In this document: in pieces, positions 1 through 64,000 of the stretch
How positions within the stretch are numbered: the first letter of the stretch is position 1
Layout: every line of letters begins with the position of its first letter
Assembly: GCA_021791195.1 (NCBI GenBank)
Contig: JAJYXB010000008.1
Location: 10,921 to 74,920 of the forward strand
Direction of reading: 5' to 3'
DNA length: 64,000 nucleotides
Origin: Actinomycetes bacterium
Lineage (GTDB): Bacteria > Actinomycetota > Thermoleophilia > BMS3ABIN01
Translations under genes and position numbers: made by a program
Notes under the pieces: generated by a model
What the model was told of the DNA's origin: nothing
The model's input: only the letters and a program-made list of their open reading frames with translations
Databases searched by the model: none

Positions 1-189
1 GCGGACACCATCAGCACTTATGAGATCGACCCGCGGCTGTCTGATTTCGAGGAGCAGGTCCTGGAACAAAGCGTGGCGGCGCCCAAGCCAGGCAGACGTC
101 ACCCGGCGTCCGGGAAGGCAGCGGCCAGCCGTGCTACAGGCAAATCAAGCGCCATCCAGAAGAAAAAAGCGAAAGGAGCAGCCAAGTGA
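1..189 (+). CDS. 3' end of an unidentified upstream gene (C-terminal fragment with Lys-rich tail)
   Basis: Frame-1 ORF open from the window edge to TGA at 187-189. Its stop overlaps the GTG start of the next gene (GTGA). Confidence 0.35.
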   Translation, partial: ADTISTYEIDPRLSDFEEQVLEQSVAAPKPGRRHPASGKAAASRATGKSSAIQKKKAKGAAK

Positions 190-458
190 GCGTACAGGTA
201 AGGATCCCGTCGCAACTGCGGCAGGTAACCCAGGGCGAGAGCCTCATCGAGATGGACCCGGCCACAGTCGGCGGCATTATCATGGAGCTGGAAAATCGCA
301 ACCCCGGCATTGCCGAGCGCCTGCTGGAAGACGGCGAGCTCAGGCGCTTCATCAACATCTATGTCGACGGCGACGACATCCGCTTCGCCGACGGGCTGGC
401 TACCGAAGTCAGCGACGGCAGCGAGGTCAGCATCGTGCCTGCGGTCGCCGGCGGCTAA
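186..458 (+). CDS. MoaD/ThiS-family sulfur-carrier protein (C-terminal Gly-Gly)
   Basis: 90-aa product ending in ...AVAGG, the beta-grasp carrier signature. GTG start overlaps the upstream stop. Confidence 0.7.
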   Translation: MSVQVRIPSQLRQVTQGESLIEMDPATVGGIIMELENRNPGIAERLLEDGELRRFINIYVDGDDIRFADGLATEVSDGSEVSIVPAVAGG

Positions 459-480
459 CTCGCGTAACATCTTTCACCCT

Positions 481-511
481 AAAAAGGCGCCCCCGTGGAG
501 CGCCTTTTTTT
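481..511. terminator. Bidirectional intrinsic terminator between the convergent MoaD-like gene and lon
   Basis: aaaaaGGCGCccccgtggaGCGCCttttttt: a GC stem flanked by an A-tract and a T-tract, lying between the two convergent 3' ends. Confidence 0.6.
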
Positions 512-541
512 ATGCTTTGTTTATGCTTTGCCGGCGGCGGC

Positions 542-3033
<2,492 letters not shown>

Positions 3034-3034
<1 letters not shown>

Positions 3035-3495
3035 TACTTTTTGTCCTTTACGCTAATGGGCACCTTGATGGCTGACTTTTTGTGCTCCGCTACGGGCAGA
3101 CGCAGTGTCAGGAAACCATTGAGATATTCTGCTTTCGAGTTGCCGACGTCGACGTTGAGCGGCAACATGATCTTGCGCTTGAAGTGACCGTAGTCGATCT
3201 CCATCTGTTGGTAGACTTTCTCCCCGGCCTGCTGCGGATCAAAACGGTTGCCCTCCACCAGCAGGGTTTTATCCTGGATGGTGATCTGGACTTCGTCGGG
3301 AGCGATACCGGGGATCTCCAGCTTGACAATCACTTCGTGGGAATCTTTCACGCAATAAACGTCGGCGAGGGGCTGAAACGCCCCGCCCTTCATCATCCTC
3401 AGCCTGGGTCCGCCGTAGAAACGGTAGAACATCTCCTCGATCTCGGTCGAGAGACGCTCGAACTCGGCAAAAGGATTGTTCTTCTTGGGCATCAT
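3034..3495 (-). CDS. Hsp20/alpha-crystallin family small heat-shock protein
   Basis: 153-aa product with an alpha-crystallin domain pattern. Its stop overlaps the lon start (ATGA), implying an hsp20-lon operon. Confidence 0.85.
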
Positions 3496-3674
3496 CTCAA
3501 GTCCTCCGTCAGGGACGCCGCCGGCGCCGGGTAAAGTTGATCATGCGTTGCCGGGAACAGGGTTTTAACGCTTCAAAAGATAACACATCCAGCCAGAACA
3601 GTTAATGCGCTGTTAATGTGCCTGATGCGCTCGCCCGGGTTTGCCCTTTATGGCCACGGCTTCGCCCTGCTTTA

Positions 3675-3702
3675 GCAATAAGCGTTTGCCCATGTTTATT
3701 GC
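3675..3702. promoter_or_regulatory. Inverted repeat GCAATAA-N14-TTATTGC upstream of hsp20-lon (possible operator)
   Basis: Perfect 7-bp inverted repeat about 180-210 bp upstream of the hsp20 start. It does not match the CIRCE consensus. Confidence 0.25.
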
Positions 3703-4016
3703 CTGAAAGGGACAATCCTAATCATGGTTCAGTAAGCAGGCTCCCTGACCGTCAAGTCATGTATTTTGCCCGTCGAAACCCGGCAGTTACCGGTATTCCG
3801 TTCGCGCCATCGATGACTCCGGCGGCGGCATCGCCAATGCTGAAGTGGCCATCCGGCTGGATGTGACGTAGCGTTGCAAAGCTGCGTATCACCGGATCCT
3901 CCGGCCGGTCAATCGCGCGGAGGGACGCCCGCATGAGCCTGACTTCCAGGGAGAAGAAGGCGGCTTGCGGCAGGCCGGGAGCGCCGGCGATGAACCTGTC
4001 CGGCGCGGAGGGTTTC

Positions 4017-4220
4017 CTATCGCCGGCGCGACCCCCGGCGCCGGCTGCTCAGCTTCAGCAGCTGGCGTCCCAGCGCCAGGCCGGCGAAGAGGGACGCCGC
4101 ATACACTGCCAGCGTGGCGTTGCCGATCTCCCAGTGCAGAAAACGTGACATGACGGCCACGCCAGCGACCGCCAGGGCGGCCAGCAGCAGATAATCAAAG
4201 TATTTGTTGAACCACCGCAT
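4017..4220 (-). CDS. Hypothetical small membrane protein (2 predicted TM helices)
   Basis: 67-aa ORF immediately downstream of serA. Hydrophobic, but no clear Shine-Dalgarno sequence. Confidence 0.3.
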   Translation of the reverse strand: MRWFNKYFDYLLLAALAVAGVAVMSRFLHWEIGNATLAVYAASLFAGLALGRQLLKLSSRRRGSRRR

Positions 4221-4228
4221 GAAACCGT

Positions 4229-5833
4229 TTAAGGGAACGTAATAAACGTGACATCATCGAATTCCGGCTGGTTGCGGATCTCCTCCAGCACCTCCGCCGG
4301 GATGGGCTTGTCGAGCGTCACGCTCATGACCGCCTTGCCGCCCATCTTCTTGCGACCTACGTTCATGTTGGCGATATTGATGTCATGGCTGCCGAGAATG
4401 GTGCCGACGCGGCCGATCATGCCGGGGACGTCGTCGTAGCGGAAGAAAGCCATGTACAGGCCCGGCTCGATGTCGATGTCGTGGCGGTAGATGCGCACGA
4501 ACCGCGGCCGGTGCTTGGGGCCGATGGTGGTGCCGCCTACCGTCAGCTCGCCGCGCTTGTCCTGGGACGTCACCGTGATCAGGTTGGTGAAATCCACCGC
4601 CTGTTTCTGCTTCGATTCGGTCACCTTGATGCCACGCTCCTCGGCGATACTCTCGGCGTTGACATAGTTGACCGTGTCCTCGACGCGGCCCTCGAAAGCG
4701 CCCTTGAAGAAAGCCACCGTCAGCAGCTTGGTATTGAACTCCGCCAGCGCCCCCTGATAGGTGATGTCGAATTTCTCCAGCGGCCCGTCAGCGATCTCGA
4801 CGATCAGCCGGCCCAGTTTCTCAACCAGTGGCAGGAACGGACGCACCACGTTCATCTCCTCCGGGCTGACCGGCGCGATGTTGACCGCGTTGCTGACAAA
4901 ACGGTCGTTCAGCGCCGCCGCCACCTGTTCGGCGATGATCGTGCCGGCGCGATCCTGGGCCTCGATAGTGGAGGCGCCCAGATGCGGCGTGGCGATCAGG
5001 TTGTCGAACTCCAGCAGCGGGTTGCCGGCCGGTGGCTCGGTTTCGAACACGTCCAGCGCGGCGCCGGCGCACTTGCCGGACTTGAGCGCTTCCAGCAGCG
5101 CCGCCTCCTTGACGATGCCGCCACGGGCGCAGTTGACGATGCGAACGCCATCCTTCATCTTCGCGAAAGCGGCCTCGTCGACAAATCCCGCCGTCTCCGG
5201 GCTCTTGGGCAGATGCACGGTGATGAAATCCGCACGTTTATACAAATCATCGATGCTCTCAACACCTTCGACGCCAAGCTCTTCGAAGCGGGCGGCACTG
5301 ATGTAAGGATCGAACGCGACCACTTTCATCTTCAGGCCCTTGGCCCGCTGCGCCACCAGCACCCCGATGCGGCCGAAGCCGATGACGCCCAGCACCTTTT
5401 CGGCCAGCTCGACGCCGCCGAAACTGGAGCGCTCCCACTTGCCCGCCTTGAGCGAGGCGTTGGCCTGGGCGATGTTGCGGCTCTGCGCCAGCAGCAGGCC
5501 GATGGTATGCTCCGCCGCCGCCACGATGTTGCTCTGGGGGGCGTTGGCGACGATGACGCCTTTCTTCGTCGCCGCCTTGACGTCGACGTTGTCGACGCCG
5601 ATGCCGGCCCGGCCGATCACTTTCAGCTGACCGGCAGCTTCGATGATGTCGCCGGTCATTTTGGTGCCGCTGCGGATGATGATGGCGTTATACTGACCGA
5701 TCTCATCCGCCAGCTGCTCCTGAGCGATGTCCAGCCGCACGTCGACATCGAACTCCTGCCTGAGCAGTTCTATGCCGCTGTCGGCGATCTTCTCCTTGAC
5801 CAGAACGCGGGGTTTGCTGCCAGCGGCGCTCAT
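4229..5833 (-). CDS. serA: D-3-phosphoglycerate dehydrogenase with C-terminal ACT domain
   Basis: NAD-binding GxGxxG (GVIGFGRIG), 2-hydroxyacid dehydrogenase catalytic residues, and a C-terminal ACT domain. Confidence 0.95.
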   Translation of the reverse strand: MSAAGSKPRVLVKEKIADSGIELLRQEFDVDVRLDIAQEQLADEIGQYNAIIIRSGTKMTGDIIEAAGQLKVIGRAGIGVDNVDVKAATKKGVIVANAPQSNIVAAAEHTIGLLLAQSRNIAQANASLKAGKWERSSFGGVELAEKVLGVIGFGRIGVLVAQRAKGLKMKVVAFDPYISAARFEELGVEGVESIDDLYKRADFITVHLPKSPETAGFVDEAAFAKMKDGVRIVNCARGGIVKEAALLEALKSGKCAGAALDVFETEPPAGNPLLEFDNLIATPHLGASTIEAQDRAGTIIAEQVAAALNDRFVSNAVNIAPVSPEEMNVVRPFLPLVEKLGRLIVEIADGPLEKFDITYQGALAEFNTKLLTVAFFKGAFEGRVEDTVNYVNAESIAEERGIKVTESKQKQAVDFTNLITVTSQDKRGELTVGGTTIGPKHRPRFVRIYRHDIDIEPGLYMAFFRYDDVPGMIGRVGTILGSHDINIANMNVGRKKMGGKAVMSVTLDKPIPAEVLEEIRNQPEFDDVTFITFP

Positions 5834-6984
5834 ACCGTCTCCTCTCCGAAGATGAGTTCCGCTGCCTTGATGCCGGAGCCCAGCTCAACCGGATGGCCCA
5901 GCTCTTTCAGCGCCAGTTCCAGCGCCGCGATGGCGACGATGATGTCGGTGTAGTTGTAATAGCCGCAGTGTCCGATGCGGATGATCTTGCCCTTCACCGG
6001 GCCCTGACCGCCGGCGAACTGCACGCCGAAGCGGTCGCGCGTAAGGCTGCGCAGCCTGCCATCCTCAATACCTTCGGGCAGGCGTACCGCGGTCACCGAG
6101 CTGGAGCTGTCGTCGTCTGGCGAGAACAGCTCCAGACCCATCCCCTTGATGGCAGCGCGGCAGGCGCGGCCCATGACGATGTGTCGTCGAAAGAGATTTT
6201 CGAGGCCTTCCTCGCGGATGAGGCCCAGCGCCGCGTCCAGGCCCACCATGAGCGACACCGCCGGCGTGAACGCCGTCGTCGGCTGCGCCTGCTGGAGCCC
6301 TTTGCGCGCCTTCAGCCAGTCGAAATAAAAGCGCGGCAGGCGGGCTTTCTCCGCCAGCGCCCATGCCTTGTCGCTGACGCTGACGAAGGCCAGCCCCGGC
6401 GGGATCATCAAGGCTTTCTGCGAACCGGCGACGACCACGTCCACCTGCCAGGCGTCGGTCCTGATCTCGGCCGAGCCCATGCCGCTGATCGAGTCGGTGA
6501 CCAGCACCGCGTCGTGGTCCTCCACGGCGGCGCCGATCGCCTGCATGTCATTGACCACGCCAGTCGAGGTCTCGCTATGGGTGACGAACACCACCTTGAT
6601 GTGCGGGTCGGCCTCGAGCGAGCGGGCGATGTCGTCCGGATCCACTGGTTGTCCATATTCATATTCGTGATATTCTGCGTCCAGGCCGTAGGCGGCGGCG
6701 AGATCGCGCCAGCGCTCGCCGAACTTGCCGCAGGCAGCGACCAGCACGCGGTCGCCCGGCGAGCAGAGGTTGATGACAGCCGACTCCATGGCGCCGGTGC
6801 CGGATGAAGCGAAAGACAGCACGTCATTTTCCGTCTGGTAAACGTATTTGAGGTTCTCGTTGACGCGCGCGAACAGCTCTGAGTACTCGCCGGTGCGATG
6901 ATGGATGATCGGCCGCGCCATCGCCGACAGAACCTGCGGCGGCACCTGCGTCGGACCGGGGGTCATTAGGAATTTCTTGATCAT
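5830..6984 (-). CDS. Class-V aminotransferase (serine-pyruvate / phosphoserine aminotransferase-like); probable SerC function
   Basis: Aminotransferase class V fold (GSQKAL... PLP-lysine region). The gene overlaps the serA start by 4 nt. Confidence 0.8.
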   Translation of the reverse strand: MIKKFLMTPGPTQVPPQVLSAMARPIIHHRTGEYSELFARVNENLKYVYQTENDVLSFASSGTGAMESAVINLCSPGDRVLVAACGKFGERWRDLAAAYGLDAEYHEYEYGQPVDPDDIARSLEADPHIKVVFVTHSETSTGVVNDMQAIGAAVEDHDAVLVTDSISGMGSAEIRTDAWQVDVVVAGSQKALMIPPGLAFVSVSDKAWALAEKARLPRFYFDWLKARKGLQQAQPTTAFTPAVSLMVGLDAALGLIREEGLENLFRRHIVMGRACRAAIKGMGLELFSPDDDSSSSVTAVRLPEGIEDGRLRSLTRDRFGVQFAGGQGPVKGKIIRIGHCGYYNYTDIIVAIAALELALKELGHPVELGSGIKAAELIFGEETV

Positions 6985-6991
6985 GCCAGCC

Positions 6992-8005
<1,014 letters not shown>

Positions 8006-8006
8006 A

Positions 8007-8102
8007 GGGGACGTTCCTTTCCTAAAGTTCCTAATTCATTTGCGAGGCCGCCCTTTCCAGGCCAGTTCCCTGAATTAGGAACTTTAGGAAAGGAACGTCC
8101 CC
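8007..8102. repeat. MITE/REP-like element with 32-bp perfect terminal inverted repeat (copy A)
   Basis: GGGGACGTTCCTTTCCTAAAGTTCCTAATTCA ... 32-nt loop ... TGAATTAGGAACTTTAGGAAAGGAACGTCCCC. It fills the ilvH-ilvC spacer. A related copy is at 60084-60169. Confidence 0.65.
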
Positions 8103-8107
8103 GCTTG

Positions 8108-8584
8108 CTATTTTTCGCCGCGCTCGATGGCGATGCGGCCGGTCCGCACGATCTCGGCCACGTTCGGCTTCAGCAGCAGCTCCAGCGCCTCGATCTTTTC
8201 CGCCGTGCCGGTGATCTCGATCGTCATCGTCTTGCGGCTGACGTCCAGGATCTTCGCCCGGAAAATCTCGGCGATCTGCATCACCTCACCGCGGCTTCTG
8301 GCGTCGGATTTCACCTTGATCAGCGCCAGCTCCCGCGCCACGGTGTTGTCCGGATCGAGGTCGGTGATCTTGATGACGTTGATCAGTTTGTGCAGCTGCT
8401 TGGTCACCTGCTCGATCGGATGCTCGGCGGCGTTGACGGTGATCGTCATCCGCGAGACGTCGGGGTTCTCGGTGACGCCGACGGCGAGGCTGTCGATGTT
8501 GAACCCGCGGCGTGAGAACAGGCCCGCGATCCGGGCCAGGACGCCGGGCTTGTTTTCCACCATGACTGACAGCGTGTGTTTCAA
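8108..8584 (-). CDS. ilvH: Acetolactate synthase small (regulatory) subunit
   Basis: (M)[29 protein letters not shown] is an ACT-domain IlvH N-terminus. Probable TTG start at 8584 overlapping the ilvB stop (TTGA). The alternative ATG is at 8563. Confidence 0.85.
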   Translation of the reverse strand: MKHTLSVMVENKPGVLARIAGLFSRRGFNIDSLAVGVTENPDVSRMTITVNAAEHPIEQVTKQLHKLINVIKITDLDPDNTVARELALIKVKSDARSRGEVMQIAEIFRAKILDVSRKTMTIEITGTAEKIEALELLLKPNVAEIVRTGRIAIERGEK

Positions 8585-10266
8585 CTCTTGTGCCCCCCGA
8601 TCATCTCGTCGATGGACTTGCCAGCCGGCACCATGGGGAAGACGTTCTCCTCTGCCTTGACGCGGAAATCCAGCACCGCCGGTCTTTTCGCCTTGATCGC
8701 CGTGCGGATGGCGTCGCCGACATCGTTCTTGTCGGTGATCGTCATGCCGAGGGCGCCATACGCCTCGGCCACGGCAGCAAAATCCGGCTGGCAGGAAATG
8801 GCCGTCTCCGAATAGCGTTTGTTCCAGAACAGCTCCTGCCACTGGCGCACCATGCCCAGGTAACCGTTGTTGAGGATGCAGACGATGACCGGGATATCGT
8901 TGCAGACGGCGGTGGCCAGCTCCTGGATGTTCATCTGGAAGCTGCCGTCGCCGGCGACGTCGATCACCGTCTTTTCCGGCCGGCCCACCTTGGCGCCGAT
9001 GCTGGCCGGAAAGCCGAAGCCCATCGTCCCCAGGCCGCCAGAGCTGACAAAATGCCGTGGCTTGACATGTGTATAAAACAGGCAGGACCACATCTGGTGC
9101 TGGCCGACGTCGGTGCAGAGGATGGCGTCACTTTTGGTGACGCGGTTGATCTCCTCGATCACGAACTGGGGCATGATGGCGCCCTTCTCATCCTTGTAGT
9201 GCAGCGGATGCTTCTTTTTCCAGGCGATCACCTGCTCGAGCCAGGCGGCCGTCTTCTTCGGCTCGCGCTTCATCTTCTTCAGTTCCTGCAGGATGCCGGC
9301 CAGCACATCCCTGGCGTCGCCGACGATCGGCACGTCGATGGCAACGTTCTTGCTGATCTCGGCCGGGTCCATGTCGATATGGATCTTCTTTGCGTGCCGG
9401 GCGAAGGTATCGATCTTGCCAGTGACGCGGTCGTCAAAACGGGCGCCCACGCCGATGAGCAGGTCGCAATGGGTGACAGCATAGTTGGCGTAGCCGGTGC
9501 CGTGCATGCCCAGCATCCCCAGCGACAGGTCGTTGTTCTCGGGAAAGGAGCCCAGTCCCATCAGCGTCGTGGTCACCGGTATCTTCATCAGCCTGGCCAG
9601 CGCCAGCAGCTCTTTCTCCGCCCCGGCGGTGATGACGCCGCCGCCGGCGTAAAACACCGGCTTCGAGGCGGCCGCGATTGCCTGGGCCGCGGCCTTGATC
9701 TGCTTGCGGTTGCCCTTGAGCGTCGGCTTGTAACCGGGCAGGTTGATCCGGCCCGCCGGCTTGTAGTCAATGTCGGCCAGCTGCATGTCGGACGGGATGT
9801 CGATCAGGACCGGCCCGGGCCTGCCCGTCGAGGCGATGTAAAACGCCTCCTTGAACACCCGCGGAATATCCTTCGTATCCTTGATCAGATAGCTGTGCTT
9901 GACAACCGGCTCGGTGATGCCGGTAATGTCCGCCTCCTGGAAGGCGTCGGTTCCGATCAAGTCGCTGCGCGCCTGTCCGGTAATTGCCACCATCGGCGTC
10001 GAGTCCATATAGGCGTTGGCGATGCCGGTCACCAGATTGGTGGCGCCGGGCCCGCTGGTTGCGATGCAGACACCGGTTTTGCCGGTGGCGCGGGCGTAGC
10101 CGTCCGCCATGTGCGCGGCGCCCTGCTCGTGGCGCACGAGGATGTGCCGCATGTCGGAATCGAACAGTGCGTCGTAAAGCGGGATCACCATGCCGCCGGG
10201 CAGGCCGAAGACGACGTCAACTCCGGCCGCCTTCAAAGATTCGATTATGATTTCCGAGCCCTTCAT
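8581..10266 (-). CDS. ilvB: Acetolactate synthase large subunit (ThDP-dependent)
   Basis: ThDP-binding motifs (GDGSFQMN...) and FAD-binding AHAS architecture. 561 aa. Confidence 0.95.
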
Positions 10267-11927
10267 GAGACTACCGCGCCCTCCTCGGCACCGTGCACAA
10301 GCTTAACATACCTGGACAGAAAGCCGCTCTGGTAGCGCGGTTCGGGCTGCTGCCAGGATGCGGCGCGCGCCTTCAGCACCTGCTCGTCCACCAGCAGGTT
10401 GAGGCTCCGGCCGGGAATGTCTATCTCGATCTCGTCACCGTCCTCGACCAGGGCGATCGGACCGCCCGTGAACGCTTCCGGCGAGACGTGGCCGATGCTG
10501 GCCCCCCGGGTCGCACCCGAGAAGCGGCCGTCGGTGATCAGCGCCACCTGCTGGTCCAGACCGGCTCCAGCGATGGCCGAGGTCGGCGTCAGCATCTCCG
10601 GCATGCCCGGGCCGCCCTTGGGACCCTGGTAGCGGATGACCACGACGCTGCCGGGTTTGACCGCACCGTGCCCGATCGCCTCCACCAGATCGATCTCGGT
10701 CTCGAAGACCAGCGCCGGACCGCGGTGCCTGAGCATCTCCGGCAGGACCGCCGACTCCTTGACTACGGCGCCGTCAGGCGCCAGGTTGCCGAAGAGCACG
10801 GCCAGACCGCCGGTCTCATGGTAGGCGTTGTCCACGGGCCGGATGACATCAGCGTCGCGCACTCTGGCGCTCTCAACCTGCTCGGCGATGCTCTTGCCGG
10901 TTACCGTCTTTGCCGAACCGTCGAGCTTGCCGGCATCAAGCAATTCCTTCATCAGCGCCTGCACGCCACCGGCGCGATAGAGATCTTCCATGTGATAGGA
11001 GCCTCCGGGCCGCAGGGAGCACAGGTGCGGGGTCACCGCCGTGATCTCATTGACCGCGGACAGCTCGAAGTCCAGACCGATTTCATGCGCGACCGCGGCC
11101 AGATGCAGCACGGTATTGGTAGAGCAACCCATGGAGGAATCGACAGCCAGCGCGTTGCGGATAGCTGTCTCCGTCACCAGATCACGCGGCCGCAGCCCTT
11201 CGCTCACCAGTTCGACGGCACGCTGCCCGGCGCGCCGGGCCAGCCGGATGCGAGCCGCATCCACCGCCGGGATCGTGCCGTTCCCGGGCAGACCCAGGCC
11301 GAGGACTTCCGTCAGGCAATTCATCGAGTTGGCAGTGAACAGGCCGGAACACGATCCGCAGCCGGGACAGGCGCAGCTCTCTATCCGCGCCACTTGCTGC
11401 TCGCTGATCTTGCCGGTGATCGCCGCCCCCACGGCCTCGAAAACGCTGTTAAGATCGATCTTCTCCCCTTCCAGCTCACCGGCCATCATCGGTCCGCCGC
11501 TGATGACCATGGCTGGCACATTGACCCTGAGCGCCCCCATCATCATCCCCGGCACTATCTTGTCGCAATTGGGGATGAGCACCAGCCCGTCAAAGGCGTG
11601 GGCCCTTGCCATCACTTCGATCTCGTCGGCGATCAGCTCGCGGCTGGCCAGCGAGAAGCGCATGCCCTCATGGTTCATGGCGATGCCGTCGCAGACGCCG
11701 ATGCCGCCAAACTCGAAGGGAACGCCGCCCGCGGCCCAGATGCCGGCCTTGACCGCGTCGGCGATCTGGCGCAGGTGCAGATGGCCGGGGATGATCTCGT
11801 TGAATGAGTTGGCCACACCGATGAACGGCCGTTCGAGATCGCTGTCGTTCAGGCCCAGCGCCTTAAGCAGCGACCGGTGCGGCGCCTTTGTGATCCCCTT
11901 TTTGATTGCCTCGCTGGGCAGTGCCAA
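10263..11927 (-). CDS. ilvD: Dihydroxy-acid dehydratase
   Basis: Contains [11 protein letters not shown] and CPGCGSCSG Fe-S motifs. The ORF extends to 12047. The conserved N-terminus ([19 protein letters not shown]) begins at a TTG at 11927, preceded by GGAAGGATGGAG. Confidence 0.9.
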
Positions 11928-12123
11928 AGCTCCATCCTTCCAGCCAGCTATTTCACTACAGAAACCCGCGGCAGGGCGGGCAAGCCAATATATTAACACA
12001 CGGCTCTCAAAAATCCTTGCCAAACCGGCTGCGAAGCGGAAACACAAAAACCGGATGTGGCCAAAACCGCCAGCAAACTATAGGATATAAGAATGAATGC
12101 CCGCCCGCCGCGGGCCAACTGAC

Positions 12124-14970
<2,847 letters not shown>

Positions 14971-15011
14971 GATGACCGGCTGACTGGCGGCAGTCGGCCT
15001 GGATCGAAAGG

Positions 15012-15386
15012 GTGGCCATGAAAGCAAAAGTATTACTGGTGGAAGATAACGTCATGAATCAGCGGCTGGCGGAATTCGTGCTGGAGCGCGACGGCTTCGA
15101 GGTGATCGCAACCGCCTCCGCGGAAGAGGCGATCAGGATCGCCGGAAAGATGCTCCCGGACATCATCCTGATGGACATGCAGCTTCCCGGCATGGATGGG
15201 CTGGAGGCTACCGGCCAGCTGAAGCAGAACCCGCTCACCAGCGCGATCCCGGTGGTGGCGCTGACGGCGCACGCGATGATCGGTGACGAGGAGCGCTTCA
15301 TCAGTTCCGGCTGCGAGGGTTACATCGCCAAACCGATCCAGACGCGCGAACTGGCGGGAATGGTGAAGAAATTCCTGAATCAATAA
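15012..15386 (+). CDS. Single-domain response regulator (CheY-like receiver)
   Basis: 124-aa product with the ILMDMQLPGMDG receiver signature. Confidence 0.85.
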   Translation: MAMKAKVLLVEDNVMNQRLAEFVLERDGFEVIATASAEEAIRIAGKMLPDIILMDMQLPGMDGLEATGQLKQNPLTSAIPVVALTAHAMIGDEERFISSGCEGYIAKPIQTRELAGMVKKFLNQ

Positions 15387-15452
15387 TGGCCGTGACCGGG
15401 GCGTGCGCCCCGGCCCGGCGCCTGATCCGCCCAGCGCCGCCCGGTTTTTCCC

Positions 15453-15495
15453 GGGGGGACCTTTGATAGAAGTTAAGAAAGTGAAGGAACGTCCC
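15453..15495. repeat. Degenerate or short copy of the GGGGACGTTCC...GGAACGTCCC element family
   Basis: GGGGGGACCTTTG...GAAAGTGAAGGAACGTCCC resembles both ends of the 8007-8102 element. Confidence 0.3.
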
Positions 15496-15724
15496 TGTTT
15501 CTGGTTTTGCCCGCCCCGTTTTGCTAATGTAGGTTTCAGGGCAGGATTAAGCATGAACCTGTCGCCCTGATGGACCAGTAAGTTGATTTCTTCCCCGGCT
15601 GGCCGGATCGCAGCCCGGAGTCCCCAGAGACATCAACCCCGTGAAGCATTTGCAACCGGTGTTTTTCCTTCTGAAAAAAACCACAGCCGCCATACGGCGG
15701 GGCGCCGGCCGGTTATCCGGCAGG

Positions 15725-16321
15725 ATGGCGGTGCCGTTGATCTCCGCGTCGCTGCTGTCGCTGCTGGCGGTGGGCGTCTCCGTCTATCTTGCCCTGTTCG
15801 CCGGCAGATCGCTGCTGCCCGGGCCACTTGCGGGAACGGCAACCATGGAAGCGCCTCGGGTTTCGGTGAACGTTCCGGCGCCGGCAACAACCCCCGCCGG
15901 CCAGCCCGCATCCACACAGGTCGCTCCAGGCAGCGATGCGCCGTCCGCGAGGCCGCTGGCCACATCCTTTATTCTTCAGGCGGTAACTCCTCCCGCGCGC
16001 ACGCAAGCAGCAGCGGCGCCTGTGCCGGCCGTGGAAGCGCGCCGGCCGGAGCCAGCGACAGCGGAGGACCTGACGGCCGGAGCGGCCGGGACACAGAAAA
16101 ATCACGCGATAGCATCCGCAGAAAGTCCGGATAAATCTCCCCGTTTGTACGAAAGCAGCAAGAAGACCGGAACCCCGGCCGGGAATGGAAACGGAAGCAT
16201 CAAAAGCAACGATTCCAGCTCAGGGGCAGAGGCAGCCGGAGAGGCAAGCCGCCCGGCGGCGGATCCCCCCTCCACAAAGGCGTGCCAAAACCACGCTGGC
16301 GGGAAAAGCAGCCGGCGCTGA
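15725..16321 (+). CDS. Hypothetical membrane-anchored Pro/Ala-rich low-complexity protein
   Basis: The only sizeable ORF in a 960-bp gap. It has an N-terminal TM helix followed by a P/A/S-rich tail. Coding status is uncertain. Confidence 0.3.
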   Translation: MAVPLISASLLSLLAVGVSVYLALFAGRSLLPGPLAGTATMEAPRVSVNVPAPATTPAGQPASTQVAPGSDAPSARPLATSFILQAVTPPARTQAAAAPVPAVEARRPEPATAEDLTAGAAGTQKNHAIASAESPDKSPRLYESSKKTGTPAGNGNGSIKSNDSSSGAEAAGEASRPAADPPSTKACQNHAGGKSSRR

Positions 16322-16345
16322 CAACGACTTAAGCGGAAGGCGCGG

Positions 16346-18313
16346 TCACCTGCCGCTGTCTTCGTCCGTACTCTCCCAGGCCATCACCCTGTCCTTGCCT
16401 TCTTCCTTGGCCCGGTAAAGAGAGGCGTCGGCCCGGCCGACCAGACGGTTGTCGTCCGCGGCGTCTTCCGGAAAGGTCGCCACACCGATGCTGGCGGTGA
16501 CCCTCAGCTCACCGGCGCCGGCCAGCCGCAGCCCGGCGATCGCCCGGCGCAGGCTTTCAGACACACGCATCGCCGCCTTCTTCGAAGTCTCGGGGAATAT
16601 CACCGCGAACTCCTCGCCGCCGTAGCGCGCCACGACATCGGTGCCACGCACGCGCTTCGACAGGGCGGCCCCGACCGCCTTCAGCAGCTCATCGCCGCAC
16701 TGATGGCCGTACCGGTCGTTTACGAGCTTGAAGTCATCCAGGTCGATGATCGCCAGCGACAGCACGTGCCCGTACCGCCGGCTCTTGCTGACCTCCTGGC
16801 TCAGGCTGTGCTGGAAGGATCGGAAATTGGCCAGGCCGGTCATCGGATCGGTCACCGCCAGCATCTGCTGCAGCTCGCTGAAATTGACGTTCTCGACGGC
16901 GCTGGCGGCCTGGGTTGCCAATGAATTGAGGATGCGCCGCCGGCTCTCTCCCTCCGATGCGGCGGATTCGCTGAAGACGGCCACGAGCGCGCCCAGGGAC
17001 TGCCGGTCATGCATCAGCGGATAGCCGATCGCCAGCATCTCATTGTCCAGCCGGTGGATCTCGCCGGCCTGCATGATCCCCGAGCCGATGCGATCGGCCA
17101 TCCGCCGCACATCGTTTCGGGCTCCCTCGCTGAAGAAATCTGCGGGCGCGCCCACGAAGATCGACCCGTGCCCGGGCGGCCCAATCTCGGCAAACAGCTG
17201 CACCCAGACTCCCGCGGCGCCGGTTGCCAGACGCGCGGCTTCAGCAACGGTCTTTATCAGCCTGCTGCGATCGGAAGTCGCGCCGAGGATGTCGCCCGCA
17301 TAGGTGAGAGCCAGCATCAACTGCGACCGTGATTCTTCCAGTTCATTGACATAATTTCTGATGTTGGATTGCATCAGGTTGAAGGACGCCGCCAGACCGC
17401 CGATCTCATCCCGGGACCTGATCTCCACATGACGGCCCAGATCTCCGGCCGAGCTCGCGGCAGCGGCTTCATTCAGCTTCCTTAACGGGCCGGTGATGGT
17501 GCGCGCCAGCAGGAAGCCGAGCAGGGCGGCAAGGACCAGCAGCAGGGCGGTCAGCCCCAGGCCCGCTTCGAGCGCCTGGCTGGATGCGGCCCTGACGGTG
17601 GATGCCGGCACGGCAGCCGCCAGGGTCAGCGGCACGGATGTGAGCCCGGCCGGAAGGGAAAGCTCGGTGACGACCAGGTCATGGCCGCCCGCGACGGCCT
17701 GGAATTCGGGCGAGGGCTGCGCGGGCGCCCTCCCGGTGCTGACGGCCGGCGGCGGCTTCGTTCCCGCGGCCGGCTGCAGACCGCCGCCGGGGAGCGATCC
17801 TGCCAGCCTGGTGTTGCCGCTCAGGATCATCCAGTCAAGATCCTGCGGAGAGAAAACCTGCCCGAGCGTGGAAGTATCTATCTGTTTGAGGGCATATACC
17901 TGCCCCTGGGCGCCCGCCCCGCTGGTTAAATCCACGCCCGACTTAAGCAGCGGCGCCTGAACGCCAGCGCTGCCGGACTGGGCCAATGTCTGCCCGGCGG
18001 CGCCGGCCAGCACGACGGCATCGGCGCCGGTTTCGCTCCTGATCTTATCCAGGACCGGCTGCCGCGCGGCGCCGTTTCCCGAGACCAGGGCGCCGGTGTC
18101 GGCCCGCTGCATGGCTGCCTGCAGATCGCCGGCCAGGCCGCGGTCCTGCTCGAAAATTATCGCTGAAGCCGCGGCGAGACTGCTCTGCATCCGGGCGCGG
18201 TAAGTATCCTGGCCGGAGCGGGAGAGGGCGACGCTGGAAAGCACCGTCACCGCCACCAGCGGCAGGATGACGACTCCGGCGAAGAAGAGATAGAGTTTGG
18301 TGCCAAGTTTCAT
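16346..18313 (-). CDS. Membrane sensor diguanylate cyclase (TM-periplasmic-TM-HAMP-GAF-GGDEF)
   Basis: GGDEF active site RYGGEEF with I-site RGTD, a HAMP linker and an N-terminal double TM. Confidence 0.9.
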   Translation of the reverse strand: MKLGTKLYLFFAGVVILPLVAVTVLSSVALSRSGQDTYRARMQSSLAAASAIIFEQDRGLAGDLQAAMQRADTGALVSGNGAARQPVLDKIRSETGADAVVLAGAAGQTLAQSGSAGVQAPLLKSGVDLTSGAGAQGQVYALKQIDTSTLGQVFSPQDLDWMILSGNTRLAGSLPGGGLQPAAGTKPPPAVSTGRAPAQPSPEFQAVAGGHDLVVTELSLPAGLTSVPLTLAAAVPASTVRAASSQALEAGLGLTALLLVLAALLGFLLARTITGPLRKLNEAAAASSAGDLGRHVEIRSRDEIGGLAASFNLMQSNIRNYVNELEESRSQLMLALTYAGDILGATSDRSRLIKTVAEAARLATGAAGVWVQLFAEIGPPGHGSIFVGAPADFFSEGARNDVRRMADRIGSGIMQAGEIHRLDNEMLAIGYPLMHDRQSLGALVAVFSESAASEGESRRRILNSLATQAASAVENVNFSELQQMLAVTDPMTGLANFRSFQHSLSQEVSKSRRYGHVLSLAIIDLDDFKLVNDRYGHQCGDELLKAVGAALSKRVRGTDVVARYGGEEFAVIFPETSKKAAMRVSESLRRAIAGLRLAGAGELRVTASIGVATFPEDAADDNRLVGRADASLYRAKEEGKDRVMAWESTDEDSGR

Positions 18314-18459
18314 GAACGGGAATTCCCGGGGGAAAGATCGACTTGCGGAGTAAATTCAGATACGCCGGACGGACTGGCCGCCGGTGAGAAAAACGCTCCC
18401 CTGACAAAAAATGGTGCCTGAAACAAGTATAGCAAACCCGCGGCGCTCGCCGGCGGGCG

Positions 18460-20118
18460 TCAATGCCTGCCGGAGCGGAGGATGCCTCCCACCAGCCAGA
18501 GACCGAAGAATGCCGAGATCGTGAATCCGAACAGGGCGAACAGGGAGATGCCCAGCAGGCGCGGCCCGCCCGTCACAAACAGTCCGATAACCGACGAACC
18601 GAGGATGAGCGACGCCAGCACAATGGCCACTACCAGCCGGTTCGCCAGTACGGTCAGGCGGCTGCTGAGGTCCTCGAGATTGCGGTGCACGAAGTTGATC
18701 TTCACCTCGCCCTGCCGCACCTGTTCCAGCGTGTCATGCAGCTGGTACGGCAACTGCAGCATCATGTCCAGGTATTTCTGCAGCTCGTGGCTGCCCCGCT
18801 CTACGAGACTGGCGGGCGAGTAGCGGTCGCTGACGAACTCGCGCGCGTATGGCCGGGCGAACTCAAGTACGTTGAACGAAGGGTAGATCTGTGTGGTAAT
18901 TCCCTCCAGTGTCGCCACTGACTTGTCCAGCAGCAGGAATTGCGCCGGCAGCTTCAGCTTCAGCCGGTAGATCGTGCCGAAGATGTCCCGGAAGACGACA
19001 ACCGGGTCCAGGTCGCTCAGGCGGATGCCATAGTACTTGGCGAAAAGATCCCGGAGTTCGTTGATGAACTCCGCCTCCATTTCGTGGGGAAAATCAACGC
19101 CCAGGGCGGCGAGCCGCCGGGGGATGTTTTCCACTTTCTGGTTGGTGACATCGATGAAGAGGCTGATGATGTTCTGGCGGTCATCCGGAGTCAGCCGCCC
19201 GGCGATGCCGAAATCCACCAGCCCGATGGTGCCGTCTTCCATCACCAGGATGTTGGCCGGATGCGGATCGCCGTGAAAGAAGCCGAAGAGAAAGATCTGC
19301 TTCAGCCAGCATTCGGCGATGATCGAGGCCACGGCCTTGCGCTCGGCCATCGTCATCGCCTCGGGGTCGAGATCGGCCACCTGCGTGCCTTCCAGATACT
19401 CCAGCGTCAGCACCCGGGTGGTGCTGTAGCCCCAGTAGACCTTGGGGATGGCGACTGAAGGATCCAGATCGAACAGCTGGGCGAAGCGCTCGGCGTTGCG
19501 CGCCTCGATGCGATAGTCGAGCTCGCTGCGGATGCCGCGGGCAAACTGGTCCACCACGCCCACGGGATCGACCATGATCTCCTGCCGGGTATGGTCGCTG
19601 AGCAGATGCGCGAACTGGTAGAGGAGGTCGATGTCCGCCTTGACCAGCGCCTCCGCGTCGGGCCGCTGTACCTTGACGATGACGCGGTCGCCGTTGGGCA
19701 GCACCGCCCGGTGCACCTGGCCGATGGAAGCCGCCGCGATGGGCGTGTCCTCGAACTCGATGAAGAGGCGCTCCACGGTCAGCTTCAGCTCCGACTCGAT
19801 CGTCTCGTAAGCCTGCCGGACCGGGAAAGCGCGCACCTCGTCCTGCAGCTTGCGCAGCTCCACGAGAATATCCTCGGGAAGGATGTCGGGCCGGGTGCTG
19901 AGCAACTGGCCGAACTTGATGAAGGTCGGCCCCATCTCCTCGAGCATGTTGCGGATATGGACGCCGCGGTTGCCCGTCGGCCGTTTCGCCTCGCGGCGGA
20001 TGTGCGGCATCAGGTTGCGCAGGTTATGACGTTCGAAGAAGTAACCGAAACCATGCCTGACCGCGATCTCGGTGATATGGCGCATCCTGTCGACATTTCT
20101 GACGCTGGAGAATCTCAT
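18460..20118 (-). CDS. ubiB: UbiB/ABC1-family atypical protein kinase
   Basis: ABC1 kinase-like domain (FIKFGQLLSTRPDILP..., HGDPHPANIL) with a C-terminal TM region. Confidence 0.9.
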   Translation of the reverse strand: MRFSSVRNVDRMRHITEIAVRHGFGYFFERHNLRNLMPHIRREAKRPTGNRGVHIRNMLEEMGPTFIKFGQLLSTRPDILPEDILVELRKLQDEVRAFPVRQAYETIESELKLTVERLFIEFEDTPIAAASIGQVHRAVLPNGDRVIVKVQRPDAEALVKADIDLLYQFAHLLSDHTRQEIMVDPVGVVDQFARGIRSELDYRIEARNAERFAQLFDLDPSVAIPKVYWGYSTTRVLTLEYLEGTQVADLDPEAMTMAERKAVASIIAECWLKQIFLFGFFHGDPHPANILVMEDGTIGLVDFGIAGRLTPDDRQNIISLFIDVTNQKVENIPRRLAALGVDFPHEMEAEFINELRDLFAKYYGIRLSDLDPVVVFRDIFGTIYRLKLKLPAQFLLLDKSVATLEGITTQIYPSFNVLEFARPYAREFVSDRYSPASLVERGSHELQKYLDMMLQLPYQLHDTLEQVRQGEVKINFVHRNLEDLSSRLTVLANRLVVAIVLASLILGSSVIGLFVTGGPRLLGISLFALFGFTISAFFGLWLVGGILRSGRH

Positions 20119-20142
20119 CCCTGCCTCTCGAAACCGGGGAAA

Positions 20143-20279
20143 CCCGGGACACCTTATGATTTTTTTTCGCCATCATCCCGGGGGCACTGGTCAAAAAAAT
20201 CATAAGGTGTCCCCGGTTTATTTAATCCATCATCCCGGGATGCCGGTCAAAAAAATCATAAGGTGTCCCCGGTTTATTT
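20143..20279. repeat. Triplicated 24-nt motif (one inverted, two direct) forming a long hairpin
   Basis: CCCGGGACACCTTATGATTTTTTT at 20143-20167 is the reverse complement of AAAAAAATCATAAGGTGTCCCCGG, which occurs at 20193-20216 and 20249-20272. The two direct copies sit in 52-53-bp tandem units (20171-20223 and 20228-20279). Confidence 0.75.
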
Positions 20280-20618
20280 CTGTTCTGCTTTCCGGGCAGT
20301 GGTGTCGGCTTCCAGCAGCGACAGCCGGTGCTCCAGCTGGGCGATCTTCAGCTGCATCTCCTCGAGCTGGTCTTCCGTCGCCACGCCGATATCGCGAAAT
20401 GTGCGCTGCAGGCTGGCGTCGATGCGGCTCTTGGCCGTGCGCGTCTCGTCCCGGGCCTTCTGCACCAGTTCGTTGACCGATTCCCGGCCTTCGTCGGTGG
20501 TTTCCCGCCCGCGGCCCACCAGCTCTCCGGCCAGCGCCTCCGCCACATCCCGCGACAGCGAAGCCGCGCCGATGGTCATGAGAATGCTGCGTTCCAGCAG
20601 GTTGGACATTACTTTCAC
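20274..20618 (-). CDS. Phasin-family (PHA-granule-associated/regulator-like) coiled-coil protein
   Basis: 114-aa product with the phasin_2-like pattern (LTIGAASLSRDVAEALAGELVGRG...EEMQLKIAQLEHRL). Confidence 0.55.
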   Translation of the reverse strand: MKVMSNLLERSILMTIGAASLSRDVAEALAGELVGRGRETTDEGRESVNELVQKARDETRTAKSRIDASLQRTFRDIGVATEDQLEEMQLKIAQLEHRLSLLEADTTARKAEQK

Positions 20619-20771
20619 CTCCCAACAAACGCAAATGCGGAGCTTTGGAGCATGATTTCGATCCGGACCCTCATTATAACGGCCGCCGGGTCCAGGTCCA
20701 TTAGCCAGCAGGAAGTCCGCGACAGGATTCTACCCGGGGAAAGCGTTCCGTAACTCCCGGAGACGCGTAAG

Positions 20772-20792
20772 GCCGCCGGAAAAACCGGCGGC
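20772..20792. terminator. GC hairpin downstream of secF (GCCGCCGG-aaaaa-CCGGCGGC)
   Basis: 8-bp perfect stem immediately 3' of the secF stop. No clean U-tract follows. Confidence 0.35.
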
Positions 20793-20797
20793 GGGAC

Positions 20798-21718
20798 TTA
20801 ATCCCCGGCCTTGGCCACCTTGGCCTTGCGCTGGGATCTGCTGACCTGGGGCCGGTAGCGCTTCTCGCGCTCCTTCCACAGCGTCAGCAGCGGCGCCGCC
20901 ACGAAGATGGAGGAGTAAGCGCCCGAAGCGATGCCGATCAGCAGCGCGAAGGCGAAGTCCTTGAGCGTCTGGCCGCCAAAGACGAACAGGCAGGCCACCG
21001 GCAGCAGCGTCAGCAGCGACGTGATGATTGACCGGTTCATCACTTCCCAGATGGAGTTGTTCACCATTTCGGCGTAGGCGCCGCGGCGGGCCCGGGGCGC
21101 ATTTTCCCGGATGCGGTCAAAGACGATGATGGTATCGTAGAGCGAATAACCGAGGATGGTGAGCACCGCGGCCACCGTGGCCGTGGTCACCTCCCGGCCG
21201 ACGAGCGAATAGACGCCGACGGTCACCAGCAGGTCATGGATCAGCGCCACCAGCGTCGCCACCGCCGACTTGTATTCGAACCGGGCCGAGACATAGACGA
21301 TGATGATCAGCCAGGCGAGGATGACAGCTTCGAGCATCGAGTCAACCACCTGACGGCCAAATGTCGGTCCGACGCTGTCCCAGGACTTGTCCGAGACGCC
21401 AATTTTGGTGTTGAGCGCGTTGATGACCGCATCCTCCTGATCGGCGGTCAGCGATGGCAACGTCACCTGGTAACGGCTGTCGCCAACGGTCTGGACCACG
21501 GAATCGGGATAGCCGGCGCCGGCGACGATGTCACGCACCTCGCCGACACTGGTGTTACGGTTGAACTTCGCCGTCAGGCGGCTGCCGCCCTTGAAATCGA
21601 TGCTGAGGTTGAGCCCGCGGGTAGCCAGGCTTATCAGGCCGACGATGATGACGATGCCGGAAAGGGCAAACCACCAGTACTTCTTGCCCATGAAATCTAT
21701 GTGAATTTTTTCCATCAT
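20798..21718 (-). CDS. secF: Protein translocase subunit SecF
   Basis: SecF family with 6 TM helices. Overlaps secD by 4 nt. Confidence 0.95.
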   Translation of the reverse strand: MMEKIHIDFMGKKYWWFALSGIVIIVGLISLATRGLNLSIDFKGGSRLTAKFNRNTSVGEVRDIVAGAGYPDSVVQTVGDSRYQVTLPSLTADQEDAVINALNTKIGVSDKSWDSVGPTFGRQVVDSMLEAVILAWLIIIVYVSARFEYKSAVATLVALIHDLLVTVGVYSLVGREVTTATVAAVLTILGYSLYDTIIVFDRIRENAPRARRGAYAEMVNNSIWEVMNRSIITSLLTLLPVACLFVFGGQTLKDFAFALLIGIASGAYSSIFVAAPLLTLWKEREKRYRPQVSRSQRKAKVAKAGD

Positions 21719-23148
21719 TGTCCGGCCTTCTTTACTTTGCCGGTGGCCAGCGGTTCAGGCTTTTTCACTTTGATGCCCATCAGCGTCGGACTGTTGAACA
21801 GGCGCAGGTTGGTCAGCAGCCCCAGCATCGCGCGGGTAGCTACGATGGCGGTGAACATGCTGATGACGACGCCGATGATCAGCGTCAGCGCGAAGCCCTT
21901 CACGCCGGCGGTCGCCAGGCTGAAGATGATCAGCGCCGTGATGATGGTGACGACGTTGGCGTCCAGGATGGTGTGGAAACCTTTGGCGTAACCGGAGTTG
22001 ACAGCGGAGCGGATGGTCTTGCCAAGGCGCACCTCTTCCTTGATACGTTCAAAGATGACGACATTGGCGTCCGCGGCCACGCCCACGGTCAGGATCATGC
22101 CGGCGATGCCCGGCAGCGTCAGCGTCGATGGATGCCAGGGGTTGGTGAGAGCGGCATAATAAAGCACGCCGTAGATGACCAGCGCCAGGTCGGCGACGAC
22201 ACCCAGCAGGCGGTAATAGAAGATGAGGAAGACCATCACGATCGCCAGGCCGATGGCGCCGGCGATCAGCCCCTGCCTGAGCGAAGCCTTACCCAGGGTG
22301 GCGCTGATCTCCTGCTTGTCGACCTGTTCCAGCTGCACCGGCAGCGCGCCGGTCTGCAGCACCAGCACGGTATCCTTGACTTCCTGCAGAGACATGTTTC
22401 CAGTGATCTCCGCCGAGCCGCCGGTGATCTGGCTCTTCACCGTAGGCGCCGACTGCACCTCGCCGTCGAGCACAATCGCCATCTGCTGCGTCTTGCCGGT
22501 AATGGAACCCTCAGTAGCCAGCTTCTGCGTGACATCGGCGAACTGCTTGGCGCCGTTGCTGTTGAAACTCATCTGAACCTTGGGGCGACCGTAATCATCA
22601 TAGCCGACCGAGGCGTTGTCCAGTGCGTCGCCGCCCATTAGCGGCGTCTTGTCAACCACATACGGCTGCTGCACCGGCTGGCCGTTCTGATTCTTGACGG
22701 GGTTGCCGTCCTTGTCCTTGACGAGCATGAAAAGCAGCAGCTTGTCCGGAGGAATCTTGTCGGGAGCAAGCGTCCCGGCGGCCACCTGCTGCGTCAGTCC
22801 CTGATCGACTCTCATGAACTGCAGCTGCGCCGTCTGGCCGATCAGCTTCGTTGCTTCCTCGACGTTCTTGACTCCGGCTAGCGCAACCGAAATCTGGTTG
22901 CTGCCCTGACGGCTGATCTCCGGTTCAGACACGCCCAGCTTGTCGACGCGGTTGCGGATGACCAGCTCGGCCTGGTCCATCTGGTCGCTGGTGACGTTGC
23001 CCTTTGCCTGCAGGATTACCTCCAGGCCACCCTGCAGGTCAAGCCCCAGCTTGGTTTTCTGGGAAGGTGGATAGATGATGTATACGGAAGCGCCCAGCAG
23101 CAGCACCATCACTGCCAGCACCAAGAGATGTCTTTTTCTTTCAGTCAA
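21715..23148 (-). CDS. secD: Protein translocase subunit SecD
   Basis: SecD family. TTG start preceded by AGGAAA. Confidence 0.95.
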   Translation of the reverse strand: MTERKRHLLVLAVMVLLLGASVYIIYPPSQKTKLGLDLQGGLEVILQAKGNVTSDQMDQAELVIRNRVDKLGVSEPEISRQGSNQISVALAGVKNVEEATKLIGQTAQLQFMRVDQGLTQQVAAGTLAPDKIPPDKLLLFMLVKDKDGNPVKNQNGQPVQQPYVVDKTPLMGGDALDNASVGYDDYGRPKVQMSFNSNGAKQFADVTQKLATEGSITGKTQQMAIVLDGEVQSAPTVKSQITGGSAEITGNMSLQEVKDTVLVLQTGALPVQLEQVDKQEISATLGKASLRQGLIAGAIGLAIVMVFLIFYYRLLGVVADLALVIYGVLYYAALTNPWHPSTLTLPGIAGMILTVGVAADANVVIFERIKEEVRLGKTIRSAVNSGYAKGFHTILDANVVTIITALIIFSLATAGVKGFALTLIIGVVISMFTAIVATRAMLGLLTNLRLFNSPTLMGIKVKKPEPLATGKVKKAGQ

Positions 23149-23304
23149 ATAATTTCCTGCTCAAGAAATTTCCTGCTCAAGACGTAAAAAACAGGCCCGC
23201 CTGAAGTTCACGGCAGCCCTTAAAAAAGCATAAGTGAAAAGCAGGAGGGTGTCAAAGAATCCGGGCCACCACGGCTGATTCGTCGCCAGCGCCCGGCAAT
23301 CACA

Positions 23305-23697
23305 TTACGACTCTTCCGACTCCTCTTCATTGGATCCTGGAGCTTCCTCTGCCGCCCCGGCCTCAATCTCGCGCTTTGCGATGGAGCCGCGTGACAGCTT
23401 CACCTCTGTCTTCCTGGCGATCTCCAGCATGATGTAATCATCCTTCACCTTGGTGACTGTGCCATAGATGCCGCCGGCAGTCATTACGGTATCACCCTTG
23501 TTGATCGACCGCACCAGCTGATCGTGCTGTTTGCGCTGCTTCTGGGTCGGCCGGATGAGAGCGAAATACAACACGACGATAAAGACTATGAATATGGCCA
23601 GGGTGGTGAAGCCGCCGGAAACTCCGGAACCGCCGTCCTGTCCCAGCAAGAATGTGAAAGCAACAGTCAAATCCGCTCCTCTCTCCGCCAGTTCCAT
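23305..23697 (-). CDS. yajC: Preprotein translocase subunit YajC
   Basis: Conserved YajC core (IRPTQKQRKQHDQLV...GDTVMTAGGIYGTV). The start may be internal. Confidence 0.85.
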   Translation of the reverse strand: MELAERGADLTVAFTFLLGQDGGSGVSGGFTTLAIFIVFIVVLYFALIRPTQKQRKQHDQLVRSINKGDTVMTAGGIYGTVTKVKDDYIMLEIARKTEVKLSRGSIAKREIEAGAAEEAPGSNEEESEES

Positions 23698-23752
23698 GAA
23701 TAGTCAATAAACAACTCTGGTGCACCGGATCTGTTATTATCCCCCATCCCGG

Positions 23753-24907
23753 CTACCTGTAAGCCACGGGCGCGTCGCGCAGAAAATCATTAAAGCGCCC
23801 GGCGACGATCGCCTGCCTGGCTCTACGGGTCAAGTCTACCAGAAAAGTGACATTGTGTAGAGACAGCAGCTGCAGGCCGAGGATCTCCTTCTGCGTGATC
23901 AGATGGCGGAGGTAGGCGCGGCTGAAGCTCTGGCAGGCGTAGCAGCGGCAACCGGGCTCCAGGGGACCGTCCTGCAAGGCATGAACGGCGTTGCGCAGGT
24001 TGAGGCTGCCGTCTGAGGTGAAGGCGCGACCGTTGCGCGCCACCCGCGTCGGCAGCACGCAGTCGAACATGTCGATGCCGGCGGCGATCGCCTCGAGGAT
24101 GCCGGCAGGATCGCCCAGCCCCATGAAGTAACGCGGCTTCTCCGCCGGCAGCAGGCCGGCGGTGAAACGCATCGTCTCCAGCATCGCTGCGCGCTCCTCA
24201 CCGACGCTAAGGCCGCCCAGCGCATAGCCGCCGAAACCGAGCTCAATAGTGCGCTCGGCGCTCTCGCGGCGCAGATCGAGGTCGGTGCCACCCTGGACGA
24301 TGCCCATCAGCAGCTGATCTTCGCGTGCCTGCGCCCGCCGGCAGCGGCCGGCCCACTCCGCCGTGCGCAGCACTGCCTGGCGCAGATATCCGCGGTCGAC
24401 TGCGGCCGGGGGGCACTCGTCGAAACACATGATGATGTCCGCGCCGAGCCGCTCCTGGACCGCGGTGGCCATCTCCGGGGTGAAGAAATGAGCCGAGCCG
24501 TCATAGAGCGAGCGGAACTCGACGCCGTCCCCCCTGATGCGGGCCGTCTCCCCCAGGCTGAATACCTGGAAGCCGCCGCTGTCGGTGAGGATCGGACCTT
24601 CCCAGGACATGAACCGGTGCAGGCCGCCCATAGCCGCCACCGTTTCCACCCCGGGACGGAAATAAAGATGATAGGCGTTGGCGAGGATGACGCCGGCGCC
24701 GGCTTCGGCCAGGTCCCGCGGCGAGAGCGTCTTCACCGTCGCCCGGGTGCCGACCGGCATGAAACAGGGGGTCTCCACGGCGCCGTGCGGGGTCATGAGC
24801 ACAGCGGCGCGCGCCTCGCCCTGGCGGGCCTCGATTTCAAAGGAAAACGGGTTCACGACAGGTTCTATCTTAGCTGAAAACCCGGCCGGGCAGCCCGGCG
24901 CATGCAC
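23753..24907 (-). CDS. tgt: Queuine tRNA-ribosyltransferase
   Basis: TGT family zinc site (CxCxxC...H) and catalytic Asp motifs. The N-terminus may begin at VNPFSFEI. Confidence 0.9.
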   Translation of the reverse strand: MHAPGCPAGFSAKIEPVVNPFSFEIEARQGEARAAVLMTPHGAVETPCFMPVGTRATVKTLSPRDLAEAGAGVILANAYHLYFRPGVETVAAMGGLHRFMSWEGPILTDSGGFQVFSLGETARIRGDGVEFRSLYDGSAHFFTPEMATAVQERLGADIIMCFDECPPAAVDRGYLRQAVLRTAEWAGRCRRAQAREDQLLMGIVQGGTDLDLRRESAERTIELGFGGYALGGLSVGEERAAMLETMRFTAGLLPAEKPRYFMGLGDPAGILEAIAAGIDMFDCVLPTRVARNGRAFTSDGSLNLRNAVHALQDGPLEPGCRCYACQSFSRAYLRHLITQKEILGLQLLSLHNVTFLVDLTRRARQAIVAGRFNDFLRDAPVAYR

Positions 24908-24931
24908 GGAATTATCCTTCTACCGGTTTTC

Positions 24932-25888
24932 ATGTTACAATCGCCAAGAATGTTCCTCCACGGTAGCAAGACAATCATCGCGGTAATAGCCATCGCAGCG
25001 GTAGTGCTCGGATTCATCGGCTTCAATTCCCTGCAAGGCAACAACGCCTTCAGGATTCCGGCTGCCGTGTCCTTAAGCAAGGGAGCCGGCACCCCCTCGG
25101 GCCCGCCGTCCGCGCCATCGCCGCTGGCGGCAGCCGCAGCCCCGGCGCCCGCTGCGCGGCCAGCAGCCACACCAGCAGCCGTCCCCGCCGCGCCCACCAT
25201 TGGCAAGTACGCGGTCATCATCGGCATCGACTACGACCATTACGATTTCGGTGCGGTCCACTACGCCGACCAGGATGCCGGCAGCGTGTACCGGATGCTC
25301 ACCCAGCAGAAGGGCTTCCTGCCGCAGAACATCAGGCTGCTGCAGAACAACCAGGCGACGCACGACAACATCATGTCGGCGCTCAGCTGGCTGGTGACCA
25401 ACCCCGGGATCAACGCCAACTCCGAAGTCGTTTTCTTTTACAGCGGGCACGGACTGCGCAACGGCGCGGGCGCCGGCCTGAACATTCCCGGCTTCCCGGC
25501 GGCTTCGGCGCTGGTGCCGTTCGACTTCTACAATTATGACTACCACAAGGGCGATGGTCTGATCTGGGATGGTGACCTGGCCGACAAGCTCTCGCTCATC
25601 CATCCGCACCTGATGTGGGTCTCGATCGACAGCTGCTTCGCCGGCGGCTTCGTCCGCCCGGGCATCGCCGGTCCCAACCGCATCATCACGACCTCCAGCC
25701 AGGCCGACGAGCTTTCCAACGAGCTGCCCAGCGCCCAGCGCGGCGTGTTCACCAATTTCCTCGTCGATCAGGGCATAGACAGGGGACTGCCGATCGAACA
25801 GGCTTTCTGGGGCGCCTTCCAGCAGTCGCAGGCCTACCATCAGGATCCGCAGATCTCCGACAACTACCCCCAGAGCGGCGACCTCTAG
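24932..25888 (+). CDS. Membrane-anchored caspase-like cysteine protease (peptidase C14 domain)
   Basis: N-terminal TM helix, a Pro/Ala-rich linker, then a caspase His (FFYSGHGL) / Cys (SIDSCFAGG) dyad. Alternative starts at 24902 or 24950. Confidence 0.7.
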   Translation: MLQSPRMFLHGSKTIIAVIAIAAVVLGFIGFNSLQGNNAFRIPAAVSLSKGAGTPSGPPSAPSPLAAAAAPAPAARPAATPAAVPAAPTIGKYAVIIGIDYDHYDFGAVHYADQDAGSVYRMLTQQKGFLPQNIRLLQNNQATHDNIMSALSWLVTNPGINANSEVVFFYSGHGLRNGAGAGLNIPGFPAASALVPFDFYNYDYHKGDGLIWDGDLADKLSLIHPHLMWVSIDSCFAGGFVRPGIAGPNRIITTSSQADELSNELPSAQRGVFTNFLVDQGIDRGLPIEQAFWGAFQQSQAYHQDPQISDNYPQSGDL

Positions 25889-25892
25889 ACAC

Positions 25893-25917
25893 CGCCCGGG
25901 TCTTATTACAGCAGCAG
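25893..25917. repeat. 25-bp direct repeat, left copy (CGCCCGGGTCTTATTACAGCAGCAG), duplicating the queA 3' end
   Basis: Identical to 27254-27278. The pair flanks a 1.34-kb lower-GC insert. Confidence 0.75.
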
Positions 25918-26266
25918 GCCGGCCCGGTGCAGCCGCCCGGTCCGCCCTATCCCGCCATGACCAGGATTCTTCCGTGAGGGGTCGGTACCCCGAGACGGCA
26001 AATGGATGTCTGATCGCACGAAAATGTGGTGGCCCTTGAAAGACAGGTCAGGAAAGAGCACCGCTTGTTAACACGGTTGAAAAATTCATCCTGGGAGGAA
26101 ATCTCCGTTTTCCCCTTGACAAGTACTAATCATGGAGGTCCACTTTAGTCCAAAGGTCTTGCTACCTGGATTCTCGGCAACATCACGAACGTTAAGGGTT
26201 GCCGTGTCATCATTCCCATCCGATCTCGATTAATCCCCAGCTCTTGGATTAGCAAACTATCTTTTT

Positions 26267-26941
26267 CTACGGCTCATATCCGGGCAGGAAGACCCAGAGG
26301 TCTTTTGTTATGAGCCACTGGCTATTATCTAACTCCAGGGTGACCGTATGCTGCTCCGCGTTGCTACCACCGCCTTCATCACGATTATTATTGTAATCCA
26401 TATAGTAGGTTTCGCTATATATATCTACGACCACGGTTGCTTTATCGCCCTGGACTGAGATCCCCTTATAATCCATCTTTGTGATTGTGCTTTCGGATCT
26501 GCCCACGCCGGCTGCGGCCGATTGCATTTCCACGTCGATGGTGTGCTGTCTCTTTTGTAATTCGCCAGAGGCAGCACTAAAATACCTGTTAAGATTATCC
26601 TTTAATTCCTGACTACGGCCTCGATTCTCATATAGCAACGTATCTCTCTCCGCTTGAAAAGCATCATGGACGACTTGCATTAGTTGCTCCCAGGTCTTTG
26701 GATCACCCGCCCATTCACGATCGCTCGGGTCATATTTTGGGGGCGCCTCAGCCAGAATGTTGGCAGTATCTTTTCGCCCCTCGACTGTAAAAGTCTGACC
26801 ATTTTTTTTAACTGTAAATACTTTAATATTTTGCTGATATGTGTCGCTGGCAGCGCTGTCTGCATGGTGAATTAAAAAAAGCGTCAAGGCCAAAGCTCCT
26901 GCCAAAAATGTCGCTATTAGTGCAATTATTATTTTTCTCAT
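26267..26941 (-). CDS. Hypothetical exported protein (signal-anchor) within the lower-GC insert
   Basis: 224-aa ORF with an N-terminal hydrophobic signal and AT-rich codon usage unlike the host genes. Confidence 0.5.
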   Translation of the reverse strand: MRKIIIALIATFLAGALALTLFLIHHADSAASDTYQQNIKVFTVKKNGQTFTVEGRKDTANILAEAPPKYDPSDREWAGDPKTWEQLMQVVHDAFQAERDTLLYENRGRSQELKDNLNRYFSAASGELQKRQHTIDVEMQSAAAGVGRSESTITKMDYKGISVQGDKATVVVDIYSETYYMDYNNNRDEGGGSNAEQHTVTLELDNSQWLITKDLWVFLPGYEP

Positions 26942-26958
26942 CTATTTTCCTGGCGGAT

Positions 26959-27192
26959 TCAAGTCTGAAGTGCAACGGTTAACATGGTTGACGTTTTGAA
27001 TAATACTTCATACGGAGTTTTGAATCCAAGCTTTTTCCTAGGCCTATGATTCAATCGATGCTCGGCCTCGGCGATCTCGTCGTTGGTGATAGTGGTAAAG
27101 TCGTGCTTCTTGGGGGAGTATTGCCGGATGAGCCCGTTGGTGTTCTCGTTTAGACCCCGCTCCCAGGAAGAGTAGGGATGGGCAAGATGCAC
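26959..27192 (-). mobile_element. IS30-family transposase C-terminal remnant (truncated pseudogene)
   Basis: HPYSSWERGLNENTNGLIRQY...RPRKKLGFKTPYEV matches the IS30 integrase-core C-terminus. The DDE core and N-terminus are absent. Confidence 0.7.
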
Positions 27193-27253
27193 GAGAAGCA
27201 GATGGACATCCTGCGCTGCCTGGCGAGCAGATAGCAGGCAGACACAATCCGGG

Positions 27254-27278
27254 CGCCCGGGTCTTATTACAGCAGCAG
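27254..27278. repeat. 25-bp direct repeat, right copy; contains the queA stop codon
   Basis: Identical to 25893-25917. Confidence 0.75.
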
Positions 27279-28286
27279 CATCGCGTCGCCGAAGCTGAAG
27301 AAGCGGTAGCGCTCCCTGACCGCCTCGCCGTACAGCCGCCGGGTCTCATCCTCGCCGGCAAATGCCATCACCAGCGCCAGCAGGGTCGATCGGGGCAGAT
27401 GAAAATTGGTCAGCAGGGCATCCACGGCCCGGAACCTGAAACCGGGCGTGATGAACAGATCGGTGTCGCCCGCGAGCGGGCGCGGCGGTTCGCTGAAGAC
27501 CGTTTCCAGCGTGCGCACCGCGGTAGTGCCCACGGCCACAACCCTGCCGCCGCGTAGCTTCGCTTCCAGGATAGCCTTATAGCTCCCGGCAGGCACGCTG
27601 TAGCTCTCGCTGTGGATGGCGTGCAGCGAAAGATCGTCCTCGCTCACCGGACGGAAGGTGTCCAGACCGACGTGCAGTGTCACCGGAGCCAGCGCCACTC
27701 CCTGGGCTTTTATGTCAGAGATCAGCTCCTCAGTAAAGTGAAGCCCGGCGGTGGGCGCCGCTGCCGAGCCCGGCTCCCGCGCGTAGACCGTCTGGTAGCG
27801 CTCCGGCTCCCTGAGCTTCTCCCTGATGTACGGCGGCAGCGGCATCTCGCCGACCTGCTCCAGCAGCTCCCCCGTCGCCAGCCGGCTGCGGTTCCGGACC
27901 AGCCAGCGGCCCTCACCCAGCCGCCGCTGCAGCTCGAAGACCGGTTCGGACTCCGTGTCGACTTCAAGCCGCATGCCCTCGCTCAACCGGGCGGAGGGCT
28001 TCAGCAGCGCCTCCCAGATCTTTGCCTGCCGCCGGCGCAGAAAGAGGATCTCGACGCGGCCACCCGTGGGCTTGCGGGCGAAAACCCGCGCCCGCAGCAC
28101 GCGCGACTCGTTGTAGGCAAGGATATCCCCCGGGCTCAGGAAAGCCGGCAGGTCGCGCATCTTCCGGTGCTGCAGCCGGCCGCTGGCGCGCTCCCAGACC
28201 ATCAGGCGGCTGCTGTCGCGGGGGACCAGCGGATGCTGCGCGATCAGCTCCGGAGGCAGGTGGTAGTCCAGCTCGCTGGTGAGCAC
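27267..28286 (-). CDS. queA: S-adenosylmethionine:tRNA ribosyltransferase-isomerase
   Basis: QueA family N-terminus MLTSELDYHLPPELIAQHP and full-length similarity. Confidence 0.95.
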   Translation of the reverse strand: MLTSELDYHLPPELIAQHPLVPRDSSRLMVWERASGRLQHRKMRDLPAFLSPGDILAYNESRVLRARVFARKPTGGRVEILFLRRRQAKIWEALLKPSARLSEGMRLEVDTESEPVFELQRRLGEGRWLVRNRSRLATGELLEQVGEMPLPPYIREKLREPERYQTVYAREPGSAAAPTAGLHFTEELISDIKAQGVALAPVTLHVGLDTFRPVSEDDLSLHAIHSESYSVPAGSYKAILEAKLRGGRVVAVGTTAVRTLETVFSEPPRPLAGDTDLFITPGFRFRAVDALLTNFHLPRSTLLALVMAFAGEDETRRLYGEAVRERYRFFSFGDAMLLL

Positions 28287-28289
28287 GGC

Positions 28290-28859
28290 TTACGTCCGCC
28301 CGCTGGACGCCGGCTTCGCCCGCCGCGGCTTCGCGGCCGCTTCCGCCTCGCTGTAGATGCAGCCGCAATATTTCTGCCGGTAGAGCCCGGCCGCGCGCGC
28401 AAGCTCGATGCTGCGGCGGTATGCCGGCCTCAGATCGCGGTAAGCGAACCCGACCCCCGCCTCCCGGCCGGCGCGCTCGCCTTCTTCCCGGATGATCTCG
28501 TGCTGCTGGTAAGGGCTCACCAGCAGCGACGTGCTGAATCCACTCATGCCGGTGGCGGCGGCCAGCTGCGCCGTGTGCTCCAGCCGCTGGCGGATGCAGA
28601 GGCGGCAGCGCGCCGGACCGGTGTCGTTGCCGGCCACCATCCGCAGCCAGGTTGTGACATCATATTCCGGCTCACCGATCAACGGCAGCCGGATCTTGCT
28701 GGCGTAAGCCAGCAGCGTATCGTAGCGGCGCTGGTGCTCGCCCAGCGGCTGGATGTTGGGGTTGAAATAGACGCCGGTCAGCCGGACGCCGTCCTGCCGC
28801 CAGGCCTCGACAGTGGCGGTGGAGCAGGGCGCGCAGCAGATGTGAAGCAGCAGATCCAT
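28290..28859 (-). CDS. queH: Epoxyqueuosine reductase QueH (DUF208)
   Basis: LLLHICCAPCS and CGCIYS Cys motifs. The ORF extends to 28895, but the conserved start is MDLLLH at 28859. Confidence 0.85.
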   Translation of the reverse strand: MDLLLHICCAPCSTATVEAWRQDGVRLTGVYFNPNIQPLGEHQRRYDTLLAYASKIRLPLIGEPEYDVTTWLRMVAGNDTGPARCRLCIRQRLEHTAQLAAATGMSGFSTSLLVSPYQQHEIIREEGERAGREAGVGFAYRDLRPAYRRSIELARAAGLYRQKYCGCIYSEAEAAAKPRRAKPASSGRT

Positions 28860-29000
28860 TGTCCGTAAAAGAGGATTCCCTGCAAATTCTAGCAAAGCCC
28901 GGCGCCAGCGGTAACAGCGGCGTCACTTCCTTTTTCCGCATCCGGAAGGGACACGGCTCCTCCGTCCGCCGGCGGCTCCCCCGGCAGTACCGCGGCAGTT

Positions 29001-30152
29001 TTGACTTTCCAGGACCGTTTCGCTAATCTCATCTGGTTCGTGACTCCTTCCGGAAAGAAGCTCGCCTCGATACCCGGCCGATACAACAGATGGATAACTG
29101 TAAGCCTGATTATTCTTCTGGTACTTGCCATCGTGTTTGTCGCCTGGGCAGTCTGGCGCTCGCGGCAGCAGCCGGCGGCGACCGTCGCCACCGTGGCGAC
29201 AGCCACAACCGCCACCACACCGCCTCCGCCTGCGCCGCTTACCTATAGCTGCCCGCTCGACGGCTCCCAGACCACCGACCGGAGCAACACCATGAACCGG
29301 CCGCTGGTGGTGCAGATCGACAACGCGCCCGCGGCGCGGCCGCAAGCGGGCCTGAGCCAGGCCGATATCGTCTACGAGGAGATGGCTGAAGGGCAGATCA
29401 CCCGCTACAACGCCGTCTTCGCCTGCCATGACGCCGCCAGCGTGGGTCCGGTCAGGAGTGCGCGGCTGATCGACCTGGAGCTGACGCCCGAATACGGCGC
29501 CCTGCTGGTTAATTCCGGCTCCAGCCAGGGCACGGCCGCCAGGCTGAGGGCCGCCGCCGCATACGTTCCCAACATGACCGACAGCAGCTTTCCCGCCGCC
29601 TTTCACCGCGTCAACGACCGCTTCGCGCCGCACAACCTGATGACCAGCACAGCGGCGCTGCGCAAAGCCGCCGCCAACGGAGGCCTGTCCGTGCAGGCGA
29701 ACATCGTGGGACCGACGTTCAAAGCGGACTCGCCCCCGGCCCAGGCCCAGGTCACCAAAATCTCGGTCCCCTACTCGCCCTGGGCCAGCGTCAGCTACAC
29801 ATACGACGCCGGCAGCAACAGCTGGCTGCGCTCCGTGGACGGCCAGCAGCAGAAGGACGCCGCCAACGACCAGCGGATCGCGCCCAAGAACGTCATCATC
29901 CAGTACGTGCGGGTGACTACCAGCAATATCGTCGAGGATGCCAGTGGCGAGCGGGGTCTGGACTTCACCCTGACGGGCAGCGGCAAGGTGCTGGTCTTCC
30001 GGGACGGGCAGGTAATCAGCGGTCAGTGGCAGCGGCCCGGGAGGGATGACGTCACAACTTACGTGGATGCCAGCGGCCAACCGATCCCGCTGGACGTGGG
30101 GCAGACCTGGGTACAGGTGGTGCCGACGGATTTCAAGGCCAGCTGGAGCTAG
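29001..30152 (+). CDS. DUF3048 (YerB-like) membrane-anchored lipoprotein-like protein
   Basis: N-terminal TM helix, a TVATVATATTATT low-complexity linker, then DUF3048-like N- and C-terminal domains. Confidence 0.7.
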   Translation: MTFQDRFANLIWFVTPSGKKLASIPGRYNRWITVSLIILLVLAIVFVAWAVWRSRQQPAATVATVATATTATTPPPPAPLTYSCPLDGSQTTDRSNTMNRPLVVQIDNAPAARPQAGLSQADIVYEEMAEGQITRYNAVFACHDAASVGPVRSARLIDLELTPEYGALLVNSGSSQGTAARLRAAAAYVPNMTDSSFPAAFHRVNDRFAPHNLMTSTAALRKAAANGGLSVQANIVGPTFKADSPPAQAQVTKISVPYSPWASVSYTYDAGSNSWLRSVDGQQQKDAANDQRIAPKNVIIQYVRVTTSNIVEDASGERGLDFTLTGSGKVLVFRDGQVISGQWQRPGRDDVTTYVDASGQPIPLDVGQTWVQVVPTDFKASWS

Positions 30153-30163
30153 GCAAGGAAGCT

Positions 30164-32530
30164 TCAGTTCCCCGTATCCAGCTCCGGCTTGCCGGTCGCC
30201 AGCACGCTTTCGGGCGCACCGGCCTCTTCCTCAACCGCGGCGGCATCCCGCCGGCAGAGTTTCGACGGCCACCAGTTCCACCTTCCCAGCAGCACCACCA
30301 CGGACGGCACCAGCAGCGTGCGGACGAAGAACGTGTCGAGCATGATGCCGAAGGCGATGGCGAAGCCGATCTGCTCCACCTGCGGGTTGCCACCGCTGAT
30401 GCCCAGCACGAAAAAGGTGCCGGCCAGTATCAGTCCGGCCGATGTGACAGTGCCGCCGGTGACGCTGATGGCCCTGGCCACCGCGTCGCGCAGCGATACA
30501 TGGTTGTGGGCCTCTTCGCGGATGCGGCTCATCACCAGGATGTTGTAATCCTCGCCTAATGCCATGGAAAAGACGAACATCAAAAACGGCAGGATGAAGT
30601 TGAGTCCTCCCTGCCCGCCCCAGTGGACGAACACGATCATCGCGAACCCCAGTGAAGAAATGTAGGAAAGGCCGACGGTCGCGATCAGATACCAGGGGGC
30701 GACCAGGCTTCTCAACATCACCGCCAGCAGCGCCGCGATGATCACCAGGACGATCGGGACGATGCGCCACAGGTCAGAGGTGGCCGCGCTGCTGACGTCG
30801 AAGGCGGCGGCATCCTGGCCGGCCACGCCGTTTTTGGCGGCGCCGACATCAGCCGCGACCCGGTTCAGCTGCGCCCGCACATCCGGGACCGCATGCATCG
30901 CCTCACTGGAGCCGGAGGCGCCCGCGCTCAGCTGGCCGTAAAACTGCACCGTGCGGCCATCCGGGCTGATGAACTGCGCCGTCGAACGGTAGAGCTGGTA
31001 GACCTGGATGGGCGTAACACCGGCAGGTAATTTCAGCTCCGCGAGCGATTTCAGTCCCGGAGAAGGCACTGGCGGCAGCGAAGCCGCCGGACCCAGCAGC
31101 TCATGCAGACGCGACAGCTGCTGCGGCGTCAGCGATGCCTTGCCGCCGGCAAAGGGTCCGCCGACGGTGCTGAACACCGGCGAGGCCTTCAGCTCCTGCT
31201 CCGCGGTGACCACGACGGCGAGGTTGTTCCAGACCGGCTGGCTGAAAGTGAGCAGCAGGCTCTCGGGATTGTTGTTGGCCGCCGGGAAATGCCTGGCGAG
31301 AACCGCCGTTCCCTGGGCGGAGTCGCTGCCGGAGCTGTTGGAGCTGTTGTCGGAGAAGCCGGTCGTCTGGTAGCCGGCGATACCGGCCGCCAGAGCGCCG
31401 AACAGGACGATGCCGAGAATCAGCGTCACCACAGGATGCCTGACGATGCGTACCGCCAGCCGGCCCCAGAGCCCGCTCTTCTGCGGCCGCTTCAGGTTGG
31501 ACGGCCAGAAAACCGCCCGGCCGAACACCGCCAGCAAGGCCGGAAGAAAGGTTAGCGCCGCCAGCAGCATCACGGCCAGCCCGATTGCCAGCCCCGGGCC
31601 GATCCCCTTGTAGATGCCAAAAGTGGCCAGCAGCAGGCTCAGCAGCGCCGCCATGACGGTAAAAGCGGAAAAAGTAATCGATTCACCCACGCGCGACATC
31701 GCCCGGACCACCGCGTCCCTGGGCGCCAGTCCGCGGCGCAGCTCCTCGCGGACACGGAATACCAGGAACAGGCCGTAGTCGGTGCCCGCTCCCAGGATGA
31801 GCACGATCAGCAGGATCTGCGTGATCTCTGAAACCTGCAGCCCCAGCTTGGTGGACTCGGCGATCAGCGGCCCGGAAAGCGCCAGCGAGATGCCCGCCGG
31901 CAGCAGCGTCACCAGCGGCGCCATCAGCGAGCGGTAGACGATCAGCAGCAAGATGATGATCAGCAGGATCGAATAGTTCTGGGCGGAGCTGCGGGAACGG
32001 TCGCCGGTAGCGTTGGCATCCACTGACTGCGCCAGCCTGCCGGTGAGGTGGAAAGCCAGTCCCGGCGGCGCTCCAACCTGGTTGAAAGCAGCGCGGATAC
32101 TGGAGACGACTGCCTGGGCCCCGGCGCCGAAATCAGCGTTGACGCCCACCATCGCCTCACCGGCCTGGCCGTCCGCCGAAACCCCCTGGTCGCGCACGGT
32201 GCTGACTTCGGGGATCCTGGTCACAGCCTGCTCCAGGCGCGTGACCGCCTGCTGGTCCGCCGCAGTCAGCGGACCCGATGCCCGCTCCACGACGATAGTC
32301 GACGTCGAAGTGGTCTGCTTGCCCTGGAATGGCCCTGCCTGCTGCGCCGCCTGCACGCTGGGCGAACCGGCCGGCAGGAACTGCGAGTTGTTGGACTGGG
32401 TGACGCTTGACAGGGACGGCAGCTTCTTGATCACCACCGGCACGGCGATGATCCAGGCGGCGATCACCAGCCAGCGGAAGCGGACGGAAAAACGGGCGAG
32501 GGCGCTAAACACGGGCGCTCCTCGCATCAC
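30164..32530 (-). CDS. MMPL/RND-superfamily membrane transporter (MmpL/YdfJ-like)
   Basis: 788-aa product with two 6-TM bundles, each following a soluble loop. Confidence 0.9.
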   Translation of the reverse strand: MMRGAPVFSALARFSVRFRWLVIAAWIIAVPVVIKKLPSLSSVTQSNNSQFLPAGSPSVQAAQQAGPFQGKQTTSTSTIVVERASGPLTAADQQAVTRLEQAVTRIPEVSTVRDQGVSADGQAGEAMVGVNADFGAGAQAVVSSIRAAFNQVGAPPGLAFHLTGRLAQSVDANATGDRSRSSAQNYSILLIIILLLIVYRSLMAPLVTLLPAGISLALSGPLIAESTKLGLQVSEITQILLIVLILGAGTDYGLFLVFRVREELRRGLAPRDAVVRAMSRVGESITFSAFTVMAALLSLLLATFGIYKGIGPGLAIGLAVMLLAALTFLPALLAVFGRAVFWPSNLKRPQKSGLWGRLAVRIVRHPVVTLILGIVLFGALAAGIAGYQTTGFSDNSSNSSGSDSAQGTAVLARHFPAANNNPESLLLTFSQPVWNNLAVVVTAEQELKASPVFSTVGGPFAGGKASLTPQQLSRLHELLGPAASLPPVPSPGLKSLAELKLPAGVTPIQVYQLYRSTAQFISPDGRTVQFYGQLSAGASGSSEAMHAVPDVRAQLNRVAADVGAAKNGVAGQDAAAFDVSSAATSDLWRIVPIVLVIIAALLAVMLRSLVAPWYLIATVGLSYISSLGFAMIVFVHWGGQGGLNFILPFLMFVFSMALGEDYNILVMSRIREEAHNHVSLRDAVARAISVTGGTVTSAGLILAGTFFVLGISGGNPQVEQIGFAIAFGIMLDTFFVRTLLVPSVVVLLGRWNWWPSKLCRRDAAAVEEEAGAPESVLATGKPELDTGN

Positions 32531-32671
32531 TCACAGTCAAGATCGATACCCTCCGGAGATATTGTGCGCAGGAATTACTCGCAGCATTATAAATCGGCAT
32601 TGTTAACAATGTGTAAAATGAGGCGCGGCCGGCCAAATCCGCGGGGCAGCGCCAGGGCGCCGTCACCCTGG

Positions 32672-33730
32672 CTAGAAAAGCTTCTCCTCCGCGGCCGGCG
32701 CCTCCCTGCCCTGTCCGCCCGCCGTACCGGGCGTCGTGGCGTCCAGATGCTCGTAGGCCAGCCGCGTGACGACGCGGCCGCGCGGGGTCCGTTTCAGCAT
32801 GCCGCGCTGCAGCAGATAGGGTTCGTAGACATCCTCGATGGTGTCCCGTTCCTCGCCCACCGCCACCGCCAGCGTACTCAGACCGACAGGGCCGCCGTCG
32901 AACTTCTCGATGATCAGCCGCAGGATCTCCCGGTCGACCTTGTCCAGACCCTCGCCGTCCACTTCCAGCAACCCGAGCGCGCTGCGGGCGATGTCGCGGG
33001 TGATGCGGCCTTCGGCTTTCACCTGCGCGTAATCGCGTACGCGCCTGAGCAGCCGGTTGCAGACGCGCGGCGTGCCCCGGGAGCGGCTGGCGATCTCCAT
33101 CAGGCCGTCCGCCTCGGCTTCGACCCCAAGAATGGACGCGGAACGAGCGGCTATTTTTGACAGTTCTGCCGCATTGTAATACTCCAGCCGGTGGGTGACG
33201 CCAAAGCGGTCTCTCAGCGGCGTGGTGATCAGTCCGGCGCGCGTGGTGGCGCCAACCATGGTGAACGGCGGCACGTCCAGGCGGATGGTGCGGGCGCTGG
33301 GACCCTGGCCGATGATGATGTCCAGCTGGTAGTCCTCCATCGCCGGGTAGAGCACCTCTTCCACCGAGCGGCCCAGGCGGTGGATCTCGTCGATGAAGAG
33401 GATGTCACCTTCCTGCAAATTAGTCAAAATCGCGGCAATGTCGGCCTTGCGCTCCAGCGCCGGACCGGACGTGGTGCGGATCGAGACGCCCATCTCGCCG
33501 GCGATGATGCCCGCCAGTGTCGTCTTGCCCAGGCCGGGCGGTCCCACCAGCAGCACGTGGTCAAGCGCCTCGCGGCGCCCCTGCGCCGCCTCGATGAAGA
33601 TCGACAACTGATCCCGGACGCTGTCCTGCCCGATGAAATCGTTGAAGCTGCGCGGCCTGAGGGAGACTTCCAACTCCTCTTCCTCCAGCCGCACCTCCGG
33701 GTCTGACAGGCGGATTTCGTCGTCATTCAT
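32672..33730 (-). CDS. ruvB: Holliday junction ATP-dependent DNA helicase RuvB
   Basis: Walker A ([11 protein letters not shown]), sensor motifs and the RuvB C-terminal winged helix. Confidence 0.95.
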
Positions 33731-33894
33731 TATCTGAATTTCTTTCGCAGCGCATGATTTCTCTTTGCTGATTGCCGCATATCTCTGAAGTACTCCTTCT
33801 TATTCCTGTCAGTTAGTGAAAGATAAAGAAAACATATCAATGGTGAACCAACGATCAAGCCAGCGATTATTCCAATGAATTGAGGGAATGGCAT
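33730..33894 (-). CDS. Small AT-rich ORF encoding a 54-aa single-TM peptide between ruvA and ruvB
   Basis: ATG at 33894 lies 2 nt after the ruvA stop (TAAAATG). Its TAA stop overlaps the ruvB ATG (TAATG). About 38% GC against a ~65% genome. Confidence 0.4.
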
Positions 33895-33895
33895 T

Positions 33896-34483
33896 TTACG
33901 CTCGACCAATCCGTTGTAGCGCAACCCGGATCAGTTCTTCAACCGGCTCATGGGGGTCGGCGCCCGCCAGCGCCGCCTCCGCCTCGCCGAAGTTGTATCC
34001 CAGGCTGATGAGCGCCTCGCGCGCCAGGCAGTAGCCGCCAGCGCCCGCGGCCTGGCCGCCGTCCGCGGCTGCCGCGACCGGCTGGCCCACCTTGTCCTTC
34101 AGCTCCAGCACCAGCCGTTCGGCGGTTTTCTTGCCGATGCCGGAGATGCTCTGGAAGAGAGCCACGTCCCTGGCCGCAACCGCCCGCCTGAGATCATCAG
34201 GCCCGTAGGCCGAGAGCACGGCGATGGCCACCTTCGGCCCCACACCAGAGACGCCCTTGAGCAATTCGAAAAAGTCGCGCTCCTCGGCCTCGACGAAACC
34301 GTAGAGGCTGAGGACGTCCTCGCGGACGTACAGATATGTGTGGACAAAAACTTCATTGATGGCATCGCCCAGAAAGGAAAGGCTGCGCCCGGACATGGTC
34401 AGCCGGTAGCCGACACCGCCGACATCGAGCACGATGCCTTCGGCGTCGCGCGCCTGGATCTTTCCTGTGAGAGAGGCGATCAT
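33896..34483 (-). CDS. ruvA: Holliday junction DNA helicase RuvA
   Basis: RuvA domains I-III (MIASLTGKI...GVGYRL...; HhH motifs GVGPKVA). Confidence 0.95.
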   Translation of the reverse strand: MIASLTGKIQARDAEGIVLDVGGVGYRLTMSGRSLSFLGDAINEVFVHTYLYVREDVLSLYGFVEAEERDFFELLKGVSGVGPKVAIAVLSAYGPDDLRRAVAARDVALFQSISGIGKKTAERLVLELKDKVGQPVAAAADGGQAAGAGGYCLAREALISLGYNFGEAEAALAGADPHEPVEELIRVALQRIGRA

Positions 34484-35058
34484 GACATCCCTCCGGCGGA
34501 AAAGCCCGGTCCGCCCGTCCGCCTGACCGGGCGCGGCTGCGCCGCCGCCAGCAGCGAATTTGATTGCATGGAATGGGCGTGACAGATTGCGACCGCAAGC
34601 GCGTCCGCGGCATGATCGGGGGAAGGCACCTTCGAAAGGCCCAGCAGCGCCTTTACCATCTGCTGCACCTGTGACTTGCTGGCGCGCCCGTAACCGACCA
34701 CCGCCTGCTTGATCCTCAGGGGAGTGTAGTCGTGCGGCGTGACGCCGCGCTCGGCGCAGGCCAGTACGGCCACGCCGCGCGCCTGGCCCACGGCCAGGGC
34801 CGTCTTCAGGTTGATGCCGCCGAAGAGTTCCTCGATGGCGGCCACCTCGGGATGATGTTCGTCGATCACTTCCAGCAACGCCCGGTGGATTTGCGAAAGG
34901 CGTTCGTGGCCGGCCTCACTGGCGGAGGTGACAATGCTGCCGTGTCCGATCAGCCGCGAGCGGCCCGCCTCATGCTCGATCACTCCCCAACCGGTTGCCG
35001 CGATGCCGGGATCGATGCCGAGCAGACGCACGGAGGAGCTTTTTTGTTTCAGGGCCAA
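34480..35058 (-). CDS. ruvC: Crossover junction endodeoxyribonuclease RuvC
   Basis: RNase H-like fold (LLGIDPGIAATGWGV...). Overlaps ruvA by 4 nt. Confidence 0.9.
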   Translation of the reverse strand: MALKQKSSSVRLLGIDPGIAATGWGVIEHEAGRSRLIGHGSIVTSASEAGHERLSQIHRALLEVIDEHHPEVAAIEELFGGINLKTALAVGQARGVAVLACAERGVTPHDYTPLRIKQAVVGYGRASKSQVQQMVKALLGLSKVPSPDHAADALAVAICHAHSMQSNSLLAAAQPRPVRRTGGPGFSAGGMS

Positions 35059-35152
35059 TCTGCCTACGCCTTTCTGTCAACCCTCGTTCCCGCGGCAAGT
35101 GCCGGACCGGAGCCGCGCGGCATCCTCGCGCGTCTCGCCGGCGCGCGGATGT

Positions 35153-35899
35153 TTACGCCAGCGCCTCCAGCACTTCCTCGCTGATGTCGAAGTTGGCGTG
35201 CACTTCCTGGACGTCGTCGTTGTCCTCCAGGGCGTCCATCAGCCGCATCATCTTCTTGGCGTCGCTCTGCTCGAGTTTGACCGTGGTCTTGGGGAGCATG
35301 GCCAGCTCAGCGGACTCGTAGGCGATGCCGGCGTCATCGATGGCCTGCCGCACGGTCATGAAATCGGCCGGGTCGGTGACGATCTCGTAGGTGCCCTCAT
35401 CCTGGTTGACGTCCTCGGCGCCGGCGTCGATGGCGGCCGTCATCAGCTCGTCCTCGTCGACCTTGCCGGCGTCCACGACGATCGAGCCCTTGCGCTCGAA
35501 CAGCCAGGCCACCGAGCCGGTCTCGCCCAGCTTGCCGCCGGTCTTGTTAAAGATGTTGCGCACGTCCGACGCGGTGCGGTTGCGGTTGTCGGTCATCGCC
35601 TCCACCAGCACGGCGACGCCGGCCGGTCCGTAGCCCTCATAGGTGATGGTCTCGTAGGACTCGCCGTCGCCGCCACCGGTGCCCTTGGCGATGGCGCGCT
35701 CGATGTTATCCTTCGGCATCGAGTTGTCCTTGGCCTTCTGGATGGCGGTCGCCAGCGTGGCGTTGCCGGCCGGGTCGCCGCCGCCCTCCTTGGCCGCCAC
35801 GGTGATGGCGCGCGAAAGCTTGGAAAAGAGCTTGCCGCGTTTGGTGTCAGCGGCGCCCTTCTTGTGTTTGATGGATGACCATTTGGAATGTCCGGACAC
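35153..35899 (-). CDS. yebC: YebC/PmpR-family transcriptional regulator
   Basis: [28 protein letters not shown] is the conserved YebC N-terminus. Confidence 0.95.
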
Positions 35900-36156
35900 T
35901 TATTCCTCCGGGGTCGGATTGGCAGTTGCGGCGCGCGGGACCGCCGTAAGTGCCGCTGGCAGCCGCCGGCAAGCGCCGGAAATCGCTCAGGTAATAATAT
36001 AACAGAGGCGGCGGACGTGCAGAGCAGCCCTCAGCTCACGGAAGGATTAGACACTTACCTTGCCAAATTCGATAATTATCTTTTTTTGCAAGCATTGCCG
36101 CACGGGTCATGAAGCACATTCCACTACGGCGCACCCTAAGCCCGGACGGATAAACG

Positions 36157-36426
36157 TTAGCCCTCGATCTTCAGCTCCATGTCGGGAATCGCTGATGCGA
36201 TCCGCTTTAGTTGGTCCGCGCTGAAGCCGTTACCGTAAAGTCCCATGAAAATCTTCCCCTTCAGCTGCGCTGCGGTGATTCCCGGGTCTTGCCTCCTGAT
36301 GCCGATCTCCATCAGTTGCTTGGCCGTCTCGAACATGTCGCTGGCCATCTGAAGGCGCTCGGCGGGAGTGCGCTCGGTAAACATTGAGAGCCACAACTTC
36401 TCTACGGCGGGTGGGGTGTCACGCAT
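36157..36426 (-). CDS. Hypothetical 89-aa protein, partner of the upstream nucleotidyltransferase-fold gene
   Basis: Overlaps the upstream gene by 8 nt. Lower GC. No recognised domain. Confidence 0.4.
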   Translation of the reverse strand: MRDTPPAVEKLWLSMFTERTPAERLQMASDMFETAKQLMEIGIRRQDPGITAAQLKGKIFMGLYGNGFSADQLKRIASAIPDMELKIEG

Positions 36427-36970
36427 TCTGCTGAGCCTTCCTTAACAAACCATCCACTTCGAGCCGTTTGGCCCATTCATGGAGGTAATCGTAGTCGAGC
36501 TTTTCGTGGGCTTTCAGAATCTGCTCGACATACCTCATCTGAAATTCCGGTTCGGAGTCCTTTGCCCAAACAAGCTTGGACAGAATAAGGTCTTCCGCCG
36601 CGACGACCGTAACCGGGACATCGCCCATCTCGATTCGCTGTCTGCGCGAGAACTCCCTCAGCCGGTAATCCTCGTCCTTTCTCACGATGAAATCGAATTT
36701 GACCGCCGATTCGGTGTGAATGATGTTGAACATGTCATGTCGCGCAATCGCTTCCCGCACGGCATGTTCATCGATGTAGAAGTCTTCCTTAAAAATTCTT
36801 ACGAGTTTGTCAACTAGTTCGGAAGAAATGTGAAGCACCATGTCGATGTCCCTCGTCATCCTGGGGGCCGAGTAAAGTGACATTGCAATGGAGCCGGTGA
36901 GCATATAATCGATGCCCGCTTCGTCGAGTCTGGACGTTACAACTTTTAGCAGATCGAACTCGGTGGTCAT
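36419..36970 (-). CDS. Nucleotidyltransferase-fold protein (minimal NTase/Lnu-like: GS...DIDMV)
   Basis: DYMLTGSIAMSLYSAPRMTRDIDMVL matches the Pol-beta superfamily hG[GS]...DxD signature. 183 aa. Its start overlaps the stop of the truncated HEPN ORF. Confidence 0.5.
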   Translation of the reverse strand: MTTEFDLLKVVTSRLDEAGIDYMLTGSIAMSLYSAPRMTRDIDMVLHISSELVDKLVRIFKEDFYIDEHAVREAIARHDMFNIIHTESAVKFDFIVRKDEDYRLREFSRRQRIEMGDVPVTVVAAEDLILSKLVWAKDSEPEFQMRYVEQILKAHEKLDYDYLHEWAKRLEVDGLLRKAQQNA

Positions 36971-37182
36971 GGCTTAATGCTTGGTCGGATCAGTCCCGCT
37001 GCCTGAGCTCCTCCAGAAACCTTGCTTGCGGCCTCACCGATAATCTCAATGGATTTAATGAGCGAAAGTGTCAACTTTCGGTCCGCGTCGAGATCGCTTC
37101 TTGTCTTGCCAGATATAAATGAAACAGCCTCGCGGGCTGAATCGAGCATGTGGCGAAGGCGAATGATATCGTCAGGCAGCAT
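36967..37182 (-). pseudogene. Truncated HepT-like HEPN (DUF86) toxin gene lacking the C-terminal Rx4-6H motif
   Basis: IIRLRHMLDSAREAVSF...LSLIKSIEIIGEAASKV matches the N-terminal two-thirds of DUF86. The ORF ends exactly where the 183-aa gene starts. Confidence 0.5.
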
Positions 37183-37480
37183 ACTGAACTTCAGCCTCAG
37201 CGATGACGTCATCGCGAAAATAACGACTCAGATCCTCGGGTGTGCGCAGATCCGCTTTTCTGCCCAGCATTTCGGAAAGCTCCCGCTCCATGCGGGCGAG
37301 ACGGATAAAACCCGGAACATGACCTGGCTCGAACTCGACCAGCACATCGATATCGCTGTCGGGCCGGAAGTCGCTTCGCAAAACAGATCCAAAGAAGGCG
37401 AACTTGCGGATATGATTGCTGCGGCAAAAGTCGGCAATCTTTGACTTGGGAATTTCGATCTTTGGCTTCATCGATGTCAT
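37172..37480 (-). CDS. MntA-like minimal nucleotidyltransferase (antitoxin-type)
   Basis: [24 protein letters not shown] is the classic MNT motif. The ORF is open to 37696 with a GC-rich 72-aa N-terminal extension of unclear status. Confidence 0.6.
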
Positions 37481-37734
37481 TTCATTATCAGCACAAAAGC
37501 GGTGGCCACATTGATGGGTCTCGTTGTAAGCGGGGCTCTTGTAGGCGGCTTCGTTGTTGCGGAAGTTTTCCACCAGCTCGGCGATGCGGGCGCGGGTTTC
37601 GGCGGGCACTGCCAGACGCGGCGTTTCCTCGGGCGCATTTGGCGCGGCTTGCCGCGCTCCCGTAGACGCATCCATAGCTTGGCCGTCAGTTGACATGAAG
37701 CAATTATATCACCAGGCGCGGACGGGCTCGGGAA

Positions 37735-38355
37735 TTATTGCTTCCTTTTTGCCGGCGCCTGCTTCTCGGGAGCGCGCTTCTTCTTTGCCGGCGCCTCGGG
37801 ATTCCAGTGAAATCCGATCTGATTCTTCTTCGGCTTCGGGGGTTCCATCAGTTGGCGGATGGCTTCGAAGACGACGCGGAATTGGGCATCGTATTTCTTC
37901 TCCAGCGAGTCGAGTTTGCGGGCCAGATCTGCGTGCGAGTAGGAAATCCTTTTCAGGCTGACAAATGCTCTCATGATTTCGATATTGACGCTAATTGCCC
38001 GCTTGCTCCTGAGAACACTCGAAAGCATCGCAACACCTTGTTCGGTGAAAGCGTAAGGCAGATACTTAGCATGCCGGCCGCGCTGGGAATCACCCGGTAA
38101 ACCCGTGGCGGTGGATGAGAGGTTTTCTGACGCAAAGAAGCTTTTGGCCTTTAATGCCGTTAATTCCGCCTTTAATAGCTGGAACATGAAATCATCCGGA
38201 AACCTCTCAATGTTCCGTTTGACAGCCTGGATCAATACCCGATGTTCGACTTCATAGAGCCGGGCCAGGTCATCGCTCAACATTACCTTGTTTCCACGTA
38301 GAACAACGATCTTTTTTTCAACGACTTCTTCCGAAACAATTGCAATTTCTTTCAC
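37735..38355 (-). CDS. ORF6N (KilA-N-like) domain DNA-binding protein
   Basis: [42 protein letters not shown]...[15 protein letters not shown] matches the ORF6N domain. GTG start with GGGAGG Shine-Dalgarno. Lys-rich tail. Confidence 0.75.
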
Positions 38356-38385
38356 CGCGTCCTCCCTTTTGATGATTCTCTAAGA

Positions 38386-38398
38386 TCACAAATTGTGA
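38386..38398. promoter_or_regulatory. Palindromic operator-like site TCACAA-A-TTGTGA upstream of the ORF6N gene
   Basis: Perfect 6-bp half-sites located 31-43 nt upstream of the GTG start, in an AT-rich spacer. Confidence 0.4.
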
Positions 38399-38564
38399 CC
38401 TTAAAAAAGCCTTTTCCAGATAAAGGAGATCATATCTGCTGGGCCGGACGGATGTTGTCAGAGGCGGCGACGGGAAGGTTCTTTGCTTCACTCGGGATGG
38501 CACAGGGCAAGGAGGGGTCTACCGGGTAGATATCCGGTCTAAATATACGGCCTTGAATTATTGC

Positions 38565-38996
38565 CTACCCCGGCATCAGCGCCGCGATGCCCTTTGGCAG
38601 CGCCGCCCTGATCTTCTCCACCTCGCCGTGGTCGAGATGCAGCGTGATCGTTTCCAGCACGGTGCTGGTCATGCGCCTGACGTCGAGCCCCTCATCACGG
38701 TCATAGATGAAGCGCCGTGCGATCTCATCGAGGAACTCCTGCCGGTTCATCTTGACCGGCACACGGGCGGGCGCCCAGCCCTCGTAATAGATGCCCCGCA
38801 CCAGCTCGGGCAGCTGGGCGCCGAGGCTGGCGGCGGCGTTGACAGGCAGCCGGTCCCTGAGTGTGTGCAGCACCACCCTCATGGCCAGCAGCGCCTCGTC
38901 CGGCCGGCCCTGCCAGCCCATCTCCCGCTCGATCTCCGAGAGGATGCGGTTGGTCTTTTCGACTGTGGTGCTGATCGCGGCAACGTTCTCAGCCAT
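38565..38996 (-). CDS. DUF2267 domain protein
   Basis: 143-aa product with the DUF2267-like pattern (LPELVRGIYYEGWAP). Confidence 0.7.
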   Translation of the reverse strand: MAENVAAISTTVEKTNRILSEIEREMGWQGRPDEALLAMRVVLHTLRDRLPVNAAASLGAQLPELVRGIYYEGWAPARVPVKMNRQEFLDEIARRFIYDRDEGLDVRRMTSTVLETITLHLDHGEVEKIRAALPKGIAALMPG

Positions 38997-39125
38997 GATG
39001 GCCTCCCCGGTAGCTGTGGATAATCCCTTAAGTGGATTATGGCCGGCAGGCGTCTGGCCAAACCTGGGAGTCGGGAAGGAAGCGGGAGGTCGGTTCAGGC
39101 TGGCGGGTGGCAGGCCAACCCGTGC

Positions 39126-39734
39126 TCAGGCGCGGGCAGTCGCGGCGGAGACGGTTTCCAAAAACAGCCGGTGCAGCCTCAGATCTTGGGTCAGCTCGGG
39201 ATGGAAGGCGGTCACAAGCATGCTGTCCTGACGGGCGGCCACAGGGTGGCCTTCATGCCCGGCGAGGATTTCCACCTCCGGACCGGCCGACTCGATCCAG
39301 GGCGCGCGGATGAATATCCCATGAAAAGGTTCTTTGCCAAATACTGGCAGTTCGAGCTCGGCCTCGAAGCTTTTCACCTGGCGGCCAAAAGCGTTGCGGC
39401 GCACCCTGATATCCATCAGCCCCAGCAGCGGCTGGTCGCCCTCAACCACCTCGCGCGCCAGCATCACTAGGCCGGCGCAGGTGCCGAAGACAGGCAGTCC
39501 GGCCGCGACCAGTCCGCGCACCGGCTCGAGCAGATGGTAGCTGACCATCAGCTTGCCGATGGTCGTGCTCTCGCCGCCCGGGATCACCAGGCCGGCAAGC
39601 CCTTCCAGCTCGCGGCGGCGGCGGACCTCGCGGGCGGCGGCGCCGGCTTTTTCCAGCGCCCGGCAGTGCTCGCGGGAGGCGCCCTGCAGGGCAAGGACGC
39701 CGACAAGCGGGGATTTATTTGCAGATCGAGTCAC
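39126..39734 (-). CDS. pdxT: Pyridoxal 5'-phosphate synthase glutaminase subunit
   Basis: Class-I glutamine amidotransferase triad (GTCAG...H..E) with PdxT-wide similarity. Confidence 0.9.
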   Translation of the reverse strand: MTRSANKSPLVGVLALQGASREHCRALEKAGAAAREVRRRRELEGLAGLVIPGGESTTIGKLMVSYHLLEPVRGLVAAGLPVFGTCAGLVMLAREVVEGDQPLLGLMDIRVRRNAFGRQVKSFEAELELPVFGKEPFHGIFIRAPWIESAGPEVEILAGHEGHPVAARQDSMLVTAFHPELTQDLRLHRLFLETVSAATARA

Positions 39735-39800
39735 GGAAAGACAGGTGCGGCCGGTTGCGGCCCGGCACGTCCACGCTGCCGGGCTTTCGGGAATGCGCCC

Positions 39801-40682
39801 TTACCAGCCGCGATGCTGGATCAGGTTCTCCTCGCCCAGCTCCTTGATGTCGAGGCCGGGCATGGCATCTTTCAGCCCCGCTGACACCCTGGCAAGGATC
39901 TGCGGATCGTTAAAATGCGTGGTCGCCTCAACGATCGCCTTGCCGCGCGCCGCCGGGTCCTCGCTCTTGAAAATGCCGGAGCCGACAAAGACGCCTTCGG
40001 CGCCCAGCTGCATCATCATCGCCGCGTCGGCCGGGGTCGCCAGCCCGCCGGCGGAGAAGTTCACCACCGGCAACCGGCCGTTCTCGGCCACCCACTTGAC
40101 CAGTTCGTAGGGCGACTGCAGCTCCTTCGCCGCCTTGAACAGTTCATCCCTGTCCATGTTCGCCAGCTGCCTGATTTCGCCGGAGATGGTACGCATGTGC
40201 CGCACGGCCTCGACGACGTTGCCGGTGCCGGCCTCGCCCTTGGTGCGGATCATCGCCGCCCCCTCGGAGATGCGCCGGAGCGCCTCGCCCAGGTTGATGG
40301 CGCCGCAGACAAACGGCACCTTGAACTGCCACTTGTTGATGTGGTTGGCCTCGTCGGCGGGCGTAAGCACCTCCGACTCGTCGATGTAATCGACCTCCAG
40401 CGCCTCCAGGATCTGCGCCTCGACGAAATGGCCGATGCGCGCTTTCGCCATCACCGGGATGGACACCGTCTGCTGGATCTCCCTGATCTTGTCCGGATCG
40501 GACATGCGGGCCACGCCGCCATCGGCGCGGATGTCGGAAGGGACCCGCTCCAGCGCCATCACCGCGCAGGCGCCCGCCTCCTCGGCGATCTTTGCCTGCT
40601 CGGCGTTGGTCACATCCATGATCACGCCGCCCTTGAGCATCTCCGCCAGGCCGGTTTTGACTGTCATAGTACCGATTTTCAT
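39801..40682 (-). CDS. pdxS: Pyridoxal 5'-phosphate synthase lyase subunit
   Basis: [10 protein letters not shown]...[15 protein letters not shown] is highly conserved PdxS sequence. Confidence 0.95.
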
Positions 40683-40939
40683 GCCGCCTTGATACCTCCT
40701 CGAATGTAGACAAATATCTTATATAAGAGCGCCGGGGCTTACAAATTCCGTGGACGCGGCGAGGGGCGCGGCGCCCGCTGAAACCCGCCCGGATCCCCCC
40801 GGCGCGCGGTTGACGCGGCCAGGCGCAGGGTATAGCATCCGGCTAACCTGGAAAGGCTCCAAACCGCCCGTATCAAGCGGCGGGCGCGCTTTTGGGTTAT
40901 ATTCTGTGAACACACAATCCGGCTCACCTTAACGGAGGT

Positions 40940-42100
40940 TTGATGGAAGTAGAAATCGGACGCGGCAAGAAGGGGCGGCGCGCCTACGGTCTGGACGATA
41001 TCGCCATCGTCCCCAGCCGCAGGACGCGTGACGTCGAGGACATCGACATCAGCTGGCAGATCGGCCCTCACAGACTGGACATCCCCTGCCTGGCGTCGGC
41101 GATGGACGGCGTCGTGGACCCGAAGTTCGCCGTGGCCATGGGCAAGATCGGCGGTCTGGCGGTGCTTAACCTCGAAGGCATTCAGACCCGTTTCGAGGAC
41201 GCCGAGGACCAGCTGAAGAAGATCGCCGCGCTGCCGGCCGACCAGGCGACCCAGGGCCTCCAGGAGATTTATCAGGAACCGGTGAAGGAAGAGCTGATTA
41301 CGCAGAGGATCAAGGAGATCAAGCAGGGCGGCGTCCTGGCGGCAGCTTCACTCACGCCCCAGAAAGTCACCCAGTACTACGAACGCGCGCTCGAGGCCGG
41401 CCTCGATGTCCTCATCATCCAGGGCACAGTCGTCAGCGCCGAGCACGTCAGCTCGGTGGTCGAGCCGCTCAACCTGAAGAAGTTCATCGCCGAGATGCCC
41501 GTCCCGGTCATCGTCGGCGGCTGCGCCTCCTATACCACGGCGCTGCATCTGATGCGCACCGGCGCGGTGGGCGTGCTGGTCGGTGTCGGTCCCGGCGCCG
41601 CCTGCACCACGCGCGGCGTGCTCGGCATCGGCGTCCCCCAGGCGACCGCGGTGGCCGACGCCTCCGCCGCCCGGGTCCAGCACCTGCTGGAGACCGGCGA
41701 CTATGTCAACGTCATCGCTGACGGCGGCATGCGCACCGGCGGCGACATCGCCAAGGCGATCGCCTGCGGCGCCGACGGCGTCATGATCGGTTCGCCGCTC
41801 TCGCGCGCCTTCGAAGCGCCCGGGCACGGCTATCACTGGGGCATGGCGACCTTCCATCCGCAGCTGCCGCGCGGCACGCGGGTGAAGACCAACCAGGTGG
41901 CCAGCCTCGAAGAGATCCTCGTCGGGCCCGCGCGCGAGAACGACGGCACGCTGAACCTGTTCGGCGCCCTGAAGACCTCGCTGGCGACCTGCGGTTACGA
42001 GAACATCCATGCCTTCCAGAAAGCCGAAGTGATGGTGGCCCCCTCGCTGCAGACCGAAGGCAAGAAGCTGCAGCGCGAGCAAGACGTAGGGATGGGATAG
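40940..42100 (+). CDS. IMP dehydrogenase-family protein lacking CBS domains (GuaB3-like)
   Basis: IMPDH/GMPR TIM-barrel motifs (GGMRTGGDIAKA, GADGVMIGS) in a 386-aa protein with no CBS pair. Confidence 0.8.
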   Translation: MMEVEIGRGKKGRRAYGLDDIAIVPSRRTRDVEDIDISWQIGPHRLDIPCLASAMDGVVDPKFAVAMGKIGGLAVLNLEGIQTRFEDAEDQLKKIAALPADQATQGLQEIYQEPVKEELITQRIKEIKQGGVLAAASLTPQKVTQYYERALEAGLDVLIIQGTVVSAEHVSSVVEPLNLKKFIAEMPVPVIVGGCASYTTALHLMRTGAVGVLVGVGPGAACTTRGVLGIGVPQATAVADASAARVQHLLETGDYVNVIADGGMRTGGDIAKAIACGADGVMIGSPLSRAFEAPGHGYHWGMATFHPQLPRGTRVKTNQVASLEEILVGPARENDGTLNLFGALKTSLATCGYENIHAFQKAEVMVAPSLQTEGKKLQREQDVGMG

Positions 42101-42166
42101 GACAGTACCGCCAGGTTTGGGGGAACTTGAAACCTGCAACTGGAAACCGGAAGCTCATTCTTCCCC

Positions 42167-43039
42167 ATGGCCGCGCGTAAGCGGCGCAAGCCCGATGGGC
42201 ACCTTGCCCGGGACCTGCAGGAAAATTTCGAGTCTTTCTCCAAATCCCGCAAATCGATTGCCCGCTACCTGATCGACCACCTCGCCGAGGCGCCGGTTCT
42301 CTCGGCGCAGGAGCTGGCCCGGCGCACCAGCACTACCAGTTCCACCGTGGTCCGGTTCGCCCAGCACCTGGGCTTTTCCGGCTTCACCGAGATGATGAAG
42401 GCCGCCTGGGACGAGCACCGTCTCACCGCGGGCAAGAGCAGCGCCGGCATCGAAGGCCAGCTGCGCTTCCCCGTGGACGACGACTTCTCCGGCCGGGCGG
42501 TGCGCACCGACATGCTCATCCTCGAGGAAACAATCAAACGCAACCGCGCCGACGATTTCCTCGATATCGTCGAGCTGCTGGAAAAGGCGGAGGCTGTTTA
42601 CGCCGCGGGCCTGTACGAAGCAGCGATGGTAGTTGACTACCTGGGTTATTATCTGACGGTGATGGGCGTCCCGGTGGTGGCGATCACCAGCAGCTCCGAA
42701 GAATCTGTCGCCCGCCTGGCGGAGCTGGATGACAAGGCGGTCCTGGTGGCGATCGGCTTCGGCACCGCGCACCAGTTCTTGCTGAGGGTGATCCGGGCGG
42801 CGCGCGGCATGGGCGCCGAAACCGTGGGCATCAGCGAGAACCAGATCTCAGAAGTGGCCAAACTGACGGACCGGAACCTGTTCTGCTACCGCGACTCGAC
42901 TTCATTCGCGCCCTCGCTCGTCGGCGCTTTCAGCATCGCCAACGCCATCATCTCGGCGCTGTACGCCCGCAACCGCCGCGCCTATGACGCCCACATCTCC
43001 CGCCTGAGGAACCTGCCGCTCACATCCGACTGGCTGTAA
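42167..43039 (+). CDS. MurR/RpiR-family transcriptional regulator (HTH_6 + SIS)
   Basis: N-terminal HTH (SAQELARRTSTTSSTVVRFAQHLGFSGF) and a C-terminal SIS domain. Confidence 0.85.
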   Translation: MAARKRRKPDGHLARDLQENFESFSKSRKSIARYLIDHLAEAPVLSAQELARRTSTTSSTVVRFAQHLGFSGFTEMMKAAWDEHRLTAGKSSAGIEGQLRFPVDDDFSGRAVRTDMLILEETIKRNRADDFLDIVELLEKAEAVYAAGLYEAAMVVDYLGYYLTVMGVPVVAITSSSEESVARLAELDDKAVLVAIGFGTAHQFLLRVIRAARGMGAETVGISENQISEVAKLTDRNLFCYRDSTSFAPSLVGAFSIANAIISALYARNRRAYDAHISRLRNLPLTSDWL

Positions 43040-43126
43040 ACGCGGGGCCGGCCGCTGCGGCGCCGGCTTCCCGCCAGGCTGCCGCCTCGCCGGCGGCAGG
43101 GATTGCGCTCTGGTCATTTTTTGATA

Positions 43127-43882
43127 TTATCCCGCCAGCTCGCGCAGATCGCGCATGCGCTGCCCGTCGCTGGGACTGCTCGCCCCGGGAGTCTCCATGA
43201 TCAGCGGCACTTCCCGCAGCCGTGGGTGGCGCGCCAGGGCGGTGAGCGCAGCCGGTGAAATCTGGCCGCAGCCGAGATGCTCGTGCCTGTCGCGCCGCGA
43301 GCCGCGCTCCAGCGGCGAGTCGTTGAGGTGGATAAGTCTCAGCCGCCCGATGCCCACAATCCGGTCAAAATCGTCAACCAGGCGGCGCGCCGCCGCTGCC
43401 GAGGTCAGGTCGTAGCCGGCGCCCCACAGGTGCGCCGTATCCAGACAGACGCCCAGCGGCGCGGCGATCCCGCGCGCGGCGGCCGCGTCCAGCACCTGCC
43501 CCAGTTCCTCGAAGCGCGAGCAGGCCGTGTCGCCCGAACCGGCGCCGTTCTCCAGCAGCAGCACCACGCCACCGGCATCCATGCTGCCGATACCGTCCAG
43601 CAGCGCCGCCTGCGACTCGCCGGCGCTGACGCCGCGGCGGCTGCCGGGATGGAAGACGACCTGCTCGCAGCCCAGCGCCCGCGCGCGGCCGATGTTGGCC
43701 TGCAGCAGCTTCACGGATCTGGCATGGATGAGGGTGTTGGGTCCGCTGCGGCAGGAAAGATTGATCAGGTAGCCGGCATGCAGGAAAACAGGCAGGTCAT
43801 GCTCGCGCGTATAGGCCGCGAACTCCGCCGCCTTCACGGGATCGAGACGCCCCGGATTCCAGGCGGAAGGGTTGCCGGACAT
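43127..43882 (-). CDS. nfo: Endonuclease IV (AP endonuclease family 2)
   Basis: HAGYLINL, HPGS, LLENGAG, CLDTAHLWGAGYD and IHLNDS metal-site motifs. Nfo-like N-terminal sequence continues in-frame upstream to about 43980 without a canonical start. Confidence 0.85.
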   Translation of the reverse strand: MSGNPSAWNPGRLDPVKAAEFAAYTREHDLPVFLHAGYLINLSCRSGPNTLIHARSVKLLQANIGRARALGCEQVVFHPGSRRGVSAGESQAALLDGIGSMDAGGVVLLLENGAGSGDTACSRFEELGQVLDAAAARGIAAPLGVCLDTAHLWGAGYDLTSAAAARRLVDDFDRIVGIGRLRLIHLNDSPLERGSRRDRHEHLGCGQISPAALTALARHPRLREVPLIMETPGASSPSDGQRMRDLRELAG

Positions 43883-43985
43883 GATCTGGAATGTGGTGCA
43901 GCCGATTTCGCGCGCATGCCGCGCCGCAGCCAGGAGGCCACCGCCGGTGCGAAGGTGGATGCCTAGACGCCGGTCGATATGCGGT

Positions 43986-44855
43986 TTAGCCCAGCCACGT
44001 CAGGTGAGGCAGCGGCCAGTAGATCACGTCGGCGCGGCCGATGACGTTGTCGATGGGGACAAAGCCCCAGCGATGGCTGTCATAGCTGTCATCGCGGTTG
44101 TCGCCCAGCACGAACAGCTGGCCAGGCGGCACAGTTTCCTGAGCCATCAGGTAGTCGGTCGGCTTCGCGGTCGGCACCACGTACGGCTTGCCGTTCACCA
44201 GCACCTGGCCACTCTCGACCGCGACCGTGTCGCCGGGCAGGCCAATGACGCGCTTGACAAAGGGCGTATTCGAATCAACGCTTGCGGGCGGATTGAACAC
44301 GATCACATCCCCACGCTGGATCGACCTGAAACGATAGACGATCCGGTCCGCCAGGATGCGGTCGTTCTCATTGATGGTGGGTATCATTGAGCCCGTGGGG
44401 ATCTGGTAAGGCTTGGCGATCGTCGCCTGAAAGGCCATCGCCACGCCGAAGGCAACCGCCAGCGGGATGACGATGTCCCTGAGCATCCAGCGAAAAATAC
44501 TGCGCTTCTTCCTGGCAGGCACCTCGCGGGACGGTTCCCCAGCCGCCGCCGGCAACTGCTCGCTCAGCAAGGCCGGCTCGCCGCTGCTATCCCCGTTCCG
44601 GCGACCGGGATCCGGCTCGGAAGCCGGCGCGCCACTTTCGCGGCCCGCTTCCGGCTTTTCGTCCCACGTCCATTCTTCGGGCGGAGGAGTTATCCATCCA
44701 CTATCAACGCCGCCAGGGGAGGTGCCGTAACCGTTCCGATCTGCTTCCTGATTGTGTTGATTTTCGGGGGAAGAGTTTCCCGCGCCAGATTCTTCCATAT
44801 TGAAATTCCGTTTCCGGAGCCAGCCCGGCAGGGCTGTGCGCCTGCTTCGTTTCAT
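43986..44855 (-). CDS. lepB: Signal peptidase I with a long disordered N-terminal extension
   Basis: Catalytic Ser box (IPTGSMIPT), Lys box (VKRVIGLPGD) and GDNRDDSYDSR. The true start may be internal. Confidence 0.85.
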   Translation of the reverse strand: MKRSRRTALPGWLRKRNFNMEESGAGNSSPENQHNQEADRNGYGTSPGGVDSGWITPPPEEWTWDEKPEAGRESGAPASEPDPGRRNGDSSGEPALLSEQLPAAAGEPSREVPARKKRSIFRWMLRDIVIPLAVAFGVAMAFQATIAKPYQIPTGSMIPTINENDRILADRIVYRFRSIQRGDVIVFNPPASVDSNTPFVKRVIGLPGDTVAVESGQVLVNGKPYVVPTAKPTDYLMAQETVPPGQLFVLGDNRDDSYDSHRWGFVPIDNVIGRADVIYWPLPHLTWLG

Positions 44856-44977
44856 CTTAACGGTTTTAAATCAGATTCGCCAAGCGACGGCAGACCGCGC
44901 CACCACCGTCCCGCCAGCGCCGGACGCGTCCGCTCGATCTCGCGCTCATTCCAGAAAACAGTCGTCTGGCCGCCAGC

Positions 44978-46201
44978 TCAGATGGCCATCAGCCGGACGA
45001 ACTCTTCCTGGAAAAACCGGTTCAGCGGCAGCGCCACATGCCGCGTCCGGCCGCGGATCTCCTCCAGCGCGGCGTGGCTCCGGGAGCCCAGCATCATCAC
45101 CGCTCCCTGGCAGGCAGCGTCGCCCACCACCTCGACACGGTCATCCGGAAGATCGGGGAACATGTTCAGCTGGCGGGCGTTTTCCAGGTTGATATAGCTT
45201 CCGAATGTGCCTGTAATCAGCATCCGCGACAGCGCCTCGGTGCCGAGTTTCTGCCTCAGCACCGAGATGGCCGCGTGCACCGATGCCTTCACCAGCTGGA
45301 AAGAGCGGATGTCGTGCTGGCTGATCGTGATCGGCTGATCGCCGCCGGCGATCACCACCGGCCCCTCCTCGAGCAGCCGGCCGCTGGCGTCCACCCGCCC
45401 GTGTCTTCTGAGTTCAGCGATGATGTCAATCAGTCCCGAACCGCAGATGCCACGCGGTTCTCCGCCGCCGACGACCTCGAAATCAAAACCGCTGCCCGCA
45501 AGCCTGGCCTTGTAGATCGCACCGGCGCTGGCCGACTGGCCGAATGACATGTGTGAATCCTCGTACGCGGGCCCCGCCGGACTGGAGGCGACCAGGACCC
45601 GCTCGCGGTTGCCCAGCGCCATCTCGCAGTTGGTGCCCACGTCCACGATCAGCTCCGGCGCCTCGCTGCCGGACATGCCGATCAGCAGGATATCAGCCAG
45701 CGCATCCGATCCCACAAAACCAAATATCGGCCTGGGCACAAACAGATTGACATCGGGCAGCGCCGCGTCCAGATCGTTCGCGGAACCGAAAAAATCACGC
45801 GCCCCCTTGAGATTGTAGGGCGTGCCGCACAGCGGCTCCGGATCGAGATCCAGCAGGAAAGCATACATGGCCGAGTTGCCGACGCAGGCCACCTCCGCGA
45901 TGTCAGCGTCAGTGATGCCCGCGTCGCGGCACAGCCGCCCGATCGAATCGCCGACGGCGCCGACCGCCTGCTGGTGCAGCGCGGCCCTGATTTCGGCGCT
46001 GCCGGCTGCCAGTCCCAGGCGACTGGCGATGTCAGCCCCGTGCTGCCGTTGCGGATTCGGAAACACCAGGGTATCGACCACCCGCGCATCGTCAAGATCG
46101 ACCAGGCGTGACCAGACGCTGGATGTGCCCAGGTCGATGGCAATCCCGTACCGCGCGCCCACTTCGGGCCTGCCGGCACCGGCTCTGCGTGTGCTATCCA
46201 C
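44978..46201 (-). CDS. ASKHA-fold ATPase-like protein (DUF4445/RACo C-terminal-domain-like) without an Fe-S domain
   Basis: N-terminal YGIAIDLGTSSV phosphate-1 motif in a 407-aa protein. The family assignment is tentative. Confidence 0.55.
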   Translation of the reverse strand: MDSTRRAGAGRPEVGARYGIAIDLGTSSVWSRLVDLDDARVVDTLVFPNPQRQHGADIASRLGLAAGSAEIRAALHQQAVGAVGDSIGRLCRDAGITDADIAEVACVGNSAMYAFLLDLDPEPLCGTPYNLKGARDFFGSANDLDAALPDVNLFVPRPIFGFVGSDALADILLIGMSGSEAPELIVDVGTNCEMALGNRERVLVASSPAGPAYEDSHMSFGQSASAGAIYKARLAGSGFDFEVVGGGEPRGICGSGLIDIIAELRRHGRVDASGRLLEEGPVVIAGGDQPITISQHDIRSFQLVKASVHAAISVLRQKLGTEALSRMLITGTFGSYINLENARQLNMFPDLPDDRVEVVGDAACQGAVMMLGSRSHAALEEIRGRTRHVALPLNRFFQEEFVRLMAI

Positions 46202-46628
46202 GGCGCCGGCCTCCGGCGCCCGCGGCGCCTGTTATTTTCTGCTCAAGCAATCGTGCTCCCTGGAGGTTTCCCGCCGCCAGCGGGAGAATCGACTCGTACT
46301 TGTACTCGCACAGGATACTTTACAGGAAATCGGCAAATCACACGTATATCCCGGCTCGCGAACATGAAAAATCTCCTCCGGACGCCGGGTCGCCGCCCAT
46401 CCTCGCTCTCCGCGCTGCGCCCCCGCGATATTTCGCCGATTTCCCTTTAAATGCAATGGAAACGGCTGTATTTCTCTGTTAGAATTTATGTGCGAGCATG
46501 GTTGCAGGGCGCTGGGAATGATCATTGGCAACCTGCGCACTTTAGCCTCTTCGCACTCCACACAACTAGGGAATTTAAGACTCGCGGGACCGCCTGTTCC
46601 GAAGGGGAGATTGCAAGGCTTGAAATCG

Positions 46629-48098
46629 ATGGTCATATTGCCGTCGTGGAAACCGGACGACATCTATCCGTCCAAAATAGCCAGCTCGGCGATCAGCTAC
46701 CAGCATCCACTGGGACCCCTCTATATCGCCACTTGCATCCAGGAAGCCGGCCATGAGGTCGAGCTGGTGGACGGCGCCTTCTGGACTCACGGTGAGATCC
46801 TCGACAAGGTGCGCCGACTCCGTCCGGGGTTTGTCGGCCTGTCCGCCAATGCCTCGATGTGGACAAAAGCGATGAAAGCGGCCGCCGGCATCAAGGCGAT
46901 CGACCCTTCCATCCACGTCAGCGCCGCCGGGCCCTATCCCTCCGCCGTGCAGGAAAAATCCCTCGAGCAGTGCCCCGAGCTGGATTCGATCGTCATCGGC
47001 GAAGGAGAGCTGACGGTTCCCGAGCTGATCGCGCGCCTGGAGCAGGGCGAGAGCCTGACGGGAGTCGCCGGAGTCGCCTTCCGGGCCGCCGACGGCACGA
47101 TCACGGTGAACGAACCCCGGCCGCTGATCGAGGACCTCGACATCATCCCTATCCCGCGGCGCGAGCTGCTGGGCGATTTTGACAAGTACGAGTCGCCGCC
47201 GGGAAATTACCGGCGCAAGCCGATTGCCATCGTCATGACTTCGCGCGGCTGCCCGGCCCGGTGCATCTACTGCTTCCAGATGAAAGGCGAACGCCGCATC
47301 CGCTATCGCAGCGTCGACAACGTCGTCCGCGAGGTCGAAGAGCTGGTCAACCACTACGGTTTCCGGGAGATCAGGTTCCTGGATGAGACCTTCACCGCTG
47401 ACCGCGAGCGCGCCATGGAACTGCTGCGGCGCTTCCGGGAGCTAAGGCTCGACTTCAGTTTCTTTGTCTCATCGCGTGTCAACACGGTTGACTATGAGCT
47501 GCTGCGTGAGATGAAGAAAGCGGGCTGCTGGGCTATCCTCTTCGGCGCGGAGAGCGGCGTGCAGAAGAACCTCAACACGCTGCGCAAAGGAGTCAAGCTG
47601 GAGCAGACGCGCACCGCCGTGGCGGCGGCCAAGAAGGCCGGCCTCAAGGTGACCACGCCGTTCATCATCGGCATCCCCGGGGAGACTTACGAAGAGGCGC
47701 TGGAAACAGTGGAGTTCGCCGTCCGGCTCGATCCGCACGTGGCCAACTTCCACACAATGGCTCCTTTCCCGGGGACGGAGCTCTACGATCACATTGAGAA
47801 ATATGGCACCATGTCATCAAACACGGATGATTACACTTTCGAAGGCGGAGCGTTCGTGCCCCACTCGATGACCCGCGAAGAGATCGAGCGGGTGCGCACC
47901 ATCGCCTTCCGGCGTTTTTATTCCCGCCCCGGCTTCATCCTCAGGCGCCTGCTGGCCGTCCGCAGCCTTTATGACCTGAAAACAGTGACAAAAGGGGCGC
48001 GCAGCTTCTTCTGGCTGTGGGCCAGGGGAGACACGCTCAGCATGAAACGGCCGGAGCCACGCAGCCAGGGAAACAAGGCCGGAAACCGCAGCGGATGA
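46629..48098 (+). CDS. B12-binding-domain radical SAM enzyme (class B)
   Basis: N-terminal cobalamin-binding Rossmann region, then the radical SAM CxxxCxxC (SRGCPARCIYC). The ORF opens at 46488. MVILPSW at 46629 is the likely start. Confidence 0.85.
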   Translation: MVILPSWKPDDIYPSKIASSAISYQHPLGPLYIATCIQEAGHEVELVDGAFWTHGEILDKVRRLRPGFVGLSANASMWTKAMKAAAGIKAIDPSIHVSAAGPYPSAVQEKSLEQCPELDSIVIGEGELTVPELIARLEQGESLTGVAGVAFRAADGTITVNEPRPLIEDLDIIPIPRRELLGDFDKYESPPGNYRRKPIAIVMTSRGCPARCIYCFQMKGERRIRYRSVDNVVREVEELVNHYGFREIRFLDETFTADRERAMELLRRFRELRLDFSFFVSSRVNTVDYELLREMKKAGCWAILFGAESGVQKNLNTLRKGVKLEQTRTAVAAAKKAGLKVTTPFIIGIPGETYEEALETVEFAVRLDPHVANFHTMAPFPGTELYDHIEKYGTMSSNTDDYTFEGGAFVPHSMTREEIERVRTIAFRRFYSRPGFILRRLLAVRSLYDLKTVTKGARSFFWLWARGDTLSMKRPEPRSQGNKAGNRSG

Positions 48099-49138
48099 AC
48101 GACTCTCCCAAATCCACGCCGGCGGTATCGGTTGTCATCCCGGTTTATAATGGCGCTGAAACTATCCGTCACGCGCTGAAAGCGGTGCATGAATCGACCT
48201 TCCGGGACTTCGAGATAGTCGTAGTCAATGACGGCTCGACGGACAACACCATGGATGTGCTGTCGGAGTGCGCCGGGCCCTATCCCTACAAGCTGGTGGC
48301 GCTCGACCACAACACCGGCGTCTCCCACGCGCGCAACGCCGGCGCCGCAGCGGCCAGCGGCCGCATTCTCCTCTTCATCGATGCGGACTGCGTGGTCATG
48401 CCGCCGACGATACAGCGCTGCGTCGAGCGCCTCACGCAGAGCGATTGCATCTGCGTCGGCGGCGCGTATACCAGCGCCGCTTCCTTCGACAAGGATTTCT
48501 TCAGCCAATTCCAGTCGCTTTACATCCATTACGTGGAGACCAAGAACCAGTTCCCCGACTACATCGCCACCCATTGCATGGCCATGCGCAAGGATGACTT
48601 TGAGGGCTACGGCGGGTTCATCGAGGATTCTTTCATCGGCCATCAGGCCAGCGTCGAAGATGTGGAGTTCTCCCACCGGATGCTCCGCGCCGGTCACTGC
48701 CTGACGCGGCCCGCTGATATCCAGGTGATGCACATCTTCCGCTTCACATTCGCCAAGTCCATCAGGAACGCCATCAAGAAGAGCAAGTACTGGACGATGT
48801 ATTCGCTGCACAACAGGGATGTGATGAAGGACTCGGGTGCCGCCTCCTATGAACTCAAGATCGATGTCGTCACCCAGACATTAAATCTGGCGCTGGTGAT
48901 CGTGGCGGTGGCCACGCGCTTCTGGTGGCTGCTGCTGCCGGTACCGGTCCTGTTTGCGCTGAACATTGGCACGAGCTACGGGCTGCTGCGCCTGTTCAAG
49001 CGCGAGCGCGGCTGGGGTTTTTTCCTGGTCGCGACGGGATACTACCAGTTCGTCTATCCGGCCGGCGTGGCCTACGGCTCCCTGATTGGCACGCTAAAAT
49101 ACATCTGGGAAGTGAAAATCCTGCGCCGATACCGGTAA
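48095..49138 (+). CDS. Family-2 glycosyltransferase with C-terminal TM helices
   Basis: VSVVIPVYNG...VVNDGSTDNT...DAD GT-A motifs. ATG overlaps the upstream stop (ATGA). Confidence 0.85.
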   Translation: MNDSPKSTPAVSVVIPVYNGAETIRHALKAVHESTFRDFEIVVVNDGSTDNTMDVLSECAGPYPYKLVALDHNTGVSHARNAGAAAASGRILLFIDADCVVMPPTIQRCVERLTQSDCICVGGAYTSAASFDKDFFSQFQSLYIHYVETKNQFPDYIATHCMAMRKDDFEGYGGFIEDSFIGHQASVEDVEFSHRMLRAGHCLTRPADIQVMHIFRFTFAKSIRNAIKKSKYWTMYSLHNRDVMKDSGAASYELKIDVVTQTLNLALVIVAVATRFWWLLLPVPVLFALNIGTSYGLLRLFKRERGWGFFLVATGYYQFVYPAGVAYGSLIGTLKYIWEVKILRRYR

Positions 49139-49201
49139 ACTTGGTAACGGCACCATTTTTTGCATGGCCTTCGGGCTCGTGCCAAACCAACTGACTCGCT
49201 C

Positions 49202-50314
49202 ATGTACTCACCCATCAGGCATATCCCGCAGGTTTTTCTCAAGAACCGGCCGCTGCAGTTTACATTATTTGTAACCGCGCGCTGCAACTCTCGCTGCCCC
49301 TTCTGTTTCTACTGGCAGAACCGCCATGCTCCCCGCCAGGAGCTGACCCTGGACGAGATCGAGCAGGTGGCGCGCTCCATGGACAGCCTGCTCTGGCTGC
49401 TGTTCTCCGGCGGCGAGATCTTCATGCGCCAGGATCTGCCCGAGATAGTCGAGTGCTTCTACCGCCACACGCACCCGGTAATCATCACCCTGCCCACCAA
49501 CGGACTCGCGCCGGGGCTGATCATCCCCAAGATGGAGAGGATTCTGGCAGCTACGCCGGAAAGCGCTGTCGTGGTGAAGGTATCGCTCGACGGCATCGGC
49601 GATGAGCACGACAGGCTGCGCAACACGCCCGGCAGTTTTGAAAAGGCGATGGAGACCTGGACAGGGCTGGAGCGCCTGGGGCGGCGGCACCAGAACCTGC
49701 AGATCGGCATCAATACGGTATTCTGCCGCGAGAATCAGAACCGGATGGACGAGATCATCGATTATGTCAACGTCCTCCCCGGCTGCGAGACGCACACCAT
49801 CTCGCTGGTGCGTGGCGACCCCGCCGATGCCGGCGCCAAGGACGTCGACCTGGAAAAGTATCGCCGCGCCATCGAACGGCTCGAGACCGACTTGAAAGGG
49901 TCGCGGCCCAAGATGTACCATTTTAACCTGGCGCGGCTGAAATCCGCCCAGGACCTGGTGCAGCGGCGCCTGATTTACGAGACTGTGCGGCAGGGCCGGC
50001 GGCAGCTTCCGTGCTATGCCGGCCGGCTGGCCGCCGTCATGAATGAAGAGGGGGACGTCTTTCCGTGTGAGATTCTCACCGAGACTTTCGGCAACGTACG
50101 CGCAGCCGGATATGACCTCATGCGGGTTTTCCGGTCGGAAGCAGCAGACCGGATCAGGGCGGGTATAAATCAATCGGGCTGCTACTGCTCACACGAATGC
50201 TATTTCGTCACAAATATCCTGTTCAATCCCAGGGTGTATCCGCGGGTCCTGAAGCAGCTGCTGGACCTGAGGCAGACCCGGCAGCCGGCCACCGGGAAGG
50301 ACGCAGTCCGGTGA
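49202..50314 (+). CDS. Radical SAM protein with C-terminal SPASM/twitch-like Cys cluster
   Basis: CNSRCPFC (Cx3Cx2C) plus C-terminal CYAG...C...CYCSHEC cysteines. Confidence 0.8.
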   Translation: MYSPIRHIPQVFLKNRPLQFTLFVTARCNSRCPFCFYWQNRHAPRQELTLDEIEQVARSMDSLLWLLFSGGEIFMRQDLPEIVECFYRHTHPVIITLPTNGLAPGLIIPKMERILAATPESAVVVKVSLDGIGDEHDRLRNTPGSFEKAMETWTGLERLGRRHQNLQIGINTVFCRENQNRMDEIIDYVNVLPGCETHTISLVRGDPADAGAKDVDLEKYRRAIERLETDLKGSRPKMYHFNLARLKSAQDLVQRRLIYETVRQGRRQLPCYAGRLAAVMNEEGDVFPCEILTETFGNVRAAGYDLMRVFRSEAADRIRAGINQSGCYCSHECYFVTNILFNPRVYPRVLKQLLDLRQTRQPATGKDAVR

Positions 50315-52071
50315 CCGCCGGCGGATCGGGCCTGACGCCGGCGGTGGCGCAGCCAGAGCGCGACTTTGCCCCGCGTATGGCATCGCCGGCCCGCACGCGG
50401 GCGCGATCCCCGCGGCTGGCACTGCTGGTGAGCCTGGGGTGCGTGCTTGCTTTCGTGCTGCTGATCACGCTGCCGTTCATCGGCCAGGCACTGCATCTGG
50501 ACGATTTCCTCTTCTGGGACTTCGCCCGCAACAACCTCGATCACCCGCTGCAGCAGCACCTGTCCGGCTTCCATCTGATGGGCCAGAATGTGGCCAGCTT
50601 CCGCGATACGCATCCGCCGGTCGACGAACTGTATCTGTCGCTGATCATGCGCGTGACCGGCTCCACCGATTCCGCGGTGGCGATGCACCTCGGCTTCATC
50701 ATTTTCCCGCTCATCACCGGCCTGTCGATGTTCTTCCTGTCCCGCCGCTTTATTCGCAGCGCGCTGCTGGCGACGATCATGCTGCTGGCCACGCCGGCAG
50801 TGATGGTGATGTCGCACAACCTCATGGGCGACCTGCCGATGACCGCTTTCTGGCTGGCCGCGACGGCGCTCTACATCTACGGCGCCGACCGCGGCGACTC
50901 CCGGCTGCTCGCAGCGGCGGGCCTGGCGGCGACGCTGGCGATCTTCACCGGCTACCAGGCGCTGGCGCTGATCGTGCTGCTGCCTTTCTACAGCTGGCTG
51001 ACCGGGCGGCTTTCCCTCAAAACGCTGCTGCCGCTGGCGCTGCCGGTGATCAGTTTTGGCCTCTTCAGCTGGTACAACCTGGCGGTATATGACGCCCTGC
51101 CCAGGTTTTCGCACGCTCAGGGCCTCAGCTTAAGGGGCGCCGACATCTTCACCCGGCTGAAGGGCCTGCTCGCGGGGACAGGCGGCGCGACGGTTTTCCC
51201 GCCGGCGATGGCCGCACTCTTTGCCCTGCGCCGGAAAAGATATCTGCTGCTGCCGGTGGTGGCCGCGGGCGCGGTGGCGCTGACGCTTTATCAGCGCGAC
51301 ACCATTGCCTTCCCGGTCCCGACGGCGATCCTGTTCGCCGTCTTCGTCACCGCGGCGGCGATGGTCCTGCTGATGATAACCACAGAAGCAGCGGTCCAGG
51401 TGCGCCGCCGGCTGCGGCATCGGGAAACCGACCGCGACTTCCTCTTCCTCGCCGGCTGGATCGTAACGATCGCGGGCGCGATCTGCCTGCTGCTGCCGGA
51501 GGCCAGCGCCAAGTACTACCTGCCGTTCCTGGCGCCGGTGGTCCTGCTGATGTTCCGCGAAGCTGAGGCGGTGATCAGGCCGGCGTTCACGCTGCGGGCT
51601 ATCGTCATCGCCGCCATCGCCGGCACGCTGATCACCGGCCTGGCGCTGTCGGCAGCTGATTATCAGCTGGCCAAGGCTTACAAGGATTATGCCCGGAGCA
51701 TCAGCGCCCGCGCCCAGACCGGCGGCACCGTGTGGTTTGTGGGCGAGTGGGGCTTCCGTCACTACATGGAGGCCCAGGGATACAAATACCTCACCACCGC
51801 TGACACGTCTCCGGCCAACGGGGACCTGGTGGTCAAGGCGGGGTTGATGGACTGGCCGCTGGATCCTTCGGTGACCAGCCGCATGCGGCTGGTGTCGGAC
51901 ACGACTACTGAATGGGATTTCCCGGTGCGTTCGATGAACTTCGCCAGCAGCGCCGGCTTCTACGGCAGCTTCTGGGGCCTGCTGCCCTTTTCCATCACGG
52001 ATCAGCCCCTGGAGCACTTCCAGATCTACCGGCTGGAACCAGCCCCGCAGGCCGGCACGCCCCAGCCCTAG
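50311..52071 (+). CDS. Polytopic membrane glycosyltransferase, GT-C fold (GT39/83 ArnT/PMT-like)
   Basis: At least 10 TM helices and a C-terminal soluble domain. GTG start overlaps the upstream TGA (GTGA). An ATG alternative is at 50380. Confidence 0.65.
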   Translation: MTAGGSGLTPAVAQPERDFAPRMASPARTRARSPRLALLVSLGCVLAFVLLITLPFIGQALHLDDFLFWDFARNNLDHPLQQHLSGFHLMGQNVASFRDTHPPVDELYLSLIMRVTGSTDSAVAMHLGFIIFPLITGLSMFFLSRRFIRSALLATIMLLATPAVMVMSHNLMGDLPMTAFWLAATALYIYGADRGDSRLLAAAGLAATLAIFTGYQALALIVLLPFYSWLTGRLSLKTLLPLALPVISFGLFSWYNLAVYDALPRFSHAQGLSLRGADIFTRLKGLLAGTGGATVFPPAMAALFALRRKRYLLLPVVAAGAVALTLYQRDTIAFPVPTAILFAVFVTAAAMVLLMITTEAAVQVRRRLRHRETDRDFLFLAGWIVTIAGAICLLLPEASAKYYLPFLAPVVLLMFREAEAVIRPAFTLRAIVIAAIAGTLITGLALSAADYQLAKAYKDYARSISARAQTGGTVWFVGEWGFRHYMEAQGYKYLTTADTSPANGDLVVKAGLMDWPLDPSVTSRMRLVSDTTTEWDFPVRSMNFASSAGFYGSFWGLLPFSITDQPLEHFQIYRLEPAPQAGTPQP

Positions 52072-53489
52072 CGGAACACGCGCCTGGCAGCGTGCACGTA
52101 TTCGCGCAGCGCCCACCACGAATTCAGCTTTCTCAGGTGCCGGGCGATGATGCGCGGCCTGAAGTAAAAGCGGCGGTATGCCCGGCGCGTCGCCTGAAAC
52201 AGCTCCTCGCTGGACAGGTTCTGATGGCGGTAAACCGGCTCGCCCATGATGTCATAACGCCACCAGTCTTCCGTCAGCAGAAGACCGGCGGCGCGGAACT
52301 TCTCCCATTCATCCGTCCCGGGGAACGGCACCATCATCCCAAAGCCGGCGCTGTCCAGATCCAGCTGGCGGGCAAAGTCGATCGTCTGCTCGACCGTCTC
52401 TGGCGTTTCTTCCATGAAGCCAAAAAGGAAGTAACCATGAGGCGAGATGCCGGCGCGGCGGGTGTTGCCGACCGCCGTGGCTATCTTCTCCCTGGTGGTC
52501 TTCTTGATCTTCTTAAGCAGCTCGGGGTTGCCGACCTCGATGCCAAACTGCATCTGCCAGCAGCCGGCTTTTTTTGCCCACGTCAGCATCTCCGGATCTA
52601 CCTCGCTGGCGCGGCTGTTGCAGGTCCAGGCGATGTCGAGGCTGCGCTCCTGGATCAGGCTGCACATCTCCCGCAAACGGTTGCGGCCGCAGATCATCGA
52701 CGGATCACGGAACGAGAACGAAGTCACCCCGAAAGCGCTGTTCAGCCATGACAGTTCATCGACCACATTGCGGGCGCTGCGCAGACGGTAACGCTTGCCC
52801 TGTTGCGTGGTGACATCGCAGAAGGAACAACCGTAGGGGCAGCCACGGCCGCTGACGATGGAGGAAAAATTCCCCTTCTTGCCCCAGTTGAGGAAAGGGT
52901 TGTAGAAAGACGGTTCCGGCAGCAGATCATGAGCCGGGAATGGCAGGGAGTCGAGGTCTTCCAGGGCCTGCCTGGGAGCCGTCGCTCTGACCTCGCCGCC
53001 CTGGCCGAGAACCAGCCCCGGGATCCGGCCCAGGTCGCCCCCGGTAACCACCGCGTCGCATACCTCGGCCGCCGGCAGCTCGCCCTCGCCGATCACGGCC
53101 ACGTCCACGTCAGGGCTGGCAGCCGCCTGCGCCGGCAACGCCGTGACGTGGGGACCGCCCACGACAGTGAGGATGTTCTCATCGACGCTCTTGGCCAGTG
53201 CCGCCAGCGCCTCAGCGTCGTGCCACTGCGGCGTCAGCGCCGAGATGCCCACCACCCGGGGGTTGAAACTCTCGATGCGCTCGCGGATCCTGGCGGCCGG
53301 CGTCCCCAGCGAATAGCCGTCGACTACCTGGACTTCGTGACCCGCCGCGCGCACCGCTGCCGCCACATAGGCCAGCCCCAGCGGCTGGGTGGTGTTCCAC
53401 GGCCGCTCGACCGCGCCTTTAAACAGCCCGCGAGGCGGGGTGAACAATAAGACTTTGCAGCCCTTGTCTGCGTTGCCGCTCAACCGCAC
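52068..53489 (-). CDS. B12-binding-domain radical SAM enzyme (second copy, convergent)
   Basis: B12-binding N-terminal domain plus SGRGCPYGCSFC. Its 3' end overlaps the GT-C gene's 3' end by 4 nt. Confidence 0.85.
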   Translation of the reverse strand: MRLSGNADKGCKVLLFTPPRGLFKGAVERPWNTTQPLGLAYVAAAVRAAGHEVQVVDGYSLGTPAARIRERIESFNPRVVGISALTPQWHDAEALAALAKSVDENILTVVGGPHVTALPAQAAASPDVDVAVIGEGELPAAEVCDAVVTGGDLGRIPGLVLGQGGEVRATAPRQALEDLDSLPFPAHDLLPEPSFYNPFLNWGKKGNFSSIVSGRGCPYGCSFCDVTTQQGKRYRLRSARNVVDELSWLNSAFGVTSFSFRDPSMICGRNRLREMCSLIQERSLDIAWTCNSRASEVDPEMLTWAKKAGCWQMQFGIEVGNPELLKKIKKTTREKIATAVGNTRRAGISPHGYFLFGFMEETPETVEQTIDFARQLDLDSAGFGMMVPFPGTDEWEKFRAAGLLLTEDWWRYDIMGEPVYRHQNLSSEELFQATRRAYRRFYFRPRIIARHLRKLNSWWALREYVHAARRVFR

Positions 53490-53734
53490 CCTCCCCTGGA
53501 TGTGCCTGTTTCCCGCCTCACTTGCGCGCCTTGCCGCCGAACGGCGGATTCTCCCCCGGCGCCAGCGGTTCGCCGGTACACTGACCGCCAGCAGACGACG
53601 ATTCGTTACGGGAATCTAAATCTTCACCGGCAACCCTGGCCGGAGAAGATGTTGAAGGATACCTGAGCCGGCTGAACGCCAGCGTTCGTTTTCTAACCGA
53701 ACTTACATGATGAGTTTAAAGAAAATCAGGCCGG

Positions 53735-54406
53735 CTAGCAACCGGTTTCGCCGCCAGAACCGGGCAGGTGCTTGCCGCCCAGCAGCTCCCGGCAGATCGC
53801 CAGCGTGCCCTTGACGTCGCTGGCGAAGGCATCGACGCCCACCTCCTGGGCCAGCTCCTCGGAGTGGGCGGCGCCGCCGGAGACAACCTTGACGCGGTCG
53901 CGCAGGCCGGCCGCTTCAAGAGCGCTGAGGACATCGACCAGCGCCTGCCTGGTCGAGGTAGTGAACGCCGAAAGCAACAGCAGATCGGCATCGACCTCCT
54001 TCACCCTGGCGACGAATTTGTCGGCGGAGACGTTGACGCCGAGGTCGTGCACCTCATATCCGGAAGCCCTGAGCGCGGAGATGATGATGTCCTTGCCGAT
54101 GTTGTGGATGTCTCCCCTGACCGTGCCCATGACGACGACGCCGGCGTACTCCTGCCGGCGCTCGAACAGATAGGGATCAAGCACCTGCAGCGCCCGCTCC
54201 ACGGCAGCGGCCGAGCGCAGCATCTCGGGAATGAAATATTCGCCGGTTTCATACTTGCCGCCAACTTCCTCCATGGCGGCGGAGAGGCTGGCGATGACTT
54301 CGTCCGCGGACGCCTTGCCCTCGCTGGCGATGCCAGCGGCGATACCCGCGGCGCCGTCCGCGTCACCGGCGATCACCGCCTGTCTGAAATCTTCAAGCAG
54401 AGCCAT
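53735..54406 (-). CDS. Cobalamin-binding corrinoid protein (MtaC/MtbC-like; DxHxxG)
   Basis: B12-binding_2 helical cap plus a Rossmann domain with GDIHNIGKDI. Confidence 0.8.
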   Translation of the reverse strand: MALLEDFRQAVIAGDADGAAGIAAGIASEGKASADEVIASLSAAMEEVGGKYETGEYFIPEMLRSAAAVERALQVLDPYLFERRQEYAGVVVMGTVRGDIHNIGKDIIISALRASGYEVHDLGVNVSADKFVARVKEVDADLLLLSAFTTSTRQALVDVLSALEAAGLRDRVKVVSGGAAHSEELAQEVGVDAFASDVKGTLAICRELLGGKHLPGSGGETGC

Positions 54407-55425
54407 TATGCATCCCCGCCCTGGTATTTTCCGTAGCGGCGGCCGCTGGCAACCAGTGCGGCCAGATTTTCCTCCGGAGCGCTCAGCGGGACCGAATCTC
54501 CCGTACTGAGAATAAACTTTCCCCCCCTGGCGGCGTCAATCGCCGCGCTTACGGCAGCGTCGACATCGGCAGCCGTTCCCTTTTCGATAACCGAAACGGC
54601 GTCAATGTTTCCCTTGAGCACCACGGCGTCGCCGGCCGCCTCCCGCGCCTGCCTTAAGTCCACCGGCGAATCGATCTCCAGGACGGCCGCGCCGGTGGCG
54701 GCCATCAGCGGCAGGATGGGCAGGCTGTTGCGGCAGACATGCAGGATCACCGGGATCCCCTCCAGGCCGGCCACCGCCTCCCGCTCGGCCGGATAGGCGA
54801 ATTCGCGGTAGTGGTCGGGCGAGATCATGCTGGTGGAAGCAAACGAGTCCTTCACTACCACGGCGTCGACGCCAGCTTCGGCCAGCGCCCGTCCCACCGC
54901 CAGAGTCGCCGGCAGGCAGGCTGCGATCAGGTCACGCACCAGTTCCGGGTCACGGTAAAAATCGCCCATGAAATCAAGCAGGCCGCGGACGGTGGCGGCG
55001 TACTCGAACGGCGACCGCACCGCCCCGAGGATGACGCTGTCGCCACCGGCAAGAGCCACCAGCCGCTCGACCGGCTCCATCTTGCCGCCGGACCAGGGAT
55101 CGGGGACGGTGATCTTTTCCAGATCGGCCCGGGTCTCGACCAGCCGGTCCGTCACCAGCGGCACCTCATTGCCCTCGATCTGCACCGGGCAGCCGAGCAC
55201 TTCCGGCGCCGGCCCCAGGCCCATCTCGGCCACCACCCCATCCATGCCGAAACGCTCCAGCGCCAGCGCCAGGGCGCCGGCCAGGCAGTCGTTGTCCTGC
55301 CAGCATTCGTCGCTGGGACGCCCGGTCAGCCCGGGCGCGAAAAAGCCGTCGACGACCGGGATGACGGGGACCATATCGGGGATCTCGCCTGCCAGCACGG
55401 CCTGAAAGCGCTCACGGGAGTTCAT
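54406..55425 (-). CDS. URO-D/MtaA-family methylcobalamin methyltransferase
   Basis: Uroporphyrinogen-decarboxylase-like fold typical of MtaA/MtbA/CmuA. The start/stop pair overlaps the corrinoid gene (ATGA). Confidence 0.75.
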   Translation of the reverse strand: MNSRERFQAVLAGEIPDMVPVIPVVDGFFAPGLTGRPSDECWQDNDCLAGALALALERFGMDGVVAEMGLGPAPEVLGCPVQIEGNEVPLVTDRLVETRADLEKITVPDPWSGGKMEPVERLVALAGGDSVILGAVRSPFEYAATVRGLLDFMGDFYRDPELVRDLIAACLPATLAVGRALAEAGVDAVVVKDSFASTSMISPDHYREFAYPAEREAVAGLEGIPVILHVCRNSLPILPLMAATGAAVLEIDSPVDLRQAREAAGDAVVLKGNIDAVSVIEKGTAADVDAAVSAAIDAARGGKFILSTGDSVPLSAPEENLAALVASGRRYGKYQGGDA

Positions 55426-55449
55426 GTCGGCGCTCCGGGAAAGTCATGA

Positions 55450-55845
55450 TCAGGCCGGCTGCGGAACCTCAACCCTGGGGGCGTCTTTCCAGAGCACTTC
55501 CAGGCGGTAGAAATCGCGCGCCTCAGGGGTGAAGATATGGACCACGACGCTGAGGTAATCCATCAGGATCCAGTCGCCCCGCTGCTCTCCCTCGAGGCGC
55601 AGAGGCGCGCCGCCGGACGTCTTGACCTGCTGCCGGACCGCTTCGGCGATCGCGCGCGTCTGGCGCACGTTCCGGCCGGAACAGATCACGAAGTAGTCGG
55701 TGAAGGAGCAGACATCCTTCATCTCCATGATGACGATATCGGCCGCCTTCTTATCCGCGGCCGCCTGCGCGATGGTTTTGGCCAGCTCTTCGCCGTCCAG
55801 TATTTTTTCCTTGATGTTGATATCTCTGTCTATCCGGAAGTCCAT
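55450..55845 (-). CDS. rsfS: Ribosomal silencing factor RsfS (Iojap)
   Basis: 131-aa product with DYFVICSG...HIFTPEAR, the conserved RsfS pattern. Confidence 0.9.
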   Translation of the reverse strand: MDFRIDRDINIKEKILDGEELAKTIAQAAADKKAADIVIMEMKDVCSFTDYFVICSGRNVRQTRAIAEAVRQQVKTSGGAPLRLEGEQRGDWILMDYLSVVVHIFTPEARDFYRLEVLWKDAPRVEVPQPA

Positions 55846-55846
55846 C

Positions 55847-56941
55847 CTATTGCTGCCCTTGCAGATCCTGCAAGCTCAGGTCTTTTCCAATGATAACAGT
55901 GATTTGTTTATTTGACATCGATTCGTCCTTGATCACGTTTCCCTTTCCCAGCAGGTTGCGCACCTGGTTCCCCTGATCGATGGCGTCGCTGCCGCAGCGG
56001 ATCTGGGTGGTGTCGTAGCCCACATTCGACTGATCCGACGCCGGCGCGAGCCGGAACCGGAGCGGCGCCAGCCTGGCGGTGACGGCGCCGGCGACCGCCG
56101 GGTCCACGCCGCCATTGCGGATCTCGAGAGTGTAGCCGGCGTTGAGCGGCGAGCCGGAGATGAGCGCCGCCAGCTCGTCCGGCACCGGTTCGAAATACCA
56201 GTCCTGCCCGCCGCCAGCCGCGCGCACCGGCAGCGGCCAGACCCCGGCGGCGGCGCCGGGGTCGGTGATGCCCGCAAACAGGTCAACAAAGTCCTCAGCA
56301 CTCATATCCGACTGAATCCGTTGATAGACCTGGCGCGCGAAGTTCCGCCGGTCGGACTCGGGGCGGGCGCTGAGAGCGCCGCGCAGGCCCTGATAAAACA
56401 GGGCCTGCACCTGGCTGCCAACCTGGGGGTCATTGACAGAATTCTTCAGGTATGACATCGCCTTGTCCGGACCGGTGGGATTGTCGCCGGCCGCCAGACT
56501 GACCGAGCCGTCGGCGCTGGCCAGGGCGCCGGCGGCCTTGAAGTCGATCGAACCCGCCTGTTCGGCCATGATCTGCACGGCGTTGTAATCGAAATAGACA
56601 TGGAAGCGCAGCGGCACCCGCAGCAGGTTGGCAACGGTCTGGTCCAGCAGTTGCTGCCCGCCGAGCTGGATGACCCGATCCAGCCGCTGAAACCCGTGGC
56701 CGGGCGTGTCGGCCAGGGTGCGTCCGGGGATGGTGTAAATGCTGTAGCCGCCCCCGGCGCCGCCAACCACCACCAGGACCTGGCTGAGATTCCCGGCGTC
56801 ATCCTTGCCCACCATGATGACGTTGCGGTCGCCTGCGGTCGCGGTCGCAGGCGCCGCTTCCGGCGCCCCCCGCGAACGTTCCAGCGCGAAGACAGCCGCG
56901 AACACGGTGGCCGAGGCCAGCGCACCCGCCAGCAGGATCAC
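55847..56941 (-). CDS. LytR-CpsA-Psr (LCP) family cell-envelope phosphotransferase
   Basis: LCP domain after an N-terminal TM helix. The ORF is open to 57205 (overlapping nadD by 134 nt), so the start is uncertain. A GTG at 56941 is one option. Confidence 0.65.
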   Translation of the reverse strand: MILLAGALASATVFAAVFALERSRGAPEAAPATATAGDRNVIMVGKDDAGNLSQVLVVVGGAGGGYSIYTIPGRTLADTPGHGFQRLDRVIQLGGQQLLDQTVANLLRVPLRFHVYFDYNAVQIMAEQAGSIDFKAAGALASADGSVSLAAGDNPTGPDKAMSYLKNSVNDPQVGSQVQALFYQGLRGALSARPESDRRNFARQVYQRIQSDMSAEDFVDLFAGITDPGAAAGVWPLPVRAAGGGQDWYFEPVPDELAALISGSPLNAGYTLEIRNGGVDPAVAGAVTARLAPLRFRLAPASDQSNVGYDTTQIRCGSDAIDQGNQVRNLLGKGNVIKDESMSNKQITVIIGKDLSLQDLQGQQ

Positions 56942-57071
56942 GAAGGTCAGGCGACGGCGGCGGGCCCGGCGGTGCGCCGCCAGCCGCTGCCGCCGGGTGC
57001 CGGAGCGGCTCAGCAGATCACCGCCATAACCTGAACGGGAGTAGCCCCTGGTGGAGCGCCTGTAACGCCGC

Positions 57072-57671
57072 TTAGGTTTTACGGTACAACCCTTTCTCCT
57101 GGATAAACTGCCGCACACCCTCGAGCACCAGGTAACGGATGGATTTGCCCTCAGCCACGCGGTTCCTGATAAGTGTCGAGGAAACGCCGATCCCCGGAAT
57201 TTCAATGATCTTCACGCGGTTTTCCCGGAGAAAGACGTCAAGTGCACCTGATATTTTATCAAGCGGATAGCCCGGCCGCGTAGCCGCGATCAGCGTCGCC
57301 ATCGTCAGCAGTTCCTGGGGGTCCTTCCACTCCAGGATCTCCAGCACGGCGTCGGCGCCGGTGATGAAATAAAGCTCGGCGTCAGGCATCTCCCGGCGGA
57401 AGTGCCGGATCGTATTGACCGTATAACTGACCTGCCTGCGGTCGATCTCGAAGCGGGACACCTCGAAGCGGGGATTGCCCTCGGTGGCGATGGTGCACAT
57501 CCGGAACCGGTGTTCGGAGCTGGCGCCTTCGAGGATCTCCTTGTGCGGCGGGAAGCCGGTAGGCATGAACAGCGCCTTGTCAAGCCGGTACCGGGAGACC
57601 GCCTCTTCAGCGCACACCAGGTGACCGATGTGGATCGGATTGAAGGTGCCGCCCATGATGGCGAGTTTCAT
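57072..57671 (-). CDS. nadD: Nicotinate-nucleotide adenylyltransferase
   Basis: MGGTFNPIHIGHL is the H/TxGH nucleotidyltransferase motif. Confidence 0.9.
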   Translation of the reverse strand: MKLAIMGGTFNPIHIGHLVCAEEAVSRYRLDKALFMPTGFPPHKEILEGASSEHRFRMCTIATEGNPRFEVSRFEIDRRQVSYTVNTIRHFRREMPDAELYFITGADAVLEILEWKDPQELLTMATLIAATRPGYPLDKISGALDVFLRENRVKIIEIPGIGVSSTLIRNRVAEGKSIRYLVLEGVRQFIQEKGLYRKT

Positions 57672-57674
57672 CGG

Positions 57675-58955
57675 CTACGTCCTGATCTGGCCGTTCCCCG
57701 TTATCACATATTTTGTGGATGTCAATTCGCGCAGGCCCACCGGGCCGCGGGCATGCAGCTTTTGCGTGCTGATGCCGATCTCGGCGCCCATGCCGAACTG
57801 GCCGCCATCGGTGAACCGGGTAGAGGCGTTGATGTAGATGCAGGCCGCGTCCACCTGGTCGGCGAATGCCCGGGCGGCGGCCAGATCCTCGGTAACGATC
57901 GCCTCCGAATGGCCGGTGGCGTAAGTGGCGATATGCGTCACGGCCTCATCCATGCTGTTGACGACGCGCACAGCCATCTTCATGTCGAGGAACTCGGTGG
58001 CGTAATGCGCCTCGGTGGCGTCCTCCACTCCTTTGGCGCGGGCGCCGACGATCTCACGGACCTCCGGCGAGACAAACAGTTTTACGCCGCGGGCGCCAAA
58101 CTCCTTGACGATCGCGGGAACGAAATCTGCGGCGATGTCCTTGTGAATCAGCAGGGTCTCGGCGGCGTTGCAGACGCCGGGGCGCTGCACCTTGGAGTTG
58201 ACGGCGATACTGACCGCCTTGTCGATGTCGGCGGCGGCATCGACGTAGACATGGCAGTTGCCACCGGCGGCATAGATCACCGGAATGGCGGAGTTCTTCA
58301 CCAGGAATTCCTTCAGCGACTCCCCGCCGCGGGGGATGACCAGATCGACATGGTCCTTCATCTGCAGCAACTGCTTTAGCGGCGCACGGTCGCGTGATTC
58401 GATCAGCTGCACCGCGTCGCTGGGCAGTCCGGCGTCGATCAGGGCGCCATTGATCACCTCGGTGAGCATGCGGATGGAATGCAGCGAAGCGCTGCCTCCC
58501 CGCAGGATGACGGCGTTGCCCGTCTTCAGGCAGAGGCCCGCGGCGTCGGTGGTGACGTTCGGCCGCGCCTCGAAGATCACGGCCACGACGCCGAACGGCA
58601 CACGCACTTTCTTCAGCTCCAGCCCGTTTGGCAGCCGCCGGCCTTCGACCACTTCACCCACGGGGTCGGGAAGCTGCGCGATCTTGCGCAGGCCGTCAGC
58701 CATATCATGGATGCGGTCCTCGTCCAGCATCAGCCGGTCCATCAGAGCGCCGGAAAGGTGCGCCGCCTTGCCCTCCTTGACGTCATCCCGATTCTCCCGG
58801 AGGATCTCCGCCTTGCGCCGCTCCAGCGCCGCCGCCATTTCCAGCAGACCGCGGTTCTTGTCCATGGTGGAAACCGCGGCCAGCCGCCGGGACGCCTCCC
58901 GCGCCCTGTTACAAATTTCTTTTATCTGCATCCGGCTATCCTTTTTTGGTGGCAC
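57675..58955 (-). CDS. proA: Gamma-glutamyl phosphate reductase
   Basis: Aldehyde-dehydrogenase-like ProA with catalytic Cys and full-length similarity. Confidence 0.95.
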   Translation of the reverse strand: MPPKKDSRMQIKEICNRAREASRRLAAVSTMDKNRGLLEMAAALERRKAEILRENRDDVKEGKAAHLSGALMDRLMLDEDRIHDMADGLRKIAQLPDPVGEVVEGRRLPNGLELKKVRVPFGVVAVIFEARPNVTTDAAGLCLKTGNAVILRGGSASLHSIRMLTEVINGALIDAGLPSDAVQLIESRDRAPLKQLLQMKDHVDLVIPRGGESLKEFLVKNSAIPVIYAAGGNCHVYVDAAADIDKAVSIAVNSKVQRPGVCNAAETLLIHKDIAADFVPAIVKEFGARGVKLFVSPEVREIVGARAKGVEDATEAHYATEFLDMKMAVRVVNSMDEAVTHIATYATGHSEAIVTEDLAAARAFADQVDAACIYINASTRFTDGGQFGMGAEIGISTQKLHARGPVGLRELTSTKYVITGNGQIRT

Positions 58956-58960
58956 CGATT

Positions 58961-59989
58961 CTACCCTTCCGTCAAAACGAAATAATCCCGATGGATCACT
59001 TCCTCGTCCCCGTGCGGCATCAGCTCCATCACGCGGCTGCTCTTCAGGCCCTTGATCTGCTCCAGCTCGCCCGCCGCATAGGTGACGATGCCCTTGCCGA
59101 TGAGCTCGCGGTCGCTGGCCCGCAAGACGTCTATCGCCTCACCGGCGTCGAATTCGCCTTCCACGCCGACGATACCCGCTGCCAGCAGGCTCGTGCCGCG
59201 CCCAACCAGCGCCGCGGCCGCGCCATCGTCCACAAGCACAGCGCCGCTGCTGGGCCGGCCGTACTTCAACCACAGCTTGAAACTGCTGATGGAAGACTCG
59301 AGTGGAACAAACCTGGTTCCTGCCTGCTCTCCCCGGGCGGCTGCGGTGATGACGCCGGGCCGGGCGCCGCTGGCGATCACAACCTCTATGCCGGCTGACG
59401 TCGCCATCTCGGCGGCGACGACTTTGCTCTTCATGCCGCCCGAACCGATCGCAGTCCCCGCACCGCCAGTCTCGATGCCCTCGAGCAGGGACCAGTCGCT
59501 GACTTCCTCGATCAGTCTAGCAGCGGGGTCCACGGAGGGGTCACCAGTATATAACCCTTCCGTATCGGTGAGCAACAACAGCAGATCGGCCTTGATAAGC
59601 ATGGCGACCTGAGCGGCCAGGAAATCATTGTCGCCGTAGCGGATCTCGTCGGCGGAGGTGGTGTCGTTCTCGTTGATGATCGGGACGATGCCCCATTCGC
59701 GCAGCTTCAGCAGAGTGCCGCGCGCATTCAGGTACTGGCTGCGCGCCGCGATATCGTATGAGGTGAGCAGGATCTGGGCGGTGGTGACGCCGCCGCGGCG
59801 GAACAATTCGTAGTAGCGGTGATAGAGCCGTCCCTGGCCCACTGCCGAAACTGCCTGCAATTCGACAGTTTCTCGCGGACGCTTCGACACCGGCAGCATA
59901 CCGAGGCCACACGAAATGGCTCCGGAGGAGACGACTACGGCACTGTTCCCCTGTTTGACAAACGCGATGATCTGATCGGTGATTGCCAC
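58961..59989 (-). CDS. proB: Glutamate 5-kinase with C-terminal PUA domain
   Basis: Amino-acid kinase fold plus PUA. The conserved N-terminus (KTCVVKIGSNTLTDEGG) continues in-frame about 80 nt upstream of the listed GTG, so the true start is upstream and probably non-canonical. Confidence 0.9.
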   Translation of the reverse strand: MAITDQIIAFVKQGNSAVVVSSGAISCGLGMLPVSKRPRETVELQAVSAVGQGRLYHRYYELFRRGGVTTAQILLTSYDIAARSQYLNARGTLLKLREWGIVPIINENDTTSADEIRYGDNDFLAAQVAMLIKADLLLLLTDTEGLYTGDPSVDPAARLIEEVSDWSLLEGIETGGAGTAIGSGGMKSKVVAAEMATSAGIEVVIASGARPGVITAAARGEQAGTRFVPLESSISSFKLWLKYGRPSSGAVLVDDGAAAALVGRGTSLLAAGIVGVEGEFDAGEAIDVLRASDRELIGKGIVTYAAGELEQIKGLKSSRVMELMPHGDEEVIHRDYFVLTEG

Positions 59990-60083
59990 CAGCGCCTCTT
60001 CGCGCAGACAGCCGCCCTCATCAGTCAGGGTGTTGCTACCGATTTTTACGACGCAGGTCTTTGACAGTGCAACCGCTCCTTTT

Positions 60084-60169
60084 GGGGACGTTCCTTTCCT
60101 AACGATCCTACTTTTGGAAAAGTCAGGCCTTATTTATGTGTCATCAGGATTGTTAGGAAAGCGTCCCCG
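60084..60169. repeat. MITE/REP-like element copy B (imperfect TIR GGGGACGTTCCTTTCCTAA...TTAGGAAAGCGTCCCC)
   Basis: Same termini as the 8007-8102 element. Its right TIR contains the murA stop codon and the last ~4 codons. Its left end lies just upstream of the proB 5' region. Confidence 0.55.
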
Positions 60170-61439
60170 CTCGGTGCTTCCGGTCTCTGGTTTCCACGCG
60201 CTGGATATCCGCCCCCAGAGCCTGAAGCTTCTGCTCGAAGTTCTCGTAGCCGCGATCGATGTGGCCGATGCGCCGCACCTCGGTCGTGCCGGCGGCGGCC
60301 AGGCCGGCCAGCACCAGCGCCGCGCCCGCGCGCAGATCGGGGGCTTCGACGATGGCGCCATCGAAGCGGCTCTCCCCATGCACCACGGCGTGGTGGCCGC
60401 TGGTGCGGATGTGGCCACCAAGACGGTTCATCTCGTCCACGAACACGAACCGGTTCTCGAAAACGTTCTCGGTGACGATGCTATGGCCGCGCGCCAGCGA
60501 CAGCAGCACCATGATGGGCGCCTGCAGGTCGGTGGGAAAGCCGGGATACGGCAGCGTGGCGATATCGGTGCCGCTGTAACGGCCCTCGCCGCGGCAGCAC
60601 ACCTTGTGATCGAATTCCTTGACATGAACGCCGATCGCCCTGAGCTTGCTGATGAAGATCTCCAGATGCAGCGGGTTGATGTTCTGGACCGTGACGTCCC
60701 CGCGCGTCACCGCCGCGGCCACCATGTAGGTGCCGGCCTCGATGCGATCCGGAACGACCGTGTGCGTCGCGCCTGCCAGCTCATCGACGCCATCGATGAC
60801 GATCGTGTCGGAACCGGCGCCGCTGATGCACGCGCCCATCGAGGTGAGGAACTTGGCCAGATCGATGATCTCGGGTTCACGCGCCGCCGACTCGATCACC
60901 GTGCGGCCGCGCGCCATCACCGCCGCCATCATCACGTTCTCCGTCGCGCCGACGCTGGGATAACTGAGGCTGATGACATCGCCGGTGAGCCGGTCAGCGG
61001 CGATGTTGATGAAACCGTGGTCCACTTCGATGCGGGCGCCCAGTTTCTCTAAGCCCGCCAGGTGGAAATCGATCTTGCGCGGACCGATGTTGCAGCCGCC
61101 GGGCATGGCCACGCGGGCTTCTCCCAGCCGTGCCAGCAGCGGCCCCATGACGATGATCGAGGCGCGCATCCGGCGGACCAGCTCGTAGGGCGCGGTATGT
61201 GACAGTTCACCAGAGGGGTCGATTTCCATCCGGTCGCCGGAGAAACTCACCTCGGCGCCCAGCTCCCTGAGAACGTCCGCCATCGTCAGGACATCCTGGA
61301 TCATGGGCACGTTGTGGAGGACGGTTTTATCGGAGGTGAGCAGGGAGGCGGCCATCAGCTTCAGGGCTGAATTCTTCGCTCCGGAAACCTTGACGGCGCC
61401 CTCCAGAGGGATGCCACCGGATATCAAATAAGAAAACAT
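60153..61439 (-). CDS. murA: UDP-N-acetylglucosamine 1-carboxyvinyltransferase
   Basis: EPSP-synthase-like fold. MFSYLISGGIPLEGAVKVSGAKNSALKLM is the MurA N-terminus. The ORF is open upstream to 61634. Confidence 0.9.
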   Translation of the reverse strand: MFSYLISGGIPLEGAVKVSGAKNSALKLMAASLLTSDKTVLHNVPMIQDVLTMADVLRELGAEVSFSGDRMEIDPSGELSHTAPYELVRRMRASIIVMGPLLARLGEARVAMPGGCNIGPRKIDFHLAGLEKLGARIEVDHGFINIAADRLTGDVISLSYPSVGATENVMMAAVMARGRTVIESAAREPEIIDLAKFLTSMGACISGAGSDTIVIDGVDELAGATHTVVPDRIEAGTYMVAAAVTRGDVTVQNINPLHLEIFISKLRAIGVHVKEFDHKVCCRGEGRYSGTDIATLPYPGFPTDLQAPIMVLLSLARGHSIVTENVFENRFVFVDEMNRLGGHIRTSGHHAVVHGESRFDGAIVEAPDLRAGAALVLAGLAAAGTTEVRRIGHIDRGYENFEQKLQALGADIQRVETRDRKHRAGTLS

Positions 61440-61545
61440 GTGATTCTGGACTGACGGACTCTCGCTTGCCGGACTGCGCATCATTCCGCTAATTCTAACA
61501 GAATGATTCTTTCCGGTTTCCGGGATTTGGAATCTCGCAAGCCGG

Positions 61546-61968
61546 CTATTCGATACCGGCAGTCCTGAGCCGGTTGAGCGCTCGGCGCCGGGACTGCTCC
61601 GCGCGGTGCGCGTCCACATCGGGTTCACCCACACGCGCCAGGTACTTTTCCGCCCGGTTCAGAGCCTGCTGCGCCCGCTCCACGTCGATCTCGCTCGCGC
61701 GCTCGGCCGTATCCACCAGCAGCAGCAGCCGGTCGAACTGCATCTTCACGTAACCATTGCCGACCGCAATGCTGTCCCAGCGGTCGCTGTCACGCAGCTT
61801 GACCCGCACTTCACCGATCGCCGTCTTGGAAACGATCGGCGCATGCCGCGGCAGGATGCCCAGCTCGCCCAGCTCGCCAGGCACGACCACCATGGCCGCA
61901 TCGTCGCTGACGAGCAGACCTTCCGGGGTCACGATCTCGCATTTGATCCTGTTGCTAGATTCTTCCAT
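61546..61968 (-). CDS. atpC: F0F1 ATP synthase epsilon subunit
   Basis: 140-aa product with a beta-sandwich plus helical hairpin pattern. Confidence 0.9.
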   Translation of the reverse strand: MEESSNRIKCEIVTPEGLLVSDDAAMVVVPGELGELGILPRHAPIVSKTAIGEVRVKLRDSDRWDSIAVGNGYVKMQFDRLLLLVDTAERASEIDVERAQQALNRAEKYLARVGEPDVDAHRAEQSRRRALNRLRTAGIE

Positions 61969-62037
61969 ATGCTGGCGCTACTTCCTTCCTAAAAAGTCCG
62001 TTGGCTGCCCGCCGGCAAGAGGGCGCGTCGCGCTCTC

Positions 62038-63531
<1,494 letters not shown>

Positions 63532-63642
63532 TTACTCTCAATAAATAATTGTTATCTTGTCACCCTGAGCGCAACGAAGGCCAAAGGCCCTTCGCTCCGC
63601 TCAGAATGACAATCGCCTGCTCTTCCCGTTCCCCTTCGGTCC

Positions 63643-64000
63643 TTATCCCAAAGCTTCCGCGCCGGCGACGACCTCGAGGATATCCTGCGTGATCGAGGCC
63701 TGGCGCGCCTTGTTCATCGCCAGCGTCAGCTTCTCGACCATCTCCTCGGCGTTATCCGAAGCGCTGCGCATCGCCGTCATGCGGGCGCCGTGTTCGCTGG
63801 CAGTCGATTCCAGCAGCGCGCGGTAAATGGTATTGTCCACGTAGCTTGGCAGCAGCTCCTGGAGGATGGCGCTGGCGCTGGGCTCATAGATGAAATCGCC
63901 CTCCAGCTTGCGCTCTTCCTCGGATACCTCCGGCTCGGTGGTGACGATCTCCTCGCCCAGCGGCAGGATGACTTCCTCGGTGACGATCTGCTCCATCGGC
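63643..64000 (-). CDS. atpG: F0F1 ATP synthase gamma subunit (3' portion; continues beyond the window)
   Basis: C-terminal helix [15 protein letters not shown] is typical of AtpG. Confidence 0.85.

Follow-up and report, generated by a model that had tools for sequence, protein, structure and literature searches.

REPIN-like inverted-repeat doublets at gene boundaries of an uncultured Thermoleophilia bacterium and their probable TIRYT-type transposase

What kind of element takes up nearly all of the short spacer between ilvH and ilvC in a bacterium of the class Thermoleophilia (Actinomycetota), and is it, or was it, mobile? The locus lies in the window, that is, the whole 64-kb stretch of DNA analysed here. 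A first-pass annotation described a 96-bp element in this spacer (copy A), a second copy between murA and proB (copy B) and a degenerate third one, and read them as MITE- or REP-type mobile repeats that carry a ribosome-binding site and fold into hairpins in the mRNA. The analysis reported below leads to a related reading: copies A and B are very probably non-autonomous REP doublets (REPIN-like, or "TIR dimers"), the arms of which flank a TIRYT-type Y1 transposase gene elsewhere in the genome.

Arms and copies in the window

The 96-bp element with perfect 32-bp inverted arms is present in the ilvH-ilvC spacer as first described (Table 1). Its two 32-nt arms, which are 100% complementary, surround a 32-nt core and form the longest local inverted repeat of the window; their G+C content is 44%, against 63% for the window. 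The element was said to fill the entire spacer, and it does occupy 96 of the 102 nt between two genes that both lie on the minus strand, leaving six nucleotides outside. The gap to the ilvC ATG is 1 nt instead of the 2 nt initially given, and the arm on this side, in the mRNA sense, reads ...UUAGGAAAGGAACGUCCCC-U-AUG. It contains AAGGA, 9 nt 5' of the ATG, which is the only Shine-Dalgarno (SD)-like motif of ilvC. Carriage of a ribosome-binding site is accordingly plausible for ilvC, and wrong for proB in this genome (see below). In gene sense, the RNA of copy A is predicted to fold into a single unbroken stem of -69 kcal/mol (z = -11.7 relative to dinucleotide shuffles) and that of copy B into a structure of -38.7 kcal/mol (z = -4.4). 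A scan of the whole window at Rfam gathering thresholds returned zero matches. A promoter and terminator scan of positions 7800-8300 gave neither a consensus nor a terminator-like tail, and the reading of copy A as an intrinsic terminator was dropped for that reason.

Table 1. Coordinates of the repeat units and adjoining gene signals in the window
Feature	Position	Strand	Remark
REPIN-like doublet copy A, 96 nt	8007..8102	-	arm profile E = 1.3e-9 per arm
Copy A arm, ilvC side	8007..8038	+	GGGGACGTTC + CTTTCCTAA + AGTTCCTAA + TTCA
Copy A arm, ilvH side	8071..8102	-	begins 5 nt past ilvH stop
ilvC start codon	8003..8005	-	ATG 8005-8003, 1 nt from copy A end
ilvH (acetolactate synthase small subunit) stop codon	8108..8110	-	
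Decayed single arm	~15459..15496	-	AGGGACGTTCCTT-C-ACTTTCTTAA; downstream of response-regulator gene
REPIN-like doublet copy B, 85 nt, decaying	60084..60168	-	murA-proB spacer; arms 60084-60113 and 60143-60168
murA stop codon	60153..60155	-	TAA 60155-60153, inside copy B arm
proB signals outside copy B	60065..60081	-	AAGGAG 60081-60076; sole candidate start CTG 60067-60065

The doublet at murA-proB was likewise recovered, with its end at 60168, position 60169 belonging to the flank. Its two arms are non-identical: the proB-side arm shares the 19-mer GGGGACGTTCCTTTCCTAA with copy A, and the murA-side arm carries a 3-nt deletion and more mismatches. That this arm provides the murA stop codon and last codons was confirmed, the last four codons (GTLS) being encoded by it. 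The window's MurA ends in ...RDRKHRAGTLS*, whereas the protein of all relatives ends in ...SDRAPSAAPI/F(N)*. The AAGGAG of proB, for its part, falls outside copy B and does not stem from it. As regards the proB start, no ATG, GTG or TTG is found upstream of the conserved VVKIGS, and the CTG sits 8 nt past the AAGGAG. This CTG is conserved in an 82% identical species (locus L030) and is used by one public annotation (a 368-aa call, L013); other gene callers shorten the protein to at most 342 aa. The degenerate copy placed at 15453-15495 is a relic of the family (its gapped alignment score is 31, and none of 2983 random 70-nt windows scored above 22), but a single decayed arm and not a doublet; its folding is non-significant.

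All arms share a simple build, namely a GGGGACG start and, after it, two 9-mers in tandem; they lack both a GTAG and an internal stem. After the GGGGACGTTC head, the 9-mers are CTTTCCTAA and AGTTCCTAA in the window (8017-8034), and CTTTCCTAA twice in L028 (2281-2298). The 19-mer GGGGACGTTCCTTTCCTAA occurs three times in the window versus 0.01 expected. When a further 21 kb from the same species was searched with the arm profile, the hits were an 83-nt doublet that takes up the whole Zn-ribbon-surE spacer, one singlet arm, and three arms around a transposase gene. The ~96 kb sampled from this species hold three doublets and five single arms, and the copy number looks low.

Beyond the species, the exact 19-mer was found at one locus only (L001) in 185,579 species genomes, and had no match in JGI metagenomes. 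It is too strict a probe, because the arms flanking the transposase gene differ from it at position 10. The degenerate 18-mer GGGACGTTCYTTTCCTAA, scanned against metagenome contigs, gave 25 loci, about eight of which have a full arm (L031, L032, L034, L038, L041, L044, L051 and L052); the others share the 18-mer only and were not retained, being taken for hits by chance or in coding sequence. The same 18-mer had no match in viral contigs. The wider search for the family that the first-pass annotation called for has therefore yielded extra copies, such as the Zn-ribbon-surE doublet and the L001 doublet in another species. The doublets comprise A, B, the surE-upstream copy, L001, L028, L030, L044 (85 nt) and L051, and the singlet arms are those of L032, L034, L052 and L061. 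The units are dispersed extragenically, and many are inverted doublets capable of forming hairpins. Arms match almost perfectly within well-preserved doublets, yet differ between doublets; they are perfect over 30-32 nt in copy A and in the L030 and L028 copies. REPINs likewise keep the arms of a doublet matched (PMC3116915). By eye, neither a target-site duplication nor a common target motif was seen in the flanks of the eight doublets.

The window also holds a second, unrelated palindromic repeat at 20131-20275. Its arm AAACCCGGGACACCTTATGATTTTTTT (20140-20166) faces two complement copies (20193-20219 and 20249-20275), since a unit of about 56 nt is tandemly duplicated. Possible readings are a further repeat family and a bidirectional terminator.

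A Y1 transposase gene flanked by the arms

At two of the metagenomic loci (L031 and L041), the arms GGGGACGTTCTTTTCCTAACGGTCCT are inverted around an ORF of 313-315 aa and form units of ~1.05 kb; the stop codon of the ORF lies within the downstream arm. Two Thermoleophilia MAGs (L056 and L057) encode homologues that are 74-78% identical and have the same arms. Their neighbours, pyruvate:ferredoxin oxidoreductase beta (POR-beta) and aspartate kinase, are also those of L031 and L041, which suggests vertical inheritance at a fixed locus.

With regard to the species of the window, an intact 309-aa homologue is encoded at L064 (6686-7615, GCA_028065365.1). Two tandem arms, AGGGACGTTGCTTTCCTAAAGTT(T/C)C, lie upstream of the gene, and one inverted arm, GGGGACGTTGCTTTCCTAAAGTTCCTGG, lies downstream and contains the stop codon. 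These arms match the ilvC-side arm of copy A at 25 of 26 nt (GTTGC versus GTTCC) and show more differences from copy B. The gene has the same context at every place shown from the species' assemblies and runs. The transposase contig and the window were assigned to one organism by MAG binning, co-occurrence in the same samples and arm identity, in place of a closed genome. In a sister MAG (GCA_021787775.1, ~95% ANI, L058), a 305-aa homologue is flanked by GGGGACGTT[CG]TTTAACTAACGATCCTAATT, which is the arm subtype of copy B, and a transposase paralogue with 57% identity is present at another locus. The two paralogues pair with two arm subtypes, AAAGTTCCT and AACGATCCT. As judged from sequence, the linkage between the arms and a transposase gene is shown in five genome lineages.

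Several features of these loci deserve mention. A conserved promoter-like TTTACA-N16-TATACT (L064 6652-6688; L058 61-97) ends 6 nt before the transposase ATG, with no SD; this placement suggests a leaderless mRNA and transcription from inside the unit. On the left flank (L061 9798-9869, equivalent to L064 6531-6604), a tandem duplication has taken in the arm and 9 nt of flanking sequence (GCAACGCTT-AGGGACGTTGC...), and GCAACG and CGTTGC could pair there into a small hairpin of 6 bp with the GGGA head between them. In L061 and L064, a 169-aa ORF lies upstream, and its stop codon is a TAG that overlaps the first arm. The sister-MAG transposase contig starts inside an arm fragment, CGATCCTAAT (L058 1-20), which suggests that the repeats cause assembly breaks.

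The encoded protein was analysed at the levels of sequence and predicted structure. The L031/L041 ORF matches Pfam Y1_Tnp (IS200-like) above the cutoff (E = 2.4e-12), and its best NCBIfam match is REP_Tyr_transpos, the REP-associated tyrosine transposase, with 59.6 bits, below the cutoff of 80. The HUH motif (H60-F-H62) and the class-2 Y---NP signature (Y119, N123, P124), as defined by Quentin et al. (PMC6006769), are invariant in an alignment of 20 sequences. A search of the PDB by sequence returned nothing for the catalytic domain. The best match of an AlphaFold model (mean pLDDT 79.7) is 4ER8 (E = 9e-7, TM 0.71 on target), a structure of the E. coli RAYT in complex with a REP hairpin; the TnpAs of ISDra2, IS608 and IS200 (IS200/IS605) come next. 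A match to DnaA domain IV (E = 0.0026) covers the C-terminal ~80 residues; Pfam Bac_DnaA_C and HTH_23 score below their cutoffs on this tail, and many homologues have precomputed Bac_DnaA_C (PF08299) hits. From its motifs, which are intact, and its modelled RAYT-like fold, the protein is predicted to be a Y1 HUH transposase of the TnpA-REP class. No DDE transposase partner for the arms was found among the loci, the Y1 HUH gene being the sole gene between the ends.

Occupancy of the sites within and between species

An identical ilvC protein is encoded on 19 contigs from MAGs and metagenomes, labelled Thermoleophilia bacterium at NCBI, and the GCA_028065365.1 contigs are 100% identical to the window. 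Copies A and B occupy the same positions in every conspecific sequence (96-100% nucleotide identity), and no presence/absence polymorphism of either was found among the conspecific assemblies. The variation of copy A amounts to a single loop substitution, in two strains, the arms being invariant, and around copy B a stretch of 386 nt shows no variation at all. Elsewhere in the window, a length difference of ~200 nt among conspecifics (L002 versus L004, L007 and L008) was noticed around positions 3500-4000, in the intergenic region between the ORF downstream of serA and hsp20, and is a possible strain-variable insertion.

The order ilvD-ilvB-ilvH-ilvC is kept in species with ilvC proteins 88%, 87% and 85% identical to that of the window. 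Their ilvH-ilvC spacers (89, 111 and 181 nt) are without the element and unrelated in sequence, and each has its own AAGGAG-type SD. Two such spacers hold unrelated long hairpins, one rich in G-U pairs (L022 270-380) and one made of GCCGGCGCCGGACATTTTCC and GGAAAACATCCGGCGCCGGC (L024 9820-9960); the ilvH-ilvC spacer seems to be a repeated collector of palindromic inserts. One of these species (L001, GCA_021790075.1) has an 82-nt copy, its arms identical over 26-30 nt, at a non-orthologous locus: the site is a divergent intergenic region, where the ATG of a minus-strand ORF is 4 nt away. The family is thus common to both species at non-orthologous sites and is missing from the orthologous one.

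At the murA-proB site, more variants are seen. In the L028/L029 lineage (~95% identical flanks), the end of murA is intact and is followed, 5 nt downstream, by a 138-nt doublet with other breakpoints. Its 30-nt arms are perfect, of variant sequence (CTTTCCTAA twice), and it runs straight into the proB CDS, the AAGGAG and first codons being replaced. In the 82% identical species of L030, an 83-nt doublet with perfect 31-nt arms begins 1 nt after the murA stop, and its core matches that of copy B in the opposite orientation only. Going by these comparisons, the murA-proB site appears to have been long occupied, by an occupant that was flipped, resized and partly deleted, and the murA tail of the window is a by-product of this rearrangement.

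The proposed comparison of strains and relatives has thus given a divided answer: conspecifics are uniform, while related species are without copy A and close lineages are altered at murA-proB. The first-pass annotation held that a conserved regulatory hairpin would be at hand if only its own copies existed, were free of polymorphism among strains and had no target-site features. Copies were found elsewhere, the ilvH-ilvC spacer of related species lacks the element and the murA-proB site is altered. On the evidence of these alignments, the units are shown to have dispersed to non-orthologous sites and to be absent from orthologous sites in relatives.

Origin, possible effects and relation to known systems

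The initial description as a MITE- or REP-type mobile repeat is borne out in the REP sense, the arms flanking a Y1 (RAYT/TIRYT) gene in this species and four other genomes. A MITE of the DDE type does not fit, given that target-site duplications are absent. By its features, the system would be classed as REPIN/RAYT of the TIRtron/TIRYT kind (TnpA-REP subclass 2.1, RAYT group 1).

The origin of the copies as classical MITEs, i.e. deletion derivatives of a DDE insertion sequence moved by cut-and-paste through their terminal inverted repeats, would account for the long inverted ends, variable core, small size and intergenic position. It appears very improbable, as a duplication is missing in eight of eight doublets, the only gene between the ends in five lineages codes for a Y1 HUH and not a DDE transposase, and single and tandem arms exist, as with REPs. 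Harder still to credit is an immobile, locus-specific and conserved RNA hairpin of the ilv operon, such as an attenuator, terminator or processing site. The extreme RNA stability of copy A, its fixation in all conspecific strains with invariant arms, and the fact that it takes the whole spacer and includes the SD-like motif speak for such a hairpin. The same arms are nonetheless present at murA-proB, at surE, at the transposase gene and at an unrelated locus of another species, the orthologous ilvH-ilvC spacers of relatives are unrelated in sequence, and neither an Rfam match nor a terminator-like tail was found. As an origin, this reading is largely refuted; a secondary, co-opted regulatory role is possible and belongs to the preferred reading. 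Readings as CRISPR repeats, tRNA-related sequences or operator sites were dropped, the units being inverted instead of direct and flanking a transposase.

One may also ask whether the family is only decaying, with a domesticated or inactive transposase, and whether the copies are immobile relics kept since their loss would harm the ilvC SD and the murA stop. Zero insertion polymorphism among conspecific strains, the degeneration of copy B and of the 15.4-kb arm, and the divergence of the transposase-flanking arms (one position from copy A, more from copy B) all agree with this, as does the behaviour of RAYTs, which are regarded as single-copy and vertically inherited, with REPIN duplication at ~1e-8 per generation (PMC5581495; bioRxiv 10.1101/2021.07.10.451892). 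Even so, we consider it improbable: perfect arms of 30-32 nt (A, L030, L028) are unexpected in old unmaintained DNA, the transposase ORF and motifs are intact, and the murA-proB copy already has a different structure in lineages at ~95% ANI.

Under the preferred REPIN-like reading, the transposase would mobilise the doublets in trans via single-stranded hairpin intermediates, by the IS200/IS605-RAYT mechanism and without target duplication. Transposition would be very rare, and copies, once fixed in the species, would decay or be rearranged in place. Inserted into the very short spacers that a compact genome offers, they would have become part of polycistronic mRNAs. Copy A would then give ilvC its only SD-like motif and yet lock it in the 3' strand of the 32-bp stem. 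The stem follows the ilvH stop codon at a distance of 5 nt, and ribosomes that terminate at this codon could melt the stem base and so couple translation of ilvC to that of ilvH; alternatively, the stem might be opened to ilvC by RNase III-type processing. The duplex of copy A is a plausible RNase III substrate and 3'-exonuclease barrier. Copy B, for its part, would have rewritten the 3' end of murA. We infer these effects (SD sequestration, coupling and mRNA stability) from the anatomy of the element. Liang, Rudd and Deutscher reportedly found, in 2015, that E. coli REPs less than about 15 nt from a stop codon lower expression of the upstream gene via ribosome stalling, and stalling of this type could also apply to ilvH and murA.

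A bolder proposal, which we put forward tentatively and regard as rather unlikely as a whole, is that of an active, TIRYT-driven REPIN-like population in a deep-branching Gram-positive actinobacterial lineage, with a transposase tail that reads the 9-mers and with copies co-opted at gene boundaries. DnaA domain IV binds 9-mers, and the tail resembles this domain, which makes the 9-mers of the arm a possible recognition code. The arm would consist of a GGGGACG cleavage tag followed by the 9-mers CTTTCCTAA and AGTTCCTAA, read on double-stranded DNA by the DnaA-domain-IV-like tail. The co-opted boundary modules would be the stop codons of murA and of the transposase, the ilvC SD and, in the sister lineage, the proB SD and CTG. 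If true, this would be the first concrete recognition model for TIRYTs, a class so far without shown REPIN-like populations.

Among repeats of other kinds, the Correia elements of Neisseria, ERIC and other MITEs are ~100-150 bp long, have long inverted ends and lie at gene boundaries. They are transcribed together with flanking genes, form hairpins sensitive to RNase III and are able to supply expression signals. They are thought to be DDE-derived, with target duplications (TA for Correia), and are not known to have an associated Y1 transposase. The IS200/IS605 elements and PATEs share with the present system the HUH/Y1 fold and the absence of target-site duplication, but IS200/IS605 ends are asymmetric subterminal hairpins with no long inverted repeats, and these elements are multicopy and autonomous.

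The REPIN-RAYT systems of Pseudomonas and Enterobacteria (groups 2 and 3) are closer. Both they and the present family consist of inverted units of ~25-30 nt that form extragenic hairpins of ~80-100 nt (PMC3116915, PMC3337134), and in both a Y1 transposase gene is bounded by these units. The gene is vertically inherited at a single locus in the REPIN-RAYT systems, and conserved neighbours suggest vertical inheritance here as well. The two arms of a doublet remain complementary, turnover is slow and fixed copies decay (PMC5581495, bioRxiv 10.1101/2021.07.10.451892). Classical REPs, however, are imperfect palindromes of 20-40 nt with a GTAG tag, present in hundreds per genome, whereas the arm described here has no GTAG and is not self-palindromic. 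The transposase moreover has an extra HTH domain, and the apparent copy number is modest (~96 kb sampled). Work on REPIN-RAYT systems, as replicators that are long-lived and vertically inherited, has dealt almost entirely with Gammaproteobacteria. The present locus is a clean example from outside the Proteobacteria, with matched arm-transposase pairs across several related genomes, two arm subtypes tracking paralogues and orthologous sites in different states. It also illustrates how repeats reshape gene ends, with a new MurA C-terminus, an ilvC SD within a 32-bp stem and, in the sister lineage, a replaced proB leader. In practical terms, such repeats break MAG assemblies and confuse the calling of starts and stops.

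The nearest known type is that of the TIRtrons, whose RAYT-like genes (TIRYTs) are bounded by long TIRs that start with GGGG[AT][CG] and in some cases reach into the gene's 3' end; these TIRs sometimes form moderately abundant families of single or dimeric dispersed repeats (Di Nocera et al. 2013, PMC3733652). Quentin et al. 2018 equate TIRtrons with TnpA-REP subclass 2.1, with DnaA_C/HTH tails, and with RAYT group 1 (PMC6006769), a grouping of Bertels et al. 2017 (PMC5581495). The present system resembles them in its RAYT-like Y1 gene of ~300 codons with a C-terminal Bac_DnaA_C/HTH domain, in its long inverted flanks that start with GGGGAC, the 3' one overlapping the gene end, and in repeats scattered in moderate numbers, whether single, dimeric or clustered. 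The TIRtron head consensus GGGGWSAS is matched by GGGGACGT at six of eight positions. The TIRYT/subclass 2.1 branch is rarely treated in the literature searched, which portrays its connection with dispersed repeats as weak. Among the Actinobacteridae they sampled, Quentin et al. found only genes of the IS200 type (subclass 1.1), and they saw no REP-like repeats beside genes of subclass 2.1 (PMC6006769). What sets the present case apart from TIRtrons is the host, an uncultured member of the Thermoleophilia (Actinomycetota), and the dimers, which are near-perfect hairpins of 26-32 bp within essential operons. It is, in short, a known type of element in an unusual lineage.

Follow-up and report, generated by a model that had tools for sequence, protein, structure and literature searches.

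A palindromic element with strain-variable arm number in the spacer between a phasin-like gene and ubiB of an uncultured actinobacterium

The spacer between a phasin-like gene and ubiB in this genome of an uncultured member of the Actinomycetota holds a 24-nt motif, AAAAAAATCATAAGGTGTCCCCGG, in three copies, two direct and one inverted, which raises the question of what kind of element this is and whether it acts on the genes at either side. A first-pass annotation had proposed a terminator or attenuator of the phasin-like gene, an operator array controlling ubiB, or a small mobile repeat. The three copies were confirmed at 20193-20216 and 20249-20272 on the plus strand, with no mismatches, and at 20143-20166 on the minus strand, with one mismatch. 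The motif occurs nowhere else in the 64-kb window (the whole stretch of DNA analysed, 64,000 nt), and none of 100 dinucleotide shuffles matched it. Both flanking genes lie on the minus strand. The upstream gene (20274..20609, 111 aa) is named 'phasin family protein' in the sources, and its product gives a weak match to PF05597, under the gathering threshold, while the downstream gene (18460..20118, 552 aa) encodes UbiB, an ABC1 atypical kinase. The element fills the 155-nt spacer between the two, and the order along the sense strand is phasin stop codon, 5' arm, spacer, 5' arm, loop, 3' arm, ubiB ribosome-binding region and ATG.

The basic unit of the element is a single inverted repeat, its arms 27 nt long and its loop 26 nt. 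These arms are 96% complementary, with 26 of 27 positions forming Watson-Crick pairs, which bears out the long, near-perfect stem described at first. The single inverted copy, which is the 3' arm (20140..20166, minus strand), lies 25-48 nt upstream of the ubiB ATG at 20118, much as had been annotated, and can pair with either of two 5' arms on the same strand, one at 20193-20219 across a gap of 26 nt and the other at 20249-20275 across a gap of 82 nt. The first of these (copy 2) is present in all strains, and the second (copy 1, minus-strand sequence AAACCGGGGACACCTTATGATTTTTTT), which sits beside the phasin stop codon, is missing in strains that carry a single unit. The G+C-rich loop of 26 nt (20167..20192, minus strand) differs from strain to strain (AGTGCC vs GGCGCC), and sister lineages have unrelated sequence in its place. 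The loop is paralleled by the spacer of tandem unit 1 (20220..20248, minus strand, GACCGGCATCCCGGGATGATGGATTAAAT...), which holds a 12-nt palindrome, CATCCCGGGATG. At the base of the 3' arm there is also a 9-nt mini-repeat, GAAACCCGG, in 2.7 copies (20130..20153), which gives the base of the 5' arm a second possible partner (TCCCCGGTTT). Read from the sequence, the arm ACCGGGGACACCTTATGATTTTTTT contains no internal palindrome beyond CCGG.

Tandem Repeats Finder (TRF) describes the region 20170..20279 as 1.9 copies of a 56-nt repeat with 92% matches, and the start-to-start spacing of the direct copies is likewise 56 nt, so the period of 52-53 bp given earlier needs correcting. The last copy had also been said to overlap the stop codon of the phasin-like gene; this holds for the 27-nt arm (to 20275) and for the extended repeat (to 20279), but the 24-nt motif itself ends at 20272, one base short of the TAA at 20274-20276. 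The rejection of a CRISPR-like arrangement was correct. Folding of 20100-20300 gave -83.8 kcal/mol (minus strand) and -81.5 kcal/mol (plus strand), with z = -5.8 against shuffles for each, and the apical half of the stem is A/U-rich. The stem is flanked by an A-tract on its 5' side and TTT on its 3' side. The tail CCGGTTTATTT noted after the stem does exist on the plus strand, which is however antisense to both genes, and the sense-strand tail, GGGUUUCCCCGGUUUCG, has no U-tract. With 26 of 27 positions paired, the transcript would offer the roughly 20 bp or more of near-continuous double-stranded RNA expected of a candidate RNase III substrate. No Rfam 15 model matched the element at gathering thresholds, and the best permissive match, a plant miRNA-precursor model that scored 34 bits where its threshold is 100, amounts to generic hairpin noise. 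Small ORFs within the repeat (MIFLTGIPG in unit 1 and a 59-aa ORF in unit 2) were set aside as coincidence; locus L036 has ATG-TAA, but L029 has ACG in place of the ATG. Similarly, we do not claim the loops as degenerate extra copies of the arm, as their local alignments were no more than weakly better than those of shuffles (35/1000, 87/1000 and 202/1000).

The nature of the second direct copy becomes clear when strains are compared. Look-ups with the exact proteins traced the locus to metagenome-assembled genomes labelled Thermoleophilia / Actinomycetota. Spacers were aligned from loci with an identical phasin protein, together with L040-L045, in which this protein differs slightly. The two-unit form of the window is shared by L001, L003, L004 and L008-L010, whilst L005 and L040-L045 carry a one-unit form, which is a plain hairpin. 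Two units with other junctions are found in L002 and in L006/L007, the latter also carrying a 12-nt duplication. The 5' arm and loop are therefore present in one or two copies in near-identical strains, with three different junctions. The window and L005 show 100% identity over the phasin coding sequence and over the first 588 nt of ubiB, and the phasin coding sequences of the two one-unit strains compared (L040 and L005) are 99.7-100% identical to that of the window. The one-unit form is not an assembly collapse, because it comes from seven independent assemblies and has a linked loop variant of its own. Across strains, the second direct copy is thus present or absent as a 56-nt tandem duplication that takes in the 5' arm and the loop, a polymorphism of minisatellite type, and the triplication amounts to variation in copy number that affects one arm of a lone palindrome. 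As several otherwise near-identical strains do without it, the second direct copy is not required. The element itself was found in all strains, and it is only the number of arms that varies.

Sister lineages carry diverged versions at the same site. L029 has one hairpin with one 5' arm, in which 24 of 27 positions are Watson-Crick pairs, one is G-U and two are mismatches. In a 22-nt comparison anchored on GGGGAC, five pair positions differ between its arms and those of the window, and two of these five are adjacent pairs altered on both sides, from CT/AG to AA/TT. In L036/L037, whose phasin protein is 88% identical, two direct 5' arms with a period of 37 nt accompany a single inverted arm, independently of the window. 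The inner arm of L036/L037 is entirely different from that of the window, GGGGACACCTTAAAATGTAAAATCC pairing with GGATTTTACATTTTAAGGTGTCCCC, and the L036 stem has 26 of 28 Watson-Crick pairs. What is conserved is the base of the stem: GGGGACAC starts the 5' arm in the window group, L029 and L036, and the 3' arm ends in GTGTCCCC in L036, GTGTCCC in the window group and GCGTCCC in L029. A four-sequence alignment that includes the stem base has four pairs altered on both sides between the window group and L029, and 94% of its cells are paired, against 37-64% when the partner is slid. The values for pair changes on both sides were reached by 3 of 500 shuffles, and the slid controls gave 0-2. These pair counts concern four sequences only, L036 having been left out, as its 3' arm was misaligned in MAFFT, and used as a positive control for the covariance model. 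In these alignments, the complementarity of the arms has been maintained through a rapid turnover of their sequence.

The rate of this turnover is evident from the comparison of the window with L029, in which identity is 97.9% in the phasin coding sequence, 95.1% in secF and 89.9% in the upstream spacer, but 63.4% in the hairpin spacer. Divergence of the spacer so much faster than that of its flanks fits the multi-nucleotide templated changes of template switching (PMC8794818, PMC8604942). The uncompensated changes in L029 are A.C and C.A on the sense strand and would be G.U on the antisense strand, so that any RNA-level selection may act on either strand. An inversion of the loop between the window and L029 was considered, and is not claimed as it rests on a shared ATCAT only.

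The gene order tgt-yajC-secD-secF, followed by the phasin-like gene, the ABC1 kinase and a GGDEF gene, is kept, and the phasin-like gene precedes the ABC1 kinase in all fetched lineages with a contig reaching past the spacer. The series of phasin-like gene, ABC1/UbiB kinase and HAMP-GGDEF cyclase (window 16346-20609; L001-L010) is also seen in L030 and L033, and in L035 a response regulator follows the kinase in place of the cyclase. The link between a protein of granule or lipid-droplet type and an ABC1 kinase may be functional. A sigma-70-like promoter match, TGGACC-16-TATAAT (20673..20700, minus strand), lies upstream of the phasin-like gene and is the sole match in 19900-20900. A consensus scan found no promoter-like site inside the phasin-ubiB spacer, the TATGAT hexamer there having no acceptable -35 element. 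The likely ribosome-binding region of ubiB, GAGAGGCAGGG (20119..20129, minus strand), as read from the sequence, is outside the stem, 10 nt downstream of it. Between the secF stop and the phasin promoter (20760-20797, minus strand) there is a G+C-rich 8-bp hairpin, GCCGCCGG-TTTTT-CCGGCGGC, without a U-tract, which may be an example of operon-end hairpins in this organism. Directly upstream of the secD start (23151-23182) we also observed a perfect 16-nt tandem duplication, minus-strand TCTTGAGCAGGAAATT twice, which includes a Shine-Dalgarno-like GAGCAGGAAA; the unit is double in the window clade and L029 and single in L035.

In more distant relatives the phasin-ubiB spacer takes other forms. 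L033 has a terminator-like GC hairpin followed by UUUGGG, suggesting that a structural barrier after the phasin-like gene is recurrent, and the spacer of L035 has no significant structure (z = -1.3). L030 (3352-3454), L038 (1070-1218) and L039, in which the phasin is 73-81% identical, have another palindromic element in this spacer, of the sequence AAATTG(T/C)CATTCTGAG...CGAAGAATC...CTCAGGATGACA. The yajC-secD spacer of L030 (about 300-400) holds another long A/T-rich hairpin (GATTTTGGATGCTGGATCCTGGAT ... ATCCAACATCCAGGGTCCAATATCCAAAATC). The contigs L029 (end 3436), L031 and L032 stop inside or just past the phasin-ubiB spacer, as expected where a repeat or a strain-variable allele breaks assembly.

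The best explanation, in which we place middling confidence, is a resident, fast-evolving palindromic element in the phasin-like to ubiB spacer, shaped by slippage and template switching and probably transcribed as a stem-loop that would partly separate expression of the phasin-like gene from that of ubiB. Duplications of the arm would arise by hairpin processes at the DNA level, namely replication slippage and intramolecular template switching (quasi-palindrome correction), processes that homogenise the arms of inverted repeats and yield multi-base paired changes (PMC8794818, PMC8604942). Selection for pairing possibly helps the arms to stay complementary while their sequence turns over. The spacer would be co-transcribed from the promoter upstream of the phasin-like gene, as suggested by the position of the sole promoter-like site and by the conserved gene order, giving an mRNA in which the phasin stop codon is followed at once by a stem-loop of about 27-30 bp. 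This fold might form a barrier between the cistrons through protection of the 3' end, leaky termination or as the target of a double-strand RNase, and the cell would in that case produce the small structural protein in excess of the kinase. A barrier or attenuator in the mRNA, in this looser sense, is a plausible candidate role, and the earlier interpretation as a whole is partly supported.

There are points against this explanation. The stem is longer and more perfect than an RNA function needs, and the L035 spacer makes do without significant structure. In addition, loss and gain of whole arms in near-identical strains suggest weak constraint, and it may be that the palindrome serves no function. 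It belongs to a familiar and ordinary kind, that of intergenic palindromes behaving as a variable-number tandem repeat (VNTR). Its sequence is uncharacterised, and it is not a new regulatory system.

The main rival is an origin as a mobile element, in which a non-autonomous palindromic element similar to a MITE or REPIN, of a genome-wide class with GGGGAC...GTCCCC ends, settled in a permissive spacer together with a partial tandem copy, any effect on the host being incidental. We regard this as unlikely, though a possibility of some weight. Its build resembles that of Correia, ERIC and REPIN elements, with inverted arms of 27-32 nt, a spacer of 26-36 nt and a total of 80-96 nt (PMC3116915, PMC2649163), and A/T-rich hairpins stand out in a genome of 63% G+C. 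Two others were identified in the window, and A, B and the element under study are the only outstanding A/T-rich hairpins in it. Hairpin A lies in the ilvN-ilvC spacer (8007..8102, minus strand), with perfect 32-nt arms, GGGGACGTTCCTTTCCTAAAGTTCCTAATTCA, a 32-nt loop and a fold of -70 kcal/mol (z = -10). Its 3' arm holds the Shine-Dalgarno-like sequence of ilvC, AGGAAAGGAA, and the ATG follows 1 nt after the stem. Hairpin B lies in the aroA-proB spacer (60084..60169, minus strand), with the aroA stop codon inside one arm. Although at unlinked loci, A and B share the first 19 nt of the arm, GGGGACGTTCCTTTCCTAA. All three hairpins lie between co-oriented genes, start with GGGGAC and end with GTCCCC or GTCCC, and these ends, together with the 19 nt common to two unlinked arms, point to dispersal over purely local evolution. 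Other families of A/T-rich hairpins in like spacers of relatives (L056, L030 and L038), and the breaking of contigs at the element in L029, L031 and L032, would also agree with mobility; lineage-specific intercistronic hairpins seem common in the clade. In L056, whose ilvC is 88% identical, a different A/T-rich family is found in the ilvN-ilvC spacer and in that between ilvC and the next gene (290-380 and 1395-1470), with two copies of a CAGTTTC-type arm and short internal repeats (CAGTTTCGGGTTTCTGGTTTCTGG... / CAGTTTCAAGTTTCAAGTT...). Near hairpin B, the conserved N-terminus of ProB, VVKIGSNTLT (about 59989-60075, minus strand), is encoded upstream of the first in-frame ATG, GTG or TTG, and a CTG is the only candidate start behind the AAAGGAG ribosome-binding site, which suggests that proB uses an uncommon start codon or that the hairpin has changed its 5' end.

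The search for further copies, which the first-pass annotation had called for, weighs in part against mobility within the sequence that it covered. Neither the 64-kb window nor the related loci, about 63 kb in all, contained a second locus of the element, also when searched with a covariance model built from four hairpin variants. This model recovered the diverged L036 ortholog at 29 bits, as a positive control, and gave no other locus in these 127 kb, although with filters off it scored 22.8 bits (E about 0.008) at window 8005-8106, which is hairpin A, a result that counts in favour of the mobile reading. An exact-motif scan of one genome per species, in a set without the source genome, returned 16 single matches in unrelated phyla, approximately what chance gives for 18 nt. 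A metagenome scan returned two matches, both in unrelated sequence that shows neither repeat nor hairpin nearby, and these were put down to chance; as the scan did not return JGI contigs known to carry the motif, its negative carries no information. Viral scans with the motif of the element (exact match) and with the A/B motif found nothing, nor did BLAST against plasmids and phages. Target-site duplications are also lacking, as there is no direct duplication in the flanks of the element (CAGAAAT / CCCCGGTTTCG), of hairpin A (CAAGC / TATG) or of hairpin B (CCGAGC / AAAAGG). The diverged versions at the orthologous site in L029 and L036 fit vertical descent. Similarly, hairpin A is fixed, being present in 10 of the 10 strain loci shown (of 19 contigs read) with two variable positions, both single-base substitutions, and no empty site was seen among these strains.

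A further reading is that the element and hairpins A and B form a clade-wide functional class in uncultured Thermoleophilia, of A/T-rich intercistronic stem-loops of 80-100 nt with a GGGGAC...GTCCCC clamp, which would gate translation or processing of the downstream cistron, with the number of arms as a heritable tuning knob for expression. We consider this improbable. The 5' arms of the three hairpins look like the anti-Shine-Dalgarno sequence (CACCUU, CCUUUCC), and a Shine-Dalgarno-like AAGG(A/U)G is present in the 3' arms. If the three GGGGAC-clamped hairpins were indeed a functional class controlling downstream cistrons, the finding would matter more. The ilvN-ilvC case is the most striking, because a perfect 32-bp stem buries the ilvC ribosome-binding site, and this hairpin and the clade-wide pattern merit attention above the triplication.

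No better placed is a dedicated RNA switch or attenuator, in which two 5' arms compete for one 3' arm, or a terminating ribosome melts the arm next to the stop codon, and which sets ubiB expression through RNA-unfolding coupling or regulated RNase III processing. RNA unfolding has been established as a means of translational coupling in other gene pairs (PMC12548453). Here the stem adjoins the stop codon, two lineages have two 5' arms independently of each other, the Shine-Dalgarno sequence of ubiB in L036, AGGAG, is partly within the base of the stem, and that of ilvC is fully sequestered in hairpin A. However, the second arm is dispensable, since strains with one 5' arm are otherwise near-identical and the L029 lineage also has one. 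The alternative pairings give the same 3' context, the ubiB ribosome-binding region of the window is outside the stem, and Rfam offers no match beyond generic hairpin noise. We therefore hold such a switch to be as doubtful as the clade-wide class.

An array of protein-binding sites on the DNA, whether as operators bound by a ubiB regulator or as an internal promoter for ubiB that makes use of the TATGAT in each direct copy, is more doubtful still. The outer motif is largely conserved in three lineages (GGGGACAC on the 5' side; GTGTCCCC, GTGTCCC or GCGTCCC on the 3' side) and each direct copy has a TANNNT hexamer directed toward ubiB (TATGAT, with TACGAT in L029 and TAAAAT in L036), but such hexamers would be expected by chance in A/T-rich sequence, and the consensus scan finds no promoter-like site in the spacer. 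The operator array suggested at first is also made unlikely by half-sites that are 26 nt apart, by inner arms that have been replaced and yet remain complementary, which a protein site does not require, and by a number of direct copies that differs between near-identical strains. Least probable of all is the classical Rho-independent terminator of the phasin-like gene, or a bidirectional one, for although a strong hairpin directly follows the stop codon, with an A-tract 5' and TTT 3' of the stem, the consensus scan picks out no terminator here, whichever strand is read, the stem of 27 bp and loop of 26 nt contrast with a short G+C-rich stem (about 5-14 bp) and a loop of 3-8 nt, the sense tail does not have 5 U in 8, the T-rich tail is antisense, where no gene converges, and canonical terminator counts across the window are near shuffle expectation.

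With a resident and fast-evolving palindrome as the preferred reading, the locus is a documented example of how a long intergenic palindrome evolves in a natural population of uncultured Actinomycetota, covering duplication and loss of arms, multi-base paired changes and divergence several-fold faster than in neighbouring non-coding DNA. It can be used as a strain marker of VNTR type. It also gives cause for caution, as compensatory changes in a perfect stem can come from template switching in DNA and not from selection at the RNA level.

Among known systems, the element is similar to the MIRU-VNTR loci in having a tandem unit of about 50-100 bp (here 56 nt) between co-oriented actinobacterial genes, a unit that includes the upstream stop codon, and a copy number that differs among close strains (here 1 or 2). 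MIRUs, as Supply et al. are said to have described them in 1997/2000, are a dispersed family with shared sequence at about 40 loci and are not palindromic, whereas the present element is at one locus in the window and its unit is half of a long palindrome. Correia elements (CREE) of Neisseria, ERIC and REPINs are alike in size (about 80-100 nt), in having inverted ends of about 26 nt and a variable core (PMC2649163, PMC3116915), and in their extragenic or intercistronic position, and once transcribed they fold into a long hairpin. The hairpins of Correia elements serve as substrates of RNase III and change the expression of neighbouring genes (PMC2649163), to which the action proposed here would be analogous. 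As in the Correia and ERIC elements (MITEs), there are terminal inverted repeats here, but no target-site duplication. As in REPINs, two inverted repeats and a spacer form a long hairpin, but each REP is a short palindrome with a conserved 5' tetranucleotide, whereas the arms of the present element are not palindromic. REP sequences are dispersed in tens to hundreds of copies per genome and accompanied by a RAYT gene; the present element is known from one locus across the 64-kb window and about 63 kb of related loci. The palindromic operator of a dimeric regulator differs in its closely spaced conserved half-sites.

Intercistronic stem-loops in mRNA set differential expression within operons, as for the REP sequences in malE-malF and the hairpins of the puf operon. 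The element is similar to these, and to gene pairs coupled by RNA unfolding (PMC12548453), in that a stable predicted stem-loop follows directly on the stop codon of the first gene in a co-oriented pair and precedes the ribosome-binding site of the second, although its stem is much longer than in the classical examples. Hotspots of quasi-palindrome correction and template switching are a mutational mechanism and not a functional family, and so explain the evolution of the element rather than its action, but they share with it homogenised arms, adjacent multi-base 'compensatory' changes and a fast turnover relative to the flanks (PMC8794818, PMC8604942, PMC7202029).

Follow-up and report, generated by a model that had tools for sequence, protein, structure and literature searches.

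A predicted exported metacaspase-like protease encoded between tgt and queA in a clade of uncultured Thermoleophilia

The protease gene and its neighbours

The window, a stretch of 64,000 nucleotides, carries a gene for a caspase-like protease at positions 24950..25888 of the plus strand, encoding 312 amino acids followed by a TAG stop, as delimited by the open reading frame list, the PF00656 match, the family alignment and a codon check. Two in-frame ATGs lie upstream, at 24932 and 24902, and the longest open reading frame covers 24902..25888 (+). An earlier reading made from the letters of the DNA (the sequence-only reading) had placed the start at 24932, where an ATG is indeed present and would give a 318-aa form. 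However, most family members begin at the Met equivalent to 24950 in the alignment (consensus MxxxxxKT), and the gene call in a relative with 98% identity comprises 312 aa from the same Met, so that 24950 appears more likely as the start than 24932. The dN/dS ratio against this relative was 0.32, but it was based on just 12 differences (6 synonymous and 6 non-synonymous), too few to carry weight.

The gene lies on the strand opposite to tgt, queA and queH, and yajC and secDF are also among its neighbours. The divergent neighbour is tgt, encoding queuine tRNA-ribosyltransferase (open reading frame 23753..24907, minus strand; PF01702 in relatives); its translation probably begins at the GTG at 24856, giving 367 aa, as the tgt products of relatives comprise 365-368 aa. 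On the other side, queA (27267-28286) and queH (28290-28895) are convergent with the protease gene and together occupy 27267..28895 of the minus strand, as assigned by open reading frames, the tblastn map, and PF02547 and PF02677 in relatives. A promoter-like site facing tgt (TTGTAA-18-GATAAT; 24911..24940, minus strand), just upstream of the protease start, was found as a consensus match only; the scan returned 2 overlapping matches against 0.3 expected.

The inserted segment next to the protease gene

Immediately downstream of the protease gene lies a perfect 25-bp direct repeat, CGCCCGGGTCTTATTACAGCAGCAG, with its left copy at 25893..25917, which flanks an insertion of 1,361 bp (25918..27278, including the right repeat copy at 27254-27278). 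The insertion is missing from the 98% relative (L001), in which the queA stop follows the protease stop by 18 bp. Two open reading frames were found within it, both on the minus strand. The first (26267..26941) encodes 224 aa with an N-terminal hydrophobic segment and belongs to no recognisable family, with no match in Pfam, NCBIfam, PADLOC, PHROGs or the PLSDB plasmids. The second (26959..27192) encodes a 77-aa C-terminal fragment of an IS30-family transposase, which matched NF033563 (transpos_IS30) with E=2.4e-21 over profile positions 217-267 of 267. The insertion is recent, foreign to the locus, and separate from and unrelated to the protease gene.

The sequence-only reading had correctly placed the gene on the opposite strand between tgt and queA beside a genuine foreign insert, as the open reading frames, the repeats and the empty site in L001 show. 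It also implied that the protease gene itself was foreign. A recently acquired gene belonging with the adjacent insert would fit its opposite orientation inside a conserved operon and its position beside a low-GC segment with an IS30 fragment. However, the GC content of the protease gene is 0.64, similar to that of the genome, compared with 0.46-0.52 for the insertion; the 98% relative possesses the gene and lacks the insertion; and the position and orientation are the same in relatives down to 46% identity. A foreign origin is thus refuted by GC content, the empty-site comparison and synteny, and we consider it almost certainly wrong.

Conservation and origin of the gene in the clade

The relatives examined comprised 17 species-level Thermoleophilia/Gaiellales-type genomes together with metagenome contigs, with protease identities of 46-98%. 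In 27/27 related loci the gene had one and the same orientation and lay between tgt and queA, with the order tgt(-) / casp(+) / [DUF6812][DUF1003] / queA(-) / queH(-); the gene implied to be foreign is therefore syntenic and conserved across relatives. Each genome has a single protease copy at this fixed locus, without peptide-transporter neighbours. In an independent sample of 80 metagenome loci anchored on tgt, the gene was present only in one close relative (L103), whose tgt is 73% identical. At loci where tgt showed no more than 62% identity, queA, where detected, shared the strand of tgt and lay directly upstream of it. In a neighbour-joining tree the clade was monophyletic and was sister to, not nested within, a group of archaeal and CPR proteins, and no direction of transfer was concluded. 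These comparisons show that the gene entered the ancestral queA-tgt-yajC-secDF operon a single time, in one Thermoleophilia/Gaiellales-type clade, and was inherited vertically from then on.

Genes for DUF6812 and/or DUF1003 proteins follow the protease gene in most relatives. Neither occurs in the window, in L001/L002 or in L012/L014, so they are not required, and the two were rejected as obligatory partners. The gene neighbourhood held no pointer to a substrate. The protease might be a lineage-specific, Ca2+-independent surface metacaspase coupled to export, having a short divergent control region in common with the tgt-yajC-secDF unit and acting in trimming or quality control at the Sec translocon; alternatively, it might form a small trans-membrane proteolytic signalling module with DUF6812 and DUF1003. 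We regard these proposals as improbable. The fixed gene order is the sole support for either of them, and synteny of the whole region explains that order equally well.

Protease domain and predicted fold

The PF00656 (Peptidase_C14) search assigned the protein to the C14 family with E=8.4e-10 and 39.2 bits against a gathering score of 21.4, matching residues 92-292 of the 318-aa form to profile positions 2-204 of 233; the same domain was present in 38/38 homologues. The catalytic domain is predicted to span residues 86-312 (25205..25885, plus strand), with p20-like and p10-like parts, on the basis of pLDDT, Foldseek and profile-to-PDB matches. His167 in the YSGHG motif (25448..25450, +; codon verified) and Cys229 in the IDSC motif (25634..25636, +) were invariant in 35 family members and aligned with the catalytic His and Cys of Arabidopsis metacaspase-4 (AtMC4) and yeast Yca1, where the Cys lies in DSCHSG. 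Cys229, within IDSCFAGG, is the sole Cys of the protein. D107, D109, S165, D227 and S228 were likewise invariant across these 35 sequences, which have 46-98% identity. The claim that the protein has the C14 caspase fold and that its His/Cys dyad is intact was thus borne out, although an intact dyad is no proof of activity, a caveat also made in the literature (PMC5756287).

In the AF2 model, pLDDT was mostly above 90 over residues 81-312. With this model as the query, Foldseek returned 303 PDB matches at E<=1e-3; the best were the metacaspases 7qp0, 9n3e, 4f6o and 8a53 (E down to 4e-13), followed by MALT1, GSU0716 and legumain. Metacaspases of types I and II come nearest to the predicted fold. 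The Foldseek alignments ran the full length of CgMCA1 and Yca1, with about 255 columns, and the C-terminal part gave a weak HMM alignment (1.7 bits) to Yca1 279-346 that includes a Q-x-P-Q motif. Since the C-terminal half is structurally aligned to the metacaspase p10 region, the label "p10-less" is doubtful for this protein.

No second domain besides C14 was detected by Pfam and NCBIfam scans of the protein, and the absence of a sensor or effector domain noted earlier from the letters was upheld by Pfam, NCBIfam and PADLOC, which found no CHAT, EACC1, NACHT or similar domain. The protein is classified as a single-domain metacaspase-like cysteine endopeptidase of MEROPS C14B type, with predicted peptidase activity.

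By analogy with legumain and GPI8, a surface-located protein with a clan CD fold might instead be a transpeptidase or ligase that attaches or processes surface proteins, and legumain (5lua) and GPI-transamidase (8imx) were indeed among the weaker Foldseek matches. Membership of C13/legumain was nevertheless rejected, as PF01650 (legumain/GPI8, C13) scored below threshold (E=0.17; 11.9 bits against 22.8). Moreover, both sequence and fold are clearly nearer to metacaspases, and no candidate substrate family was linked to the protein, making such an activity very unlikely.

N-terminal segment and membrane topology

The catalytic domain is preceded by a hydrophobic segment and a linker, as the sequence-only reading had noted. 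The hydrophobic segment (residues 8-25; 24971..25024, plus strand), TIIAVIAIAAVVLGFIGF, follows MFLHGSK and could be a signal anchor or the long h-region of a signal peptide. Its Kyte-Doolittle mean is 2.99 in a 17-residue window, and the AF2 model predicts a helix at residues 7-22. The linker (residues 26-85; 25025..25204, plus strand) is predicted to be disordered from its composition (19 Ala and 12 Pro in 60 residues) and a pLDDT below 50; in the family its length varies from 25 to 68 residues. The N-terminus has no zinc-finger motif and no Pro-rich/zinc-finger prodomain, the anchor and the Ala/Pro linker standing in their place.

A hydrophobic core of 17-23 residues was found in 32/35 family members. 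It lies within the first ~30 residues, and later than this only where the gene call extends upstream. The net charges flanking the core averaged +1.66 N-terminally and -0.28 C-terminally, and the N-side value was the higher of the two in 27/32 members. By the positive-inside rule and homology, the catalytic domain most probably faces outward, in agreement with the earlier proposal of an exported protease domain. If the host is a monoderm actinobacterium, as we infer, "periplasm" is the wrong word for this location.

A caspase homologue that is anchored in the membrane, faces the cytoplasm and acts in programmed cell death or in defence against phages would require an N-out/C-in or peripheral segment, whereas the flank charges favour N-in/C-out. 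Many bacterial caspase-like proteases do work in defence or cell-death systems, and the generic "caspase" model of PADLOC (PDLC02987) gave a weak match of 38 bits. However, this match covers only positions 4-157 of 453 and the partner genes are absent. The EACC1-associated caspase model of NCBIfam (NF047832) reached 34.4 bits, far below its cutoff of 140, with its partner domain absent from all loci examined, and PHROGs returned nothing. In addition, no CHAT, NACHT, TPR or gasdermin neighbour was present at the examined loci, and the gene occupies a fixed site in a conserved core-gene region and not a defence island. Assignment to a defence or cell-death system was rejected, and we hold a defence role to be extremely unlikely.

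A second alternative retains the outward orientation and makes the enzyme a fully secreted, soluble nutritional protease, whose signal peptide is cleaved and which digests environmental proteins for peptide uptake. Such a role has been proposed for the exported clan CD peptidases of sediment archaea, and the extracellular and intracellular peptidases that Thermoprofundales express include C14B members (PMC6461988). Signal peptides of the classical type occur in archaeal and CPR relatives (such as ...FAFVQA|QPQ), several family members carry AxA-like sites after the hydrophobic core (...ASVSA|EA and VALSRA|SQA), subtilase or beta-helix genes adjoin some archaeal loci, and the metagenome-assembled genomes derive from sediment, groundwater and subsurface samples. 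However, no good signal-peptidase site or convincing cleavage motif follows the 18-residue core in the window protein, the single copy at a fixed locus lacks peptide-transporter neighbours, and the Pro/Ala spacer is better suited to a tethered enzyme. Full secretion is therefore a rather unlikely reading of the window protein, although the anchored or secreted state may differ within the family.

Predicted specificity and calcium dependence

The S1 pocket of Trypanosoma brucei MCA2 (TbMCA2) is formed by Cys92, Asp95, Ser156 and Asp211 (PMC4357240). In the window protein, D109 (25274..25276, +; aligned with the D of GCxND in Yca1 and AtMC4), S165 and D227 (25628..25630, +; Cys minus 2, in the aligned DSC motif) correspond to Asp95, Ser156 and Asp211, respectively, whereas the equivalent of Cys92 is Ala106. 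Thus, 3/4 of the S1 residues are kept, including both Asp. The characterised non-caspase C14 enzymes all cut after Arg/Lys because of their acidic S1 pocket (PMC5756287). Since the acidic and polar S1 residues are retained, a trypsin-like specificity is expected and not that of an Asp-specific caspase, and the protein most likely cleaves after Arg/Lys. Arg236 and the invariant Arg244 are candidate positions for cleavage of the protein by itself.

The allosteric Ca2+ site of TbMCA2 consists of four Asp, namely Asp173, Asp189, Asp190 and Asp220 (PMC4357240). These ligands were mapped indirectly, by way of alignments to Yca1 and AtMC4 and by counting from the catalytic residues, not by a direct TbMCA2 alignment, and on this mapping only Asp207 of the ligand set is retained. 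The loop after the catalytic His is Gly/Pro-rich, with GHGLRNGPGxGLNxPG in place of GHGGQTEDLDGDEEDGMDD, and the Cys+7 position is Arg236 rather than Asp. Archaeal relatives keep the acidic residues of the Ca2+ loop and a DxNxDGxVTxEE insert, both absent from the window protein. With the Ca2+-binding Asp cluster replaced and the EF-hand-like insert missing, the activity is probably Ca2+-independent.

Comparison with known caspase-like proteases

The sequence-only reading had regarded a standalone exported caspase-like protease as an uncommon architecture, which was not supported. In the survey of Asplund-Samuelsson et al. 2012, 46/671 prokaryotic metacaspases consisted of an N-terminal helix and a caspase domain, an architecture identical to that of the window protein; transmembrane helices occurred in 15% overall, and the N-terminal helix may be a signal peptide (PMC3501461). 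This survey is older than the present Thermoleophilia genomes and did not define the specific subfamily, its synteny or the loss of the Ca2+ site. Our profile search also returned many proteins of 280-330 aa in which a signal peptide and a linker accompany a single caspase domain, mostly archaeal and CPR, from Bathyarchaeia, Methanomethylicia, Thermoplasmatota, Asgard archaea and Patescibacteria.

These archaeal and Patescibacteria proteins (L028-L074, P0042-P0188) are the nearest relatives outside the clade, with 28-34% identity, and have the same length and layout as the window protein. Unlike the latter, they keep the DGDxExxDE loop, the Asp at Cys+7 and the EF-hand-like DxNxDGxVTxEE element; they also lack the 6-residue insert after PFDF, and neither their genomic position nor any neighbour is constant. 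When 124 proteins encoded nearby at 35 archaeal and CPR loci were scanned against Pfam, no conserved partner emerged, the commonest families being Beta_helix (5/124) and Peptidase_S8 (3/124).

The best sequence and fold matches were type I metacaspases, namely Yca1 (4f6o), Candida glabrata MCA1 (7qp0) and TbMCA2, which have in common with the window protein the SGHG/DSC dyad, the acidic S1 pocket (equivalents of Asp95, Ser156 and Asp211) and an apparently short p20-p10 junction. The C-terminal Q-x-P-Q of the window protein aligned with QKPQL of Yca1. In contrast to type I metacaspases, the window protein has a membrane anchor or signal and an Ala/Pro spacer, no Pro/Gln-rich or zinc-finger prodomain, and a lost Ca2+-binding Asp cluster, with an identity of about 20%; moreover, type I metacaspases are cytosolic, whereas an extracytoplasmic location is predicted here.

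Among prokaryotic C14 enzymes, the predicted biochemistry resembles that of the orthocaspase MaOC1 of Microcystis aeruginosa (Klemencic et al. 2015), which is Arg-specific and Ca2+-independent (PMC5756287). Orthocaspases are by definition p10-less and cytoplasmic, whereas the window protein appears to have a p10-like C-terminal half and has a predicted export signal. Gingipain (C25), clostripain (C11) and legumain (C13) are, like the protein proposed here, exported clan CD cysteine peptidases with a caspase/hemoglobinase fold, but they belong to other families, and legumain was a weak fold match only. Gingipain R and clostripain are Arg-specific. To our knowledge, no exported C14 enzyme has been biochemically characterised.

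Proposed role and significance

Taken as a whole, the explanation that we favour, and consider reasonably probable, is an exported, outward-facing metacaspase-like protease with Arg/Lys specificity and Ca2+-independent activity, encoded by a clade-ancestral insertion. The Sec pathway would export the protease, and the hydrophobic segment would keep it attached to the cytoplasmic membrane's outer face, being cleaved as a signal peptide in some relatives. The flexible 60-residue Ala/Pro-rich spacer would allow the catalytic domain to reach the cell-wall zone, where His167 and Cys229 would act as the catalytic dyad and Asp109, Ser165 and Asp227 would form the S1 pocket. It probably serves to cleave proteins that are exported or belong to the cell envelope, or proteins from the environment at the cell surface.

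The finding is for the most part ordinary, in that many microbes have such a design and the lineage has long carried the gene by stable inheritance. Relatives are already named "caspase family protein" in public databases, and a literature search pairing Thermoleophilia with caspase found nothing relevant. The insertion into the otherwise near-universal queA-tgt-yajC-secDF operon was a single ancient event that marks an uncultured Thermoleophilia/Gaiellales-type clade and is usable as a synapomorphy. Compared with its archaeal relatives, the clade has lost all recognisable Ca2+-binding elements and kept the dyad and the S1 pocket, which makes it a natural test case for Ca2+ dependence and useful for studying how enzymes of the metacaspase type function outside the cell and in the absence of calcium.

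Gene structure and domain composition

The open reading frame of the metacaspase-like protease, between tgt and queA, spans 24902..25888 on the plus strand in the ORF list of the window. The start at 24932 taken in the sequence-only reading gives 318 amino acids. Most members of the family (35 aligned proteases) start at the Met that corresponds to 24950 (consensus MxxxxxKT). The gene of a 98%-identical metagenomic relative was also called from this Met, which gives 312 amino acids. Residues are numbered here from the Met at 24950. In Pfam, the protein matched PF00656 (Peptidase_C14) with E=8.4e-10 and 39.2 bits, above the gathering score of 21.4, and a codon check placed the catalytic His167 (YSGHG) at 25448-25450 and the catalytic Cys229 (IDSCFAGG) at 25634-25636 on the plus strand, confirming the C14 domain and the YSGHG and DSCFAGG motifs already noticed from the sequence. 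The N-terminal hydrophobic segment and Pro/Ala-rich linker described there were also borne out: residues 8-25 (TIIAVIAIAAVVLGFIGF) are strongly hydrophobic, and residues 26-85 include 19 Ala and 12 Pro among 60 positions. No further domains were found in the protease with Pfam or NCBIfam, and membership in a defence system was not supported by NCBIfam or PADLOC.

The longest tgt ORF, on the minus strand, begins at GTG 24907. A consensus match to a sigma-70 site (TTGTAA-18-GATAAT, minus strand, 24940-24911) lies just upstream of this codon and probably serves tgt. Because this candidate promoter would start transcription at or beyond GTG 24907, and the tgt proteins of relatives have 365-368 amino acids, the true tgt start is probably GTG 24856. 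The conserved ML(Q/E)S(P/S)RM extension upstream of some protease homologues may be promoter DNA and not coding sequence.

Synteny and origin of the locus

The comparison of loci covered L001 and L002, both 98% relatives, together with 17 species-level genomes and metagenome contigs at 46-63% identity. In every related locus examined, secF-secD-yajC-tgt lie on one strand with the protease divergent from tgt, followed by optional DUF6812 and/or DUF1003 genes on the protease strand, convergent queA-queH, and then DUF3048 and ruvB. The sequence-only reading placed the protease gene on the opposite strand within the tgt-queA-queH block, beside a foreign insert; its syntenic conservation across relatives contradicts the implied view of the gene as an anomaly of the locus. 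Such synteny shows conservation, which is not equal to a housekeeping function. Across relatives, identity was 50-66% for the protease, 71-77% for tgt, 72-88% for ruvB, 58-71% for queA and 56-70% for DUF3048; the protease thus diverges at a rate similar to queA and DUF3048, and somewhat faster than tgt and ruvB.

The loci found through the protease were complemented by an independent sample, the best 80 tgt loci. Only one close relative was among them (L103, tgt 73% identical), with the order queA, DUF6812, protease, tgt. The protease gene was absent from all the other best-80 loci (tgt at most 62% identical), in which queA, where detected, immediately precedes tgt in the same orientation, usually by 0-200 bp and by about 0.7 kb at most. 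The simplest explanation is that a single insertion placed a protease cassette in the queA-tgt-yajC-secDF operon of the ancestor of the clade (the Thermoleophilia/Gaiellales-type relatives carrying the gene at this site) and that inheritance was vertical from then on, in agreement with the monophyly of the clade in a rough NJ tree. The fixed position within the queA-tgt operon across the whole clade is a mildly notable feature.

The foreign insert reported beside the protease gene is real but separate from it. Two identical copies of a 25-bp direct repeat (CGCCCGGGTCTTATTACAGCAGCAG), at 25893-25917 and 27254-27278, delimit an insertion of 1,361 bp at the 3' end of queA. L001 has the protease gene and an empty site, with one repeat copy and the queA stop 18 bp beyond the protease stop. 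The GC content of the insertion is 0.46-0.52, compared with 0.64 for the protease gene. It contains a C-terminal IS30-family transposase fragment (77 amino acids) and a low-GC ORF of 224 amino acids with an N-terminal hydrophobic segment, for which no family match was detected. Since the repeat includes the last queA codons, queA remains intact. IS30 elements usually duplicate 2-3 bp, much less than the 25 bp seen here; a few members of the family, such as IS1630, make duplications of 19-26 bp.

Just past queH, the window encodes a DUF3048 protein with an N-terminal hydrophobic segment (29001-30152, plus strand), whose position is kept in nearly all relatives extending far enough (not detected in L022), and an MMPL-family transporter (30164-32530, minus strand) restricted to the subclade closest to the window. 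Farther on, the region 36000-39000 (GC 0.53-0.56 versus about 0.64) carries genes for an AbiEii-like nucleotidyltransferase, an NTP_transf_2 protein, an ORF6N-domain protein and a DUF2267 protein, and resembles a small islet of accessory or toxin-antitoxin genes.

A clade-specific subfamily of a widespread architecture

A standalone exported caspase-like protease had been considered an uncommon architecture, which was not borne out. The metacaspase domain stands alone in 398 of 671 prokaryotic metacaspases (Asplund-Samuelsson et al., PMC3501461), and when 1.84 billion representative proteins were searched with the family profile, 31,319 relatives reached E<=1e-3. Only three representatives, the clade itself, reached E<=1e-64, with the next scores dropping to about 1e-40. 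Many subsequent matches were 285-320 amino acids long and aligned to the profile end to end, and those inspected consisted of a signal peptide, a Lys/Pro-rich linker and a single caspase domain. Among species-representative genomes, the nearest relatives outside the clade share 28-34% identity and an identical layout; they come from Bathyarchaeia, Methanomethylicia, Thermoplasmatota, Nezha-, Had-, Thor- and Heimdallarchaeota, and Patescibacteria. Within the exported single-domain metacaspase-like proteases, the members from this clade form a subfamily of their own.

Additionally, the homologous loci L028-L074 and proteins P0042-P0188 represent a large, chiefly archaeal/CPR family of exported single-domain caspase homologues of 280-330 amino acids, with metacaspase-like acidic loops and an EF-hand-like DxNxDGxVTxEE insert. 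No biochemically characterised member of this family was found, and no conserved neighbour was found among 35 of its loci.

Fold, active site and loss of the calcium loop

Among proteins of solved structure, the best sequence matches were Arabidopsis metacaspase-4 (E=4e-6 from the protease sequence alone, 1.7e-13 from the family profile), yeast Yca1 and Candida glabrata MCA1. An AlphaFold2 model built from the 35-sequence alignment had pLDDT >90 over most of residues 81-312 and <50 over residues 1-80, where a helix at 7-22 was the sole predicted structure. Foldseek searches of the PDB with this predicted model ranked metacaspases at the top (7qp0 at 4e-13, then 9n3e, 8a53 and 4f6o), followed by MALT1 paracaspase, the uncharacterised Geobacter C14 protein GSU0716 and legumain.

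The 35 members (46-98% identity) share 46 invariant columns, including His167, Cys229, Asp107, Asp109, Ser165, Asp227 and Ser228. In TbMCA2, the S1 pocket consists of Cys92, Asp95, Ser156 and Asp211, and the allosteric Ca2+ site of Asp173, Asp189, Asp190 and Asp220 (McLuskey and Mottram, PMC4357240). Mapped through the Yca1 and AtMC4 alignments, the S1 equivalents are Ala106, Asp109, Ser165 and Asp227. Both acidic residues are thus retained, and every characterised non-caspase C14 enzyme cleaves after Arg/Lys owing to an acidic S1 pocket (PMC5756287), from which we infer a predicted Arg/Lys specificity.

Of the Ca2+ site, only Asp207 is left. GHGLRNGPGxGLNxPG stands where metacaspases have the acidic loop GHGGQTEDLDGDEEDGMDD, and Arg236 replaces Asp at the Cys+7 position. 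In direct alignments, the nearest non-clade relatives retain the DGDxExxDE loop and the Cys+7 Asp and have the DxNxDGxVTxEE insert; the clade lacks all three and has a 6-residue insert after PFDF instead. This loss of all recognisable Ca2+-binding elements is a mildly notable feature of the clade, and the protease, judged by its sequence, is probably Ca2+-independent.

Predicted export and possible roles

Orientation was judged by the positive-inside rule and homology. A hydrophobic core of 17-23 residues was present near the N-terminus in 32 of the 35 members. The other three are short gene calls; for one of them (P0016), the reading frame continues on its own contig (L017) into a complete hydrophobic N-terminus. 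The mean net flank charge was +1.66 on the N side versus -0.28 on the C side, with the N flank more positive in 27 of 32 members. Neither a lipobox Cys nor a twin-arginine motif was found, canonical signal peptides are present in more distant homologues (e.g., MKTKTILIASLFAITISLSLFAFVQA|QPQ), and the single Cys of the mature protein is the nucleophile. Together, these features place the catalytic domain most likely outside the membrane. A convincing signal-peptidase site after the core is absent from the window protein, but present in some relatives (e.g., ...ASVSA|EA), so that the protease could be either membrane-tethered or released. The related genomes are titled Thermoleophilia, Gaiellales or 'Actinomycetes'; a monoderm host would lack a periplasm, and the catalytic domain would then occupy the wall zone.

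In most relatives (L003, L005, L007-L010, L016-L027 and L103), the protease is followed on its strand by DUF6812, a small soluble protein in which a TTDDYEIEGFMHIKPGGYQSRVSDLLN motif is conserved, and/or by DUF1003, a predicted membrane protein. The three genes may form a functional cassette; the window and its nearest relatives lack both DUF genes. The locus gave no clue to the substrate. We consider it likely that the protease is a Sec-exported, membrane-tethered or secreted, Arg/Lys-specific and Ca2+-independent cysteine endopeptidase at the cell surface. A lone catalytic thiol fits the origin of these MAGs from anoxic sediment, groundwater and the subsurface. The protease may act on exported or envelope proteins of the cell itself, or it may break down protein from the environment, a role proposed for clan CD peptidases that sediment archaea export (PMC6461988).

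Follow-up and report, generated by a model that had tools for sequence, protein, structure and literature searches.

Insertion with long target duplication is the term associated with Nobusato 2000 and with Furuta, Abe and Kobayashi 2010. The described cases are restriction-modification cassettes and were selected for repeats of >30 bp (PMC2853133); insertions of this kind without a mobility gene are documented, some of them overlapping gene 3′ ends (PMC2853133). Long duplications are also formed by IS1630, an IS30-family element of Mycoplasma fermentans, which generates 19–26-bp repeats (PMC2853133) that abut the IS termini, whereas canonical IS30 target duplications are 2 bp (PMC9333248). 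In homology-facilitated illegitimate recombination (HFIR), homology serves as the anchor for one DNA end, while the other end joins by an illegitimate event (PMC3240628); the usual effect on recipient DNA is deletion rather than duplication.

We compared these systems with a repeat-flanked segment lying between queA and a caspase-like gene in a 64-kb stretch of DNA (the window, meaning the whole stretch analysed). The gap between queA and the C14-peptidase gene is a slot whose content differs from strain to strain; a single uncultured, Thermoleophilia-like species group has five or more alleles of it, and the window carries the most reworked of them. The locus is an ordinary, multi-step, decayed islet between two convergent genes. 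It took shape in four or more small, separate events, of which the one that made the 25-bp direct repeat is most likely the latest.

The 25-mer CGCCCGGGTCTTATTACAGCAGCAG occurs as two exact copies in the window, at 25893–25917 and 27254–27278, and a search of the window allowing 3 mismatches revealed no third copy. Shuffled controls gave an expectation of 0 chance copies in 100 shuffles, and base composition alone predicts ~2e-10 extra copies. The two copies are spaced 1361 bp apart, with 1336 bp between them, and their identity ends at exactly 25 bp on both sides. The left copy begins 4 bp past the stop codon of the caspase-like gene. Read on the minus strand, the right copy is CTG CTG CTG TAA, the L-L-L-stop end of queA, followed by 13 bp, confirming the earlier note's report of a duplicated queA 3′ end with the last codons and TAA in the right copy. 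The copies are 100% identical even though intergenic DNA here varies between alleles, which fits a recent origin without proving one. The repeat is most likely a recombination scar without a function, although recombination between its copies could remove the insert precisely and completely.

GC content falls to 0.38–0.50 across ~26000–27100, compared with 0.62–0.72 in the flanks, and averages ~0.47 between the copies against 0.63 for the window. The AT-richer segment that had been described between the copies is therefore real in its GC drop, but the low GC reaches neither repeat: host-type DNA lies just inside both, at 25918–25968 (GC 0.75) and 27184–27253 (GC 0.59). The coding content of the insert is restricted to a 224-aa protein and an IS30 fragment. 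Among the called genes, with precomputed Pfam annotation, neither the insert nor the 6 kb flanking it on each side included a recombinase or integrase gene. No inverted repeats adjoined the direct repeats or linked the insert ends in a test for a 2-kb IS30 element with a passenger gene, no Rfam family, tRNA or tmRNA was detected in the region or the whole window, and promoter and terminator scans of the region were at background level. The features, in window coordinates, are as follows.

24902–25888, plus strand: caspase-like (Peptidase_C14) gene, convergent with queA.
25893–25917: left, caspase-side copy of the 25-mer, an extra, non-functional copy of the queA terminus.
25918–25968: upstream (promoter-side) DUF1003 remnant, 51 bp, homologous to L053 5068–5104.
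25969–27183: foreign low-GC segment, cargo1, 1215 bp, GC 0.47, replacing ~550 bp of the DUF1003 gene.
25969–26266: foreign non-coding DNA, 298 bp, GC 0.48, downstream of the 224-aa gene.
26267–26941, minus strand: intact 224-aa cargo gene encoding an N-terminal membrane anchor and a predicted NTF2-like domain.
26959–27183, minus strand: IS30-family transposase remnant, 74 C-terminal codons plus stop (AHPYSSWERGLNENTNGL...LQT, then stop).
27184–27253, plus strand: native DUF1003 remnant, the last 16 codons and stop (27184–27234, KMHEKQMDILRCLASR, then stop) plus 19 bp after the stop.
27254–27278: right, original copy of the 25-mer, comprising the last 3 queA codons and TAA (27267–27278) plus 13 bp downstream.
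27267–28286, minus strand: queA (S-adenosylmethionine:tRNA ribosyltransferase-isomerase), intact (PF02547, E 1e-123).

The host-type DNA inside the repeats was traced to a DUF1003 gene that is intact in the allele L053. On the queA side, 217 bp of the window (27400–27184, the queA 3′ end plus the remnant) aligned to L053 4304–4520 with 93.5% identity, the homology running through the right repeat and 70 bp further inward; the L053 protein ends in KMQEEQMDILRNLASR before its stop, compared with the KMHEKQMDILRCLASR end in the window. On the caspase side, window 25968–25929 matched L053 5068–5104, upstream of DUF1003, and 25968–25939 was identical to the last 30 bp of another allele, L056. Because the inner borders of both repeats are homologous to the two ends of the DUF1003 cassette, the 1336 bp between the repeats is a nest, a DUF1003-cassette shell around a foreign 1215-bp core. 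The repeats thus bracket the wreck of a native gene, the middle of which foreign DNA later overwrote. The foreign character proposed for the lower-GC DNA was confirmed for 25969–27183.

At the right end of this core, the transposase remnant aligned to positions 218–267 of the 267-position NCBIfam IS30 model (NF033563), corresponding to ~19% of the model. Its score (E 6.6e-21, 75.2 bits) lies just below the 80-bit full-protein cut-off because only these positions are present; the 85-aa version in the allele L055 reached 95.5 bits. The remnant contains the NEN glutamate region without the two aspartates, and Pfam returned only a sub-threshold rve_3 match. A homologue search recovered 453 proteins, many of them named IS30 family, with ~70% identity to hundreds, and no near-identical full-length IS30 copy; within the 64-kb window there was no other copy of IS30 or of any part of the insert. 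Neither IS30 terminal inverted repeats nor a 2–3-bp target duplication could be identified at the element, whose left end is deleted and whose right end would lie at ~26950, judging from assembly break points. A C-terminal IS30-family fragment missing its DDE core, as the earlier note had described, is therefore present. Of the 77 transposase codons then counted, 74 form a genuine IS30 tail and the first 3 are antisense DUF1003 sequence. The reported cut near the right repeat did not hold, as a deletion at a 2-bp microhomology has joined the remnant to the final 16 DUF1003 codons.

The fusion junction, at which DUF1003 sequence gives way to IS30 sequence, reads ...gtgcatctt/gcccatccc (slashes mark junctions here and below). 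The tt at 27184–27185 is the microhomology and is common to both parents, and the gcc after it also follows an N-terminal 'gtctt' of the L053 DUF1003 gene. In L055, the IS30 ORF extends 33 bp further upstream (..IAKNLEADIYFAHPYSS), aligning from model position 207 as against 218, and these first 33 bp continue the transposase frame (..IAKNLEADIYF/AHPYSS). The longer IS30 in L055, together with the shared junction bases, shows that the truncation was secondary: a microhomology deletion took the 5′ four fifths of the IS along with any DUF1003 sequence that preceded it. With four fifths deleted and the rest fused to DUF1003, the IS30 element is dead.

The 224-aa ORF noted between the copies is a real gene, starting 17 bp downstream of the IS30 remnant. 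Its product belongs to no Pfam or NCBIfam family and had no match in viral contigs or plasmids. AlphaFold returned a membrane anchor and a confident core, with pLDDT >90 for 118 residues, and Foldseek matched the core to NTF2-like domains (the ARC6/PARC6 intermembrane domain, VirB8/CagV, Tim44 and the CaMKII hub); the product is accordingly predicted to be a membrane-anchored NTF2-like protein. Only six homologues, at 42–60% identity, were found among 5.8 billion proteins. The homologues come from lower-GC actinobacterial MAGs. In all four of the contigs that we read they lay in variable regions with toxin–antitoxin genes or transposase fragments, and in two of the four the homologue lay directly downstream of an Amidase_6 gene. 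Contig GC was 0.46–0.50 in three and 0.60 in the fourth, as compared with 0.47 in cargo1. These contexts and compositions suggest a lower-GC actinobacterial donor, and that the IS replaced the upstream operon partner of the gene. The 298 bp of non-coding DNA downstream had no Rfam match and no homologue beside the 224-aa homologues in these donor-like loci. Compared with its L055 counterpart, the gene carries 8 synonymous and 6 non-synonymous codon differences and is still intact, suggesting that it is probably under continued selection; this orphan membrane-protein gene is probably still functional.

The allele comparison drew on MAGs labelled Thermoleophilia or Actinomycetota that encode QueA variants 96–99% identical to that of the window, recovered by protein search; exact-protein look-ups that started from QueA and the 224-aa protein of the window itself yielded nothing but filled alleles at 100% identity. 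One type of allele is empty. In L057 and L058 the junction is ...GATGCTGCTGCTGTAATAAGACCCGGGCG/gtgcCTAgagg, comprising one 25-mer, directly followed by gtgcCTA, and leaving 17 bp between the two stop codons; L050–L052 are the same with an additional 6-bp tandem duplication. The empty site that the earlier note had predicted, where the 25-mer stands only once in the gap from queA to the caspase-like gene, was thereby found in close relatives, with flanks 98.4–99% (also given as 98.5–99%) identical to those of the window. An empty allele bearing the window's own gtgtCTA variant (single-25-mer junction ...TAATAAGACCCGGGCGGTGTCTAGAGG) was not seen among them. L053 and L054 carry an intact 170-aa DUF1003 gene in the slot (PF06210, E 1e-38; GC 0.60), on the strand opposite queA. 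Their flanks are ~95% identical to those of the other alleles, which are 98.1–99.8% identical to each other, placing L053 and L054 as the outgroup and the empty alleles in the ingroup.

The two remaining informative alleles contain foreign DNA. L055 carries the same IS30 and 224-aa cargo1, 97% identical, and is collinear with window 27185–25745 at 96% identity, without a second 25-mer. L056 has an unrelated 2.6-kb low-GC segment (cargo2, GC 0.45) in the DUF1003 upstream region, with DUF1003 itself internally deleted; cargo2 encodes proteins of 308 and 262 aa with no Pfam domain and has no flanking repeat, and the flanks are 99.3–99.6% identical to the window type. Contigs end on the queA side of L055 and on the caspase side of L056. 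The flanks of L056 and L059 are 99.6% identical and their cargo differs. Small duplications occur at the same spot elsewhere, namely a 24-bp tandem in L054 and the 6-bp tandem in L050. The population clearly exchanges alleles.

The caspase-side junction carries the key evidence on the origin of the second 25-mer. L053 reads ...gatcgggccgg/gcggtgtCTA and L055 reads ...gggtccggccgg/acggtgcCTA, whereas the window reads ...caccgggccgg/cctgctgctgtaataagacccgg/gcggtgtCTA. Relative to L053 and L055, the left copy thus adds a block of 23 bp that has ccgg on either side. All that the other alleles show at this point is the 7-bp CCGG(G/A)CG, a motif that also forms the end of the queA-side 25-mer. L055 has the cargo and the upstream remnant in common with the window, and L053 serves as the outgroup, so that a single gain in the window lineage suffices; otherwise the same loss must have happened twice, or once in combination with a recombination placed precisely at the junction. 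This polarity of the 23-bp difference is a matter of parsimony over few alleles in an allele-exchanging population. The second 25-mer is most likely, with moderate confidence, a lineage-specific, late and non-tandem illegitimate duplication of 23 bp rather than an att or target duplication.

We therefore favour, at a probability of roughly 0.6, a multi-step model of the slot in which the repeat is a late scar that followed both DUF1003 and cargo1. Comparison of the alleles shows that the ancestral allele of this species group had a DUF1003 gene of host composition between the two stop codons, with nothing but the 7-bp CCGG(G/A)CG repeat at its borders. About 1.2 kb of foreign low-GC DNA, comprising an IS30-family element and the orphaned NTF2-like membrane-protein gene that follows Amidase_6 elsewhere, then overwrote most of DUF1003; it probably entered by illegitimate recombination, or else by an IS-associated insertion that decayed afterwards. 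Deletion at tt/ttgcc in the window lineage next removed about four fifths of the transposase, joining the IS30 codon 74 from the end to the last 16 DUF1003 codons. Finally, a 23-bp copy of the queA terminus most likely arose at the caspase-side boundary, turning the 7-bp repeat into a perfect 25-bp one. This copy may stem from a replication template switch primed on CCGGRCG, from a tandem cassette duplication that later collapsed through CCGGRCG, or from HFIR with an empty allele; the present data fit all three of these likely causes. The empty sister alleles look exactly like the product of deletion between the 7-bp or the 25-bp repeats.

The most serious rival traces the repeat back to the insertion of the DUF1003 cassette itself, which would have created a long target duplication at an originally empty site between queA and the caspase-like gene. 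On this view the cargo came afterwards, inside the cassette, and L053/L054 and L055 later lost 23 bp of the caspase-side copy between ccgg repeats. The DUF1003 remnants do directly adjoin both repeats in the window, the empty alleles have just the form expected of the site before insertion, the 4-bp ccgg flanks of the 23-bp difference also fit a deletion, and the documented mobility-gene-free insertions with long target duplication show that such an event has precedents (PMC2853133). We nevertheless consider this history unlikely and less parsimonious than the late-scar model. L055 combines the cargo and upstream remnant of the window with the short form of L053, so that the same deletion would have had to occur twice, or once together with a recombination that fell exactly on the junction. 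Presence of DUF1003 in the outgroup would also make the empty state a long-kept polymorphism or an introgression; moreover, an old duplication sits poorly with zero differences between the repeat copies amid variable intergenic DNA, and no duplicated queA end was found in more distant relatives. A broader and more doubtful version makes the slot a dedicated cassette-exchange site, in which envelope-protein cassettes (DUF1003, DUF6812, the NTF2-like protein and the pair of 308-aa and 262-aa proteins) are inserted with a long target duplication by a trans-acting mechanism and only the window keeps the unshortened 25-bp duplication. If it were true, insertion with long target duplication would extend beyond restriction-modification systems and into an uncultured actinobacterial lineage.

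The earlier note had instead taken the repeats as the signature of an integrated element or att-site duplication that has since decayed. Spelled out, this model makes them attL and attR of an element that used a site-specific recombinase to target the queA 3′ end and brought a replacement gene end, its integrase since lost and the rest decayed to 1.3 kb. Relatives with a single-copy empty site, the overlap of the repeat with a gene 3′ end, as at many att sites, and the partly foreign DNA between the copies all invite this reading, but it is strongly disfavoured already. Native DUF1003 remnants of 51 bp and 70 bp separate the repeats from the foreign DNA, L055 has the same cargo without the second 25-mer, and the genes called in the insert and in the 6 kb flanking each side include no integrase or recombinase. 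The lack of a tRNA gene in the window, of viral or plasmid matches to the 224-aa protein, and of queA-end duplications in more distant relatives tells against it as well. Least probable of all, in our assessment, is an IS1630-like long target-site duplication by the IS30-family transposase with internal rearrangement later. An IS30-family remnant is indeed present, the 1336-bp span between the repeats is IS-sized, and the range of IS1630 duplications would accommodate 25 bp (PMC2853133). However, the fragment touches neither repeat, with 70 bp of DUF1003 between it and the right copy, and another 1 kb of unrelated DNA lies beyond its 3′ end. There are no terminal inverted repeats beside the direct repeats, L055 has a more complete IS30 without the second 25-mer, and the duplications of canonical IS30 are far shorter (2 bp; PMC9333248).

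Set against the described systems, the locus shares something with each. The match of 74 C-terminal residues to the IS30 model, the lower GC and the strain-variable setting are those of a decayed IS30-family IS, but the element here is fused to a host gene fragment and the 25-bp repeat does not lie at the IS ends. As in insertion with long target duplication, the repeats measure tens of bp, no working mobility gene is present, a gene 3′ end is overlapped, and a relative without the insert has one sequence to which both copies correspond. Unlike the cases of Furuta and colleagues, the repeat is 25 bp rather than >30 bp, the cargo is not a restriction-modification system and an IS30 remnant is present; the repeat is also missing where sister strains have the cargo or the DUF1003 cassette, suggesting that it arose after the cargo and not with it. 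IS1630 belongs to the same IS family and its 19–26-bp range includes 25 bp, whereas the repeats here do not abut IS termini and the allele with the longer IS30 has no duplication. The junctions, with 1–5 bp of microhomology (tt/ttgcc, ccgg, CCGGRCG), and the exchange of cargo between strains with near-identical flanks recall HFIR and microhomology scars, although HFIR usually deletes recipient DNA without duplicating any.

The locus reveals no new mobile element or mechanism. Its textbook-looking signature of repeats, low-GC interior and transposase fragment proves to be the sum of at least four small events, and the comparison of sister alleles shows how misleading a single genome can be. The slot could serve as a natural marker for tracking strains in metagenomic populations, and for the study of illegitimate recombination and allele exchange.

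The window arrangement is not an assembly artefact, as exact-protein look-ups found the identical structure in >15 contigs of independent origin. Their sources are four NCBI MAGs together with ENA, JGI and Logan assemblies of different samples. The contigs are 99.9–100% identical, with both repeat copies 1361 bp apart, and the arrangement is fixed in one lineage. A metagenome contig collection that does not include this clade gave no match to the 22-mer CTGCTGCTGTAATAAGACCCGG or to the caspase-like protein. A QueA search of the species-representative genome set did not recover this species, and the nearest QueA there was 68% identical; in those MAGs, the position between queA and the caspase-like gene is taken by a DUF6812 gene, sometimes together with an amidase gene.

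A different low-GC (0.45) cargo of 2.6 kb occupied the same queA/caspase slot as in the window in one of the relatives' contigs, L056, as follows.

L056:3480-6060, cargo with coding sequences for two proteins, one a polytopic membrane protein of 308 aa and the other a signal-peptide protein of 262 aa

No Pfam domain was detected in either protein, and no flanking repeat was present around the cargo, which replaced 14 bp upstream of the partly deleted DUF1003 in a strain with flanks 99.3–99.6% identical to those of the window type. Short contigs from several samples that overlap the slot (L028, L029, L036 and L038) ended at fixed window positions: 25939, 26979/26980 and 27218. Co-occurrence of window-type and L056-type alleles within the same samples accounts for the breaks at 25939 and 27218, by way of a 30-mer that the two alleles share and a single-nucleotide difference at 27217. 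From the break at 26979/26980, it seems that related IS30 copies exist elsewhere and have sequence in common with the window remnant down to about 26950, which would place the right end of the IS about 8 bp past the transposase stop.

The NTF2-like membrane protein of 224 aa encoded in the window slot had homologues on three further contigs, at L045:3438-4784, L047:5374-6672 and L040:5519-6729. In two of these lineages, the homologue lay directly 3′ of an Amidase_6 (PF12671) gene, forming a two-gene unit; in the third, a DUF772 transposase fragment stood in place of the upstream partner and overlapped the start of the homologue gene, paralleling the IS30 fragment beside the 224-aa gene of the window.

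At greater depth, in distant metagenome-assembled genomes with QueA 65–68% identical (L001:1225-1563 and L002:941-2237), the slot was occupied by a DUF6812 gene, accompanied in L002 by an N-acetylmuramoyl-L-alanine-amidase-like gene. Slot contents differed at each phylogenetic depth examined. The region near queA also varied, at the following gene upstream of DUF3048/queH/queA.

Window 30164-32530, MMPL-family transporter gene, 788 aa

Only a 94–133-aa C-terminal fragment of this transporter was left in both empty-site lineages (L050:3724-4125 and L057:3840-4124), a difference from the window of about 2 kb that adjoins ruvB. Elsewhere, the only other low-GC islet within the 64-kb window (36400-38600, GC 0.47–0.50) carried small genes resembling nucleotidyltransferase-type toxin–antitoxin components and a gene for an ORF6N/KilA-N-like protein, and its borders had no direct repeats of at least 14 bp.

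The caspase-like protein (window 24902-25888) comprised a hydrophobic N-terminal segment, an Ala/Pro-rich linker and then the C14 domain, and matched the NCBIfam 'caspase, EACC1-associated type' model weakly (34 bits; cut-off 140). Independent small tandem duplications were observed in GC-rich DNA adjoining the stop of its gene: one of 24 bp (GGCTGCGGCTGCGCCGGATCGG...) in an intact DUF1003 allele (L054:6760-6830) and one of 6 bp (CCTAGG/CCTAGA) in an empty-site lineage (L050:7030-7050). This GC-rich spot seems prone to slippage.

Follow-up and report, generated by a model that had tools for sequence, protein, structure and literature searches.

What is the AT-rich segment that lies between ruvA and ruvB in the bacterial genome studied here, how did it come to sit there and what does it do to the surrounding operon? 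In the window, i.e. the whole 64,000-nucleotide stretch of Thermoleophilia DNA that was analyzed, a preliminary description had placed a 165-bp insert at this position, encoding a 54-residue membrane peptide that is translationally coupled between its neighbors and recently acquired. Based on our comparative analysis, we consider it probable that the segment is a real small membrane-protein gene which was imported on a recombination patch and is translationally coupled. The following genes and junctions are involved.

35153..35899, minus strand: yebC/TACO1-family gene, first of the cluster
34480..35058, minus strand: ruvC, its stop overlapping the ruvA start
33896..34483, minus strand: ruvA, 195 aa, mosaic (Pfam RuvA_N, HHH_5, RuvA_C)
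33892..33898, minus strand: TAAAATG junction (ruvA stop, 1 nt, small-ORF start)
33730..33894 including the stop, minus strand: small ORF, 54 aa, type A allele (ORF list, slot homologues, purifying selection)
33728..33732, minus strand: TAATG junction, small-ORF stop overlapping the ruvB start
32672..33730, minus strand: ruvB, 352 aa (Pfam RuvB_N at 2.6e-80, AAA_lid_4, RuvB_C)

ruvA, the small ORF and ruvB are all encoded on the minus strand, the small ORF being read from 33894 to 33730. The ruvA stop codon TAA (33898-33896) is followed by a single base (33895) and the ATG of the small ORF (33894-33892). The TAAAATG motif described earlier is thus present, with a spacing of 1 nt rather than the 2 nt initially given. 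At the other end, the small-ORF stop (TAA, 33732-33730) shares its last A with the ruvB start codon (ATG, 33730-33728), resulting in the TAATG overlap as originally described. The gene downstream of the cluster differs between genomes, being an MMPL gene in the window and a DUF3048 gene on the other strand elsewhere. queA is found at 27267-28286 of the window.

The segment 33730-33894 has a GC content of 38.8%, in line with the previous estimate of about 38%, whereas 165-nt stretches average 62.9% (sd 6.1%). It is therefore about 4 sd low and represents the third-lowest spot of the 64 kb. The reported contrast in codon usage was also confirmed, with a GC3 of 0.41 for the small ORF and 0.84 for neighboring genes; re-encoding the peptide with the codon usage of its neighbors yielded a GC3 of 0.84 +/- 0.05 and never less than 0.63 in 5000 simulations. 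The anomaly is indeed AT-rich, but not confined to the 165 bp first proposed, as it reaches to about 33953 into the 3' end of ruvA.

A non-coding AT-rich linker with a chance ORF, a structured RNA or a mobile-element scar might also produce such a segment. The small ORF was never called by any gene caller in the contigs read from the window's species, and a 53-codon open frame, equal to that observed, arises in 2.4% of shuffles at small-ORF composition. Nevertheless, we find this explanation scarcely credible given the intact homologues with protein-level conservation found in the same slot (see below). Further, the segment has no Rfam match and its RNA fold z-score of +1.09 makes it less structured than shuffles. 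The insert is not flanked by inverted or direct repeats beyond chance-level short matches, and no second copy of the small ORF exists within the 64-kb window. Phage and IMG/VR collections contained no homologue, plasmids returned one noise match (E = 0.1) and PHROGs gave only matches at E >= 0.008. A transposable element, MITE or integron cassette was rejected as well, based on the lack of repeats, the single copy and boundaries located inside homologous ruvA and ruvB sequence.

Homologues of the small ORF were found by exhaustive search. The exact peptide had no record in the gene-position index and a word-index homology search returned no match, while exhaustive phmmer identified P0121 (E 1.8e-9), encoded between ruvA and ruvB in L103 and 57% identical to the window peptide. 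P0121 was also the only match of a two-sequence profile. Two other hits of the exhaustive search, the repeat protein P0122 and the eukaryotic receptor P0123, were discarded as spurious. Together with more distant members in L108/L109 and L190/L191 and a partial one in L104, this places homologues in the same ruvA-ruvB slot of four Thermoleophilia lineages other than the window's. Two allele types can be distinguished: the AT-rich type A (window and L103), whose tail is basic and which carries a TDRNKK motif, and the GC-richer type B (all others), whose tail is acidic and which looks resident in one clade. In every carrier, the distance from the small-ORF stop to the ruvB start lies between -4 and +4 nt, with a GTGA overlap in L103 and 4-nt gaps in L108 and L190. 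The window ORF shares the features that define the family, namely the same-strand slot, a stop no more than 4 nt from ruvB and a zipper-type transmembrane segment with a basic cluster.

The family is conserved at the protein level. Between the window and L103, 34 of the 53 third codon positions differ, against 19 first and 13 second positions, corresponding to a pS of 0.82 and a pN of 0.31, and dN/dS between L108 and L190 is about 0.21. Synonymous sites between family copies are thus saturated while the protein is conserved. These statistics rest on four full-length sequences because only five of the lineages sampled carry the family. A family HMM matched only member loci when applied to 191 loci and the window. 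As it was built from four sequences including the window ORF, the score of the latter (95.8 bits) is circular and the informative part of this test is the absence of other matches. Within the window's species, the ORF was intact in 18/18 conspecific loci checked (NCBI, ENA, JGI and Logan). The variant L014 carries three SNPs that leave the ORF intact, one synonymous and two non-synonymous, including D29G in the TDRNKK motif; these changes either carry no information or speak slightly against a strong constraint on the tail. Relatives with the same spacer and a broken ORF, named in the preliminary description as evidence for a non-coding linker, were not found, and the proposal that the segment is coding agrees with the slot homologues and substitution patterns. 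Judging from these comparisons, the small ORF is a genuine gene for a predicted 54-residue single-pass membrane protein.

It belongs to an undescribed family which, in everything sampled, is confined to the ruvA-ruvB slot of one Thermoleophilia group. The small-protein family searches suggested at the outset returned homologues in this slot and no Pfam or NCBIfam model: the best matches in Pfam, NCBIfam and PADLOC were not significant (E 0.003-0.1) and concerned unrelated transmembrane proteins, and a PDB profile search with the peptide gave only transmembrane-helix noise (best E 0.13). In JGI metagenomes, a peptide-pattern scan yielded 251 pattern matches, none of them real. Among the matches listed, a RuvA-profile scan of the same metagenomes (RuvA at most 55% identical) and a RuvB scan of GTDB genomes (RuvB 59-72% identical) showed no family HMM match; these are distant relatives and provide a baseline rather than a view of the close clade. 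Searching the literature for genes located between ruvA and ruvB led only to work on the RuvA-RuvB interaction.

The predicted architecture of the peptide is simple.

33820..33876, minus strand: predicted transmembrane helix, residues 7-25 (Kyte-Doolittle mean of 2.32 over 19 residues)
33838..33873, minus strand: glycine-zipper core G8-x3-G12-x3-G16-x-P18-L19 (alignment of the four full-length members)
33733..33813, minus strand: predicted cytoplasmic tail, residues 28-54

AlphaFold2 models the window peptide as a single helix spanning residues 3-53 (pLDDT 82.7). G8, G12, G16, P18 and L19 are invariant in all four full-length members (alignment A3), and the partial L104 copy retains the three zipper glycines and the proline. 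The 29-residue tail contains 11 K/R and 3 D/E, which together with the hydrophobic 19-mer bears out the initial description of one transmembrane helix plus a basic tail. Based on the positive-inside rule, the N-terminus is likely oriented outward with the tail in the cytoplasm. A juxtamembrane basic cluster is conserved throughout the family; beyond it, type A tails are basic and type B tails acidic.

To compare the ruvA-ruvB junction across relatives, as had been suggested initially, we aligned the window with its nearest relative L099, which delimits the following features.

33723..33953, minus strand: recombination patch of 231 nt with 42% GC (window versus L099)
33899..33953, minus strand: imported ruvA 3' end of about 18 codons, PHEPVEELIRVALQRIGRA, with abundant A/T-ending codons

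The patch stands in place of about 67 nt of L099. On its ruvC/ruvA side the two sequences are 96.2% identical over 601 nt and on its ruvB side 98.3% identical over 176 nt, with sharp boundaries and no alignable identity in between. In the closest relatives, L099 and L100, the ORF is absent and the ruvA TAG directly abuts the ruvB ATG (TAGATG), and in a RuvA tree the window is nested within this ORF-free clade. Identity of ruvA to L099 ranges from 0.87 to 1.00 and then falls to 0.62 in the last 15-codon stretch. The imported tail PHEPVEELIRVALQRIGRA, which forms the end of RuvA domain III, is closest to that of the ORF-bearing clade (VEELVRQALKRIGKA) and unlike that of its own clade (VEELVKGALKKMAKRS). 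Type A thus appears to have entered the window's species within this 231-nt patch, at the expense of the last ~18 codons of the original ruvA. The idea of a recent acquisition is supported by these data, while the acquired segment is larger than the 165 nt first assumed, as it includes the ruvA 3' end. The low GC3 is common to the whole family, and atypical codon usage alone is thus no proof of recency. Similarly, the family is native to the ruvA-ruvB slot in a neighboring clade, so the ORF is not foreign to this position.

The direction of change, gain in the window rather than loss in L099, is suggested by parsimony and by the similarity of the tail to outgroups. If the ORF were instead ancestral to the window's clade, it would have been precisely deleted in L099, L100, L101 and L102. 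The junction is unstable in this group: depending on lineage, the two genes have no spacing at all (0 nt) or are separated by a hairpin spacer of 52 nt, a repeat element of 111 nt or a GC-rich repeat of 103 nt, and L105, which has ORF-bearing relatives, illustrates that loss happens. Yet at least two to three independent losses would be needed, and the RuvA tail and junction of L099 and L100 diverge from each other about as much as the rest of the gene does, both being typical of their clade. It is in the window that the RuvA tail falls to 62% identity and looks like that of another clade, with sharp patch boundaries inside ~97% identical DNA. We thus consider ancestral presence very unlikely.

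A second case of import is seen in L103, a mosaic consisting of a 5' remnant of a GC-rich type B followed by a full AT-rich type A copy. In this lineage, type A has replaced the 3' portion of a type B gene that was already resident. The position of type A atop a type B remnant indicates that type A spreads by recombination within ruv operons. It would move by homologous recombination, with conserved ruvA and ruvB serving as arms, and not by transposition. We had considered that the stretch upstream of type A in L103 might be left over from the ruvA tail of a donor (RIG), an assignment that was dropped since this stretch aligns better with the L104 type B ORF.

The import also altered the ruvB start region. 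Insert-free relatives keep a strong GAGGAG Shine-Dalgarno (SD) sequence within the ruvA tail, which the import deleted; the SD energy before ruvB is -1.2 kcal/mol in the window compared with -8.5 in L099. The SD before the small ORF is also weak (-4.8 kcal/mol). As the strong ruvB SD was removed, RuvB synthesis should depend on re-initiation after the small ORF, and RuvB is probably made in this way. Translation would proceed as a relay from ruvA to the small ORF to ruvB, with ribosomes terminating at TAATG and then re-initiating, and any synthesis of RuvA and RuvB would entail synthesis of the peptide. For the translational coupling claimed in the preliminary description, the geometry is confirmed and recurs in every carrier, while coupling itself is probable from this arrangement and from the near absence of a ruvB SD.

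This situation raises the question of whether the segment matters as nucleotide sequence, with the AT-rich DNA tuning the RuvA:RuvB ratio, be it by the efficiency of coupling, by slow codons or by a promoter inside the segment, and with the peptide being incidental. Low GC3 in all carriers despite saturated divergence may suggest selection on the nucleotide sequence; the loss of the ruvB SD and the RNA being less structured than shuffles (z = +1.09) point in the same direction. A sigma-70-like match (9/12 with TG) is also present inside the small ORF on the coding strand (33894->33866). It is a single weak consensus match in AT-rich DNA, however, and no promoter site is conserved. Tuning in cis further leaves the amino-acid conservation and the invariant glycine zipper unaccounted for, while insert-free relatives manage with a plain SD. 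We judge it improbable.

As for the protein, conservation is restricted to the transmembrane zipper and the basic cluster next to it, while the charge of the tail flips, which hints that the peptide may act in the membrane. Its patchy distribution and easy loss argue for an accessory function. Tentatively, and with other outcomes being more likely, the peptide may self-associate or pack on a membrane protein rather than bind DNA, as a modulator coupled to recombinational repair. It would then resemble SidA, DidA, YneA and DinQ in delaying division or altering membrane activity during DNA repair. A more far-reaching version, which seems doubtful, is that the peptide serves the Holliday-junction machinery as a dedicated partner in the membrane, signals recombination and is at the same time a self-propagating allele, invading ruv operons by homologous recombination and entrenching itself via the dependence of ruvB. 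In this case, the relay would supply the peptide in fixed proportion to RuvA and RuvB, and its glycine-zipper helix would signal to division, segregation or energization. As for damage-dependent control, one GAAC-N4-GTTC site with one mismatch lies upstream of ruvC (35078-35089), though this consensus may not be that of the lineage. Such sites occur at chance level window-wide (23 found, 20 expected), neither L100-L108 nor L190 retains the one upstream of ruvC, and no LexA-type box upstream of ruvC or yebC is conserved in carriers.

Alternatively, the gene might be selfish, a type I toxin-like peptide or "addictive wedge" that is kept because imprecise removal abolishes ruvB translation and not for any benefit to repair. 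The window peptide resembles TisB, DinQ and Hok in being small, with a single TM segment and a charged tail (PMC3567139). At least two horizontal spreads, the displacement of one allele by another, the patchy distribution and the persistently atypical GC3 would fit, and the arrival of the gene removed the ruvB SD, so ruvB would have become dependent on the small ORF. On the other hand, type I hallmarks such as an antisense promoter, a structured 5' leader or a separate promoter were not found in consensus-level scans, which showed no promoter-like site over the small ORF on the plus strand, nor was any significant match to a described toxin family (Hok, TisB, DinQ, Fst, Ldr, Ibs) in Pfam, NCBIfam or PADLOC. 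Constitutive co-expression with housekeeping repair genes would be intolerable for a potent toxin, and type B is seemingly vertical and under purifying selection in one clade. We thus view a selfish origin as a rather unlikely explanation.

In conclusion, the locus offers an example of a conserved family of small proteins that is bound to a single intercistronic position in a core DNA-repair operon, of an allele moving between species on a short homologous-recombination patch that leaves a mosaic ruvA, and of an insertion that would switch a downstream essential-type gene from SD-driven to re-initiation-driven translation. Annotation systematically overlooks small membrane proteins, and this family has neither a Pfam nor an NCBIfam model. 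If the peptide does link RuvAB activity to the membrane, Holliday-junction processing would gain a new connection, while a selfish gene would represent a previously undescribed strategy of entrenchment inside a core operon. The reach of these findings is limited to the few uncultured Thermoleophilia, all of them MAGs, in which the family has so far been found.

Several known small membrane proteins invite comparison. YajC (PF02699), a small membrane protein associated with Sec, is frequently encoded close to ruvAB-queA-tgt. Like the window peptide, it combines an N-terminal TM helix with a basic stretch and, in many bacteria, lies near ruvB and queA; the window peptide is only half as long and lacks the YajC soluble domain, and none of the four family members matched the Pfam model of YajC at E <= 10. 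KdpF (kdpFABC), CydX (cydABX) and AcrZ are tiny single-TM proteins, often unannotated, which are translated from operons and act by packing of their TM helix. Their operon partners are membrane complexes, whereas RuvA and RuvB are soluble DNA-binding proteins and the small ORF thus has no membrane partner within its operon. DinQ and TisB of E. coli are SOS-induced single-TM peptides of type I toxin-antitoxin systems, DinQ affecting recombination and nucleoid compaction (PMC3567139). They share the single TM segment, size class and charged tail with the window peptide but are not homologous to it. DinQ and TisB are encoded at free-standing loci with antisense RNA and processed structured mRNAs, while the window ORF shows neither an antisense promoter nor leader structure and its expression would be coupled inside an operon. 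Finally, SidA and DidA of Caulobacter and YneA of Bacillus are small membrane division inhibitors of the SOS or DNA-damage response (PMC6051672); SosA and ChiZ belong to this group as well. They have no sequence similarity to the window peptide, which lacks a LysM or other extracellular domain. They are expressed from their own LexA-controlled promoters, often near lexA, whereas the window gene lies inside ruvAB and has no conserved LexA box. Like the window peptide, they are small, have one TM segment and are genetically tied to DNA repair. They act in the membrane on membrane proteins, which compares well with a family in which only the TM part is conserved and which would be co-translated with repair genes.

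The 54-codon small ORF sits in a minus-strand cluster that reads, in gene order:

35899..35153, minus strand, yebC, first of the cluster
35058..34480, minus strand, ruvC
34483..33896, minus strand, ruvA
33894..33730, minus strand, small ORF of 54 codons
33730..32672, minus strand, ruvB
after ruvB in gene order, minus strand, MMPL transporter gene

The ruvA junction has the sequence TAAAATG, as reported in the preliminary description, with only one base, rather than the two described, between the ruvA TAA and the small-ORF ATG. At the ruvB junction (TAATG) the last A of the small-ORF TAA is the first base of the ruvB ATG, as had been described. The spacing was the only error in an otherwise correct account of the ORF.

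Over its 165 nt, the small ORF has 38.8% GC, the third-lowest value among all 165-nt windows of the 64 kb (mean 62.9%, sd 6.1%). Its GC3 is 0.41 compared with 0.84 for neighbouring genes, and re-encoding the peptide with the neighbours' codon usage gave a GC3 of 0.84 +/- 0.05 with a minimum of 0.63 in 5000 trials, so that the codon usage is indeed unlike that of its surroundings. The lowest-GC spot of the window lies elsewhere, at 26267-27192 (34.5% at 26784-26948), where a 224-aa N-terminally anchored protein and a 77-aa fragment reading like a transposase or integrase end, both lacking a Pfam match, abut queA (27267-28286).

The small ORF was found in 18 same-species loci from NCBI MAGs (GCA_027392895.1, GCA_028065365.1 and others), ENA, Logan and JGI assemblies, and was called by no gene caller in any of them. 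Seventeen encode identical peptides while the remaining one (L014:1498-1695, GCA_027392815.1) carries three SNPs in 165 nt that leave the frame open: F6L, a synonymous change at S26 and D29G within the otherwise conserved TDRNKK motif. SNPs are also present in its adjoining ruvA tail. When 1.84 billion representative proteins were searched exhaustively with phmmer, one credible match emerged, P0121 (E 1.8e-9), encoded in locus L103 and likewise located between ruvA and ruvB. Read from an internal Met, it is MDWPQIIGIVIGLILGSPLLYVAYKSATDRNKKKMFMEMRESARKHKEQKEARKK and 57% identical to the window peptide. By walking RuvA homologues, three further occupants of the slot were found: MSLSLIMGLLFGMAVGGPLYYFYITHKAKRRQERQMRDRQSRSSMKKDEEQEEQEEQGK (L108/L109), MSLSLILGLSLGLVVGAPLYYAYLIFKKKRERMARRNSEENTQGELVKKEEQESQEK (L190/L191; GenBank MHB8791910.1, 'hypothetical protein') and MSWPLVLGILFGMAVGGPA..., incomplete at a contig end (L104). 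The window and L103 ORFs differ at 19, 13 and 34 of 53 first, second and third codon positions, respectively (pS 0.82, saturated; pN 0.31), and dN/dS is ca. 0.21 between L108 and L190. A family HMM trained on the four full-length sequences and run on six-frame translations of 191 fetched loci and the window matched only ruvA|ruvB junction ORFs. Rfam gave no match for the segment, and its RNA fold (z = +1.09) points, if at all, to less structure than in shuffled sequences. We conclude that the small ORF is a genuine gene whose product belongs to a protein family not described before.

RuvA homologues place the window organism in the Thermoleophilia. A neighbour-joining RuvA tree groups it with P0001, P0002, P0003, P0011 and P0004/5/7, and in a survey of close relatives covering about ten lineages the small ORF is absent from all members of this group whose DNA was read (L099 to L102). 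The proposed comparison of junctions gave ORF-free spacings of 0 nt in L099 and L100 (RuvA 92% and 86% identical), where the ruvA TAG directly abuts the ruvB ATG, 52 nt with a hairpin in L101 and 111 nt in L102. The L102 spacer holds one of two 88% identical copies of a 57-nt AT-rich repeat (L102:2395-2451 and L102:3586-3642), the other lying between yebC and ruvC; this element is small, dispersed and intergenic, and has no relation to the small ORF. Aligned to L099, the nearest relative, the window shows 96.2% identity towards ruvC/ruvA (601 nt) and 98.3% towards ruvB (176 nt), while positions 33723-33953 (231 nt, 42% GC) stand in place of ca. 67 nt. The replaced stretch takes in the last ca. 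18 codons of ruvA; across the closing 15 codons RuvA identity is 0.62, compared with 0.87-1.00 in the 15-codon windows before them. The window RuvA tail, PHEPVEELIRVALQRIGRA, has many A/T-ending codons, and its highest-scoring counterparts are the tails found in the ORF-bearing clade (VEELVRQALKRIGKA, L108 lineage); L099 has the type common to L100 and L101 (VEELVKGALKK...). The recent acquisition suggested in the preliminary description is thus supported, with an import that was not limited to the 165-bp ORF at 33730-33894 and included the end of ruvA. The simplest reading of this patch is a short homologous-recombination or gene-conversion event with a lower-GC donor already arranged as ruvA-ORF-ruvB, in which crossovers would have occurred at ruvA codon ca. 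177 and within the opening codons of ruvB. Repeats, whether inverted or direct, were not found at the ORF, nor was a second copy in the window, and phage, plasmid and viral collections held no homologue. A selfish or toxin-like reading of the peptide is in our estimate improbable.

Just upstream of yebC, a low-GC accessory block (36157-38355) encodes an Rv0078B-like antitoxin with an AbiEii nucleotidyltransferase toxin, a truncated HepT-like gene with an MNT nucleotidyltransferase, and an ORF6N-domain protein. Since the DUF2267 gene (38565-38996) adjoins yebC in L101, this ca. 2.2-kb toxin-antitoxin block looks inserted.

Two allele types occupy the slot: AT-rich type A with a basic tail (window, L103) and GC-richer type B with an acidic tail (L104, L108, L190). 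By RuvA, L103 is nearest to L104 (89.5% identity), and its ruvA is followed by ca. 16 codons homologous to the start of the GC-rich L104 gene (MLSWPLVFGILCSRIG vs MSWPLVLGILFGMAVG) and then by a complete type A gene, AT-richer, whose end overlaps the start of ruvB as GTGA. P0121, a called 74-aa gene, is therefore a mosaic of type B-like codons fused in frame to a full type A ORF (L103:1962-2018, ENA ERZ27237563 k141_2229887) and looks like one allele overwriting another, here type A over a resident type B. Type B looks resident in the clade of L104, L108 and L190, with one apparent loss in L105-107, which have a 103-nt GC-rich spacer. This spacer (L105:1538-1640, also L106 and L107) contains near-tandem GGCAAGGC(A/G)GCCC units and a hairpin but lacks an ORF; in this clade, varied insertions make the junction a hot spot. 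At least two entries of type A into the slot have occurred, and the saturated synonymous divergence between its two carriers means that neither was the other's recent donor. Despite the ancient divergence of the copies, every carrier's small gene has a lower GC3 than the genes beside it (0.41 vs 0.84, 0.64 vs 0.84, 0.59 vs 0.85 and 0.61 vs 0.71), reflecting either selection for AT-richness or repeated re-import from a lower-GC pool.

Insert-free relatives carry a strong GAGGAG within the ruvA tail as the SD of ruvB (-8.5 and -8.3 kcal/mol vs anti-SD), whereas the 22 nt upstream of ruvB in the window pair at only -1.2 kcal/mol. The region upstream of the small ORF pairs at -4.8 kcal/mol, and the small-ORF stop is at most 4 nt from the ruvB start in all carriers. 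The TAAAATG and TAATG junctions likely constitute a relay in which termination and re-initiation would pass ribosomes from ruvA to the small ORF to ruvB. Given this geometry and the weak ruvB SD, the import would have changed RuvB production and tied peptide synthesis to that of RuvA and RuvB. A mainly cis-acting role in translational tuning is unlikely in our judgement. A sigma-70-like match (33866-33894, minus strand, ATGCCA-17-AATAAT with extended TG) lies inside the small-ORF start and points towards ruvB. AT-richness probably accounts for this match, but it could act as an internal ruvB promoter.

The predicted product has one strongly hydrophobic 19-mer (residues 7-25) and a 29-residue tail with 11 K/R and 3 D/E, in line with the single TM helix and basic tail originally described. 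AlphaFold2 models one continuous helix (residues 3-53, pLDDT 82.7). M1, G8, G12, G16 and P18 are common to all family copies (four full-length and the partial L104) and L19 to the full-length four, giving a core of a GxxxGxxxG glycine zipper, x-P-L and a basic cluster. Beyond this cluster, the tail is acidic in type B but strongly basic in type A, which argues against a conserved DNA-binding tail, while the conservation of the TM zipper and juxtamembrane basic cluster across alleles argues for action within the membrane. There, the peptide would self-associate or pack against a membrane protein, and the positive-inside rule argues for a cytoplasmic tail. Searches of Pfam (including YajC and type I toxin families), NCBIfam, PADLOC, PHROGs and PDB sequences, of the kind suggested at the outset, yielded only noise-level TM matches.

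No conserved LexA-type box was found upstream of the ruv operon. One site, GAACGAGGGTTG (35078-35089), is one mismatch from GAAC-N4-GTTC and lies ca. 20 nt before the start of ruvC; relatives do not conserve it, and across the window such sites are about as frequent as expected by chance.

The gene represents a new family of small membrane proteins that occupies a fixed intercistronic position in the ruv operon, known so far from a few uncultured Thermoleophilia, and it belongs with the operon-embedded small membrane proteins. Precedents for a link between such small proteins and DNA repair are SidA, DidA and YneA, which inhibit division (PMC6051672), and DinQ, an SOS peptide with effects on recombination and nucleoid compaction (PMC3567139). 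By analogy, the peptide described here might work in the membrane as these do, a best guess of low confidence, although it is not a member of the SidA, DidA, YneA or DinQ families.
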